Positions 1-64,000 of a stretch of 64,000 nt of DNA are shown here, piece by piece; the stretch's first letter is position 1, and each line of letters begins with the position of its first letter. A program made the position numbers and the translations under genes. The stretch spans positions 124,001 to 188,000 of the forward strand of contig NW_003314361.1 in assembly GCF_000143415.4 (NCBI RefSeq). Direction: 5' to 3'. The notes below the pieces were generated by a model. That model did not search any database. It was given only the letters and a program-made list of their open reading frames with translations, and was not told where the DNA came from. The stretch is from Selaginella moellendorffii. Taxonomy: Eukaryota > Plantae > Lycopodiophyta.

Positions 1-355
1 TCCCCTCATCCAGCTTTGTTGCACGCAGTACATACCTAGGAACTCCACCCAAATAATCGAAGTTTTCAAGCCCTTCCTTTCCAGGGAGGAGATTAAGAAA
101 TTCCTTGACGACTTTGAGCCTTACTGAACTACGTCGGGCATGGGCGGCAATCTCCGCCACTGGGCCGTGAGTGGATCAAGCGCAAACCACACCAATTCCT
201 CCTCCTTGTCCACCACGCCCAGCTCGCGCCTCAGCCGGAAGATCTCGCTCGAGCTCATGACCACACTGACATATAAAGCATGCAATAAAGTCCCCCCTTG
301 CCAAACTCCTCATAGTTTGTCTTCTTAGATGGCCAACCTTGTATAACGCCTACTC
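1..355 (-). pseudogene. Crinkler/RHS-type P-loop NTPase C-terminal fragment (interrupted, runs off window start)
   Basis: Minus-strand translation gives KTNYEEFGKG..LY(x)SVWS with a frameshift (family consensus y.ef.K...lyMPvWs). After a ~135-nt insertion it reads VVKEFLNLLPGKEGLENFDYLGGVPRYVL, with GGVPRYVL at 26-49, a hallmark motif of CRN/RHS NTPases. Confidence 0.6.
124..258 (-). pseudogene. F-box/kelch-repeat gene fragment inserted in the CRN relic
   Basis: Translates MSSSEIFRLRRELGVVDKEEELVWFALDPLTAQWRRLPPMP, matching the plant F-box-kelch pattern (el.rlRrelg...W.afDP....WrrLPpMP). Confidence 0.65.
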
Positions 356-369
356 CAGTTCTAATATGT

Positions 370-497
370 TAGGGTTCGACTCCAGCAAAATGGAGGAGAA
401 ATTGGCTAAGGTGCAGGGTAACCCTAAACCCTGTATGGAGACCGCACGATCTTCATCCGATGACCCGGTGTTTTAGACCACTAACTCAATTATAAAC
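370..497. repeat. Dispersed repeat, copy 1 (partly inverted relative to the copy at 3872-4024)
   Basis: 440-497 is a near-identical direct copy of 3967-4024. 370-417 is a near reverse complement of 3872-3918. Confidence 0.85.
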
Positions 498-522
498 ACA
501 GAAAACTTCTATCACGATAGGT

Positions 523-1500
523 GTGGTCATCCCTCCGGACGTCGTGAGTCAAGGGTCTTCTAGTCACCAAAGTGGAGAATGTTGCCAAGGCCATCCTGCC
601 CACAATTGCCTACCACACTCATCCTCAATCGCCCACGACACTGTTATAACCTGCTTGGTTTTCACTAAATTGTTGAAAGAGTGTAAGCCAGGGCTCTTTC
701 CACGAGACTGGGCGTTTTTTCAACTGGAGTATCTGACAGTTGAGGACGTGTTCCTGCAACTGGTTAATGAGTTGCTTGGTTTGGTCCGCAAAGTCGATCA
801 AGTGCTCTCTTTGGTTACAAAATTTAGAACCTGCATTGGAAAGCTGGTCCAAGAGGTGGGTTGGGGGGATGGCACGGTTGTGCTCGACGAAGCTCAGGCA
901 TTATTACAGTGCATGAAGGGCTGCTTCGTATCAAGCAAACTCCTCAGAAAGGGCAGTCTTTGTTGAATCCCATCGTCCTTGTGCTCAAGTCATATGGTGT
1001 GATGCGAAGTCCCCTGTTTGTTTACAGGAAAGAGCATGTTGACAGTTCTGCAGAATCTTCTTTCTGGAACTATGAAAACGTTTGATGTGGAAGAGATTTA
1101 CAGTCTACCTGTGTTCGATGGCAACACAGGAAGGAGAAGACTTTTATCAACCGCTATTGATGTATGGAGATTGAACCTAAATATCACAATATCACATCAT
1201 TCTGTCTTACCTGAGAGATAGTAAGTAAATATCAGATCTTCCATAAAGCTTGCCATCTCATGATCGTTCCACAGGAAACCTGCTTCATCTCTCAAAGAGT
1301 GATGGACTCCAAGTTCCCGGCCTGTTTTAGTGATCATCCTTCATGCATATTTCATGAACCAATCTGCAGCACTTTATCAGTTTTTCAGGTGCTGGACATG
1401 TGATTCAGAGGAGGGGCATGACCCTTGTAGACTGTGGTATTGCAAGTTTCCTTAAGAGCAGTGATGGAGCCAAACCTTTTGCACCAATAGTCAGAGGGGT
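523..1500 (+). pseudogene. Crinkler-type P-loop NTPase pseudogene (5' truncated, frameshifted)
   Basis: Ordered motifs across frames: LVFTKLL..LFPRDWAFFQL, DVFLQL, Walker-B-like VVLDEAQ (877-897), F.S, SLLNPIV, FTGKSML, GRRRLLSTAID, LVDCGIASF. This is the order I recall from fungal CRN NTPases (W..lQ, DVF, DEAQ, LLSP, GT, GRfR..taIe, lVe.gfa). Walker A is missing. Confidence 0.6.
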
Positions 1501-1514
1501 CACCGATAATGAAG

Positions 1515-2864
1515 CTCAAGCTCCCGGTTTGTTAGTTACAACAAAGATTCACTATATAATCTTGCAAGAGCCCTGGTACATGCCAAAAGGTACATTCCTG
1601 GGATGCTTTATCAACAGATCTACCATACTTGGAATCAACTTACTCCTGAGTACATGGACTCTTTGAATACCGGGTCCATCCAGTCAATCCTTGCATTCTG
1701 GACCAGCAACTTCATACACCAGCTACCTGAGAGCAGCCGTGTGCATGGCTGCTTTGCGTCGTCCGAGGCATTCGAAACTCTCGCGCTGGTGAGAGCGTGT
1801 TTTCCTGTGACTATACGTAACGTGGCTGACGAGATGCACAGTGGCTCCAGAAATCCTTTCACCTGTCTCGTCATCCCACCCTGTGTAACTTCCATATCCA
1901 CGAGAGCAACAGCAGCTTGACGTGCCAGGAAGAGCAGGGTCAAGCTGAGCTCATGCTGCTGCCGGCAGACGAGCTCCTCGGGCAAGTGCTCAAGCCTTTG
2001 TAGCAACCCGCGTCTCGCGCTTCCAGTAAGCTCCTTGCAGCAATCGAACTGTGGCCTCGGCGCAGCAGCAAAGAGTAGTCGAGACATACGTCATGTACCA
2101 GCATCGGCAAAGGAGCAGGGTCGGCATGGAAGCACGGCAGTGACAGCAAGATGAATCTTGAAACACCCGTGCTCGTCCACACCACATTTAATCCTGCTTT
2201 GCAGAATGGCCCTGTCTAAGCATATGTTGCAAACGAAACACCACTCTCCACTGACTGGAGCCACTTGTTCAGCTGGACCATAGCGAAAAGACATATCAGT
2301 TTGCAAGCGAGGCATGACAGAGCTTGGGAATCAGTATCTACTTGCTGGAGCTGTGCATGTGGTGGAATTTCTGAAAGAAACATTTAGCTGCTCTTGGGTG
2401 GGGGCTTTGTGGGGAAAGCTTTATGAGCCTCTTGTGCATAGGCTGCTGTTGAAGGGTGGTGATTTTGTTATCAAGCCAGTTTACGATGATGGAAGCTCCA
2501 GTCTCAAGACTTCCCATCATATTGGACCTCATATCATGCTAGAGGCAATGGTGAGTTTTAAGTACGTGAAACCAACTTCTGAAGTCTTTCCGAGCATTGA
2601 TTTTGGTATGGATGAAGACATTCTCATTCAGGTCTTCAAGAGACAGGATGGAAAACAGGCTTTAAAGCGAGTGGCTTAGAAATGGTGGATGCTGCGTTGA
2701 AGAGATCAAGCTACAGGTTGTGGTCGTGTGTTCCAAAAGAGACGTTTCCAGGAACTGGATGGCAGCAATACAAGAATAATAAAGATGGAGTCTATGGGAA
2801 AAGAAATGCAGTATTTGGGAAGATACGCCAGTTTGTTGTTCAAGTGGACTATGAGGATGCATGA
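1515..2864 (+). pseudogene. Crinkler/RHS-type NTPase tail plus REase-fold (PD-(D/E)xK-like) effector domain, disrupted
   Basis: LLVTT..PWYMP (~1530-1590), then an unrelated insert (~1730-2190), then LVQLDHSEKTYQFASE, GKLYEPLVHRLLLKGGDFVIK, YVKPTSEVFPSIDF, LIQV, YRLWSCVPKETF..QQY and IRQFVVQV. These match the CRN C-terminal consensus G.lFE..aH..l..GG.f / Y..P...FpsiD / lfQ / rlyFvVP / i.QyvL. In-frame stop at 2677-2679. Confidence 0.7.
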
Positions 2865-3589
2865 TGAAGCTTCTGTTTTTTTATATATATATACTGACAA
2901 TATAAATTTCTCAGTAAATCAAAGTCTTTAATACAATATGTTCGTTATTTTAATAATCAAAGATTTATATGATTTATCAGTTGATAAAATATTCAAATAA
3001 ATCCAAGTGTAACAACTTAAATTGACCGAAGTATAACTGCTGATGAGGATAATATAAATACCATGCTAATCCTTGGTGGGCGCTATATATTTGCCTTATA
3101 TATCTAACAGTGTTCCGGAATTATGTGCTTTAACAACATAACCACTTAGTAAATTTGAAAAGCAATTTCTAAATTTATAATCTCAGCCTTAGAAAAAAGA
3201 GTTTGGTGGAAAGCTTTGCCATCAGCCTAATGCACTTTTTGTATTAGATTAATAAAATGGCAAACAAAGTATAGCATTATTTTGATAAGCTTTAAAACAC
3301 ATAATTAAAGTGATTGAAGTCAGTACACTAAGAGTTTATGAATGACTTTTTGCTTTGTACATGCTTCCCTGGATTCAATAGACTAGTCTTTGCTGCTACA
3401 AGTTTTGGCGACTTGTGAGGTGTGATCGTGCTGTAAATTTCTTGTTTCGTTCATCGGTTCTTTACGGGAAACGATTTCTGAAGCTGTAAGATTGTGTAAG
3501 CACCAATTTGAAATACTATATATATGTCTTTTGCTCTCTGTCACCTGACGGTTACTGCTCTGCAAAGGGAAAACAAGGAATGATAAGGA

Positions 3590-3899
3590 CATACCAAGGT
3601 GGAAAAAACCACGCACCTTTTCTTCCACGTACTCGAGAAAAGCCTCAAATCGTTCGTCAGGTTCCTTGAAAAGCCATTTGTAATACGTCTCTCTGTCCTC
3701 AAAATTCTCCCGTGCAACATCAGTCATACTTCGGCCGTCAATGATCAATGCAGAATGGACAAGCGCTTGACAACTCTTTTCTCAATATCATCATCGCCCA
3801 TGCCATCAAACATCCGAGGTGTTGTGAAGCCCACTTCCGGCTCATGTGCGGCTCAAGAAGCGCGATTTCAGCCTGCACCTTAGCCAATTCCTCATCCAT
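3590..3899 (-). pseudogene. Lineage-specific helical ORF fragment (MDEELAKVQAEIALLE...; frameshift near 3745)
   Basis: ATG downstream of a telo-box-like TAGGGTTT. Two adjacent ORFs (3738-3983 and 3383-3748) join by a frameshift into a plausible charged helical protein. No family recognised. Confidence 0.35.
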
Positions 3900-4024
3900 T
3901 TTGGTAGCTAAAACCCTATCTAGAAACCCTCTTGTATGGAGGCAATGGCGCCCTAGAATCGTCAGGGACCGCACGATCTTCATCTGACGGCCTGGTGTTT
4001 TAGACCACTAACTCAATTATAAAC
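3872..4024. repeat. Dispersed repeat, copy 2
   Basis: Shares GACCGCACGATCTTCAT...GGTGTTTTAGACCACTAACTCAATTATAAACA with 440-497 and an inverted segment with 370-417. Confidence 0.85.
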
Positions 4025-4849
4025 AGAAGAGACAAAAAGTGAAAATTCAGCCACACTTTTGTTTGTTTAAGCGATTTTACAGTTTTGTATTGCTTGCTCC
4101 TTGGTGGAGTATGCTAGGGCAGAATTATGAGAGCTTGGTGCGCAGGATCTTGGCCATGGTAAGCAGCAGCAACACAATGTGGGCATTCACCTTCCTTGAT
4201 TCGCTCGCGTCTGGGGTGTTGACGACTGTGCTCGGGAGAGCTGGGACGGCGCCATTCGCATCGGTGGGAAACAAGCGTAGCATCAAGGCATTCCGGGATT
4301 GCGTGGACAAGCTATTACTGGGAGATGCTCAGGAAGATCACGCTGCTGCTGCTCCTTGCCATGGCTGAGAATTCCACATCGCGAATGCGTTGCTGCTGCT
4401 TCACTGCTTACTCGTGGGATCCGCTGCTCCTCGATGACAATGGTGATCGCGGGAAGTCGATGCTGCTACCCATCACCCGCCCTAGCTTGTTGCTAGTGCT
4501 GTCCACGGCGCCATCCCGGCAAGAGCTCCATGCATTCCTCTCCCGTCCTCGGACAGGGCCGGGCTTCCTGAAGAAGAGCGAAGAATCACGTCTCTCCATA
4601 AGCTCTTGTAAAAGAAGAATGTACACGCCCTTTGGTTCCGGCCGCCGGGAGAAGCCGCTGCCTTGATGGATTTGCTCCAATCTGTCAAGAGCTCCTCCTC
4701 CTCTTCCTGGGGTTTCTCATCCGTGGACACCTTCCTCGTCGCCACCCTCGTCATGCCACACTGTCTCCTCCTTCCAGTGCTTTTGCTGCCACTAGTTTCC
4801 TCACACACCACCCAACGCCATACTACTCCTCCAGACAAGCTCCATGTGC

Positions 4850-5457
4850 GCATCTCGGACAAGCACTGGTTTGTGTGTCCAGTTCAAAATGGACATGTGC
4901 TAGGAGAAACTCCCTCATTTGCAATGCTGGACATCATGAAGCTGGACAAGAAAGTGAATTCAGAAGGAAGTTGGTTTATGTACACAGTAACACTAGAGTG
5001 GTGGATCATGTTGAAAGTGAAAGAATGAAATTCCTAAAGATTAATTTTGACACAATTGCAATCAAATCACAATGGATGAGGATTATAGAGATGCAAGCTA
5101 GACTTGAATCTCTTGGTATAGAAGATTTAGCTGAAGAAGATCTTCCAAATGAGGATATGATTGTTGAGGAAGATATTAGAGATGTCGAGGAACTTGCTAA
5201 AGATGTTGAAGAAGATGAGTAATAGATGGTTTGGTTTGGTCTAATGCTTTGGTTTGGTTTAGTTTGGTTTGGTTTCATGCTTTGGTTTTCCTATTTTTAT
5301 TAATGTGGTTTTACTAAAAATGTTTTTTTTTATCAAAAAAATTTGTGAACCGTTTAGCTGTTTGGCGTTTTCACAGCCGGTCGATAACCACGGTCGGCCG
5401 ATCAGCCGGTCGACGTTTGGAACGGCTCTCACAAACTTAAAGAGTGGTGTTCCACTG
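4850..5457 (+). mobile_element. hAT transposon 3' remnant (dimerisation domain, acidic tail, subterminal repeats)
   Basis: VSSS..CARRNS..KLVYVHSNTRV resembles the hAT C-terminal SSS.CERNwS...kLVYVh.Nlrl motif. It is followed by a D/E-rich tail, (TTTGG)n at 5229-5288, repeated GCCGGTCGA, and a possible end ...GTGTTCCACTG at 5457. Confidence 0.65.
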
Positions 5458-5502
5458 GGTACATAAGGCTGGTTGTGACAACACACCCACACCCACACCC
5501 AT

Positions 5503-5800
5503 CTACATACACCATAAACCAACAAATGCCCCATCAAAATGCCTACTCTGTAGATTTGCTGTAGAAAGTAAAAACAAATGGGTATTTGCAATTTTCCCCA
5601 TAAACATTTGGTGAACTTGGTTCTGAACATAAAGAGGAACATTTGAAGCACTACATGTTTCAATATCATGCCCAGAAAATTTAGCAAAATGCGCCTTAAT
5701 TCGTTTCGGCGGACCACCATACATTTTTCCACAATAATTACATTTCCAACACTTAGCTCCTTTGCTAGAAGCATAAGGAGTGAGCTTGGTAATATGGGAC
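5503..5800 (-). mobile_element. hAT transposase N-terminal BED zinc-finger remnant
   Basis: WKCNYCGKMYGGPPKRIKAHFAKFSGHDIETC matches the plant hAT BED finger C..C.k.y.GG..RlK.Hla...gd...C. Confidence 0.7.
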
Positions 5801-6559
5801 TATGCCCAATCGAGTGCTATTGCTCAATTGTGCCAGAATTGCTAGAATCAAATTTCTGAAATCACTGGAATTGTAATTTCCATTTTAGGGCAAAAATTTC
5901 AGATTTCTCAACGAGCTGCTCCACGCTCAATCGAAAGCAAAGGCCAACCGACTGGAGAGTGTCGCCCTGTAGAGCTTGGTATGCACGCAGCTCCTATAGG
6001 CTATAGCCCTCTTTGTCGGATTCTATGTAGGCTTGCTGGGCTGGGCATTCGTGAATGGATGGATCGCTCCATGCATAGCAACAGGAGAACAACAAAGCAG
6101 TGGAGATGCAGTGGCGATGGCAATAGCTGCAGCAGCATCGGAAATCTAGCCCCTGTAAGTGCAATCACCATTTTTTTCGCCGAATGAAATCACCGAATGG
6201 AACTGTCCGATTGCATTCAGCCGACCACATTCGGCAGCGGTCAGGATTCTGGCTGAACGTGGTTGGGACCAACCATGCCCATGAGCAGGAGAGCTGGCCT
6301 TCAAAGAAGTAAGCCTGAGTGACCATTCCAAAGAAAAAGCTGTGGTAAGCTTTGAAAGTCATATGTTATGTGGTGTGTTCTGTAGGTTCCACCTTTGTCA
6401 GCTGTTTGGGCCGGTGAAAGGCTAGCTGGTCCATGAATGATGAATTACTAGAAGCTGTAGAAGAGCTGAAGAAAAATCTGAAGAAACGGAAAAGGGGGCA
6501 ATAAGCTACACTCGTTCAGTGAGTTTTTCTTTTTAGTGTTAGCCTCCATATATGGACAA

Positions 6560-8250
6560 GGAATGCAAGCTCAAATTTGGAGGATTGACTGAACCAGCCA
6601 TTATTCTTTAACAAATTGTTCAGGGCTGGTAACCGAATGCTGGTTAGAGAGGACCACTACACGATATTGAAGAAGCTGCACACAAGGGGCTTTTGGACAC
6701 TGAAACAGCTTATGGGAGTGTTGGACAGGGTCTGCAGGAAGACCACAAAGAGGATGCAAGTCTTCAACCCAGGCAAGAGTTGCAAAGTTCATGTAGATCT
6801 TCGAATCCTCCATGGTTGAGGCAAAGAGGGAACAACCTTGGCCGAGAAGGTGCTTTAAACCCAGGGACTTTGTAATGCTGCAATGGGAGATTGAGCCAGA
6901 TGGAGAAGGAGTTAAGCTGCACAAGTGGACTCAAGTGTTCATGGCCCCATCACCAGCATGGGGAGATGGCGATGTGGAAGTTTAGTTCATAGTCTCTTTG
7001 GAGAAGAATGTAGGTTGCCCCTTCTAGGTGACAAGGGAGGATATGCTGCTACCAATGGGAGAAGAGTAGGACATGTTGATGGTGACTAATGACAAGGTCA
7101 AGGGGAGAATTTGAGTGCTTCACTAGGCAAAAAAATAGCTAGTCATTATGCAATCACCAACCCACTTGAGGGGAATGGCACACTCAAGTGGTGGCATCAG
7201 CAACTGATCAAAGACTTGGATTGGGATCCTACAGAATGGAGGTGAAGTTTGAATAGTTTCTTCTCCTTTGAGGTGGAGGCATGGGATGGTTTGTTGATGA
7301 ATAGAGAGGAGGCATGTGGAGAGATCCTGAAGTTATGGAGAAAATGAATCAAGCAAGGAGTTGACACAAATCAGATGGTGGACAATATGTTAGATTTCTA
7401 GAAGCTGCCAATTCAAGAGAAAGTCAAGATCACTTTTGGCTCCAATAGGACAACAGTTCTAGGACAATGCAAGCTGAGCACGCACTGTGGGAATGTGACA
7501 TGGGAAAGTAAGTATGGCAATAAATTCTCAAAGTAGCTCATGAGATAGAGGACATTCTAGAGTTTGAAGCAAGGTGTGGCAATATGCTCCACTGGTTCGA
7601 AGGAGCACGTGGCCCAGCCACAAAGTCCAGCTTGGAGGCACACCATATGTCATGGATGACATGGTTGGAAAATGTGAGCCCAATGGGATGAGATTGGTGT
7701 TGAGGTCGGAACATTGGTCTAGGAGGCAATGGGCCACAAATGCTGGGCAGTATGGAGAGCAACAAGATTACAAACAATCTAGGAGGTGTGTAACCACCAC
7801 CACTTCGATGGGTAACAAGCAAGAGTATTTGCTATTGTGGCCACATGGTGGAGATTTACTCTGGCACCTATTCACCTCCACTATGTCATCCTAAAGGAAT
7901 GGGCAAAGCCTGATCATTTGGGGAAGTGGTGGACCAGATGGCTCCCATGTTTTAGCAGGGTGATTGATGATGAGATCTGTTTGCAGTGGCACCCTTCTAA
8001 CACTATTCTTTGTTTGGTTTTGGGAGGGGACTTGGACATTGACATAATCTGAAAGATATGACCATGTCCACTTTTACTTCAAGATTAGATCCACTTGAAA
8101 CATGAGAGTATCATGTAAAGTAGCTTGGTGATAGGGTGGCATGCCCAGTTTTTGTATTAATCCCACTGGGACATTAAGGAATGTACATTCACCAAATCAA
8201 GCTTCCTCCACATGGCTAGGGTTTTTGCCCTTTAGAGTATTGGTTTTGTT
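6560..8250 (+). mobile_element. Degenerate LINE (non-LTR retrotransposon) 3' region
   Basis: Trp-rich broken frames. KLPIQEKVKIT...HALWECDMGK*VW at ~7400-7520 resembles the zf-RVT region after RT. Many stops. Confidence 0.55.
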
Positions 8251-8381
8251 TTGGGGGATTTTGTTAGATCTTAAGGAGTTAGCTTCAATTTGGTTTTATT
8301 TTTGTTGCTTTTGATTAAGTTTATAAATATTACTAACCTAGTGTATTAGCATTGGTTCCAATGGAGAATGGGCCTTATTAT

Positions 8382-9742
8382 TTAGCTTAGCCTATCATCA
8401 GCCCCAGGCTCGACGCTACATTTGCATTCCTGTTTTGTCAAAGATGCCCGGGCTGTGCAAGAAAAGTTTGACAGGACTTCTGCCAGCCACTTTACAATAA
8501 ATGTCGAGTTGATTCCCACAGGCTTGTTTTTGTAATGAAGGCTGAAGCATTGTCCTGGACTGGAAGAATCCATGGGGCATTTGGCCGTCCCTCCGTCTCT
8601 CCAATAGCCTTCATGCCCAAGGCCAGCCCAGTCAGCCAGGTGCTTGTAGATGAATTGACCGTTCCCTGCAAGCTGCAACCAGCCCTGGGGAAATGCCTCA
8701 AGAATTCTGCTCCCAGGATTCATGAAAATCATGTTGGTGAGCTGAGCACCGTGAACAGATACAAGAATATCGGTTGTGCTCATCAGCTTTACCTGGATCA
8801 ATGTTAAATATTGAGTCGGTGTCATGGACATATTTTTACCTGGGAGCAGAAATCAAGAGCTGAAAACCAGACGACGGACCACTGGCAATGGGGCCGCACC
8901 TCACACACGAGCTTGACGGCATGCTTCCAATCACTCAGGTTGACAAAGGCACGCCCTCGTTCTCGGGCCACAAGCGCGACACGGACGGTCGTGTCGTCAT
9001 CGTTAACCCCACTGCCTACTCCGCACCATTGTCGGGTCCGGCACCGAACCTGCTCGAACAAGTCCCTCAACACAGCCCCTGAAACGCCCCCAATACCTCT
9101 CCTGCTCACAACTGCTCTTTGGAAGCACACCACCCTGCCTTCTGGATGGTACCTCATTGTGTCCACGCCTGTGGTGACACCGTTGGAATCCAAGACGCTC
9201 CGGATCCAAGCTCCCAGATCGTGACGTATCTCCCCCCGGTGGAAGATTAACATTCTATCGCTCCGTTGGCAGCGGCTGTCCATCCTCCAGTGGACGAATT
9301 GGATGAGGTTATACATAGAATGCCAGGGGTTGGCGAAATCAAAATGAGAATCCGAGACGAGGGTTGTTCCCGGCAGAAGCAGCGCGTCCCCTGGCACATG
9401 CTGCTCAGCAAATGCGTACAGGTTCTTGGTGCCATCTCGGGTGCTGTTGCCTCTAAAGCACAAGACTCTGGACGAGGCGGAGGTGTTGAAGTAGAAGAAT
9501 TCGGGGACCCCTGTCCGATTTGTGTCTTGGATCTGGGACATGAACACGTAGCTGGTACCATTCTTGGAATCCTTGACGGGGTGAAAGCGCAGGGAACGTG
9601 CTGCTTTCGACCGCTCACCTCGGAGGAATGTGAAGGCATTGTTTTGGAGAATGGAACTGTGGATCAACACAATCCATGCGAGGACTACCAGTGCAAGTGC
9701 CGCTATGGGTGCCAAAGCTCGCCGGCGCACCATCGGTTTCAT
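8382..9742 (-). CDS. Glycosyltransferase family 61 (DUF563), type II membrane protein; 2 exons
   Basis: N-terminal TM, NPWHSMY, RVALVARERGRAFVN, FCSQV|KLMSTTDILVSVHGAQLTNMIFM..S.ILE.FP.GW. GT-AG intron 8839-8793 (47 nt). Confidence 0.9.
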
Positions 9743-9909
9743 TCTCCCGGGGGCCTGGAGGCCTTCTCATGCTTGTTCTGTGGCAGAGCGTTATGGCCGG
9801 AATCGCGCAAGGGCGCGTTACCTTTCAGTTACTTAACAAATGACAAAATGCCAGATCTTCTGTGCTCGAAACCGGAGCCAAGAAAGAAAAGAGGGTCCGT
9901 TTGCAGCTC

Positions 9910-10231
9910 TCACTTTTTGAAGTATTTCCCAAGCCGCTGCAGGTGATAGTTGATGGTGGTCTTCACTTTGGGCGCCCTGGCCTGTCACAACGAGGAAGGG
10001 AAGGCGTGAGGGAGCGGCAATCTAGCTGTAGGTAGCAGCAAAACGAGCACAAGGACGCACCTGGAACTCAACGCAAGCATTCAGGGCTTCTTTCTCCTTG
10101 ATGCACAGATCGTCGTTGAAATTGGTCCTCTTGAGGCAGGCCAGAAATGCCATCATCTCGTTCATGCACGGCTGTGCCTTGGGCCCGAACATCTTGGGAT
10201 TTACCTTGAGCATCTCCTTCTTGTGAACCAT
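9910..10231 (-). CDS. CHCH (twin CX9C) protein, mitochondrial ribosomal mS37/Mrp10-like; 2 exons
   Basis: MVHKKEMLKVNPKMFG..QPCMNEMMAFLAC..NDDLCIKEKEALNAC|..KTTINYHLQRLGK. Intron 10060-9982. Confidence 0.8.
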
Positions 10232-10303
10232 GGCGACTCCACCGCCTTGCGTCCAGCCCCACAACCCTAGGTACTACTAAAATAAAACTTCGAAATCTTT
10301 CTC

Positions 10304-11143
10304 TCACGTATTTGGTGGTGTGATCTTCCTCATGGAGCTGTGCAAGACCAACACTGCGGCACCGAGGAAACAAAGAGTTTAGAAAAGAGAGAGCTTTTCT
10401 CAGCCGAGGACCTCACCTGTAAAGCTTAGAGCTGCTGCGCAGATCAAGGCCAGTGCCACCCTGCAGTACATGAGAAGGAGCATTGTGCCTGACATGGAAG
10501 TACGAGTGCTATCGTGAGCAAAGCACAAATCTCTGGCATGAGTGAACGGAGAAGAGAAGCATACCAACATTCCCGAGCGCCACCAGCAAGCGGAACAACA
10601 CGCCGTGCCTCTGTATCTTGAACGTGTTGATGAGGATCCTCAGCCCATCCCACAGGCCAAACAAGGACACCACGCCCAGCAAAGCCAGAGGCATTTTATA
10701 CCTGGCTAGGCAGCACAAGAGAGCAATGAGACCTCGGCAGGGAGAAGGGAGATGGGCAAGGCTACTCACAAGACGCAGGCGAAGGTGATCGCGATGAGGA
10801 CGAGATAGTTGCCCGTGTAGCGCTTCAAATTCTCGTCCATCCTGAACTTGACTTGGGTGACACTCATCGGCCACGAGTAGGTCTCGGCCGGTCCCTTGCC
10901 GCAATCCAGAAATTCTGCCGTCCACGGCACCGGCTTCTTACCCAGGTCCTCCACCGTGAGGCTCTCAAAGGGGTTGAGCTTGAGCAGCTTACACAGCGCA
11001 ACGAACGATCCCTGCCCGGCGATGATGGCGTTGTCCAGCGTACACTTTTCCAGAATCTCCAGAAACCCCTTATCCTTGAGCCAAGCTTCGAAGCTCGACT
11101 GGGGGATGCACAGAGACAGCGGATTCACAACGAAGCTCGGCAT
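10304..11143 (-). CDS. PRA1H: PRA1 family protein H (prenylated Rab acceptor); 4 exons
   Basis: NPLSLCIPQSSFEAWLKDKGFLEILE, LNPF..LT.EDL...PVPWT.EF, YSWP....QVKFRMDENLKRYTGNY, YKMPLALLG; last exon VLVLHSSMRKITPP*. Confidence 0.85.
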
Positions 11144-11251
11144 TGCTTGCTTGCTTTGCCTCTGCCTCTCAGATTAGGGCGAGAAAAGACAACCCTAGGC
11201 ACGTGGCTGCCACGTGTGAGCCTTCGGCTGAATCTTGGTCAGTTGGTTTCT

Positions 11252-12756
11252 ATGGAGTTGGTTTCGTCTCCTTCCCCGCGTGCCCGGGGAGTGGTGACGA
11301 TGGGAGACATGGACGTTGACGATCACCAAGACCGCATTCCGGCACACCAGGCGTCCCCCAGGCCCACGGGATTGCAAATGTTATCTCCCAGGCAACAGCA
11401 ACAGATGATGCAGCAACAGCACGTCGACGATATCACCTCCAACAACTCGAGCGTGGCCGAGGATGCATTCAAGCCCCCACCGGTAGCGCCACCATCGAGC
11501 ATGATACAGGAGTTGCCACCCCCGCCCACGCCCCAAAGGTTCCCGCCGCCAGTGCCTGACGAGCAGAGGCCTGCTGCTCTCTACGACTTTAGCCCTCCCC
11601 CAGCGCCAGAGCGAAGGGGTTCCTCGCAACAGATTGATATGCTGAATTTCTCGAGAGCAGCTCCACAGTATGACCAGGTGCCGGTTATGGACCTCCTACG
11701 AAGAGCATCCCAGTTTGATCAGGTGGAGCAAACTCCCGGTGCTGGCAGGCGGGCGTCGTCGCAGTTCCACGACAGTTTTGGAATGCCCGACCAAAGAAGG
11801 CCTTCTGCATTGGTTGAAGGGATGCACGACAGGCCCAATCTGCCTCCGGTTCTGACCTCGGTCCCCGTCGCGGACACGGCAATGCACGACCATAGACCGT
11901 CCTTGCTCCTACAACAGCCCTACAACCTTCCGCAGTCATCTGCTGCCCCAACTCCAAGATTGTCATCAAACAACTTCGTCCCTGTGAAACGAGGTCTAGA
12001 TCATCCCACCCAACATGTAAATGCACTAAAAATGTGTGTGCAGCAGACAGTGGTTTTGTTTCGTTGCCAGCACCAATCAGCGAGACTGAACCTTACAGCC
12101 CAGTGTCCAGTTCTGGCGACGGTGTTGGCGGGCACATCGACCGTGGTAAGTGTACGTTCTTGTAGCCCGACGCCTACTAGCATTACTTGTTTGTTTCTTT
12201 TTCAATTGAACATTGGAGTCTTTGATCAGATGCCATGTTGGCCCGAGCATATCAAGACAAGCAACAGTCGCAGGTCAAGGCTTGGGAACGGCACAGAAAC
12301 ACCAAGAACTACAACAAGTATTGCGTGTATCTTACCTTTAGCTCCAGAGGTTACATTATCCTAACACGATTTTAGATACGAGAGCGAGATTGCGAGGATC
12401 ACGGCATGGGAGGCTTGCCAAGTAGCGAAGGCCGAAGCCCTCATGAAGAAGAGCGAGGCAAGAAGCCCTGCTTAATCTTTATATGAACCTTAAGGAATTC
12501 AACCGTGCTGCAGGAAGAGCTGGAAAAGAAGCGTGCCAAGCTGAGAGAGGGATTTAAGAACGAGATTGCATCCATTCACAGGAGGGCGGACGACTGGAAA
12601 GCGATAACCGAGACTCGACGTGTGGAGGAGATACTAAGAACGGAGGAGGGTGCCGCGCGGTTTAGAGCCACGGGAATGCTTCCAAAGAAGCCATTGCTCC
12701 ATATCCAGTCGCTGCGTGATATGTGTTGTGGCCTCAACTTGCCATACAAGAGGTGA
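11252..12756 (+). CDS. Remorin (Pro-rich disordered N-terminus, remorin C-terminal coiled coil); ~5 exons
   Basis: VKAWERHRNTKNYNK|YESEIARITAWEACQVAKAEALMKKSE|EELEKKRAKL.E.FKNEIASIHRRA..EE.AARFRATG.LP. One GC-AG intron at 12458-12513. Confidence 0.85.
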
Positions 12757-12775
12757 TTCATAGCAGTGGCTAGCG

Positions 12776-14683
12776 ATGGTGGTGTTGGCTCCTCCTTCGA
12801 CACCAGCATACAGATCTTTCGCAAGGGGCGGGCTATCGGCAGAAGGGCAAGAGCATTCCGAAGAGGAGCCGCCCGGCGGGGTATCCAGTGCACCGCAACT
12901 GTTACATGAAGAAGAAGAAGACGAAGAGGCACTGGCACGGCTGCTGCGCTCGTGTGGCGATCCGACTCATGGTAAGCGCCTCCATGCACGTATCCTTGCC
13001 GGTCCCAAGCACCGCAACAGCGTCTACCTAGCCAACCTCATTGTCCGAATGTATGGGCAATGTGGCCATCTAAGAGATGCTCGAGCAGCATTTGACTCGA
13101 TCCGGGAGCCGGATGTCTTCTCCTGGAACATCATCATCGCCGCGTATGCCAAGGATTTGCTTGTGGATGAGGCCAAGGCACTCTTTGACAGAATGCCTGC
13201 GCCAAGCACAGTCTCGTGGAATACCATGATCACAGTCTGCTCCAAAACAGCACGCCTCAAGGAGGCCAAGCTCTTGTTCGATACGATGCCCAATCGCAAC
13301 CTCTTATCATGGAACGCAATGCTTTCCGGTTATACCCACGGTGGGTACATGGCGGAGGCCGGATGTATGCTGGAGAGGCTTCCAGAGCACAATGTAGTGT
13401 CGTGGAACACGATTGTTGTTGGCTACGCGCGAGTGGGCGATGTGGAGCGAGCGCGATCCGTGTTCGACGCCATGCTCGAGAGGAACATCGTGTCGTGTAC
13501 GAGCCTGCTACAGGCGTATGCCGCGGTGGGAGATGTGGCGGCAGCGAGGTCCGTGTTCGATGCGATGCCGGAGCGGAATGTGGTGGCTTGCACCGCCATG
13601 CTTCAGGCGTATGTGCAATGCGGCGACGCTGCCGGAGCACTGGACGTGTATAACGGCGCCATGCCTGAGCTAAACATGCTGTCCTGGAACGCGCTGCTGG
13701 CGTCCCAGGTCCACTCGCACAGCCTGGCGGCCGCAAAGTTGGCATTCGAGGAGAAGATGCCCGAGTGGAATGTGGTATCATGGACGTGCGTGCTGCAGGC
13801 TTACACTCGCTGGGGGCAGCTACAAGAGGCGAAGCGCATGTTCGAGTGGATGCCAGAGCGGGACGTGGTGGCGTGGACGGTTATGCTGCTGGGATTTGCC
13901 GAGAGCGGGCGGGCTGAGGAGGCGATATGGCTGTTTGCATGCGCTCCCGAGCGGAACCCGGACATGTGGACGGCACTTGCGGCCATGCACTGCAGGAGCG
14001 GGGATGCGCGCGAGGCGGAGCGGGTCATGGCGGCGGTGGACGGCGGCATACCCGCCAGGAGCGTCGTGTCGTGGACGGTGATGGTGGAGGCGTATGCGCA
14101 GGCCGGGCACATTGGCCTGGCGGCGCAGCTCTTCTCCAGGATGCCCGAGCGCGACACTGTATCGTGGAACGTTATGGTCGTGGCCTATGCCCACTGCGCC
14201 CGTGTCAACGCCTCCGTTCACTGCCTCCACATGATGCACGTCCTGGGGCTGCAGCCCAATGGGAGCTCCCTCTTGAGCGTCCTCTGCGCGTGCAACCACA
14301 TTGGGACCGTGAGCTCCGCGTCCCAGTCCATGGTATCGATGATGCTGGACCACGGCATCACGCCCCAGCCCCATCACATCTCGTGCCTGGTTGACATACT
14401 GGGCCGTGCAGGGCAGCTGCGCAACGCCCAGGAGCTTGTGGAGGAGCATGGAGGAGGCCCGGGATGGGAGAGCCTGCTGGGAGCCTGCCAAGTCCATGCT
14501 GGCGGCGCCCTTGGCCGCGAAAGCCTGGCCGCCCAGCGTCTCATGATCAACAAGCCAAAGACTGCGTCATGGTTTCGGATGTTGTGTCGCGGAACCAGCT
14601 GCTATCAGCCTACTGCCGTGGTGGGCATGTTGGCCAGGCCAAGAGGCTGTTTGATGCAATGCCGCTGGCGGAGCGAGACTTGA
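12776..14683 (+). CDS. PLS-class PPR protein with E domain (organellar RNA-editing factor type)
   Basis: Tandem FD.MP.rnvvSWn repeats; ends with HISCLVDILGRAGQL..WESLLGACQVH; no DYW. Intronless. Confidence 0.88.
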   Translation: MVVLAPPSTPAYRSFARGGLSAEGQEHSEEEPPGGVSSAPQLLHEEEEDEEALARLLRSCGDPTHGKRLHARILAGPKHRNSVYLANLIVRMYGQCGHLRDARAAFDSIREPDVFSWNIIIAAYAKDLLVDEAKALFDRMPAPSTVSWNTMITVCSKTARLKEAKLLFDTMPNRNLLSWNAMLSGYTHGGYMAEAGCMLERLPEHNVVSWNTIVVGYARVGDVERARSVFDAMLERNIVSCTSLLQAYAAVGDVAAARSVFDAMPERNVVACTAMLQAYVQCGDAAGALDVYNGAMPELNMLSWNALLASQVHSHSLAAAKLAFEEKMPEWNVVSWTCVLQAYTRWGQLQEAKRMFEWMPERDVVAWTVMLLGFAESGRAEEAIWLFACAPERNPDMWTALAAMHCRSGDAREAERVMAAVDGGIPARSVVSWTVMVEAYAQAGHIGLAAQLFSRMPERDTVSWNVMVVAYAHCARVNASVHCLHMMHVLGLQPNGSSLLSVLCACNHIGTVSSASQSMVSMMLDHGITPQPHHISCLVDILGRAGQLRNAQELVEEHGGGPGWESLLGACQVHAGGALGRESLAAQRLMINKPKTASWFRMLCRGTSCYQPTAVVGMLARPRGCLMQCRWRSET

Positions 14684-16482
14684 TATCTTGGACCGTGATG
14701 CTTGTTACTTATGCTCGCTGCGGCGACATCGGGCAAGCGCGGCAGGCGTTTGACGAGATGCCTCTGCGCGACCAAGTGTCCTGGAATGCCATGCTCGTGG
14801 CCTATGCCGACACTGGGAACCTGTGTCAAGCCAAGCAGCTCTTTGACGAGATGCAGGAGCCCAACCTCGTCGCTTGGAATGCAATGATCACTGCATATGC
14901 GGAAAATGGGGACGTTACCAGTGCTCAGCTCCTGTTTGACACCATGCCGCTGAGGGCATTGCCGTCTTGGAATGCTCTAGTGACTGCATATGCGGGAAAC
15001 GGGCACGTTGGCAACGCCGTCGCCATCTTTAACCAGATGCCCGAGAGAGACTTGATATCCTGGACCGCGGTGCTGTCTGGCTTTTCTAAAGCAGGTCAGC
15101 CGGAGATGGTTGAACACATGTTTGAACAGATGCCGCAGCACAATCTCGTGTCCTGGAACGTCATGCTTTCGGCATTTGCCCATGTCCGGGATTTGGAAAG
15201 CTCTAAAGTGGTGTATGATAGGATGCCACAGCACGACATGGTATCGCATAACGTTGCTCTGTTCGTGTACGCACACACCGGTTGCCTGCAGCAGGCCAGA
15301 GACATTTTCTACTCGATGCCGCAGCACAACCTTGTGACGACCAACTCCATGCTCTCTGCTTGTGCCCACAACGGGCAATCGAATGAAGCGGAGGCTCTCT
15401 TCCACAGCATGCCACGGCGGGACGTCGTGTCATGGAATGCCATGCTTGCTATGTACTCCCACAAGCAGGAATTCAGCAGCGTGGAGCGCCTCTACACCAG
15501 AATGCCTTGCCACGACTTAGTCTCGTGGAACACAATGCTGGGGGCACAAGCGGAGCAGGGCAAGCTGCACCAAGTGAAGCTGCTGCTCGAAGAGATGCCT
15601 CAGCAGAACCTCGTGTCTTGGAACACCTTGCTGTTTGCATACACTCAAACTATGTCCGCGTACTCGACTAGCACAGGGGAATTGCTGGTGCTGCTGGAGC
15701 AGACCAAGCACATCTATGATACCATGCCTCAGCGCGATATCATATCGGCAAACTGCATGCTGTCTGCATATGCGCAGGGCGGCCATGACCAAGACGCCAA
15801 GCGCCTGTTTGATGCCATGCCCGATCGGGACCTCGTCTCTTGGAATGCTCTCCTGTCCACGTATGGACGATGCGGGCAGCTCCAGGAAGCCCAGATGTGC
15901 TTCAGGCGTATGCCATGGCGAAGTGTCCTTTCCTGGACGGTCTTGCTGGTTGCATATGCTCTCAATGGTAACATGGATGTGGCCAAGGAGCTGTTTGATA
16001 CAATGCCAGATACGGACGTGATCTCGTCGAGTGCCATGCTAGCTGCATACGTCCGAAACGGACATTCGAACTCCGCGTTTGGTTTGTTCAATGAGTTGAA
16101 GACGAGAACGCCTCCGGACGAGGCATGCTTTGTCTCGGCTCTCGTTGCTTGCGGCCAGTTAGGCGAGGTGTACATGGGCAGGAGCTGCTTCATCTCCATG
16201 AGCATGGACTTCGGCCTTTGCGCCACCAAGCAGCACTACTGCTGCATGGTGGACCTCTTGGGGCGGGCGGGGCATTTGATTCAAGCGGAAGAGCTCATGC
16301 ACAACATGCCGTTTGTTCCTGACTCGTCCGAGTGCAGGTCATTGCTGGGGGCTAGCAGGAGCAGCCATGAGACATTCGCATTTAGGCATGGCTCGACTGC
16401 TCGCGTTGCTAAACGTGCCCTTGAGGACAGCCCCGAGAATGCGGCTTCGTATGCATTGCTGGCCAGCACAGTGCTAGCGTGA
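14569..16482 (+). CDS. PLS-class PPR protein (mostly short ~31-aa repeats) with E domain; start overlaps the previous PPR
   Basis: Repeats begin at MVSDVVSRNQLL (ATG 14569); ends with HYCCMVDLLGRAGHL..MPFVPD..SLLGA..PENAASYALLAS. Confidence 0.85.
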   Translation: MVSDVVSRNQLLSAYCRGGHVGQAKRLFDAMPLAERDLISWTVMLVTYARCGDIGQARQAFDEMPLRDQVSWNAMLVAYADTGNLCQAKQLFDEMQEPNLVAWNAMITAYAENGDVTSAQLLFDTMPLRALPSWNALVTAYAGNGHVGNAVAIFNQMPERDLISWTAVLSGFSKAGQPEMVEHMFEQMPQHNLVSWNVMLSAFAHVRDLESSKVVYDRMPQHDMVSHNVALFVYAHTGCLQQARDIFYSMPQHNLVTTNSMLSACAHNGQSNEAEALFHSMPRRDVVSWNAMLAMYSHKQEFSSVERLYTRMPCHDLVSWNTMLGAQAEQGKLHQVKLLLEEMPQQNLVSWNTLLFAYTQTMSAYSTSTGELLVLLEQTKHIYDTMPQRDIISANCMLSAYAQGGHDQDAKRLFDAMPDRDLVSWNALLSTYGRCGQLQEAQMCFRRMPWRSVLSWTVLLVAYALNGNMDVAKELFDTMPDTDVISSSAMLAAYVRNGHSNSAFGLFNELKTRTPPDEACFVSALVACGQLGEVYMGRSCFISMSMDFGLCATKQHYCCMVDLLGRAGHLIQAEELMHNMPFVPDSSECRSLLGASRSSHETFAFRHGSTARVAKRALEDSPENAASYALLASTVLA

Positions 16483-16553
16483 ACTTAGATTCCTAGCATT
16501 CTCCCAGATTTGGTTTCTTTCGTTAGTAAGCTAGCTACTTAGTAGCGTTAGCT

Positions 16554-18200
<1,647 letters not shown>

Positions 18201-18417
18201 CTACGCCGGAAATCCCGGTCAGCCGACTTGCCGGCCGTTAGCTAACTAACTCACGGACGGAATATACCCGGGGTGACCCTTGCTATCTTCTTTCCGTACG
18301 GAATAAACCCATTAATCATCCTGCATGGAAATCTAATGTACAGGTTGGTTTTTTGAGATTGGAAGGAATGATGAATCTTTCGTCGTCTAGGCTAGCTCCT
18401 CACTTCCGGGTAGCTGT

Positions 18418-19569
18418 TTAGTGATGCATCGCGGGCTGCGGCATGGGGTATGCCATATGAGGATGAGCAACATTGAGAGGAGTACCTGGAACCGGCCTGC
18501 TCGATACGTGACCTCTTCCTGCTGCCACTGCGTAAGCTCCGTGGTGAACAACCGGGACCGGAGTTCCAACCGCAGGAGGCTGCGAGTAAGCACCAGGCGC
18601 TGTTGCCGCCCCCGTCGACGCGGAGGAGGATGCTCCCCCACCACCACCACCGCCTCCGCCGCCTCCACCACCTCCCGCTGCTCCCTGCCCTGTTATCGGG
18701 CCCTGCGCTTGCTGCCTTCCGTCACCATTGACGCTGGTGATATCATGGATGCTCGTCCGCCGCTTGTCCTTGTGGATGGAGTTGAGGCGAATGAAATACT
18801 TTTGAGCGTGGCTGGCCACCTGTGTGGGTGTTCGTGACACCACAAAGTTCCTCGAGATACTCCGCCAGTCCCCTTTGCCGAACTTCTCCAGTCCCAGCAA
18901 GAAGAGCCTAGGTAGGAGGAGGTGTGATAGCAAACACGTCAGTAAGCTTTGCATGGACGAGAGAAAAGGGAGAGAGGGAGAGAGGTGACAAGAATCGCAC
19001 CTGTGCTCGTCTTCGGTCCATGGGATGCCTTTCCTGCGCTCCTGATCCTGGGCCTTGCTCTTGGAGGAGGAACCAGCACTGGCATGGTTGTTGGAGTTGG
19101 AATTGGAAGCGTTGTTGACAGCCGGGGTGGCGCTAGAGGAGCTCCCATTGGCAGCGGCATGGTGGTGGTGGCCGTGGTGCTGCTGGTGATGGTGGAGATA
19201 GACAGGAGACGAGCAAGAGGAGGAAGGCAGCCCGAGCTTCTTGTCCAGGGCCAAGCTGCTGTCCTTGACGAGCAGCGCATCCCTGGGACTGTAGCACGGC
19301 AGCGCAATCAGCCCGGCCTCAATGCTCGAGATGTCGCGCAGCAGCAGCTCGTAGTGAGCCCGGACGTCGGCGGCGGTCTTTCCAGGCACCAACGCAGCCA
19401 CTGCCTCCCACCGGCTGCCCGCCACACCCTCGGGATCATCACACTTGTCCTCCCACCCGGCAAGAGCTTTCTCAAACAGCTTGTCCTGCTCGCTGCTCCA
19501 CTTGGCGGCGCTGGGCGAGGTACAAGAGTTGGCTGCGCTACTGGAGGCGGCGGAGGCAGCCGCTGCCAT
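18418..19569 (-). CDS. DIVARICATA-like R-R-type MYB transcription factor; 2 exons
   Basis: [30 protein letters not shown] and [14 protein letters not shown]|[47 protein letters not shown]. Intron 19000-18908. ATG at 19569 preferred over the GTG at 19680. Confidence 0.93.
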
Positions 19570-19612
19570 CCACGCTGCTGCTACTGTCACAAACAACCTC
19601 TGCGTGCCTTGT

Positions 19613-19738
19613 TTAGCTACCTCCCTGCCCCAATTCCCTGGATACCAAGCCTTTCCATGGCTTGCCCCGGCCTCCGCCACTCGAGCACCCGGCCAAGCAG
19701 CGAATGAGGAACCCTAAGGGCTTCAGATCTGCTGCCAT
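19613..19738 (-). promoter_or_regulatory. 41-aa upstream ORF in the MYB 5' leader (candidate conserved-peptide uORF)
   Basis: gcaATGG start, [41 protein letters not shown], stop 43 nt before the main ATG. Confidence 0.5.
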
Positions 19739-20071
19739 TGCCTTCCTCCTCTCTCGTCTGGCTGGCTTGTCTGGCTTGGCTGGAAGACAAATTGGAGCTC
19801 GCTCGCTCACCCTTAAGCTCTACACTTGATTTGCAGGGCCTGGCCTGGGTCACGATGGAGACGGCGGACGAAAGTGACCACACACCATCTTCATCTTGGC
19901 CCGGGCGAAATAAAGAACAGGGTAAAAGAGAAAGATCCAATTAACGGCCACGATGCTGCCAGCGTGGCGTTGAGGATAAGGTTTGCCGTGCCACGTCACG
20001 AAATGACGCCGCTGGACAACACGTCACACGGATTTGCGCAAAACCCACCGTTAAATTAACTCCGAACTTAA

Positions 20072-21773
20072 CTAAGCAACATCAACAAGCTCGATTTCAA
20101 AAACCAACCATGAGTTTGGTGGGATTGATCCGACAGCCCTCGCACCATACCTGCGCCGAGAAATTTAGCAAAACCATGACATCGTGATTCACTCACCCCA
20201 TGGATGGAGGAATCACAACTCTCCTCTTGTCTCCTACTCTCATTCCTGCAAGAAAGAATCGAGGATTTGTATGAAAAGACGAAGGGAGAGAGAGCTCACG
20301 CATCTTACCATTGACACCCACGTCGAAGCCCTTGACTACTTCGTTAACCCCTGCAAGAACCAAGTGCCACAAGTTAGATCTCTTTTCTCGGCCACAAAGG
20401 AGGAAAAGAGCAAGCATCGGCAGCCAGCACAAGCAAGACGCTAACCCAATCTGAAACGGAATGGCTTTCTGCCTATGGTGCTGTCAAATATCTTCCCATT
20501 CGACTTAAGCTTTCCGACGTAGTTAATCAGGACCTGCACCAAGACTCAGGGACCAATCGTGCAAGTATGCGAAAGGAATGCGACCGGCGTCACCGCTTTA
20601 CCTTCTTCCCCGGCTTGGCTTGCTTGCCGTCGGGCTTGCCAAGTGCCAAGTCCTGAACTTCGAGGCCATTCGGGAACTTCTTGGCCGCCTTGTCCTTCTT
20701 TCCAGCCTTCTTCTCCTGGAGCTTGCCGTCGCCATTCCCTTCCGGCACACCCTCCTCCTGGTTTGCTGCCTTTTTGCCCTTCTTCTTCTTGTTCTTCTTT
20801 GCTTCGCCAGGGCTGGTTGGCGTGTCACTGCAAAGAGCATTAGCTCCAGTTGTTATTGCTAATGAAACCTTGGTGTACCTGACAGACGTCTTGGCGCTTT
20901 TCTTCGGCAACTCGGCAGAAGCGGCTTTCCTCTTGGACGGCAAGGCGAAGCCATCCTCGTCTTCACTCTTGTCCTCCTCATCCTCCTCCTCCTTGTCGTC
21001 CTTCTGATCCTGAGCCGGCTGTGTTTCAGTGTTTGCTTTAGCCGGAGCAGGAAGCGCCTTTTCAGGCTCGTCGTCGTTAGTGATCTCCTCAATCTTCACT
21101 GCCAAGTCGAACGCCATCATACCACGACTTGCTGATGAATTACGAAGAGAGCTCACCTCCGGATCCAAGGCGCTCCTCTTCTAGGTCCTCGTCGTCCTCC
21201 TCGTCATCGTCTTCCTCTCCAGCTGGATCGACAATGAAGCTGATATTGACAAAAGATCAACGAGTAAACGCCCGTGGAGACTGGAGACAAGAGAAAAGGA
21301 TACATACTCTTGATCAAACTCGTCTTCTTCACCATCGTAGCTCTCGTCGTCGTCTTCGTCACTGAAGGGTTCCATGTAGTAGCCAGAGAGATGGATGGCT
21401 GTAGAGCCCGTCACGGAGAAGACAACGTCGTCCTCGAAGTTGAGGTCGAGATAGCACGTCTCGTGAAGTCCAGGCTTGAGCGAGCACACAAAGACCGGCG
21501 GCCCCTCTCCACCCTTGCACTTGAGAATACTCCTCTCACCATCCTTGGCATTTTGGCCCAGAGTCGCCTAGACAAAACGAAAAGCTTTGAGCCTCTGTTG
21601 GCGATGGAATCGATCGATTCGGCCACCCACCTGAGAGATATGCAGCCGCCGGCCTTCGAGCTCGTCGCGCTCGACGAGAAAAGGCTTCTTCGGCTTGAGC
21701 TTCGCACCTGGGAGCGATGGAAAAACGTCACGGCAGGCCAAGGGAGGCGAAGCGGCTTACCCCAGAACACCAT
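20072..21773 (-). CDS. FKBP53: Nucleoplasmin-like-domain FKBP-type PPIase (FKBP53-like histone chaperone); multi-exon
   Basis: MVFWG|..LHISQ|ATLG..CSLKPG..IHLSGY, acidic and Lys-rich linker, then FKBP domain NGLEVQDLALGKPDGK, YVGKL, GMRVGDKRR..IPPSMG|YG...IPPNSWLVFEIELV. Confidence 0.9.
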
Positions 21774-21791
21774 TTCGTCGCCGCAGCCCAC

Positions 21792-21805
21792 AAACCCTAA
21801 ACCCT
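21792..21805. promoter_or_regulatory. Telo-box(es) AAACCCTA in the FKBP/OTU divergent promoter
   Basis: AAACCCTAAACCCT. Similar boxes occur at 32033-32040 (HDT) and 58746-58754 (U2B''), typical of plant ribosome-biogenesis and housekeeping promoters. Confidence 0.6.
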
Positions 21806-22016
21806 TGGGGCGATCTCGACTGTCGGTTATTTAGATAGATCGCTAATGTAAATATCTTCCCCATGGATGGATTAGGTCATCGATCGAGCAATGCATGGCG
21901 CAGCGCCACGGCTCAAGGATCACCACCACGCCTCTGCTCGCTACGCCGCTCACCAGGGCGACAGGAAGGTCCAGTGCGTTGTGGCAATAGAGGAGCGTGA
22001 CAGCAAGAGCAGGCTG

Positions 22017-23216
22017 ATGCTGGGTGCTTCCTCCTCCTCGTCGCTCTTGTGCCTTGGTATCAACACGCGCTTCTTCACCGCCAACAAGCTCATCTCCTCA
22101 TCGCATTCTCGAGCTGGCCATGGGCGGCGGAGCGGCGCCATGCTGATGCTGGCCCAAACCCCGCCGCCGCCATCGCCGCCCCCGCATTCCTCGTTCCTGC
22201 CACAGCAGCCGCGCTTCCACTCGAGCTCATGCGTTCTGGCCAGTCACGGCGAGCTGGGCGCTGCAACCATTTGGCACGCTCTCCTGCCTAGCAGCTCCAC
22301 CTCCAGCTCCAGCCCGTATCGCCTCTCCGCCGCCACAGCTTTCAGCAATGGATCGTGGAATGTGGCAGGGGATGCACGCCCGGCACGCTGGCTCCAAGGG
22401 AGGCACTCGGCGTGGCTCCTGTTTGGCTTTTGTTCGTGCTTCTCCGCCGCGGTAGCGTCCAGCATGAGGTCCATAGCATGCTGCGAGGCTCCCTCCTCTC
22501 TCGATCAATCCCTCACCCACGGCAAAAAGGTTCACAAGGAGTTTGCGGTCATAGGTACGTTGCCCGCGCAACCAGTATGTATAAGGTAGCTCAAGAGGTG
22601 ACGCTGGTGGTGGTGGTGTCAAGGCATTCCTGGAGATGGACGCTGTCTTTTTCGTGCTGTGGCTCACGGTTTGTGCACCAAACAGGGCAAGCCAACGTCA
22701 GACGAGGAAACGCAGAGAGAACTTGCGGACGATTTGCGGGAAAAGGTTTGGCATTGTACTTGGTTCGTTTGTCTGACTTGCTTTGGTTGATCCCTGCGCC
22801 TCGGAAGGTTGTGGATGAACTCGTCAAGCGCCGTGCGGAGTCGGAATGGTAAGATGGGAGACCGACATTCATTCTCATCCCACTTGAAAAGCAGGTTCAT
22901 TGAAGGCGATTTCGACGAGTACACAAGACGGATGAGGCAAGCAAACGTGTGGGGCGGCGAGCCGGAGCTCCTCATGCTATCGCATGTCCTCGGGTAACAA
23001 GCTATCTTTCTTTCATTGGGCTCACTTATGTTTGGATCCAGGTTGCCGATCACAGTTTACATGGCCGATGAACGCTCGAACGGTGTCATAGCGATTGCAG
23101 AGTACGGGCAAGAATACGGGAAAGGCAAAGGAAATCCCATCAGAGTGTTGTACCATGGGTTTGGACACTACGATGCTCTCCTGATGCCGGGCGACGCTGG
23201 TCAGGGCGGTGAGTAA
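22017..23216 (+). CDS. OTU-domain deubiquitinase (OTU4-like); 5 exons
   Basis: GSWNVAGDARPARWL..SAWLLFG, G|IPGDGRCLFRAVAHG, WGGEPELLM.SHVL, PI.VLYHGFGHYDAL. An upstream in-frame ATG at 21891 is also possible. Confidence 0.9.
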
Positions 23217-24184
23217 CGCAGCAGGGTGGAAGCGATACCACAAAAAGTTTGGTTTTGAAGATATCTTTGTCCAGAGGTCCAGTAATCTGGACTGAGAAAC
23301 AAGCAAACCAGTCGAGAGCTTAGAGAGGCTGAGATAGCTGAGCTTGCTCCTCGGCCTGAGGAACTAAAAACTTTGATGACAAAGGAGCTGCGTCCTCACA
23401 ATTAACTTGTCTCACCCGTCATACGCACAAGTCAGTCACCGGAGATCAATCGACCACGATCCAAGTGACCGTTTCCACAGGTACGTCGTGTTTGATTCGC
23501 GGCATATTTTAGAAGCTAAACAAATGGCATGGCGAATTGTTTATGGACAGTTTGAAAGGCTATACTGTTCGCTCACTGCTATGCGCCTAGTGTGGAGTGT
23601 GTGTGACTTTCTAAAAAAATAACAGTGTAAGCTTCGAAAACATCTTCTCCATTCGCAGGCAATCACTGCGAGTGGAGATCCTACCCATAAAAACAAGAAA
23701 GAAAATCGAAGCCTGCAAAGCTTTGTCTTGTCCTGGCAATGGCACCAACGGCCGGGATGGAGGCGGGGGATTCAACGGTGGGGATGGAGCGCTGTCTTGC
23801 TCGGTCATGGCGCCCGACACACAACTCACATACAGCTCTGCGTTGTTTCCACTTTGGCTTCGCGGGCCTTTTGGGCTTTTTGGCATCGCCCCCTTGATTC
23901 CGGTTGCGCAGTTGCAGCTGCCCATAAAAGAGTTTGGTGCGTGCGACGGAAAGTTGGAAAGCAATGTCCGCTCTTCTAATCCTCCTGGGATCCATCTCAT
24001 TGCTATCTGGACAAATTTACCCCGAGATCCATCCATCCTCGTGGATAGCTAAGCAGTAATGTGGGGATGGAGGAGCAACAGCACCCGCCACCAGGCCTTT
24101 CAGGCCTCTCAGGTTTGTTGTCGAGGCAATGTGCGCACTACCCCGTAGGTCCCGGAGGAGCTAGCACAACGTAGATAGCGTTGG

Positions 24185-26820
24185 ATGATTTGCTCGGCGA
24201 TGGTGGCGGTGTGGTGGCTGGCAGCAGCAGCGGTGCTGGTGCTGCTGGTAGAGCACGCACTGGCCCTGAATTCGGACGGGTTGAGCCTGGTGGCATTCAA
24301 GCGCGGCATCTTCAGCGACCCCGAGAGAGCGCTGTCGGACTGGGACGAGTCGGACGCCACCCCGTGCCGGTGGAGCGGCATTAGCTGCACCAGCATTCGT
24401 GGCGAGTCGGAGCCGCGCGTGCAGGGCGTCATGCTGGCCAAGAAGCAGCTGGTGGGATCCATGTCGCCCGACCTGGGCTCGCTCTCCTACCTCGAGCACC
24501 TCAACCTCCGCCAGAACCAGCTCATTGGGGGTCTCCCGCCCGCGCTCTTCAACGCCTCGGCCCTCCAGACGCTCCTCCTCTCCGACAATGATCTCTCGGG
24601 GCCCCTGCCCGCCTCCATGTGCGGCACCGCCGCCAGCCTCGACACGCTCGATCTGTCGGGCAACGGCTTCTCGGCCACCATACCCGACTCCATCGCCTCG
24701 TGCACCGCCCTCCACTCGCTCGTCCTCAGCGGCAACCGCCTCACGGGTGGCATTCCTCTGGGGCTGTCCCGGGCGCCACTCCTCCGCCTGGATCTCTCCA
24801 GCAACCGGCTGACGGGCGCCATCCCCGACGACCTTGGCGGCTTGCTCCAGCTCCAAGGCACGCTCAACCTCTCGGACAACAACCTCTCGGGCCCGATCCC
24901 GCCATCGCTGGGCAGGCTCCCGATCTCTCTCAGCATAGATCTCAGCTTCAACAATCTGTCGGGTCCCATTCCACTCAACGGCACGCTGTCCAACCAAGGA
25001 CCCACTGCCTTCCTCGGCAACCCGGGCCTCTGTGGGCTCCCGCTCAAGACCAAGTGCGACGACGCCGCCACCACCCCGCACGGCGTGTTTGGAGGTGGAG
25101 GTCCATCGGGCTCTGGCCCGCCTAGCACGAGTGCGGGCACGAGCACGAACACCAACACGAGCACGGCCTCCACCCGCAACAGTGGTGGCCGGCTTGGCAC
25201 CAAGCAGGTTGTAGCCATCGCTGTGGGCGACTCAGTGGGCATCTTGGTCATTGCTTGCGCTCTCACGTACTGCCTCTACTGTAGGAGGAATGGCAAGGGG
25301 TCCAAGACATCCAGCTGCAACAGCATCGGTCATCGATGCTGGCCATGCTGCTCCTGCTGCTGCTGTGCCAGCGCTAGAGGTGACAGGTCGGAGTCGGAGG
25401 ACACGGACAATGAGGAAGGTGGCGGCAACAACGCCAGCATGCACAAGCATCGCGTGGTCGGCAGCGAGAGTGGCGAGCTGGTGCACTTCGACCAGGAGTC
25501 CGAGAAGCAGTTCGATCTGGATGCGCTCCTGCGCGCGTCTGCCTACGTGCTTGGCAAGGGCAGCTCCGGCATTGTGTACAAGGCCGTCATGGATGGCGGC
25601 CTCACGGTGGTGGTCCGAAGGCTGGGAGCGGAGGGAGAATTTGGAGCGGGCGTGGATGCCACCACCAGCAACCCCGCCTCTAAGAAGGTGGTCAAGGAGT
25701 TTGAGTCGGAGGTGAAAGCAATCGGCTCCCTGTGCCACCCCAACGTCGTTGCATTGCGAGCCTACTACTGGGGAATGAACGAGAAGCTGCTCGTCTACGA
25801 CTTCATGCCCAATGGGAGCTTGGCAGCCGCCATGGAGCAGCACCAACAGCACTGGATCCGCTTGCAAGACAGCACCCAGCACCAGCAGCAACAAGGTACG
25901 AAGATGATGATTTGGATTTGTTCCCTCACTCACTCCTGCACACACGCACAGCAGCGATCTCGGCAGCGGACGACGAGTGGCTTCTGTCGTGGCCGCAGAG
26001 GCTGAGCATCGCCAAGGACGTAGCTCGCGGCCTGTCCTTCCTCCACGACGGCACGGCAGCACGCATGAGAAACATCCACGGTAATCTCAAGCCGTCCAAC
26101 ATACTGCTGGATGCCAACCGCGCGGCCCGCATTGCCGACTTCGGTGTCGTGCGGCTCACCGAGATCCTGGCCTGCCACGACACTCTCTCCTCCTCCACGT
26201 CCTCCCTGCGCTCGGACGTGGCGCCTGGCAACAGGTCCTCCAGGTCCAACGTGGACGTCCCCACCGCCGTGGACCAGCACCTGGACGTGGGTCCATCCTG
26301 CGGCGGTAGCAGCTCCAGCCTGAGCTTGTACTCGGCCACCGCGTCCATCTACCGGCCACCCGAGGCGGCGCATCCCAACTCCCGGCCCACGCACAAGTGG
26401 GACGTCTACTCGTTCGGTGTGATCGTCATGGAGATGTTAACCGGCTCGGCATCTGCGCACCTGGCCTCTTCGGACGTGGACATGGTGCTGGCCGTGAGGA
26501 GGATGCTGCTGTCTTCCTCCTCCAAATACTCCGTTGCAAGCTTCGATGGGGATCCGCTCTTGAAGCCACCTGCTGCTCCGCACGGTGGTGTCGATTCATC
26601 AAACAGTGCGAGCAGTACGAGCAGCAGTAATGCCAATGCCACAGGGAGCAGCAGTAGCAGCAACAACATGACAACGACGATGCTCATGGCTGGCATCCGT
26701 GCCGAAGCGGAGGCCATGGAGCTACTGCAGCTGGCTCTGCGCTGCGTCTCTTCGTCTCCAGAGCAGCGGCCCAAGATGAAGCATGTCGTCGAGTCCCTGT
26801 CCAAAGTTGGTACCACCTGA
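24185..26820 (+). CDS. LRR receptor-like kinase, LRR-III type (ZAR1-like), probably catalytically impaired; 2 exons
   Basis: Signal peptide, LRRNT (PCRWSGISC), LRRs, FLGNPGLCG, TM, FDLDALLRASAYVLGKG, VVVRRLG, HGNLKPSNILL, DFG, KWDVYSFG. Intron ~25896-25953. Confidence 0.92.
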
Positions 26821-26862
26821 TGGTGATCAAATTCAATTCCCCCTCGAGCGGGGCCGGCCACC

Positions 26863-29800
26863 TCAGCCGGATGCATACGTGTTCGCCATGAGCACGTAAG
26901 CTGCGCTATCACGGTCGTCCAGTTTCTGTATCGCCTCGAACGCCACCTTTGCTGCCTCAACATTCTTCCACCTCTGGCACGACGCCAGCAGACTCTTCCA
27001 CACGCTCAATCCCTTCACCGGCATCTCCATTGCCAACGCAGCCGCTTCCTCTAGGCGATTAGAACGCCCCAGCAAGTCCACCATGCAGCTGTAGTGCTCG
27101 TACCAGGGAGCAATGCTGAAGCGCGGGGAGGCCATGAGTTGGAAGTAGTGCTTCCCCTGGTCGACCAGGCCCGCGCGCCCGCATGCCGTGAGGAGCGACA
27201 GGAAGGTGAAACCGTCCACCTGCAAGCGTCGCTCCAGCATATCGTCAAAGAGGCCAAACACGCGCTGTGCGTCTCCCTGGTGGCTGTAACCCGTCATGAG
27301 TGAGTTCCATGCCACAGACTCCTTGGCAAGGAATGCAGCCGAGGAGTCGAATATGTGTTGGGCGTCCACCATGCTCCCGCACTTGCCAAAGAAACTGATT
27401 AGAGAGCTTGCTACCAGGACGTTCTTCTCCTCCATCAGTCCGGAACCGCGCACCTCGTCGGAAATCGTCCGTCCGGCCTCCAAGTCCCCTTTGCTGCCAC
27501 AGGCTTGGAGTGCTCCAGCGTAAGTCAGAGCATCCGGTCTAACCCCTTGGCGTTTCATGCGTGAGAAGAGCTGCATCGCGCAGTCAGGCTCGCCGTTATG
27601 AGCACAGCCAAGAATGATGGCATTCCAGGTAACAAGGTTGACGTTGCGCTCGGGCATCCGGTCGAAAACCTCCAGTGCCTCTCGTGTGCTCCCACATTTG
27701 CTATACGCATCGATGAGGCTACTTCCCAAAAATGCATCAAGCTCAGGTCCATTGTCAACAAGCTGCGAGTGGAGACCCCTGACCTCCTCCAAGTAGCATG
27801 CTTTTACGTCCTCTCCGCCACCAGGACCTGCTTTAGAAGCTCCACATGAGCAAGCACTTAGCGCAGCCATGAAAGTCCTGGAACTCGGTGTAAAGCCTTC
27901 GTCTTGCATGCGTCTAAACAAACTCAAAGCCTCTCCTCCATCACCGGCTTGAGCATAGCCAGATATCATCGCGTTCCAGCACGACACGTCACGGACTTGC
28001 AGCTTGTCAAAGACCTCCCGACCATCTGCTATGCTTCCACACTTCGCAAAGAAACCAACCATACTGCTCCCGAGAGTGCCATCGTTGTCTAACCCGGCGC
28101 TGCGGATCTCGGTCTGGATGCCTCTGCCGCGTTCCAAATCCCCGATGCTTCCACAGGCCTTGAGAACGGCAGCAAAAGTTCGAGCGTTTGGTAAAACACC
28201 CTCCGCTTTCATGCGTGCAAACGCGTCGAGCGCGGAGCGTGCGTCACCATTGTCAACATATCCCAGGACGAGCGCATTCCACGATCCGATGTCCCGGTGC
28301 TGCCGCGGCATTGCTTCAAACACCTGCCGAGCCTCGTCAAAAGCACCACACCTTGCATAGGCGTCGATCAGAGTGCTGCCTAGGAGGCCCGCTCCCTCCG
28401 TGCTCTTTGAAAGCCGAGAGTGAATGTCCCTTACTCGTTTCAAAAGCTCTGGCTTGGAACGCCCGCTTGAGTTTGCACACCCGTTGAGCACAGCGGCAAA
28501 AGTTCCAGAGCCGGGTAAGTATCCTTCGTCTTGCATGCGCTGAAACAAAATATGAGATGCGTCACCGTGTCCACAAGAAGCACAGCCTTGGATCATGGCG
28601 TTCCACAACACTTGATCGTGCGAAGGCATGCTGTCGAATACTTGAAACGCATCGTCGAGCCTGCCGCATGCCGAGTACATCTCCAAGAGAGTGCTCGCAA
28701 CGTACACGTCCGCCTCCACCCCTCTCCTGACAAGCTGGGAGTGAATACCCCTTCGCTTGTCTACGCTTCCAGCTTTGTGTTCTTCACAGGCGCAGGCCTT
28801 GAGCACAGCAACGAACGTCCGGGCATCTGGCTCGCAGCTCTCCTCTTTCATTGCCGAAAAGGCTTCAAGGCACTTGTCGCCATGTCCGTTCCGAGAGTAA
28901 GCCATAAGCATGCTGTTCCAAAGAACCGTGTCCCGGTGCACCACCTTGTCAAAGACGGAGCGAGCATCCGTGAGTGCTCCACACTTCGAATACATGTCCA
29001 CCAAACTGTTCGCTACAAACACATCCAGAACGTGGCCACTCTCTACAATGCGGGCGTGTAGAGCTCGCCCCTTTTCGAGAGCAGCCGTCTTGACAAGCCT
29101 GGCGTTGCCACCTCCGCCGTCAAGCTGATAGCATCCTTGCTCCGTGGTAGCAAGGGAAATGCAAGCTCCCAGGGCCGCCACAAACGTAGCAGCATTTGCC
29201 TGGACGCCTCCACAGCGTTGCATGCGTTCCACCATCTCCAACGCGGTGTGCCAGTCGCTAGCCTCGTCGCTGCGTGCGTACGCCCCGATCATGGCATTCC
29301 ATAGAACCACATCACGATTTACCGTTCTCTCAAAGATCCTGCGCGCTTCCGCCAACTCGCCACCTCTCGAGAACAAATCCACCAGCGCGCTTGCAACAAA
29401 CACGTCTGCCTCGAGCCCGGACTTTGAAACAAGGGAATGGACAGCTCTCCCATGCTCCATCGCCATCATCTTCTTCTGCCCCTTGCTCGTATCCTCGAGC
29501 AGGAGAGCAGTGCAAGCCTTGAGAGCAGCCAGGAGAGTCCGAGCGTCGGGCAAGAAGCCTTGGTTTCGCATCTGGCCAAACAGTCGCAGAGCAACGTGCG
29601 CTTGGCCGCCGCGAGCACAGCCCATGATGAGAGAATTCCACGACACAACGCTGCGCTGCCGCATCCTCTCAAACGTTTGGCGTGCCAATGCCAAGCTGCC
29701 ACACTTGGCGTACATGTCCACCACACTGTTTGCCACCACCAGGCCCATGCCGCCCTCCTCCTCGCTGCCCCGCTCCTCCACCACCGAGCCATGGATTCTC

Positions 29801-29955
29801 ATTCCGCTTGTCAGGTCTCCCCGCCGCCCGCATTCTTGGAGCGCCGCCACAACCACTGACTCGCTTGGCGTCGCGCCCTGCGCCCGGATCTGCTCGTACA
29901 CTTGCAACGCATTGGCAGCGACGGACGTCCCCGCTCTCCCCCCTCGGCCCCTCAT
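26863..29955 (-). CDS. Long PLS-class PPR protein with E domain
   Basis: Repeated VANSLVDMY.KCG..AR.VF..vv.WN motifs; ends with HYSCMVDLLGRSNRL..WKSLLASC..SAAYVLMANTY. Start taken at MRGRGG (29955); the ORF is open to 30087. Confidence 0.9.
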   Translation of the reverse strand: MRGRGGRAGTSVAANALQVYEQIRAQGATPSESVVVAALQECGRRGDLTSGMRIHGSVVEERGSEEEGGMGLVVANSVVDMYAKCGSLALARQTFERMRQRSVVSWNSLIMGCARGGQAHVALRLFGQMRNQGFLPDARTLLAALKACTALLLEDTSKGQKKMMAMEHGRAVHSLVSKSGLEADVFVASALVDLFSRGGELAEARRIFERTVNRDVVLWNAMIGAYARSDEASDWHTALEMVERMQRCGGVQANAATFVAALGACISLATTEQGCYQLDGGGGNARLVKTAALEKGRALHARIVESGHVLDVFVANSLVDMYSKCGALTDARSVFDKVVHRDTVLWNSMLMAYSRNGHGDKCLEAFSAMKEESCEPDARTFVAVLKACACEEHKAGSVDKRRGIHSQLVRRGVEADVYVASTLLEMYSACGRLDDAFQVFDSMPSHDQVLWNAMIQGCASCGHGDASHILFQRMQDEGYLPGSGTFAAVLNGCANSSGRSKPELLKRVRDIHSRLSKSTEGAGLLGSTLIDAYARCGAFDEARQVFEAMPRQHRDIGSWNALVLGYVDNGDARSALDAFARMKAEGVLPNARTFAAVLKACGSIGDLERGRGIQTEIRSAGLDNDGTLGSSMVGFFAKCGSIADGREVFDKLQVRDVSCWNAMISGYAQAGDGGEALSLFRRMQDEGFTPSSRTFMAALSACSCGASKAGPGGGEDVKACYLEEVRGLHSQLVDNGPELDAFLGSSLIDAYSKCGSTREALEVFDRMPERNVNLVTWNAIILGCAHNGEPDCAMQLFSRMKRQGVRPDALTYAGALQACGSKGDLEAGRTISDEVRGSGLMEEKNVLVASSLISFFGKCGSMVDAQHIFDSSAAFLAKESVAWNSLMTGYSHQGDAQRVFGLFDDMLERRLQVDGFTFLSLLTACGRAGLVDQGKHYFQLMASPRFSIAPWYEHYSCMVDLLGRSNRLEEAAALAMEMPVKGLSVWKSLLASCQRWKNVEAAKVAFEAIQKLDDRDSAAYVLMANTYASG

Positions 29956-30923
29956 CTTCGCACACCATACCTTCGTCTTCCTGGTCCACTCAGCCCTAAC
30001 TTGGCAGCGCGTTGGTGGAATTGAATTGTGGTACCTTTGCTGGAAATTTGTTGTTATAATAAACAAAAAATGTGTGAAAAATGACACGAAGACGAATCCT
30101 GATTGAGGATGCTCAGTCCATTTTTAGCTCACCAAATCGAAAACAAATTTTCTACCGTTTCTCAACACATACACCATATCTATAATCCAATAGTAATAAA
30201 ATGCACCCTCTTGTTCATTATCATGCTCATCCTTGTAAGCTCAAGCTTCCCCGTACAGATCTATATGATTCTCACCTCGGAAACAAATTCCAGGCAATGT
30301 CTACATCCTCGTAGTATCCAGATTGGTAATCACAGTTGATAATGCCACTCTCATAGCAGAGAAGTCCTCATGTTTGTCCCATGTCTTCCTCACAATCTTA
30401 TGGTTTGAATACCAAAACTTCTCTTCATGCTCAAGAGGCTCCCGGGGCGATAAAGCCAAACAATATATCTTCGAAGTCGCTGGAGGCACTTTGATCAAAA
30501 GGTCGTGACCATGGTAGTAACTCGCAACCCTGAGGGAATGAGAATCCCGTACTCCAACCTTGATTGCGTGTTGCCAGCAAATATAACCCCTGAGATCTGG
30601 AATGTATGCAGAGCTATATGAATCTGCAGCTCTTCTCTCTAAAAATGTTGTCACTACATTTATAATTTGATTCCCGACCACCATAACCATGCTTGCAGAC
30701 AAGGCCACCCTTAAAGGCAGCAACATTGGACAAATTTCCAAATTGAAATCCCATGGCAACCTCGGCAAAATAGTTCTCCGCTTTAGATTTCAGATTCGAA
30801 ATTTGGGAAGATGCAGTCAATTGTGTCGATCACGAACTAACTTGCGAGGCTAAAAGACCTTGAATACGTCCGGCACGACTGTGGGTGAAGTAATACATAC
30901 CACTTTTTTTTATGGTCTCCTTG

Positions 30924-31940
30924 TTATGCAAGTTTCGGAACCGGCGTCACTTTCTTTGGTGGTGGGTTGCCGCCGGCAAGAAAAACATAGCAGAAAAACC
31001 CGAGCATAGCTCCGCTACATGAACAACATCTCAGTTAGAAAAACAATCCAGGCCTATGGTAGGAGACTCACCTCACGAGTGAAGCCAGCATTGGCAGTAG
31101 AGACACTCTCTGGCGTGCTTTCCCAAGCTGCACGAGAAAAATCACAAACGCTATGGCTGCCAGGGAAAGAAGTCAGCCATGCCACCAGGAGGGCAATGGA
31201 AATGGAGCGCTAACCTGCCTGGCCCTGAACGTAAGACATGGAGGACTTTCCCTTCTTCCAGGCGTTTAAGCTGGAGACGCTGAGCATCAAGAGAAGACCG
31301 CCCAAGACGAGGCCGACTTGTATAGCCCAAGCGCTGCCAGTGAGTATGAACGAGGCGACACCACTCGCAACAAGGACTCCTCCTGCGGATCAAAGAGCAA
31401 AGCTTATATATAAGAGAAAAGACGCTTATAAGAGGGAAATAGAAATAAGCTATCACCCACACCATATGGGATGCCCAGGCAAAAGTCGTGGAGCTTGGCC
31501 CCCTTGGAGTGTTTCTCGTTGCCCGCCGCGTCCAGGATGTCTTTGACGCGATGGAGGCTGTGATCCACGGCCTGCTCATCCTCCTCCTCGCCCAGCAACG
31601 CCGCAGTCACACCAAAATCCCCTTGATCTTCGGTCAAGACACTAGGGTCTACAGAGTCGATCCGGCCAGAATGATCGTCCAATTCGTCCCCGGATCCTGA
31701 TCCTGAGGCCTTGGAGGATGCCAAGTCATATGGGGATGGATGAAGGCTCGCTCATTCTTTTCTTAGACTTACCATGTCCGAGTCGTGATCCAGGGAAAAG
31801 CGCGAGAATTGGGAGCTCCATCGAAATGTAGTGGAACAAGGGCGCAGCTGGAGCTTGCGGAGAGGGATGGAGCGCGATCGAGAGATGGATCGAGTATAGC
31901 CGAGCCCTACCGGCAGTGGCCTCAGTCCAAGTGCCTCCAT
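30924..31940 (-). CDS. FAX1: FATTY ACID EXPORT 1-like plastid Tmemb_14 protein; multi-exon
   Basis: Transit-like MEALGLRPLPVG.., AKLHDFCLGIPYG, SLNAWKKGKSS, last exon AMLGFFCYVFLAGGNPPPKK*. Confidence 0.85.
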
Positions 31941-32056
31941 TCCGGGAATCGAATGAATCGACGGCCGCGATTTGCTGGATTAAAGCGCTGGGTATATTCT
32001 TTGGCATACAACGGCTCATTTCTTACTAGGGCTAGGGTTTAAGGCACGGCGCGGCT

Positions 32057-32694
32057 ATGGAGTTTTGGGGTAAGCGCGAGCGCTGCTAGAGAAGGCGAAG
32101 GCGAAAAAGCTTAATCCTTTTCTTGTTGCAGGCGTCAAGGTCTTACCATCCAAGTCTATCAAGTGCCCAGTGGAGGATTCGAGCTATTTGCACATCTCGA
32201 ATGTAAGCCAAGATCAAGCTGGACGAAACCCCGTGTAACGTGTTTGTTTTGCAGGCTGCTTTGGGCGAGGTGGGATCATCCGCCAAGAATGAACGCGTGA
32301 TCTTGCGACTTAAGACGCAAGGCGAGGAGATTGTTTTGGGCACGCTCATACCCGGCCAACGCGATCATATTGCGCTAGACTTGATCATTAGCAAGTCTTT
32401 CCAGCTCTCGCACAACAGCAGTACGCTGGCTGTGCACTTCTCGGGCTACAGAACGGAAGGGTCGGGTAAGAGAACGTTTTTTTCGCCCTGACCAGCGGAC
32501 GCACTTACATCTGGAATGTTTACAGGCGAGCTTCAGGAGCTGGATAGGGAACATGACCGTGGTGTCCGGAAGGAAAACGGTGTGTTATCTTGTTTAACTA
32601 CCATCTGCTCTTCTCATGCGCTTGGTTCTTGCACAGGAAATGTCAAAGTTCCGTTAGGCTCGAGCGATAGCGAGAGCGACAGCGATGACGATGA

Positions 32695-32727
<33 letters not shown>

Positions 32728-33523
32728 TGATGATGAGGACGACGATGAGGTCAACGCGAAGGATCTTGCCTTGCGGCAAGCGATGGTGCGTTCCTTAGGT
32801 TCGTAACTTTTTTAAGCGGAAAAAAAGTTCTTGCAGATGGAAAGTGATGACGACGACGACGACGACGACATTGATGAGGACGACGATGATGACGACGACG
32901 ACGATGACGATGATGACGACGATGAGGAAATTGATGAGGAGGATCTTAGAGCTCGCCTGGTACGCAAAGTCTCACATGTTAAAAACGTGTAGCCTACAAT
33001 GTTATTTGCAGATGGGAAAGAAGAGAGCTCCGGCAGCTCTTACGCCACCGGCTCAAAAGAAGATCAAAACGCCATCAGGGAAAACGCCAACAGCACCAAA
33101 GTCAGGTAAGAAAGATTTACCAGCCGCTGAGGCTGTGGCAAAGACTCCAAAGTCCTCGGGCAAAAAGGAGAAGGACAAGAAAAAGGAAAAGGCGACTCCT
33201 GCTACTCCTAATTCGGAGACGAAGAAGGTGAAGTAAAGCTTATCGTTTATATTTCGGCCTAACGTTGGACTTCTGCTTTTAGGCTGGCGGGCAACATCAC
33301 TGCGGCATATGTTCGCGGTAAGCGAGTTCAGAGGTAGTACAGGGCAGTGCCGTGATGATTCTACATAATCTCGTTAATCGGACCTTTCGAGGGATGACGA
33401 GACTTCTGAGTCTGAGCACGCACTTTCTATCAGGAACTACTTGTTAACAGCTGCTTTCTTTGCTGCAGGAATTTTGCCAATGAGGCTGCTCTTACGCAAC
33501 ACAACACAGCGAAGCATAAGTAG
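32057..33523 (+). CDS. HDT: HD2-type (HDT/HD-tuin) nucleoplasmin-like protein with C2H2 zinc finger; multi-exon
   Basis: MEFWG N-terminus, LHISN|AALG, LGTL, FQLSHN...VHFSGY, (GAC/GAT)n Asp tracts, KTP repeats, HHCGICSR|NFANEAALTQHNTAKH*. Confidence 0.92.
33347..33419 (+). ncRNA. U30: Intronic box C/D snoRNA, U30/SNORD30-type
   Basis: GTGC/GCAC terminal stem; box C GTGATGA 33352-33358; guide AATCTCGTTAAT 33367-33378 complementary to LSU rRNA AUUAACGAGAUU; D' CGGA; CCT-TTCG-AGG hairpin; C'-like GATGA; box D CTGA 33412-33415. It lies in the longest HDT intron. Confidence 0.8.
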
Positions 33524-33759
33524 TGTGAGGCAGAAGAGTTGTACGACACGCGAGTTAGTGTCTGCTCTTGGAGCAAGCAGATCACCGGCTAGGAGAAATC
33601 TTTGTTGCGTAACTAAGTTGTTATGATTTTTTTGGTTCCTTCTAATGCTTATAGCATTGTTTAACATTGAGCAAGTGGGCCTAATTCCTATCTGTTGTGG
33701 ACAAGATATTCTTAGGCTAAGATCACTATGTTGGTTTTTGAGTAGAGTAAGAAGTTTCC

Positions 33760-35159
33760 TCGGATCTGAGGATGGAGGGCTGTTTGATCTGATGCATCTG
33801 GTTTCGTGGAACACGATGATTACAGCGTACGGGCAGTCTCGCAAGTTTTTCACGCCAAAGATCTCTTTGACATGCTTCCGGAAAGGAGCGTGGTTTCGTG
33901 GACGTCTCTCATGACTGCATATGCCGGGGCGGGGGATTTGGAGAAAGTTTGACAGATTTTCTCCGAGATGACTGAAAGGACTGTCATCACGTGGAGCGCG
34001 CTCCTGGTCTCTCTGAGGCGAGAAAAGTCTTTGAACGGACTCCGAAGCACACGGTTGTCTCGTGGTCGTCGTTCATGGCGGCGTATGCTCTGTCGGGGCA
34101 TATTGAGTACGATCTCCGTGATGCCTCAGCGAGACATTGTTTCATGGTCAGTTATGGTCGCCACCAGAACTTCCAGCAACGCTTATCGAGTGTTTACAAG
34201 AATGCCAAGGTGGAACCACACTGCATGGAACAGCATGGTTCTAGCGTATGCCTCAGACGGGCATTTGGAAAAATCCCGGGAGCTATTTGATTCAATGCAT
34301 CATCGCCGCGTGCTCCCTCTCCCAGGGCAAAGATCTCTTTGACAGGATGCGTCCCCGCAACAAGATGGCATGGAACAACTCTTGTCGCTGCCAATTGCGA
34401 CAAGGGCTGTCTCAACGAGGCAAAGGCGGTGCTCTCCAAAACGTCGTGTCGTGGAACACATTGGTGACGGCCTATGCCAAGTCCGGGAGCTGCGAGGGAG
34501 CGCTCGAGGCCTTCCACTCCATGCCCGAGCTCGATTCAGTCTCCTGGAACGCAGGCCTTCACTATCTCCGGCGAGAGAGATCTTCGAGCTCATGCGCCAG
34601 AGGAACTCCATGGCGTGGTCGATGATGATCCAGAAGTACGCTCACTGCGGCAAAATCCACGAAGCATTCGCAAGGAATCCCGAGCACACGACGGTGACTT
34701 GGAACTGTATGATCGCGGGCCTCACCTCCAGCGGGAGCTTTCACCAGGTGCTCCATTTCTTCCATGAGATGCTCGAAGGCTGGCCTCCAAACGAGAGGTT
34801 CTCGCTTCGTGCAGCCAGAGCAATAGCTTGAGCCTGTGCAAGCACTATTCGAGGGCATGGTGGCGGAGTTTGGCGTGGAGTTTAGCATCGATCACTACCG
34901 CTCGTCGTGGATACGTTTGGGAGCTTGGCAAGGCCGAGGCGCTCGTCAACTCCATGCCCTTCGTCCCCGACTATGTGTCGTGGAAGACGCTGCTGGGAGC
35001 GTGTAGAACGCACTCGGACTCGGAGAGAGCTCGGAGTGCGAGCAAGTTTTTGCTCGAGGGGGCCGCTGCTCCAGAAAGGGATTCCACTCTTTACATTCTG
35101 CTGTCCAACATCGCGCGATCCACTCCTAGCGAGGGGATGAAAGTTTCTTGCTCTTGGTG
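33760..35159 (+). pseudogene. PPR-E pseudogene (multiple frameshifts and stops)
   Basis: Fragments LVSWNTMITAYGQ, NVVSWNTLVTAYAKSG and AEALVNSMPFVPDYVSWKTLLGACRTH..YILLSNI are spread over three frames. Confidence 0.85.
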
Positions 35160-35589
35160 AAAATGTATCATGTAAGGTACTAAGGTGCCGCGATGCTTGG
35201 TTTCGAGCCAGATAGCTCGCGAGCGGCGGTGAGCGCTCGAGTATTCTGGACAATGTAGTAAAGCTCTCAACCGGTGGAGAGAAGCCCACGAAAGTTTGAA
35301 GCGTCTGTTAGACGCTGGGATCAACCAGACACTTGATTGTGAGCATTCCGTCGGTGGAGAAAAAAAGTATGTGAATCAAGATGAGAAGAGAAGCTCCTTG
35401 TTTGTCACGTGGACTGGCCGAGTGAAGTAAAACGCATCCATGGACGAGAGCTGCGAGCTCGTTGAGTTCGTAAAGGTCGTCCGCCCGAAACGGAAAACAG
35501 TTTGGCCGATCAGCTAGCAACAGCACAATCAACAAGAAGCAGCAACGAATTTGACGAATAGTAGCAATGAGCTTTTACCTTGGGTTCAG

Positions 35590-36162
35590 TAGAACATCGG
35601 GAAGGAGTCCACAGTCGGCACAACCTTCCTTAGATCAGTGATCATAAGCGTAGTTGCCACGGGATTTGGATAATTCCCATAACACCACTGGTATTGTGTC
35701 ACCAAGGTTGTCTACAAAGACGGAAATATTGTCAATAATGAATTCTCTCTGTTTTCCATTCTGATCGTACCTTCAGAGCGAACAAGTCTCCCAAGGATCT
35801 AAAGCGAAAGACTTGATCCTCACAGGGGTACCCAGCTGGTAATCGACTGCATCCGGCGGCATTCGAGAAAGCCTGTAGGATTTGTGCCTTACCCTGCTTT
35901 GGCCCGGCAATCCTTTGAAGCTCGGCAGGATTCCACACTATTACCAGAATTGGATCCTCGTCCTTGCCGCTGCTCTCCATGAGATGAAGGACTGCTGCCT
36001 TGAGGTCGCCTGTGATGTTGAAGCGTCGAAAAATCTCTGCGATCCTCCCATTCAGCATGATGCCTGCAACAGCAAAGCAACAGCAACAGCAAATTAACAC
36101 CTTTGAAACACACAAAGCTCACACAGCCTGCGCACCACATTCGTCCAGCACAGTGACGCCAT
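35590..36162 (-). CDS. Hypothetical spliced gene, possibly a degenerate NYN-like domain
   Basis: ATG after a telo-box and plausible GT-AG introns. QWCYGNYPNPVATTLMITD weakly resembles the NYN motif Wa.dnp.Pa.lmLISgD. Confidence 0.3.
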
Positions 36163-36379
36163 CCCCCCAAAACCCTAGACCGTCCAACGCTCTCTCCTCA
36201 CGAGACAACTGGTGTAGCCGCAGTTTTCTTCTCTTATCTCAATCTTGTCCGAAAGATCAAACTTGGTCTGCCACCCTGCGAGTCCGGAGAGTCTGTCTTC
36301 TTATAAAATGAAAAAGAAAAAGGAAAGTGAGAAAAGAAGAGCGATCAAACAAATCCTGTCGAGTGGTTGACGGAAAACT

Positions 36380-36915
36380 TACCGGAGGTTACTGGGGAAG
36401 ACGAAGTCCATGAAGTGCTCGAGAGCCATTCCAGCATGACGGAGCTTTGGAGCCAGAGCAAAGTTGGAATCAGTGGGAGTTTTCCCAGCGATGTAAGGGC
36501 CCTGAGAAACAAGATAAATGAGAAGAACATTACAAAGAACTTACACATATACATGGAGAAACTTACGTGTTTCTTCAATTACTCCTCGAAAGCTGTGAGC
36601 TCGTTGATATGTCTTTGCTGGAGCGCTTCGGTCCTTGGACTTGAGCCAGTTAGTGAACACTGGAAAGACGCTGGAAAATCCAATCTCATCTCAGCAGCAA
36701 TCGATCTAACTTGTAGACATCGACTTTGAATTCGTGTGGAGTTTTCAGAGACGGCTCCTTGAACTTCTTCTCCACATGCACAATGATTTTGTCCGAATCT
36801 TGAATCCAATCAGGACCGTCGCGGAGAACCGGCATCAAGCCAGAGGGATTGTGTTGCATAAACCTGTGAGAGAAAAAAATCCCATCTCCTTACCAACCAG
36901 TCTGGCTTTGGAATT
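36380..36915 (-). pseudogene. Dehydroascorbate reductase (GST-DHAR)-like pseudogene, 5' truncated
   Basis: KPDW|FMQHNPSGLMPVLRDGPDWIQDSDKII..EKKFKEPSLKTP, FPVFTNWLKSKD, INELTAFEE*LKKH|GPYIAG..FALAPKLRH..ALEHF. Internal stop and frameshift; the N-terminal CPF active site is absent. Confidence 0.78.
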
Positions 36916-36926
36916 TTTTTGGTGTT

Positions 36927-38873
36927 AGGCAGGAAATGCTTTTCGGCCATTCTCGCTCACCTGTCGATCAGCGCAACCATTTGCTGGTACTATTCTCTTG
37001 CTTTGGCATTCTCGCCTCTTGTGATGATGCAGAGCTCCACTGTAAGCTATAGAATTTTGTTTTCTTGCTCTCAACTTCAACTTCTCTTGTCTGTGTGTTC
37101 TCTTCGCAGCAGCCTTCAGCCTGTCCTCCTGAGCTCAGTGACGATGTTGTCATTGTTGCGTGAGTCATTCAAGACTTCTTTCTTTTCTTCACTTCCAAAT
37201 TTTAAACTCCTCCTGGGTTGTGGCAGAGCATTCCGGACACCGATATGCAAGGCCAAGCGCGGTGGCTTTAAGGACAGCTTCCCGGAGGATTTACTGGTTC
37301 CTGTTCTCAAGGTATCTTGTGGAACTTTGTTCGCACGTTTTTCGACAATTCTTTCCAGGCAGTGGTGGCTCACACCGGCGTAATACCAGCTGAAGTTGGT
37401 GACATTGTCGTCGGGACCGTCATAGCACCTGGTTCCCATCGGGCGGCTGAGTGTCGAATCGCTGCTCTCCTGGCTGGTTTTCCAGGTTTGTCAAGCGTAC
37501 AGGCAGGGACCTGTTCTTACTTTCTTTTTTTTATTCTCTTGCTTGCAGACACTGTACCAGTTCGAACTGTCAACAGGCAGTGCTCATCCGGTCTACAAGC
37601 TGTTGGAGATGTTGCAGCGGCAATCAAATCTGGATTCTATGAAATTGGTCTCGCGTTTTCATGGTTGATGTAGTTTCCTTGTTTAATCGTATCTTTTCCA
37701 GGAATCGGCGCTGGTGTGGAGTGCATGTCAATCGATTTTGGGGTTCAGCAGCAACCTCGTGTGAATCCCCAGGTATTACGGGTGTCATTCCTTTCTTTTG
37801 TTTTGTGTTACCTTTAACGCTTCAGGTTGAGCTGAACAGCATGGCTAAAGACTGCTTGTTACCTATGGGCATTACGTCCGAGAATGTTGCTGAGCGATAT
37901 GGCATCACTCGAGAGGAGCAAGACGAGGCTGCTGTAAGTGTTTTGCTACGTTCCGATCAGCTTTGTCATCAATATATTATCCAGGTTGTATCGCACCGGA
38001 ATGCAGCAGCAGCAATCGCAAGTGGAAGATTCAAAGACGAGATTACTCCTGTGAAAACCAAGGTAGTGATGCTTCATACAAACATGAGTTTCTGACGCTT
38101 GTGTGCAGCGTGTGGATGCCACCACTGAAGAGGTCACAGAAAGTGTCATATCTGTGGACGACGGTGTACGCCCCGACACGACCCTTGGCGTGTTGGCGAG
38201 ACTCAAGCCAGCATTCAAGAGTGGAGGCACAAGTACTGCGGGCAATTCGAGCCAAGTTAGCGATGGTGCTGGAGCCGTTCTCCTGATGAAGAGAAGCTGT
38301 GCAAGTCAGCGTGGCCTGCCAGTCCTGGGAGCATTCAGGTGAGTGTTTTTTGCTTGAATTTGATTATCAATCAAATTCAATCTTGACAGGAGCTTTGCCG
38401 TGGTTGGCGTAGAGCCCGGTGTGATGGGAATCGGCCCCGCGGTTGCGATTCCAAAGGCCATCAAAGATGCTGGCCTGGAGATTAGCGACATTCATCTGTT
38501 TGAGATCAACGAGGCGTTCGCATCGCAGTACACGTACTGTTGCAAGAAGCTGCAACTTGACCCTGCGAAGGTGAATGTGAATGGTGGTGCAATCGCGCTT
38601 GGCCACCCTCTCGGTGCAACAGGCAAGCAATCTTCTAAGTGTTTTATGTGTCTTATATTTTGTCATAGGTGCTCGCTGTGTGGCAACGCTCCTCCATGAA
38701 ATGGCCAAGCGTGGGTCCGCTTGTAGATACGGAGTGGTCTCTATGTGCATAGGTGAGTGAGCTGTTTCGACCATTTGGCCATCCACTTTCTTGTTTTTCT
38801 GTTTTTTTGTTTTTTTTTTCCCGCAGGGACTGGCATGGGAGCGGCAGCTGTGTTTGAGCGAGGAGATGTGTAA
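36927..38873 (+). CDS. KAT: 3-ketoacyl-CoA thiolase (KAT2/PED1-like); ~12 exons; N-terminus uncertain
   Basis: [93 protein letters not shown]. All catalytic motifs are intact. GC-AG intron at 38623-38668. Confidence 0.92.
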
Positions 38874-39094
38874 ATTCATTCGCAATCGCCTCAACATTCT
38901 ACTTCATAATACAAACTTTTGCTGTGTTTGACAGTAGAAGGGTAGCGGTTGTGATCTTTGAGCGTAGAGAGCTTTTGTTACTTTTTATTCAACATTAGCA
39001 CTGCTCGAAGTTCTATTCCATAAGAAAAAATTGGTTTATGAATCGAGGAAACTCTCATCCAGCTCAACTCTCCTGAAAAACAGATTGGTCATTC

Positions 39095-40715
39095 TCAGAA
39101 GTTGCTGGACCTGAAGATGTTGATGAGGTGAGCCCTTTCGCGCTTGGCTAAGTCAGCTTGCTTCTTCAGCGAGATTTGCTCCTGCTGGTACTTTGCAATG
39201 AGGAAACGCTTCCGCTTCTCGGCTTGAATGCGCTCCTAAAACCAACAAACTCTCAGCTTCAGGCCTAGCAAATGGAATAAAAAAGAGAGAGACCTCAAGA
39301 GCCTTTTCTTGCTTCTCTGAGAGCTCTTTGCCGTCGTCGTGGCCACCATCTTTAGATTTGTCACCTGCCTTCTTTGTAACCCTGCAAAGATAAAAACACA
39401 CGCTCAGCTTCTCCGCTTGACACGAATTTCGTTCACTTACTCCAGCTCTCGAGAAGTAGAATCAAGCTGGGAGCGCCCTGAATCCACGCTTCTCAGCCAG
39501 CCGAGACGTTCCTTGTTGAGCTGCTTCTCGATCTCTTCGAGTGCAACCTCATCCTGAGCTTGCCATCCACGTTGAGACGGTCCAGGCTCTTGAGCTCCTG
39601 CTGGAATCTGTCCTCTATCTCCTGCATCTGCACATTGACGCGATGAGGAAAAGTTGGAAAACGAAGAAAGAGAATCCAACCTTTCTCGGTTTCTTCAAAG
39701 ACCTGTTGAGCTTGAACGCCTGCTTGAGCTGCTTGGTGGCCCCAAAGCTCTTCCCCCACTTCTCTCGCAGGTAAGCGCACTGTTGTGTCTCGGACAGCAT
39801 CGGCAAGAGCTTGAGCATATCAAGTGCATGCTCCTCGTCGCCACTACTACCATCCTCATCGTCACACAAGTCTTCCGCTGCTATATCCTGCGCAGGAGCA
39901 GCCGCCAGAGACGATACTTCATGACGCTTGATCAGCCTACAAAACGACTTGCTCATGGCAACTGTATCGTCTTCTTCTTGTTCTCCTTGTTCCTCGGCAG
40001 CATCAAGCTGCTTCTCTTCAACGAGTTGCTCCTCCACCGCAGGCCCAGAGTCCCTGGCTCGGAATTCCAGCTGCTTGGCATCCACAAAACCAACCTCGGA
40101 TGATGGATAGGCCACCACAATCCTCGGCTCAGCCGCACTTCCTCCCTTGCTATACACGGCCAGCACCTCGAGTAACTTGAGCTCCGCGAGGTTTTGCGGG
40201 ACGTCCTCGCCTTGGAGCCCCTTGAACGGCCGCCTCACCTTGCCATCACCCTCGTCCGAGTTGTTGACGAGGAGAACCGGCGGCCACGACATGATGCCTA
40301 CTTCCTGCCGAAGAGATTCCACCTCCGCCTTGAGTGCCTCCTTCAAGGCGCGGAGGAAAGTGCGGTGCTGCCTCACTCGCTTCTTCCAGTAGTTCTTGAG
40401 GTGGAGTATGAGCGCCTCCCATCCCCGGAGTGGTTTCTTCCCGGGGCACAGAGCACACAAGATGTGGGGCTCTCTCCCCGAGCAAGTGAGGCTGGCGCTG
40501 CTCTCCAGGCATCCAATCTGGTCGCGGTAATCCGCCACCATCCTCTTTGCAAGCGGCAGAAGCGCGCTGAAGCACCTCTCTTCCAGTGCATCGCCACCCT
40601 CTTGGTCGGCGTGGTGGAGGAGGAATTCATACTCGTCGCTCGGGATGAGATCGTCTGGCCGTGTCTCGAGAATCCAAGTGCGATGGATGGCAATCTCCCT
40701 CGGCTCTAGCGCCAT
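39095..40715 (-). CDS. SGS3-like zf-XS plus XS-domain coiled-coil protein; one apparent frameshift near 39566
   Basis: CALCP..WEALILH..KRVRQHR.FL..L, WPPVLLVNN, YSKGG..VVAYPSSEVGFVDAKQL, FGATKQ, followed by spliced coiled-coil exons ending SSNF* at 39095. Confidence 0.7.
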
Positions 40716-43170
40716 TCCTTTTCAAAAATTCGAACGGCCCCGCCAAAAGCGGCTCAACGGCTGAGATGTGATCTAGAGAGACGCCTCCCTTCGATCTAGG
40801 GCGTCCTCGTCCTTCCCCTAGCAGCGCCTCTTGTATGCTGGCTAGAACCCCCTGCGATGGCGATGCCGATAGCGGTGGCCATGGATCCACAAGCATGGCA
40901 GCATTTCGTGCCGCACGCCTCGCCCGCTCGTTGTCGTTGTGGAGCCTGGATGCCGCCACCAGCGCTCTCCACGCGGAGGCATCGGGCTCCAGAGGCATGT
41001 TTTCCAGCACCTCCTCGGCCTTGGTCAGCTGCCCCGACCGACCCAGCAGCTCCACCATGCATGCCCACTGCTCCATGCTCGGCCCTGCGGCATACCGGTA
41101 GATGAGGAGGAAGAAGGTCCGGCCGTCCTCCACAAGGCTCGCAGCGCTACAAGCCGACACGATGCTCACGAAGCTGATCTCGTTGGGAAGCATGCCCTCC
41201 AGTTCCATGGCCCGGAAGAGCTGGAGCGAGACCTTGGCTTGGCGACACCGTGCATACGCCGAGACGATGGCCGTCCACGACACAATGTCGTGCCTTGGCA
41301 TCGCCTCAAACAGTCTTCTCGCCTGCTCGACGCTTCCACACCTCCCATACATGTTGAGCAGAGCGGTGGCGACCGAAACATCGGCGCGATGCTTGTAGCT
41401 CATCTCCTCGTCCACGGCCTGGTGAAGCTCCTTGCCTTGTGCTAGAGCTCCAACGTCCGCACAGGCGTTCAAGGCTGTTATCAAGGTGACCCGGTCTGGC
41501 TTCGTGACTCCCTCGCTGTCCATGGCCGCCAGGAGCGAGAGCGCTTGTCTGCCGTGCTTGTTCTGAGCGTAGGCTGTGAGCATGGCGTTCCACGACACGA
41601 GCGTGCGCTCTGGAAGCTGCTCAAACATGTCCCTTGCCTCGTCCAGGAGACCATTCTGAGCCAATGCCACCACCATGCTCGTCCACGACACGCTGTTCCA
41701 CCCCGGCATCGTGCTGAAGAGTTCTTTGGCTTCGGCCACTTTGGCATTGAGGCCGTAGATGGACAGCAGAGTGTTCCAAGCAACGCTGGTCTTGCGTGAG
41801 ATCTGGTCGAAGGCGCTCTTGGCCTCGCTCACCTGGCCACACTTCCCATACATGTTTACCACCGCAGTTGCGATCAATGTGTTGCCGTCAGTGGTGCTAG
41901 TGATCTCCTGGTGGACTAGACTCCCTTGTTCCAAGTCCTCCATGTCAGCACAGGCACCAAGAACACTGGCGAAGCACCCAGTATCAGCTTCCACACCTTC
42001 CAATACCATCACTCTGAACACCTGTAGAGCCTCCCTTCCGCGACCGTTCTGCGAAAGCCCGGAGACGATTGAGTTCCAGGAGACTCTACTCCGCTGCGGC
42101 ATCTTGTCAAACAGAGCCACGGCTTCTTCCACGCTCCCATTCCTGGCACACACTGACACCAGCGTCGTCCACGACACGACGTCCCGCAACGGCATTTCCT
42201 CGAACACCTTCCAAGCATTGGCCACATTACTCCCTCCTTGAGCATAGTTGTAGGCGGACAGGAGAGCGTTCCAGGACACGGTGTTCTTGTCCCCGTCCGG
42301 AATCGCATGAAACAAGGCACTCGCGTCCTCCACGCAGCCGTTCCGGGCGAAGGCAGAAAGCATGACGTTCCAAGACACGATACTCTTGTTGGCGATGTCC
42401 CGGAACACACTCTCCGCCTCCGCTACCCTGTGGCACCGGCCATACATGCGGACGAGCGCAGTCGCCACCACTGTGTCGGGCAAAAATCCTTTCATTCGTG
42501 CAGCCACTTGATCCACAGATGCTGACATTGTCTCCTCGTGACTCTCCTTCTCCAGTGACGACGCGCAAGCATCAGACACAGCCAGCATTGTCACCCTGTC
42601 AGGTTCTACGCCCTGCAACTCCATGTCGTGAAACATCCCGAGAGCCGTTGCGCAATGCCCGAGCCGTGCACACGCCGTGATGATCGCATTCCAGGCCACA
42701 ATTCCATGCTGAGGCATCACTTCCAGGATCTGTATCGCTTCCACAATTCGGCCATCGCTGGAATAGGCCGCCACCATCCCCGTCCACGACACGGAGTTGC
42801 GCTCTCGCATGCAAGCAAATAACTCATCGGCTTTCCCAAGATGCCCAATTGCGGCATATGCAGTGATCATGGCATTCCACGACACAACATCCCTCTCCGG
42901 CATCATGTCAAACAGCCGTTTCGCCTCCTCTTCCCGTGTGATGCTCGCACCAAGCATAGTGTTCCAGGAAAACCTGTTCTTCCGCGGAATCCTCTCAAAC
43001 ACTTGCCTCGCCTCCTCGATCTGGCCGCAGGCGGCGTACATCTGGACCAGCAGATTGCCCAGATAGGTGTCGCACTCCAAACCGGCCTCGCCCAGCCTCC
43101 GCTCCAGCTGCTTTCCCTCGGCCACGGATCTACACTGGCGCACAAGCGACGCCCACTGCCGCTGCTGCAT
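40627..43170 (-). CDS. PLS-class PPR protein with E domain; C-terminus reads into the SGS3-like start
   Basis: DTYLGNLLVQMY..CG, many FD.MP.rdvVSW repeats, WACMVELLGRSGQL..MPLEPDASAWRALVAASRLH. Confidence 0.88.
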   Translation of the reverse strand: MQQRQWASLVRQCRSVAEGKQLERRLGEAGLECDTYLGNLLVQMYAACGQIEEARQVFERIPRKNRFSWNTMLGASITREEEAKRLFDMMPERDVVSWNAMITAYAAIGHLGKADELFACMRERNSVSWTGMVAAYSSDGRIVEAIQILEVMPQHGIVAWNAIITACARLGHCATALGMFHDMELQGVEPDRVTMLAVSDACASSLEKESHEETMSASVDQVAARMKGFLPDTVVATALVRMYGRCHRVAEAESVFRDIANKSIVSWNVMLSAFARNGCVEDASALFHAIPDGDKNTVSWNALLSAYNYAQGGSNVANAWKVFEEMPLRDVVSWTTLVSVCARNGSVEEAVALFDKMPQRSRVSWNSIVSGLSQNGRGREALQVFRVMVLEGVEADTGCFASVLGACADMEDLEQGSLVHQEITSTTDGNTLIATAVVNMYGKCGQVSEAKSAFDQISRKTSVAWNTLLSIYGLNAKVAEAKELFSTMPGWNSVSWTSMVVALAQNGLLDEARDMFEQLPERTLVSWNAMLTAYAQNKHGRQALSLLAAMDSEGVTKPDRVTLITALNACADVGALAQGKELHQAVDEEMSYKHRADVSVATALLNMYGRCGSVEQARRLFEAMPRHDIVSWTAIVSAYARCRQAKVSLQLFRAMELEGMLPNEISFVSIVSACSAASLVEDGRTFFLLIYRYAAGPSMEQWACMVELLGRSGQLTKAEEVLENMPLEPDASAWRALVAASRLHNDNERARRAARNAAMLVDPWPPLSASPSQGVLASIQEALLGEGRGRPRSKGGVSLDHISAVEPLLAGPFEFLKRNGARAEGDCHPSHLDSRDTARRSHPERRV

Positions 43171-43239
43171 TCCATAGCGACTATAAATTTAGGGCTTGAT
43201 TCTAGAATGAAATCCTTCTGGTGACGATTCATTACTACG

Positions 43240-43620
43240 TCGACTTTGATCTCATGGCTCCACGATCTGGGAGTTGTGCAGATGTTTCCACAGGATCCGG
43301 GCAAGCAGATCACTGGCTGGTTGACGAGGATCAGCGTCTGGCGGAGATCAAAAGGCCTTGCATCATTCATAGCTTTCTGTCCGAGCTGAACAAGAATGCA
43401 AGGCGTGGCGTGGAACAGTTTGGGCAGCTTCAACTTGCGGGGCTTTGTGCTCTGTGGCTTGCCGATTCTCAAGGAAGTTATTGCAGATAGGATCCTGGAG
43501 GATGTGACTTGTATCTCTGCTTTCGGTCGAGAGTAGCAGGGAGATTGAGCTCCTTGATGCAAGCGACATACGGATGCATGCGCTGCCTTTTCTTTTCAAG
43601 TTAAAGATCCCGAGTGGCAG
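43240..43620 (+). pseudogene. Possible UDP-glycosyltransferase C-terminal relic
   Basis: RSKGLASFIAFCP..GVAWNSLGSFNLRGFVLCGLP..DRILED weakly resembles a decayed PSPG box (HCGWNS..GVPmlcwP). Confidence 0.3.
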
Positions 43621-43885
43621 GAAGACGAATCAGCGGATATTGTGAATACGCCCAGTGAGGAAGATGAGGAGGAGGCAACTGATCAATGGTAGAAGGATAC
43701 TGGAGCTCAAGGGACTGGTGGGTGTTTGCTGCCACTATGTGCAGTCCTTCCAAGTACATTCCTTCGAAGAGTGGCAGAGGGTGGTGTGAAACGGGCGCCT
43801 CGTTTGGGGGTCTACTCAAAGATGTGAGACACTACCTGACGGATGTTCTTGGTTGCCTGGAAGCGGAAGGAGTTGCGTCAGTAAT

Positions 43886-44167
43886 CTTGAAATGAAAGAA
43901 TATACTACAAAATAAATAACAATATTTTATTTTAATTATAAAACAATTAATTATTAATAAATATTTCTTTTTTTTTTCTCTCTCGGGACCATCGGGAAAC
44001 AAAACACTGTCACTAACAGCATCCTCGAGCAGCTCCGCATCCGTCACCTTAACTATGTTGTGATGGAGGAAAATTTGGTGGTATTATATATGTAATCAAG
44101 TATCTCCTTATAACTCTATATAATATATAAAGAGGAGTTGAGATTATGCTTGAAATGAAAGAATATA
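43886..44167. repeat. 244-bp insert flanked by a 19-bp direct repeat (TSD-like)
   Basis: CTTGAAATGAAAGAATATA at 43886-43904 and 44149-44167. Confidence 0.7.
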
Positions 44168-44344
44168 GAATGCATAAGAGTCAACCTGATCAGCTATGGA
44201 ATCCTAGATTCATTCGTATGGATATATGCAAGTGAGGTTCTGATGGCTTTGGTGTCGTTGGTAACCATCATACTCATGATGGTTACCATGGCAACATTAA
44301 TTCTCACTTACTCCAAACTTAAGCCCTTAATACCAAAAGTTTGG

Positions 44345-46258
44345 TCATATGAGACTATAGGATCTCAAAAACCTCTTTAGTGTTCGTGAAGGAAGCTGCA
44401 TCCCACTCAAACTGCTCCTCCTATGGCTTTGAAGAGTTCTAAGCTCCTGCCTGCATCTCAGGAAGGTGATCAAAAGGACCACTGGCATCAAAACCGCCGT
44501 GGACACCCATGCGAGCAGGAGACTATTTGATTTGTAAGTCGATTCGCCCTGAGCAACAACCAGCACTCGCAATCCATGGCTTGTCACCTGCACTTGGTCA
44601 GCGTGTAGTGCCCAGCTCCTGAAACTCTTCTCTCTTTGCAACTCAGTCGGCGTCAAAGCCACAACAGCGGAGTAGGAAACAATGGCCAGGACCAGGTTGC
44701 AGCAGCACAAAAGCCCTATTTTCAAGCGTGAAGAGACTCTCACACCTCGCACCAGCTTCAACTGTGCATCTGTCAATGGCACCACTCCCGCAACAACTGC
44801 GATGAAAGCACTGGGGAGAGTTATGGCCACCACCCAGAACTCCGCGGGAGAACCTTGCTCCAGGTTCAGAAGCGAGAGATGCTCAGCAATGTACGACGCT
44901 TTAACTTGAGAGAGCAGCGAGCTAAGAATGTCTACGTCCGAACTTGTTTGCAGCAGATCCTGAGGTGGATCTATTCCCCACAAGCACATTTCCGGCTTGG
45001 CTGCCCTTCTATTTTCACATACTGGTGCATCATAGAGAGGAAAGTTGGATGACGGACTGTTCGTTGTTCGCACCCAGATAGATGAAAGTCCTGAGCAGCT
45101 CTGTCTTCGCAAAGGTACCAGTGTATTGGTCTCGTTCCTGGGAGCTTCATAGACGGCTTTGAAATACGGCACAAGACTGGCTTTCACTTCTTTCTCGCCA
45201 CAGTCGAAGTGTACGCAGTGGAATCTCCACGAGCTGCGTGTGGTTACAGTAGCATTCAGCTGCTCACTGTAGCAAGCGTAGTAGCCCGACTGGTTGGAAA
45301 ACAGAAAGGGTGACTCGCTTTGGCAGCCTCCAACAATCTTGCCCGGAAGAAAGGCCGGTCCCAGGACAGTGAGAAGCTCACTGCCGGTGGCGTTCTTGAA
45401 CTCTTCATCCATTCTATAACATTTCGCGGCTCCACCATAGTTGTACACACCTGCTTCAGGAGCTTTTCTCACGCTTGGAGATGGTAAGCGGGCTCCTTTA
45501 TCAGTCAGCGCAACCTCACCTCGATCAGCAAAGATGTCAAATCCTAAGTTGCCACAGTTTGGTAAGTCTTTGTAGCTTTCCCATGCTAGAGTTCTAGCTT
45601 GAAACCCTGACTCTGATTGTGTGTTTGTATAGTACTCAGTTGGAAACTCCAGTATCCTGGAGGGAACCGTGTTTGTGACCCGTTGGGCATTACTGTTGTC
45701 ACTGACTACCTCCCACAAGCTGAAGTATGTTGGTGAGTACCTTGTCCAGTTTCTGATTTCCTGATCATAATCTTGAGGAGTAACCCGCAGAACAACTGGT
45801 GCAATTGGTTCACAGGCGGCATCTAATGTAGATTCGGCCTGCCGGTTTTCCTGCAGGCAGACAAATGCCAGCAGCCACATGGTGATCTTCATGGTTCCCA
45901 GACCCTTGATGTGCTCGGAGGACTCATACTCTGCGATGGATGCATTCCTGGTTGCTGAGAGCCCTCCCCTATCACGGATCTCTTTCAGATAGTCCTTGTC
46001 ACATACCTGTTCTACACTGCCCAGCTCCTCTTCTGGAATGGGAATTGAAACCAAGTACCTCAAGAAGGCCTCTGGATGCGATTTGAGGTGCGGAATGAAC
46101 TGCCACCAGGTGGATTTCTGAGACGTATCACCGCTCATGCTTAGAACTGCTCTGGAGCTGTTTACTCCAGCCAGTTCACCCCGTTGCACTGATACTTCCG
46201 CTGCTCCCAAGTGAACGTGAAGAATCCCCATTACGAGAAGGGCGACGATCCAAGCCAT
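44345..46258 (-). CDS. Intronless orphan ~637-aa protein: signal peptide, Cys-containing N-glycosylated ectodomain, three C-terminal TM helices
   Basis: 1.9-kb uninterrupted ORF. MAWIVALLVMGILHVHLGAA signal; sequons NSS, NAS, NWT, NAT, NQS, NET; hydrophobic segments FWVVAITLPSAFIAVVAGVVP, IGLLCCCNLVLAIVSYSAVVAL and LLLAWVSTAVLMPVVLLITFL; basic tail. Confidence 0.8.
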   Translation of the reverse strand: MAWIVALLVMGILHVHLGAAEVSVQRGELAGVNSSRAVLSMSGDTSQKSTWWQFIPHLKSHPEAFLRYLVSIPIPEEELGSVEQVCDKDYLKEIRDRGGLSATRNASIAEYESSEHIKGLGTMKITMWLLAFVCLQENRQAESTLDAACEPIAPVVLRVTPQDYDQEIRNWTRYSPTYFSLWEVVSDNSNAQRVTNTVPSRILEFPTEYYTNTQSESGFQARTLAWESYKDLPNCGNLGFDIFADRGEVALTDKGARLPSPSVRKAPEAGVYNYGGAAKCYRMDEEFKNATGSELLTVLGPAFLPGKIVGGCQSESPFLFSNQSGYYACYSEQLNATVTTRSSWRFHCVHFDCGEKEVKASLVPYFKAVYEAPRNETNTLVPLRRQSCSGLSSIWVRTTNSPSSNFPLYDAPVCENRRAAKPEMCLWGIDPPQDLLQTSSDVDILSSLLSQVKASYIAEHLSLLNLEQGSPAEFWVVAITLPSAFIAVVAGVVPLTDAQLKLVRGVRVSSRLKIGLLCCCNLVLAIVSYSAVVALTPTELQREKSFRSWALHADQVQVTSHGLRVLVVAQGESTYKSNSLLLAWVSTAVLMPVVLLITFLRCRQELRTLQSHRRSSLSGMQLPSRTLKRFLRSYSLI

Positions 46259-46355
46259 CAAACAATTCGACTATCGGTAAATGGCTTCAGGCAGCCCCGA
46301 TATATGTAAGACTTCAAGTCGCCACCGGCAGGAAGGACCCATTCACGACCATTAG

Positions 46356-46605
46356 TGGAGGCACAGAAGCCGTTCCTGTCGCATCCGGGAAATTAAAAAG
46401 AAGTCGCGACACTGGAGGCACAGAAGCCGTTCCTGTCGCAAATTGACGGGAGGCTTTTGGAAATGCTTCTTTTTAATTTCCTGGATGCGACAGGAACGCC
46501 TCCCCTTGATTCACTCTCTCTCCGCTTACTTGGCGGTGACGTGGCATCAGGCTTTCTTTTTGTTCTCCAGCACACTCCTTCTCCCGTCCATTTAACGGGA
46601 GGCTC
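46356..46605. repeat. Nested direct and inverted repeats, probably a DNA-transposon terminal region
   Basis: 28-bp direct repeat at 46356-46383 and 46413-46440; 33-bp inverted repeat at 46371-46403 and 46466-46498 (1 mismatch); further GACGGGAG/CTCCCGTC motifs and GACGTGGCA. Confidence 0.75.
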
Positions 46606-47489
46606 TGTCAATAGTCCTTTGCGTGTATTCAGGACTAGAGACTCACATTTAATACTGAGGAAGAACGAGCAGGGCCACAATGCCGCGGCGCCGCTACCAA
46701 GAAGGAGCTGGAACAGCGGGACGACCTCATCTCTAGCCTCTACATGTATACAACGCCTGACTGATCGTGAATCGTGATCAAGCAAGGGCTCGCCGAGCGA
46801 GAGCTCATCTCGCGCATCTTCTGTCACCTTGAGCAAGTTTTCTCCAAGAAAAGAGTCCGTCAATTCATCTCTTTCAATCAGCACCGTCGGGTGGTTTTCT
46901 TCTCTGCCTGACATCGGCCATTCCATCGCGATCCACGTACCAGCTAAATAGAGTTAATCTTTAATTAACAAAACTTAAACTTTTATCCTTTAATGATGAA
47001 TTTATCTCTTCAACCAGATTGGGTAGGTCAGGCTCCAAGCCTATATTTGCGGCCAAACCGCATATCTTTGAATCAGCAAGTTTCAGGCTCAATTGATTTA
47101 TTCTAGATTCTCTGAATAACATGAACTTGATTTGGTTGACAGATTACAAAAAGGATTATTGAGGCCCGATTTTCAATATGGCAGCCATTGGAACATTGGC
47201 TCCCTCTCCCCCTCCAAAGACGGAGAAGAAAGGTGGCTGGGCTGGCCACAATTTTCAAGCATACAAAAGGCTTTGGCTTGAGATTCCTTACTTCATGGCG
47301 ATGGCGCCGCCCTAGCCAGCCCAGATGCGCTGCTGCGGCCACGGCGCCCGAGTGGGCGGCGGCAGCAGGCATTTGTGGCGGCGCTTCTTGTTGTTGGCGG
47401 CTCGCGGAAGTGGTAGGCGAGTAAAATGGATGCCTGCCGCTGCTGCTTGCTCCTTCTTGACCGCAGCTTCATGCGCCGCAGCTATCTAC

Positions 47490-48130
47490 ACTCCACAAAT
47501 ACAGGCCTGTGGATGCATGGGGACGGTGACCGCAGTAGTTGCATAAACCAAGGGTGATACGCTCCACACATCGTCGTTTGAATAATCGATTATTGGCGTG
47601 CACTGCCTTGTTGACCATCGTCATTAACAGATCCTTGAAATCCTCACGCAGACCATGGTAGAACTGATCCATTCTTCCCAAAGTGTGTCTATGGTGAGGA
47701 GGCAAAAATCTGTAGCATAGATTGAGGCCCCTGCGAGAGTCATTAAATCTTGATGGTTACCGAGTGAATCCGGTGCGTATTGCCAAAGCACACCGAGATC
47801 TGCTCCTTAAATAGTGCAAGGTCATGCAGTTCATGCACCTCCCTGCATGTGGATTCCTTCTCCAGAAGAGGAGAAAACCAAGACAGGGCAGCACTTCCAG
47901 AAGTGTGCCGATGACGCCAATCTGCGAATTTGCAGAGGGGTAGCACCGAGGCTGGAGTCTGAAGATCAGGTCCATGTCCCGTAGATCCGATCGTGAACTT
48001 TTTGGGGAAGCTGATCTTGGGCTCGGCCGGCGGGGCCAAGCTTATGGCCCACGGGTGTCGAGGATGCCAAAGACGCTGATTACTGGATGAAGGAGAGCTG
48101 TTCAAAGTTGTTGGTTGTCGGCTTGGAGCT
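47490..48130 (-). mobile_element. Ty3/gypsy gag remnant
   Basis: EPKISFPKKF, LIFRLQPRCYP..QIGVIGTLL, GSAALSWFSPLLEKES, DQFYHGLREDFKDLL, GLCNYCG..H (zinc-knuckle relic); frameshifted. Confidence 0.8.
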
Positions 48131-48299
48131 GGAGAACAGCATCCTCGATCGAGATGGGACCGTTGCTCCATAGGGAAACTGGAAAAGAACAGATCTGAAA
48201 AAATCAAGATGCAGAAGAACAGAAACAGAACAAAAGTGGATTTCAATCAAACTGGGCCAAAAATCACAAAGTCAAAAATCTACCAGACGAGAGCTGAGC

Positions 48300-51200
48300 A
48301 CAAGGGTCGCTTTTAGCTTATTTGTAATCTTTATTCATGAGCTTATATTATTATATTTAGCCTACTATATATATCTCTCTGAATATAATTTAGATGATGT
48401 TAAAACCATAAAACAAAATCCAAAATAATTCAAGTTGTGTTTTTCCCTTTGTGAATTTCTTGATAGTTTTGTTCTTTTTTGCAATGCTATAATGTTATCA
48501 TATATTGAATTCAATTGAATTATTACAATTTCACATAGGATTAAGATTGCACAATAATATCACAATATAATTATTATTTATTTTCTAAATATTTTTAAGT
48601 AAGCCAAAAATTATTGTACAATGTAATAATTTTTTTATTTATATAGAATATTATATTTCATTAGATTTGCAATTAATTTGTTTATCTAAATTTTCCTTTG
48701 TAGGAAGTGTATGTATTCAATCGCTTTGTTTAAAATTTCTTCGACGTAAAACTAAACAAAAGAAAGATTTTTTAGTTGTGAAACTTTTTTGGTTCTTGCC
48801 TATCTTGTTTTCATTTGGTATCAAAAGCCGAAAAACATCAAACTACCTTTCAATAGCCTCAAACGCTCTAGTGTTAATGTTACTATGAAAAAAACATTTT
48901 TTAATCTGTCAAAACTAAGTGTTATAAGTAAAAAAAATGTGTTTTTAAAAAAACTTAATTTAGTCTAAAATTTCATAAATATAATAAGGTATTTACTAAA
49001 TATTTTTATATAAAAAAAATTTAAAAATAAATTAATGTCTAGGCCAACACATCCCAAAACAATTACCAAACAACTATATAAGAAAATAAATTTATCATTT
49101 TATTCATTATCCAAAAGCTTGGGCAACAACTCAATTACACATAAATTTTATATTATACTTAGTTACGTTAAAATTTATGTTAAATTCTTTGGCGCTCTGT
49201 AATTTTATCCACACACTACTGTATCTCAAAATATTCATTTTTCTATATATCATTTCCAACCATTAAAATATTTTATATATTCTTTTGAATACTCCTTTCA
49301 ACTAAAAAATTATTAGTTTAAATTTGTCATTAACAATTCAACATTTTAAAAATTTGGCATAGTAATGGGTAAATATATGATATGCAATATTAAGACTAAA
49401 ACTTTATTTAAAATTTAAAAGTTATAATCATGAAATTAATTATTTTTAGGAAAAAAAACTAAATTCTACAATTACTTTTACTTAAAAATGGTTATAATCC
49501 TAAAAAAACTTATTTATATAAGTTAGTATTATTTCAACAACTTTTTTAAAAAACTTGATTTTAAGTTACGCACCGTGATGCAAGATATTACATGGGAAAT
49601 ATACATTACTAACATTTTACCATGGGCTCAAATTATGCGATACTTTCATCACAATGATTTAGCTTTTGGAATATTAACAACATTAGCTCTTTAATTGAAT
49701 AGTTGTGATCTTTTGTACTTTTAATTTTTTTTTTGTAATCAAGAAATTTTTGTATTTAAATTAATAATTTAAACATTCATTTATGGCAGCAATCATAAAT
49801 AACTAAATCTTTTATACTCTCACCATTTTACTACTATTATAGTTAATGAATGGAGTATACTTTTAAATTTTAAATATTTTTGTTGTGAATGAAAAGGAAA
49901 AGCCATTATTAAACAAGTGTTTAATCAAATAAAAGGTGTGTTTTTAAGAGATAAATTTTTATCTCATAATGGGGCAAATTTAAGTGTTTTCACCTTGGAA
50001 AAACAATTATACAATTGAAATAGTAAAATTAAAATCTTAGAAATTTTGAAGAGATTGAAAGAAAAGTAGTTTAATAATATAATTCATAGAGGAGTTAATT
50101 GAAGTAAAATTATGAAAATCATAAAAAAGAAGATGTGAAAATAATAAAAGCTAGTTAATAGATTGATTATTTATGTGTTTAAGACAATGAACTTGATTAA
50201 AAAACTTTATCCATAATGCTTTCTATTTTTAGAATCAATTATACTCAATTGAATTTAATTTTTATATTGTTTGAGTGAGTTTAAAATTACATTCTATTGG
50301 GAACAGTCACAAAGGAAAAATAAGTAATAGATATATTTTTTCAGTTTTATTCTTTTTCTCTTTTTATCTTCGCAATCATTTTGTAAAAGTTAAAATATTT
50401 ATAATATTGATCTTGCTCTAATAGCTAATGGTTCCAATAGATTTCAATTGCCAAAGAATTATACTAAGATTATAAACATGGATTTCAATTACCAAAGAAT
50501 TATATTAATAACAACATACATAGGATTATAAACATGGATTGGAGAGTTTTTAATATTAAAATGTAATCTTTCTTTTTAATGACATATTGGATTTTTGTTT
50601 AGAGCAATTACAAAAATGATAATTCAAATTTTAAATATGATATATTTTTACATTTTTATATAACTTTAGAGTGAACAAATAAACAATCTAAAGGCTACAT
50701 CATAAACTCATGAAAGGTTTTTTTTTTATTTGAAAGTGAATGTTAAAAAAGTTTAGGAAAAATGGTTAGATTTTATATATTAGAATTGCTCTCAAAATGG
50801 TTGTTAAAAGCTACTTTTGTTTCAAAAGTTTATTATATATGTAAGGCAAAATCATGTGTTTATTAACATTATTTGATGGGTGAAAAAATTTGTAAAATAT
50901 TTTCAATATAGAAAGTTTTAAAGTAGTTTGATTTCATTTGCTTTCTTTTATAACTCACTTGATTTTGTATAAATAAATGTTACAACTTTTCTCAATCTAA
51001 TTATATTAATAATAACCGTTAAATGTTGTTTGGATAAAATTAAGACTATACTCTTGTATACAAAGTTAAACATTTATTGAGTGATCTATTTGATTTCTGC
51101 AAGGCTTATACTTTTGTGTTGTATAAAATAAATAAGTAGCTTTCAAAAAAACTCAAAGCACTTAAAGCAATATTTTTTTACACTATATAAATGCAATCAA

Positions 51201-51850
51201 GTAAAAATTGTGGGAAAATGTTAAAGTTGGAGAGGTTGGAGTTGCAATTTATTACTATGATCACAACCTTTCAATCAAAGTGTACATTTTCAAAGTATAT
51301 TATTTATTGTTGAGGTGTGAACTAACACAATAAAAAGAGTGAGTTGTGTTTGATATACATCTCAGAGTTGAAAATCTTTGCGTGAAGGATTAGTAATGTT
51401 AGAAAATCTTGAGAAGTTTAAGGAGGTATTACTAATTATATGATTTACCACTTTGTCTAGAGTTGAGCAACATAATTGTGGTAGAGCTGATCTTTTGATA
51501 GTTAGGTTTACTCAATTATGCAAAGTTCCAAGTGTCAAATGATTGAGTGTTTACTTGAGTATGGCTTTATCAGCTAAGTACATTTAAAAACGTGTTTCAT
51601 TGCTTGCAAGAAAGCAAACATTTCTTGCTTGTTAAAAAAAAAATGGCTGGATGTGGATACTGTATCTAATATTTCTGCATCAAAGTCATGTTTCATTTTC
51701 TTCTATTTTTAAGTTGTTAGTGATTTACAACATTAAATACTTAATCATGTTAGAAAAGTATCCCTACCACATCATCCTTATCTCTCAAAGTTCAAACACA
51801 AATCCAATAGTAATAAAATGAAAAAAAAATCCCTAGGCATTTACTGCATA
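48300..51850 (+). mobile_element. Extremely AT-rich block, probably a heavily decayed Helitron Rep region
   Basis: Very AT-rich and CpG-poor with no long ORFs. Residual W(I)SITKEL..RVFNIK..ND(I) at ~50480-50600 resembles Helitron Rep W.EI..eL..DRPD..RVF..K. Local tandem duplication at 50440-50540. Confidence 0.4.
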
Positions 51851-52096
51851 TAATATATAATTACAAATGCACTAAGTGAGTATAATGCCTTCTAGATGCA
51901 ACTTGAAAATCCTGAAGCCAATTATGTTGGCCCACAGAACTAGTCTTCTTGTCAGCCCCATGTCTTCCTCACAATCACTTCTCATGCTTGGTGACAAACT
52001 CCATTTCCAATCATTTACCTGCGGCATAAGCATTTTATCCTTCACTGTTTTCTTCATTCAAAAGAAGAAAATCAATTTGCTAACCTTGTTAGGGTT

Positions 52097-53479
52097 ATGC
52101 TGGCCGCATTGCGTCCCTCTTTCCTTCCTATCACAGCCTCCTCTTTTCTTGTGTCGCGAGGGATCAGCTCGGCTATGGTTCGCGTGAGCTCCAGTTTGGG
52201 TGGCGGCAGCGAACGAGTGGCAAAGGTAGGCACGCACAATGGGACTTTCCACTGTGACGAGGCACTGGGATGCTTCCTCATCCGCCTCACGGACAAGTTC
52301 GCCAATGCGGACATCGTCCGGACCCGGAACCAAGAGGTGAGTGAAGTGGTCAATCTCTTAGAAAAACCAATGGTTTCCCTCTGGCCAGGTTCTGGACAAG
52401 CTTGACGCGGTACTGGATGTTGGTGGTGTGTACGATCCCGAGAAAGATCGTTTCGACCATCACCAGCGAGGATTCGATCATGTCCTAGGCAATGGATTCA
52501 ACACAAAGCTCAGCAGCGCGGGCCTTGTGTACAAGGTAAGATTTCTCTCCTTGTTCCAGCTTAGCTCATAATGCTTGGAAGCAGCACTTTGGAAAGGAGA
52601 TCGTGGCCAAGGAGCTTGCGCTCCAACCGGATCATCCCGACGTGGAGGCCATTTACGTTGCACTGTACAAGAACTTCATGGAGGTGAAGCTCCGGCTAGC
52701 TCACAAGCTACAAGCTCGACTCCTTTTGTTTTTTCACTTGCAGGGAATCGATGCCATTGACAATGGAATCAACCAGTACGACGTGGATCAGCCCCCGAAG
52801 TACGTGGAGAACACTAACTTGTCTGCCCGCGTGGGGAAGCTCAATCCCGACTGGACGGAGGAGCAAAGCGTGGAAATGGAGAACGCTGCGTTTGCTCGAG
52901 CCATGGAGCTGACTGGCAGCGAGTTCCAGCAAGTGAGTGTGATGATCGATACCTCGCGTTTGACTCGCGCACACTTCCTTTCTCTCCACAGGCTCTTCGT
53001 TACTATGCCAAGTCATGGTTGCCGGCCAGATCCATTGTGCTCGACTGCATCAACAGGAGAAAGGAGATCCATCCCAGCGGCGAAGTCATGGTCCTGGACA
53101 CGTTTTGTCCGGTAAGCTTTTGTTTCTTTGGCGTTCCAGTCTAGTCCATACACGACATGAAATTTGTGGCATTGTGTGCCAGTGGAAACAGCATTTGTTC
53201 GAGCTCGAGGAGGAGCTCCAGATCGAGCCGAGCATCAAGTACGTGTTGTACGAGGACGAGCGAGCCGGGCAGTGGAGAGTGCAAGCGGTAGCTCTTGCTC
53301 CGGGGAGATTCGAGAGCCGCAAGGCACTGCCAGCGGCATGGAGGGGGCTGAGGGACGAGGAGCTCTCCAAGGTCGCGGGAATTGACAATGGCGTTTTTGT
53401 CCACGCCAGTGGCTTCATCGGCGGCAACAAGTCGTTCGAAGGGGCGCTCCGCATGGCCCAAAAGAGCTTGGCATTGTAG
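52097..53479 (+). CDS. MYG1: MYG1 exonuclease (UPF0160); multi-exon
   Basis: [47 protein letters not shown]|[45 protein letters not shown]. Confidence 0.95.
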
Positions 53480-54099
53480 TTCTCAACTTTAAAGTTCCAT
53501 TCATCAAACATATCCGGGTGGAGCGCAAGCTCCTAACATCAGTCTTTATGGTTTCTCCATTACCAGCGACATAATAAACCTTTACAAGTCATGCAAAGTG
53601 GGACACTCCCGCTTTACTAAAGAGCCTTAATACAGAGATCGCATCTCCATGCTTCATAGACTCTTGCTCAAAGCAAAACACACTCCTGGCAAAGTACGGA
53701 TGCTAAAGAAGCTCAATCTAGGTTCGCAACTCTCTAGTAATGTATACATACTCGTCCGCTTCCATATCTACATCCTGATCCTGATCTTGATCCTTCCAGG
53801 GTTAGGTGTCGGAGCTCCTGGTTCAGTCCTTGTTCTCACCTCTCCTTGATCGTCGTTGGGGATTTTTGGCAAGGGGAAAAGCGAGCCTATGTCCTTCTGA
53901 AAGCTAGTCTCTAATATACTCGCCAGTTCTAAGGTTAGTTTGCTTTCTTTGGAGTACAAAGGTCACCTCCTCCTCAACCCACTGCAAAATAAACACGTGA
54001 GATGTTTCAAAACCGAGTGAAGAATTATTACCTGCTCGGGTTGAACCATCTTGCAGAATATGAAAACTGTCACCACCAAATGAAGAGCCGGGCCCTAGT

Positions 54100-55050
54100 A
54101 CAGCTGACCCATCTGTTTCCTCAAGCTCGTAATCTCTTGCATGCTCTAATGTGTCACCAGCCGCGTGGCCAAGGTGTCCTTACGCGTTCTCAGTTGGAAC
54201 ACATGCATTTGCAAACGATTTCGCACCAAAGATCCTCTTGGCAGCAAGGTGCAAGTCTAACGTTCCAAATGAAGCATTCTTTTGGGTAAGCACGCAACAG
54301 CACAGCAAGAGCACCACCCTGTTCCTGGCCCTCCCTGGGATCTTTTGGCAATGAGATTTTCAACTCCTTTTCCAGAATGTTGGCCAGCTTCTTCACCAGA
54401 AATGAACTGCACCTAACGGGGACAGCCACTGAACCCAGCAGCTTCTACTGAACCCCACTGCACCTTATCATCGTAGTCAGAAAAAATCTTTCCATCCCGC
54501 CCAGCACTTTGCCCGCCGAGTATCTGCGTGACGACATTCAGCTCGTCAAAGAAGACACACGGCAGCAGCCATGTATCACTGTGCACACAAAGTGCCAACC
54601 GGAGAAACCCAGCACATTCGCCAGCCTGAGATGCAGCTTCAGCCTTGGACACTTCCTGTCCAAATCTCCATCTGTAACCCCGCAACCCTCCCCGCCTCTC
54701 TGTGAACGATGGGATATATCTGCGCCGGTTCCACCATCTACAATACGTCCCCTTATCGTGTGCAACCGTGTGGAACATACAAAGAACTGGCAGCCATAGA
54801 CTTGAAGAGCTCGTAGTCCGCATCGTCCAGCCCCAGCACGGCTTGATTCCTCCCATCCGGCCAAGCATTCCAACACGTCAAAAGGAATTCCCGAGCCCTT
54901 CGTCCTAGTGTTGCCTTTCCAGCCCCGGGAAAGGCCACCATAGCAAAGTATGAAATCTCTCGTGGGATGGAGGAAATCCCGGAACCAATGCCTTGAAGAA
55001 GCATCGCCTCGTATGCTTCCTCACAGCCACCCTCCTCAGGCCTATTCCCC
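54100..55050 (-). pseudogene. Possible Crinkler-type P-loop NTPase relic
   Basis: YFAMVAFPGAGKATLGR (Walker-A-like) and LLPCVFFDELN (Walker-B-like) in order across frameshifts, later LRAYPKE. Confidence 0.38.
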
Positions 55051-55623
55051 GGATTTTGCTCCAGACGATGTGTGTGACTTCTGTGATGCTTTGAAGGAAT
55101 GGTCAAAGTTGCCATCTCTAATGTCATTCGAATTTAACTCGAGTTCCTTCGGATGTACTTCTATGCTCAGGTCTTGGCAACCTCGCCATTATAGTTGAGC
55201 AGCTCCTGCACCGCTATGCATTTGGAAAACAAAGGAAAACGAGAATGCACATTATTGAAGAAGCCAAACGTGAAACAAAACACCTGGCGCACCCCAGCTT
55301 GAAGTACCATCGCTGAAACAAAAACAAAACCAGGTGACACCACAAGCACATCCCACAGAAAACACCAGCGGCTGCAGCTCAATGGTCTATTCCACTTTAG
55401 GGTTAATTAAGCAAATACCTTATTTATCATAAATGGTAGGGCTCTTTACCGGGTAGCAAGGGCTTATACTCTCGGGGGAGGAAAAGGCAGGCTCGAGCGC
55501 CACCGCGTGCTACTCCAGGTAATCCTCCTAGATCTCGGGCAGGGCGGTGCCAGATCTTAGCTCGTCCATGGTGTAGGCGTCGAGATCTGGTCGAGGGTTT
55601 GAGGGTTTGATCCCAGATCCAGG

Positions 55624-58600
55624 ATGGAGAAATCGTGCAGCCTCTTGGTCCATTTCGACAAGAGCTCCCCCGCGCTCGCGAATGAGATCCGGGAGTCTCT
55701 GGAGAGCAATGACACGCCGCGCAAGGTGGAGGCGATGAAGAAGGCCGTCATGCTCATGCTCAATGGCGAGACCATCCCGCAGCTCTTCATCACCATTGTC
55801 CGCTACGTGCTGCCGTCCGAGGATCACACCATCCAGAAGCTGCTGCTGCTCTACCTGGAGATCATCGACAAGACGGATGCGCAAGGCAAGATCTTGCCGG
55901 AGATGATCCTCATCTGCCAGAACCTGCGCAACAATCTCCAGCATCCCAACGAGTACATCCGCGGCGTCACGCTCAGGTTCCTCTCCCGCTTGAACGAGGC
56001 GGAGCTCATCGAGCCTCTCGTCCATGCCATCGTCACCAACTTGGAGCACAGGCACCCCTTCGTCCGGAGGAACGCTATTCTCGCCGTCATGGCCATCTAC
56101 AAGCTCGCCCAAGGCGACCACTTGCTACCCGACGCTCCCGAGCTCATCGAGAAGATACTGGGCAAGGAGCAGGACCTCTCGGCCAAGAGAAACGCCTTCC
56201 TCATGCTCTGCAACTGTGCCCAGGACCGAGCCGTGAGCTTTCTCTTGACTCACGCCGAGAGTGTTCCTGGCTGGGGCGATCTCCTCCAGATGGTGGCGCT
56301 GGAGCTGATACGAAAGGTGTGCCGGGCCAACCCGGATGGCAAGGGGAAGTTCATGAAGGTGATCCTGCTGCTGCTCCAGTCACACTCGACCGCCGTCATG
56401 TACGAGTGCTCCGGAACTCTCGTCTCGCTGTCGAGCGCACCCACGGCGATCAGAGCAGCTGCCAATTGCTACTGCCAGCTCCTTCTCTCGCAGAGCGACA
56501 ACAACGTCAAGCTCATCGTCCTGGACCGGCTCCAGGAGCTCAAGGCGACGCACAGGGAGATCGTGGTGGAGCTTATCATGGATGTATTGCGGGCACTTCA
56601 GAGTCCCAACCTGGATATCCGGAGGAAGACTTTGGACATCGCGCTGGACCTCATCACCCCGAGGAACATCGAGGAGGTGGTGATGACGCTCAAGAAGGAG
56701 GTGGTGAAGACGCAGAACAAAGAGCTGGAAAAGAATGCGGAGTACAGGCAGATGTTGATCCAGGCCATACACTCGTGCGCGGTCAAGTTCCCAGAGGTTG
56801 CGAGCACAGTGGTGCACCTTCTCATGGATTTTCTGGGGGACACCAACTTGGCATCAGCTCTGGACGTTGTTTGTTTCGTGAGGGAGATCATCGAGACGAA
56901 CCCGAAGCTGCGGGAGTCTATAATCACCAGGCTTCTCGACCTCTTCTACCAGATTCCCGCCTCTCGGGTCTGCTCCTGCGCTCTGTGGATCATTGGCGAG
57001 TATTGCCAGTCGCTGCCTGAGATCGAGAGTGCCATCTCAGCCATCAAGCAGTGCCTGGGTGACCTTCCATTCTTTACGGTGGCCGAGGATGGCGAAGCAG
57101 CCGACCAGTCTTCTGCTTCAAAGGCTCCTGCTCCAACATCCAAGCAGACGACATCGGTCGGCTCCAAGCGTCCGGTCGTCCTGGCGGATGGCACTTACGC
57201 GTCTCAGACAGCTGCAGTGGAAATCGCTCTCGCAGTACCTGTATCCTTGGTTGCTGGAACCTCTACAAATCTTCGGACGCTGCTTCTCACTGGAGATTTC
57301 TTCCTCGGCTCTGTTATCTGTGGCACGCTCACAAAGCTTGTTCTTCGGCTGGAAGAGTTGCAGACATCGAAGGTGGCAGTCAACAAGGCAACTGCAGACA
57401 TTCTTCTAGTCATGGTGTCCATCCTCAGGCTCGGTCAGTCGGCGGTAGTGGCTCATCCCATTGACAACGACTCGGTGGACAGGATCACTCAGTGCATCCG
57501 AGTTCTGACGTCTCCAGACGAGGAAGCCCGTTGCATCTGGCTCGAGAAATGCAGGGCAAGCTTTGTGAAGATGATCACTGAGAAGCTCCGACGGGACTCG
57601 GAGGAGACGAGAGCCAAGGAACAGGTTGCTCGTGCTCAGCCAGACGACCTCATTGATTTCTACCACCTGAAGAGCCGAAAGGTTAGCTCTCTCCCCTCTT
57701 TCCTCTTGCACGTCTTAACTGACAACGCTCTATCGTTTTCGTTTGCCAGGGCATGAGCCAACTAGAGCTGGAAGACGAGGTTCAGACAGATCTGAAGCGA
57801 GCTACTGGAGAGTTCACCAAAGACAGCGACGACACCAAGAAGCTGAACCGAGTGCTTCAGCTCACAGGCTTCAGTGATCCCGTGTATGCGGAAGCATACG
57901 TGACGGTACACCAGTATGACATTGTGCTGGACGTGACGGTGATCAACCGGACCAAGGAGACGCTCCAGAACCTGTGCCTGGAGCTGGCAACCATGGGCGA
58001 CCTGAAGCTGGTGGAGCGGCCACAAAACTACACGCTGGCTCCCGATGCAAGCAAGCAAATCAGAGCAAACATCAAGGTTTCATCCACGGAGACGGGAGTG
58101 ATATTCGGGAACATCGTGTACGAGTCGACCAGCGCTCTGGACCGCAACGTTGTCGTCCTCAACGACATCCACATTGACATCATGGACTACATCTCGCCGG
58201 CCTCGTGCCCCGACGTTGCCTTTAGGAACATGTGGGCCGAGTTTGAATGGGAGAACAAGGTACGCGAGAGTTTTTCTCCTTGTTTTTTTCGATCGATGGT
58301 AGCACACACTCGTGTTCTTCCTGTGCAGGTTTCTATCAGCTCGAGCATAGAGGACGTGAAGCAGTTCCTGGATCACATCGTCACCTCCACAAACATGAAA
58401 TGCTTGACTCCACCGTAAGTTGTCTAGGCTAGCTCTCTGGATCGATGGAGATTCTAACAGCTTGTTTGCTACGTGTAGATCGCAACTGGATGGAGATTGT
58501 GGGTTTTTGGCAGCCAATCTCTACGCCAAGAGCGTGTTTGGAGAGGACGCGCTGGTGAATGTGAGCGTGGAGAAGATGCCCGACGGTAAGCTGAGTGGCT

Positions 58601-58677
58601 TCATCCGGATCAGGAGCAAGACCCAAGGCATTGCTCTCAGCTTGGGTGACAAGATCACGCTCAAGCAGAAAGCCTGA
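55624..58677 (+). CDS. COPB1: Coatomer subunit beta; 4 exons
   Basis: [93 protein letters not shown]. Confidence 0.97.
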
Positions 58678-58681
58678 GACT

Positions 58682-58696
58682 CGCGCGCGCGCGCGC
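58682..58696. repeat. (CG)7 alternating tract
   Basis: CGCGCGCGCGCGCGC, 4 nt after the COPB stop. Confidence 0.9.
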
Positions 58697-58802
58697 TCTC
58701 GCGAAATAAGTTTTTGTTCTTTGTAATATCAAGAGGATTGACTCATTAGGGTTTATGGTCATTCTTTGCCCTAGCTCCTAGGTTTTGCAAGGCGCGGGGA
58801 CC

Positions 58803-59948
58803 ATGGCGGACATTCTGCCCAACGAGACGATCTACATCAAGAATCTCAACAGCAAGGTGAAGAAACAGGGTGAGTCACACTCGATTTCCTGTCGCGAGCA
58901 GCCAGTGATGGATGTGTGTGGTTGCGTTTGTAGAGATGAAGAGGGCATTGCACGCGCTATTCTCTGCCTATGGCCGGATACTCGATGTGGTGGTGTGCAA
59001 GACGCCCAAGTTGCGCGGCCAAGCGTGGGTTGTCTTCAACGAAATCCCGGCTGCCACCAGCGCTCTGCGGCACATGAAGGAGTTCCAGCTCTTCGACAGG
59101 CCCATGGTACGATTTACAAAAAAAAAAAAAGAAGAATGCATTGCATGAATGTGAGCTCTCTGTTAATCCATTTCCTTTGTCTTTGTTTTTCTAGGAGCCG
59201 TGACAATGGTGAAAGGAGCATCGGCACTTGTAAGATGCATCTTCTTCTTGTGATTGCATTGCTTTTTTATTTTTATTTTCTTTCTTTCTCCGGATAGACG
59301 AGTTTGAGGAGCTCATGCTGTGGTGAAAACGTTTGTGTAGGTAATACAGTATGCCAAGTCCAAGTCCGATGCTATCATCAGCCTTACCGACGACTCGTAT
59401 GCTCCAAAGGAGAAGAGGAGAAAGACGGAAGATAAAGGAGGTAATGTTCTTCTGGTTGCCTTTTCTCCTTTTGCTTTTGCTGTGTCGTCGTGATGTCTCA
59501 TCTCTTTTCTATGTCGTTTTTTCGTGTCAGTGGACAAGAAGAGAAAGGACCAGGAGCAGCCCCAGGCAAATGGTGCCACTCCAGCACACGGTCATGTGTA
59601 TGGTGCAGCTCCGGTAAGCGCCTGGGTACTTTTAGTGTCTGTCAGCCAGGAGTACTCACCAGTTGGTTGTGGAATGCAATGCAGCCTCCTGTGAAGCCTG
59701 GGACTCAGGAGCCAAACAGCATCCTTTTCATCCAGAATCTCCCCGACGAGACCAGCGGGCCGATGCTGGAGATGCTCTTCACTCGGTACCCCGGCTTGAA
59801 GGATGTGAGGATGGTGGACGGCAGGCCCGGCATTGCCTTTGTGGAGTACTCGGACGAAGGACAGGCAACCGTGGCGTTGGAAGCGCTTCAGAGCTTCAAG
59901 ATCACTGCCAATCACGCCATGGTCATCTCGTATGCCAAGAAAGGCTGA
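58803..59948 (+). CDS. U2B'': U2 snRNP protein B'' (two RRMs); 5 exons
   Basis: [35 protein letters not shown] (U2B''-type rather than U1A KTLKHKGQAW), [33 protein letters not shown]. Confidence 0.92.
59195..59229 (+). other. Putative 35-nt poison cassette exon in U2B'' intron 2
   Basis: Polypyrimidine tract plus CTAG acceptor at 59194, in-frame GAG CCG TGA, GTAAGA donor at 59230. The intron is 234 nt, much longer than its neighbours. Confidence 0.6.
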
Positions 59949-61901
59949 GAGCTGACGAAACGCAAACGCAACCAAGTTTTGAAGGTGTCGTATCTCTCTC
60001 GCTTTTCTCTCTTTGTAGCAGTACAATGGCATAGATCTCTAACACAGGAGCGTTTTGGTTTGAGCAGCGCTACGCTAGTATTGCTATGATTGATGTGATG
60101 GTGTTTCAATCTCCCCGGAGAAAAGTTTTATTCTCGGGAGCAAAAAGAAGGGCTGGATTTTTCACGTGACTGGGAATCCAGCTTTGATATTCAAGGCTGC
60201 GTGGCTCCCATTTTCAATCTTATAAACATGCAAGCAAGTCCACTAGCGTTCTCGGCGAGTGGACTGACGTGCAAGTTGCGACCGACCCCGCGAACCTTTC
60301 GCGGCAAGAGCTTTGAGAGGTGGCTGGTTGAGAGCAGCCCAAAAACAAAGATCCAAGCGAGTCCTTGGCAGCTTCACGCAACATCCCAGAGCCATGGATT
60401 TGTTTAAGAGTGCTCATCTCGTATCCATGGAGCCGACTGGTCCCAATGCCACGGGGGATTCCAATTGAAAAACTCGAGCTTCCATTCCATTCCAAATTGC
60501 TCGTGATTCTGGGCTCGCCAAATCGCGGGCGGCCCGTAGCTCAAGCTTACCTGTTGCGTGTCGGTCGGATGGAAAGGAAATCCAATTAAAACAAGGAATG
60601 AGAGAAAGATGGTACCACACCACTCCTCCACTCAGCGACGTTGTTGCCTCCTCGTTTGTCTCAGTGAATCGATGCTAGGATTTGACGAATGGATGCTGAC
60701 ATTTTCCATCTGCCATCTTTTCCATGATGTGGAAGAAGGCATGAATCCTCCTTTCGTGCATTATTCGTGTCCTCTTTATGGTGTTTGAGGGGGCGAGCCA
60801 CAAGAGCCACCAAAGAGGAGCCCGACGGAAAAAAAGCTTACAGCGCTTGGCTGGTTGTCCCCATAGCTGCCAGTCACACAACAGAGCAACAGTGCTGCAG
60901 TAGCCATGAGTGTCCCATTTGCTCTTCTTCTTTTTCTTCCATCTCTTCCTTTACAATCGCTTTTTCTCCTTGGGTTTCTTCTGGCCTTCTTCCTCCACTG
61001 ATTGGAGCTTGTTAAGAATCTTCTCCATCCTCGCGCTCATATCTCCAGCGCCATCACTACCGAGTTAGTCCAAGTATACAGCTCCTTGGAAATTTCCTCC
61101 GCGGGCGATCTTTAAAGAATGCTTCCATGCCAAAAACTTCCAAGTCATGTCCTTCCCGGTCCTAAGTGGCGGTCGCCATCTTCTGGCCAAGCCAAAATCA
61201 AAGATCCCATTCCCATAAAGCTATGGTATAAGATATATGAAATGTCCAAGAGTTGAAACCCGTGATTTCTCTCCTTTTCTTTCCCCGGTTAGCTCTTCGT
61301 TTTGAATAATCTTTGATGCGGTCCGTATATATACAAGACGAGCGCCCCTTTGTTCTCTCGTGAGCACTCCTCTCTTTTCCTTCAACTTAACTTTGAAAGT
61401 CCTTCCTTTCATTCCCTCTTTATCTCCAAGCTTTTCATGATCCTCTAGTTTCGCGAATCGTGATCCGTCCTCTCAAGTGAATGAGTTCTAGCCTTCAATG
61501 TGATAGGAGGAAGAACAACTTGGATCTTGTTTCCAAGCATGAAACTCTGAGATTTGCGTCGCTCGTTTTCGCCGATCATTCACAGTGCTTCTGAGAGATA
61601 GTGTCAGTACTAGCCCGATCTGATCATTCTCACTCACTCATCATAGCACATGTTCTTCCCATCACTTCACGTCTTGCCTTTTGGTTCGTGATATGAAATG
61701 CTCTAACTCTTTTCTTTCCTTCTCTTGACATCTCGTTCTCTCTCGTGCAGAGAAGTGACCTGCAAGCATTGCTGTGGTTGGAATCAAGGAAGAAAAGAGA
61801 CAATCCGTGATAGTGTCAAGACAAAGAAAGCAAAGAGAAATCCCATCCCGATCGAGCGAGCAAGCAAGCAAGCAAAAGCAAAAGCAAAGCAGTGTGGCAG
61901 T

Positions 61902-64000
61902 ATGGTGCAAAAGGAAAGCCACGATCACGTCAACGACACGGACCTGGACAATGTGGAAGTCATCAGCATCAAAGACCAGGTGATCTCCCAGGCAGTGCAA
62001 CGTCCACCCGCAAAGTCGTTGCTCCAAACGTTCTCCACCACTTCCAAGGAGACGCTCTTCCCCGACGATCCGTTTCGACACTTTCGCAACAAGCCGTCGC
62101 ACCGCCAGGCCATCATGCTGATGCAATACTTTTTCCCCATTCTCGACTGGCTTCCAAAGTACAAGCTCGGCTTCCTCAAGAATGACTTCATCGCTGGCAT
62201 CACCACAGCAAGCCTGTCAATCCCCCAGGTAACTTTCCATCACGTAGCCATTCTTCCAGCTGCTAAAGAGCTTGTCACTGTCTGTCAACCGCAGGGAATC
62301 GCTTATGCCAAGCTCGCAAACTTGCCACCAGTTGTAGGACTATGTAAGTGACGTCCTTTCTCTTTGCACTGGCCCGAGTAAACTAACGCTGGAAACTTTG
62401 CTTTGAAGATTCGTGCTTTCTCCCGCCGATGGTGTATGCCATCTTTGGCAGCTCCCGGGACTTGGCCGTAGGACCAGCTGCGGTCATCTCCATTGTGCTG
62501 GGAACTCTCATCCGAGAGGACCTCGGACCCGAAGTAACGGACCCGCGAGCACACTTGAGCCTCGCTTTTACTTCCACCTTTTTTGCAGGCCTCTTCCAAT
62601 TCTCGCTGGGATTTCTCAGGTCAGCCTTCGGTTTCTCGTGTCTTTGTCTGTGCTCGAGGAACACTGCTGTAAAATTTTGTTTTGCTTGGTGGCAGGCTTG
62701 GCTTTGTCATTGACTTCCTATCGCACGCAGCGACTGTCGGGTTCGTAGCCGGGGTGGCGGTTGCTGTGTGCCTTCAGCAGATGAGAGGCATCCTCGGCAT
62801 CCAAAACTTCACCAAGAAATCGGACGTTGTCTCCGTTTTACATTCCATCTTCCGTGACCCAGCACATGTAAGGTGTCAGCTCGCCTGTCGCAATACGTCG
62901 GAAGGATGAGCCTCGAAAAAGGATATACTAGAGCAAGTACTGACGACAGCCGGCTTGTTTCGTGTTGGTATTGTGTTGGCAGTGGAACTGGCGAACCGTT
63001 GTGATTGGGATCTGCTTCCTCACCTTCCTTCTGGGAATGAGGCAAATCGTAAGTTGACAGCCAGGAAGAGAAAAGGAAAAGAAAGCTAACGACGTGGTGC
63101 TTGTCTGTGCAGAGCAAAAGGAACAAGAAACTCTTCTGGCTTTCAGCTATCGCACCTGTAACATCGGTGTTCCTGGCAACGGTGTGTGTGTTTGCAACGC
63201 ACGCCAACGAGCACCTCAGCATTGTAATCTTTTCTTTCGCTCGCTCTTGCACCGTAAGTTACTTGCTTGTTCGTAGGTAGGACAGCTCAGGAAAGGGATC
63301 AATCCTCCATCCTTCAAGGAGCTACACCTGACCGGGCCTCTGGTATCAAAGGCAATGAAAAACGGGGTCATTGTAGCAATCATCGGTCTCATGGTACGTA
63401 CCAAAGTGGCTATCACGGATCATGGTTGACTGAAGAGTTTGTGTCCACAGGAAGCTATTGCAGTGGGACGAACATTTGCATCGATCAAGAACTATCATAT
63501 CGACGGCAACAAGGAGATGATCGCTTTTGGAATGGTGAACATGACGGGGTCTTGCATGTCCTGCTACATCACGACTGGTTAGTCATGCAAGGAAAAAAAG
63601 AGAACTTACACTTCGCTGATTGATGCTGATCGATCATATAACTTCCAGGAGCAATGTCGCGAACGGCAGTGAACAACAGCGCGGGATGTAAGACGTCGCT
63701 GTCGTGCATTTTCATGGCGCTCATCGTCATGGTAACACTTCTCGCCTTGACACCGCTCTTCCACTACACGCCCAACGTCATCCTCTCTGTAATAATCTTC
63801 TCCGCTCTCATCACACTCATCGATCCCGTGGAAGCGTACCACATCTGGAAGGTTGACAAGATCGACTTTCTGGCCTGCCTGGGAGCGTTTCTCGGCGTCT
63901 GCTTCCAGTCCATTCAGCTGGGATTACTCATAGCGGTGAGTCCACCAAAAGCATGCAAAGAAGTACCATGATTTTGTGGAACTTTTAACTTCCAGGTTGC
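61902..64000 (+). CDS. SULTR: Sulfate transporter (SulP/SULTR, group 3-like); truncated by window end
   Basis: KETLFPDDPFR.F, YFFPILDW..Y, DFIAGIT.ASLSIPQ|GIAYAKLANLPPVVGL, GSSRDLAVGP, DFLSHAA, YHIDGNKEMIAFG, SRTAVN, PLFHYTPN, WKVDK.DF. Confidence 0.95.

Follow-up and report, generated by a model that had tools for sequence, protein, structure and literature searches.

Core snRNP proteins must stay balanced with their snRNAs, and poison exons in splicing-factor genes are usually regulatory; SR proteins and SmB/B′ are examples of homeostasis through such exons. A stop codon upstream of several exon junctions is a classic NMD context in plants. For the U1A/U2B″/SNF family, the 3′-UTR element of vertebrate U1A is, to our knowledge, the only feedback described, and we found no description in the literature of a poison cassette or of splicing-based autoregulation in any gene of this family. 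Other splicing factors provide examples of AS-NMD homeostasis, among them the cross-regulation of U1C and U1-70K (PMC3798272) and RBM39 (PMC10477243).

Vertebrate U1A governs its own mRNA via two copies of the heptamer that the protein recognizes (PMC5071671; PMC5829640), and binding of Arabidopsis U1A to its own RNA is reported not to occur (PMC5829640). Members of the U1A/U2B″/SNF family bind the heptamer tightly only when a hairpin loop of ten or more nucleotides presents it, and poorly when it is single-stranded (PMC4114683). In plants, Arabidopsis U2B″ (At2g30260) has a PTC+ isoform that arises from an alternative 5′ splice site of exon 2 (−35 nt) and is up in upf1/upf3 (PMC3315328). Arabidopsis U2B″-LIKE is controlled in the cold by retention of intron 4, and the switch occurs within hours (10.1101/251876). 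Both events are precedents for a splicing switch in this gene family. Little alternative splicing was recorded when U2B″ genes of plants were surveyed (PMC9644473).

Gene structure and the cassette exon of intron 2

The window, a 64-kb stretch of Selaginella moellendorffii DNA, includes a five-exon gene whose exon translations contain RRM_1 twice (Pfam). The best PDB match of the encoded protein is human U2B″ over its full length (E 1.5e-63), with U1A slightly behind (E 5.8e-61). Its closest annotated relatives are plant U2B″ proteins (52–59% identity), and alignment with them revealed 80 invariant columns. The U1A/U2B″/SNF family is characterized by two RRMs with a basic linker between them and by the RNP motifs and loop 3 of RRM1; the gene belongs to this family, to which an earlier note on this DNA had correctly assigned it. 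The public S. moellendorffii protein P0152 (SELMODRAFT_236385, 228 aa), which is 100% identical over exon 2 and 97.7% identical over exon 5, was the query in full-length protein searches, and the exons of the window gene were used separately. No relatives above about 60–65% identity were detected in a representative search and two full-length searches.

For RNA evidence we used Logan contigs from four runs of four studies (X1, X2, X3, and X6). Spliced contigs occurred in all four, confirming that the runs are RNA, and they confirmed all junctions of the five-exon gene. The features of the locus are as follows.

58803–59948, + strand: coding sequence of the U2B″/U1A-family gene, 228 aa (exons 58803–58869, 58934–59106, 59341–59440, 59531–59613, and 59685–59948)
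58947–58953, + strand: perfect AUUGCAC heptamer in exon 2, codons Ala-Leu-His (direct reading)
59107–59340, + strand: intron 2, of 234 nt and in phase 0, separating ..RPM from VIQYAK.. (contigs of X3 and X6 join 59105/6 to 59340/1)
59107–59194, + strand: upstream sub-intron, 88 nt, excised when the cassette acceptor is used (depth near zero in X1 and X2)
59128–59146, + strand: predicted 5′ arm, A/G-rich and including box 1, able to pair with either of two downstream arms
59140–59146, + strand: box 1, AUUGCAU, within AAUGCAUUGCAUG (direct reading)
59195–59229, + strand: cassette (poison) exon, 35 nt (joint 59229>59341 in X1 and X2)
59201–59203, + strand: in-frame TGA, cassette codon 3 (translation EP*)
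59206–59208, + strand: AUG in the context gacaAUGG, two bases 3′ of the stop and in the frame of exon 3
59230–59340, + strand: downstream sub-intron, 111 nt, spliced out or retained in cassette-bearing RNA
59235–59268, + strand: two alternative predicted 3′ arms, one being AUGCAUCUUCUU just after the cassette donor, the other box 2 with the start of the U-tract
59253–59259, + strand: box 2, AUUGCAU, within GAUUGCAUUGC (direct reading)
59296–59297, + strand: second acceptor AG behind the strongest pyrimidine tract; its use would shift the frame and lead to TAA at 59433

Exon 2 ends at 59106 (..CCC ATG) and intron 2 extends from GT at 59107 to AG at 59340. The RNA-confirmed neighboring introns are 64, 64, 90, and 71 nt, making intron 2 2.6–3.7 times as long as its neighbors, so its description as unusually long is true locally. 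Within it, the cassette is preceded by TTTGTTTTTCTAG, with the acceptor AG at 59193–94 behind a strong pyrimidine tract, and is followed by GTAAGA. These splice sites are stronger than the outer pair, which comprises a GUACGA donor and a pyrimidine-poor acceptor, and the sub-introns of 88 and 111 nt have the normal size of Selaginella introns. Read in the frame of exon 2, the cassette begins GAG CCG TGA (Glu-Pro-stop). The cassette with strong splice signals and an immediate stop was thus present as previously noted, and it is spliced into RNA.

Inclusion of the cassette truncates the protein after residue 80 plus Glu-Pro, upstream of strand beta-4 of RRM1, and the early stop arises whether the downstream 111 nt are spliced or retained. 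Three exon junctions are located 3′ of the TGA. The cassette's own junction (59229|59341) is just 26 nt away, and 59440|59531 and 59613|59685 each lie over 50 nt downstream once the mRNA is spliced, as expected for a poison-exon stop. As the junction between exon 2 and the cassette recreates no 5′ splice site, inclusion is terminal. We rejected recursive two-step excision of the long intron on the same ground (junction AUG|GAGCC).

The joint 59229>59341 (GT..AG, skipping 111 nt), which the earlier note had proposed as a check, was found in two independent studies, X1 and X2, at depths of 12.3 and 40.8. Both runs also contain an unspliced contig covering 59204–59369 (depths 19.3 and 28.7), without gaps or mismatches to the window allele. 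Coverage in X1 and X2 begins at 59194/5, the cassette acceptor: depth was 0.5 (X1) and 1.7 (X2) at 59132–59195, and 31.7 and 73.6 at 59196–59259. Given the near-zero depth upstream of the acceptor, the first 88 nt of the intron had been removed. In one X2 record (record 9), 28 letters without a placement precede 59194–59233, as would be the case for a 31-mer unitig sharing 30 letters with the end of exon 2; the junction of exon 2 with the cassette is deduced from this geometry, as opposed to a direct read. Neither genomic DNA contamination nor plain intron retention can produce this coverage pattern.

Contigs of X3 and X6 join exon 2 straight to exon 3 and contain the productive junction only. 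In X1 and X2 the k-mer depth of the cassette pieces is roughly 0.5–0.8 that of exon 2, and in contigs of X3 and X6 it is zero. Contig depth is a crude and poor measure of isoform share, and contigs drop rare variants. Cassette use differs sharply between RNA data sets. Parts of introns 1 and 3 are also kept in X1 and X2, which may mean that incompletely spliced RNA is abundant in these libraries. In sum, both splice sites of this internal exon (3′ and 5′) work and some transcripts include it, and we are highly confident that the poison exon is real.

A second acceptor had been proposed at 59297. It would indeed lead to a stop (TAA at 59433), and with the AG at 59296–59297 the exon would start at 59298, one base from the proposed position. 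No joint to this acceptor occurred in the contigs of the four runs, and we rejected it as a used site.

The poison exon itself is of the ordinary self-limiting switch type known for splicing factors. As in the AS-NMD exons of other splicing-factor genes, a short cassette in one intron introduces an early stop upstream of further junctions, and samples differ in its use. Long-distance conservation is usual for those exons, whereas the Selaginella cassette was found in two haplotypes only; their feedback was shown by experiment, whereas NMD and feedback are putative for the Selaginella cassette. The locus shares with Arabidopsis U2B″ and U2B″-LIKE the occurrence of unproductive isoforms in the same plant gene family, but the Arabidopsis events are the use of an alternative 5′ splice site in one case and intron-4 retention in the other, not inclusion of a cassette within the KPM|RIQYAK intron. 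The orthologue in Capsella has no GT at −35, and we therefore do not claim the Arabidopsis E2 Alt5′ss(−35) as the same site.

Motifs and predicted structure around the cassette

The earlier note had pointed out ATTGCAT on both sides of the cassette. Both copies are present (59140–59146 and 59253–59259) and their co-occurrence is statistically unusual: only 23 of 5000 dinucleotide shuffles of intron 2 contained two or more ATTGCA, and the Poisson probability of two in 234 nt, given the window-wide frequency, is 1.7e-3. The 64-kb window contains 32 ATTGCA on both strands, 12 of them on the + strand, and three of those 12 fall within a 313-nt stretch of the U2B″ gene. The boxes match six of the seven bases of the family heptamer AUUGCA(C/G), with U at position 7, and an 11-nt direct repeat (D3) ties box 1 to box 2. 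TGCAT occurs four times in intron 2 (59137, 59142, 59236, and 59255), as in 1 of 5000 shuffles. Because this is rarer than two ATTGCA, the repeated unit may be UGCAU.

In having two copies of the protein's recognition heptamer in its own pre-mRNA, the locus resembles the polyadenylation-inhibition element (PIE) of vertebrate U1A, and the negative feedback of the PIE is also the logic of the circuit proposed for Selaginella. The two differ in placement and sequence. The PIE is in the 3′ UTR, with AUUGCAC/AUUGUAC in internal loops of a defined stem, whereas the Selaginella boxes are intronic and read AUUGCAU. The PIE blocks poly(A) polymerase, not splicing, whereas the Selaginella boxes flank a cassette. 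The AUUG(C/U)AC boxes of a PIE belong to a 3′-UTR stem beside the poly(A) signal, and no ATTGCA was found in the 3′ UTR of the Selaginella gene. A search of Rfam returned no gathering-score match in the window, and in the gene region (58700–60100, E up to 5) the matches were at chance level only (MIR408, which scored 17.6 bits where the cut-off is 64, CrcZ, and Sphinx). We thus rejected an intronic miRNA or a PIE homologue, neither of which has Rfam support in the gene region.

The male exon of Drosophila Sex-lethal, like the Selaginella cassette, contains a stop and is bracketed by motifs in the flanking introns, and SNF, the U1A/U2B″ protein of the fly, takes part in its regulation (PMC2731243; PMC5488161). 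In that system, however, the flanking motifs are U-tracts bound by SXL, which causes skipping and thereby positive feedback, and the regulated gene is Sxl, not snf.

Complementary arms that could loop the exon out had also been proposed. The arms AAGAAGAATGCA(T) at 59129–59141 and ATGCATCTTCTT at 59235–59247 are indeed complementary, with a one-base bulge; the former is a purine-rich stretch that ends in AUGCAU and is complementary to AUGCAUCUUCUU (59235–59247). As UGCA is palindromic, the two boxes can also pair with each other. In the predicted ensemble, the 5′ arm pairs with 59249–59268 at a probability of about 0.42–0.45 and with 59235–59247 at about 0.39, and both predicted helices would loop the cassette out. 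Energetically, the proposal fared less well: the best duplex between the flanks (−24.9 kcal/mol) is weaker than the mean of shuffled flanks (−28.3 kcal/mol), and 81% of the shuffles were equal or better. The fold of the whole intron 2 has a z of +0.86, and local windows have z of −0.6 to −0.9. The arms are no better than chance for their A-rich and U-rich composition, and we rejected a thermodynamically special intron structure as evidence. Predicted folding revealed no local hairpin with a loop of at least 10 nt presenting either box; the boxes are mostly paired.

Comparison with other plants and the second haplotype

We compared the orthologous introns of Amborella, Capsella, Brachypodium, and the plant contigs among 80 metagenome loci. 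All plant loci compared share the position of the intron (phase 0, ..KPM | RIQYAK..). Intron lengths and numbers of ATTGCA are as follows.

Amborella: 15.7 kb, nine ATTGCA
Capsella: 650 nt, no ATTGCA
Brachypodium: 699 nt, one ATTGCA
L071 (metagenome plant contig): 600 nt, no ATTGCA
L085 (metagenome plant contig): 800 nt, no ATTGCA
L077–L081 (metagenome plant contigs): 172–173 nt, one ATTGCA, overlapping the 3′ splice site (UUUAUUGCAG|)

The arrangement of a cassette with boxes is absent from the same intron of Amborella, Capsella, Brachypodium, and five types of metagenome plant contigs, and the Capsella intron, unlike that of Selaginella, has no AUUGCA box at all. The expectation that the exon and its AUUGCA boxes would be conserved was not borne out, as nothing comparable exists in Amborella, Capsella, Brachypodium, L071, L085, or L077–L081. 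Deep conservation was accordingly rejected: the intron position is kept, but the cassette and boxes are not in the plants compared. As far as can be seen from these sequences, among which Selaginella is the only lycophyte, the cassette and boxes appear to be lineage-specific. An exon-level protein search with exon 2 read into the intron (70 aa) returned no candidate in closer relatives. The contigs of P0007 and P0008 are transcripts without intron 2.

The locus of P0152 (L001; GCA_000143415.2, GL377688.1) shares 98.1% identity with window positions 55791–62959 and has the same neighbors, coatomer beta upstream and a sulfate transporter downstream. It is the second S. moellendorffii haplotype, retained in that assembly. 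Between the haplotypes, intron 2 has no substitutions in 234 nt and differs in length only in an A-tract (13 vs. 24 A) and a T-rich tract; the other three introns have three substitutions in 225 nt and the coding sequence nine in 687 nt. The cassette and both AUUGCAU boxes are identical. The lack of substitutions in intron 2 may be a weak sign of constraint. In the RNA contigs, the variants 59007 T, 59465 T, 59493 G, 59837 A, and 60098 G are alleles of haplotype B, showing that both alleles are expressed.

Probable regulation of the cassette

Intron 2 of S. moellendorffii U2B″ probably acts as an unproductive-splicing switch. The 88-nt and 111-nt sub-introns, with the strong sites of the cassette, would compete against the weak outer pair in a plant that recognizes short introns. 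When the cassette acceptor at 59195 is used, the mRNA gains Glu-Pro-stop inside RRM1. Because this stop is upstream of three exon junctions, the cassette transcript should be degraded by NMD, and the switch would thereby tune U2B″ output, as in many splicing-factor genes. Productive skipping would need the weak outer sites (GUACGA donor and pyrimidine-poor acceptor) to be paired across the cassette. Pairing of the boxes through their palindromic UGCA would loop the cassette out and favor skipping, and a factor that occupied or melted the boxes, keeping them single-stranded, would shift the balance towards inclusion. U2B″ is the leading candidate for this putative factor because the family recognizes AUUGCA(C/G). 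A tentative proposal is that binding of U2B″ (or of the paralogue U1A) to the boxes competes with their pairing to each other, and that this competition governs how often the protein's own poison exon is included.

We favor a regulatory role for the poison exon, with some reserve. Several points speak against a switch: X1 and X2 may simply contain more poorly spliced RNA, contig depth is a poor measure of isoform share, the structure is not better than chance, and the cassette and boxes occur in no other plant compared. In the most direct form of regulation, U2B″ or U1A that is present beyond the amount of its snRNA, and thus free, would bind the boxes and alter cassette inclusion, as negative feedback or cross-regulation. 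Several features suit this explanation. The boxes fit six of seven bases of a heptamer that the gene's own product specifies in advance. Their occurrence twice in 234 nt is unusual, and a third, perfect AUUGCAC is present in exon 2. The boxes are unchanged in both haplotypes, and vertebrate U1A provides a precedent (PMC5071671; PMC5829640). However, neither box is displayed in the hairpin loop of at least 10 nt that the family needs for tight binding (PMC4114683), position 7 is U instead of C or G, and the U1A of plants fails to bind its own RNA (PMC5829640). Moreover, the orthologous introns of Capsella, Brachypodium, L071, L085, and L077–L081 lack a pair of ATTGCA. The direction of any U2B″ effect cannot be read from sequence, and the flanking sites of Drosophila Sxl cause skipping and positive feedback. 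We regard direct feedback by U2B″ (or U1A) through the boxes as plausible but less likely than not.

It also counts against autoregulation that the enriched unit may be UGCAU, whose four copies are more unusual than ATTGCA, and the same count (1 of 5000 shuffles for four TGCAT in 234 nt) would suit a different RNA-binding protein acting on UGCAU. Alternatively, pairing of the UGCA boxes could be sensitive to temperature or stress, and in either case U2B″ output would follow a physiological signal in place of its own level. AUGCAU and UGCA are self-complementary and the boxes pair mutually in the ensemble; studies show either cassette use or none, and the runs that have it also show general intron retention; and splicing of Arabidopsis U2B″-LIKE shifts within hours of cold (10.1101/251876). 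Yet the structure lacks statistical support, a UGCAU-binding plant factor is hypothetical, and the conditions of the RNA runs are coded; we consider control by another regulator about as likely as direct autoregulation. Splicing noise, in which a plant that defines short introns reads a chance AG...GT pair in a long intron as a cryptic exon, would yield waste transcripts and leave the motifs as coincidences or remnants of duplication. The lack of conservation outside the species in the available sample is consistent with this, as are the 11-nt direct repeat connecting the two boxes and the other unspliced introns of X1 and X2. Noise is nevertheless improbable: in two independent studies the cassette pieces attain at least roughly half the depth of exon 2, the cassette's splice sites are stronger than the outer ones, intron 2 is free of substitutions between haplotypes, and splicing factors are a gene class in which such exons are usually regulatory.

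With a poison exon in the U2B″ gene of a lycophyte, the known range of unproductive splicing of this gene reaches beyond Arabidopsis. If U2B″ or U1A does act through the boxes, the U1A/U2B″/SNF family would gain its first described feedback loop based on splicing. The loop would have originated independently of the vertebrate U1A 3′-UTR element yet with the same recognition heptamer, a convergent reuse of the motif. Functional boxes would also make these 234 nt a compact and easily mutated model in which an snRNP protein uses splicing to sense when it is in excess; with non-functional boxes, the cassette would be one more lineage-specific AS-NMD event.

The AUG at 59206 opens eight codons (MVKGASAL) that finish on the last base of the cassette and continue in the frame of exon 3 from 59341. 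Re-initiation there on the poisoned mRNA could yield a protein lacking RRM1. The chance of an in-frame AUG within that short space is ~0.1.

The AUG within the cassette and unspliced RNA

Two bases 3′ of its stop codon, the 35-nt cassette of intron 2 carries an AUG in the context gacaAUGG, which opens eight codons, MVKGASAL (window 59206-59229), that continue in frame into exon 3. Because of this shared frame, re-initiation at the AUG could, judging from the sequence, give a U2B'' protein without RRM1. Both RNA runs that show the cassette also include intron sequence: intron 1 is partly retained (58891-58933) in contigs of run X2, and intron 3 is wholly retained (59441-59530) in contigs of run X1. 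These two libraries may be enriched in unspliced RNA.

AUUGCA heptamers and the orthologous intron in other plants

A perfect U1-type heptamer, AUUGCAC, is present in exon 2 of the U2B'' gene (58947-58953), where it spans the codons Ala-Leu-His. Across the + strand of the window, 3 of the 12 copies of ATTGCA lie within 313 nt of the U2B'' gene. The orthologous intron was located in plant contigs from metagenomes (L077-L081), whose encoded protein is ~75% identical to Amborella U2B''.

L077:1115-1287 and L078-L081 at about 2051-2223, orthologous intron, 172-173 nt

Directly before the splice junction, this intron ends in UUUAUUGCAG, and thus the U2-type heptamer AUUGCAG overlaps the 3′ splice site in both of the sequence versions that occur among these contigs.

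The public plant gene models P0001 (Amborella AMTRI_Chr08g165870) and P0003 are irregular exactly at the KPM/RIQYAK junction, the conserved position of this intron. In these models the irregularity consists of 45 extra residues inserted or of read-through into the intron, which at this junction is 15.7 kb long in Amborella. A plant Logan transcript (L088:101-848) codes for a U1A/U2B''-like protein, with the reading frame broken in an A-run of the linker (REKKK..). Either the assembly is wrong at this point or the transcript is a genuine frameshift isoform.

Upstream surroundings of the U2B'' gene

The window contains a sharp AT-rich island of roughly 3.5 kb (48300-51900), with a GC content of 20-28% versus about 50% in its surroundings and no tandem repeats. 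In the coatomer beta gene, position 58411 is followed in RNA contigs from runs X2 and X6 by three letters, GCC, and then by 58479; contigs from X1 and X3 use a GT..AG intron (58415-58478). The difference among runs is probably allelic at the donor rather than alternative splicing. The coatomer beta stop and the U2B'' start are separated by only about 125 nt (58677-58803), a gap that includes the following tract.

58686-58700, (GC)n tract

RNA contigs of the two genes meet at 58682/58684.
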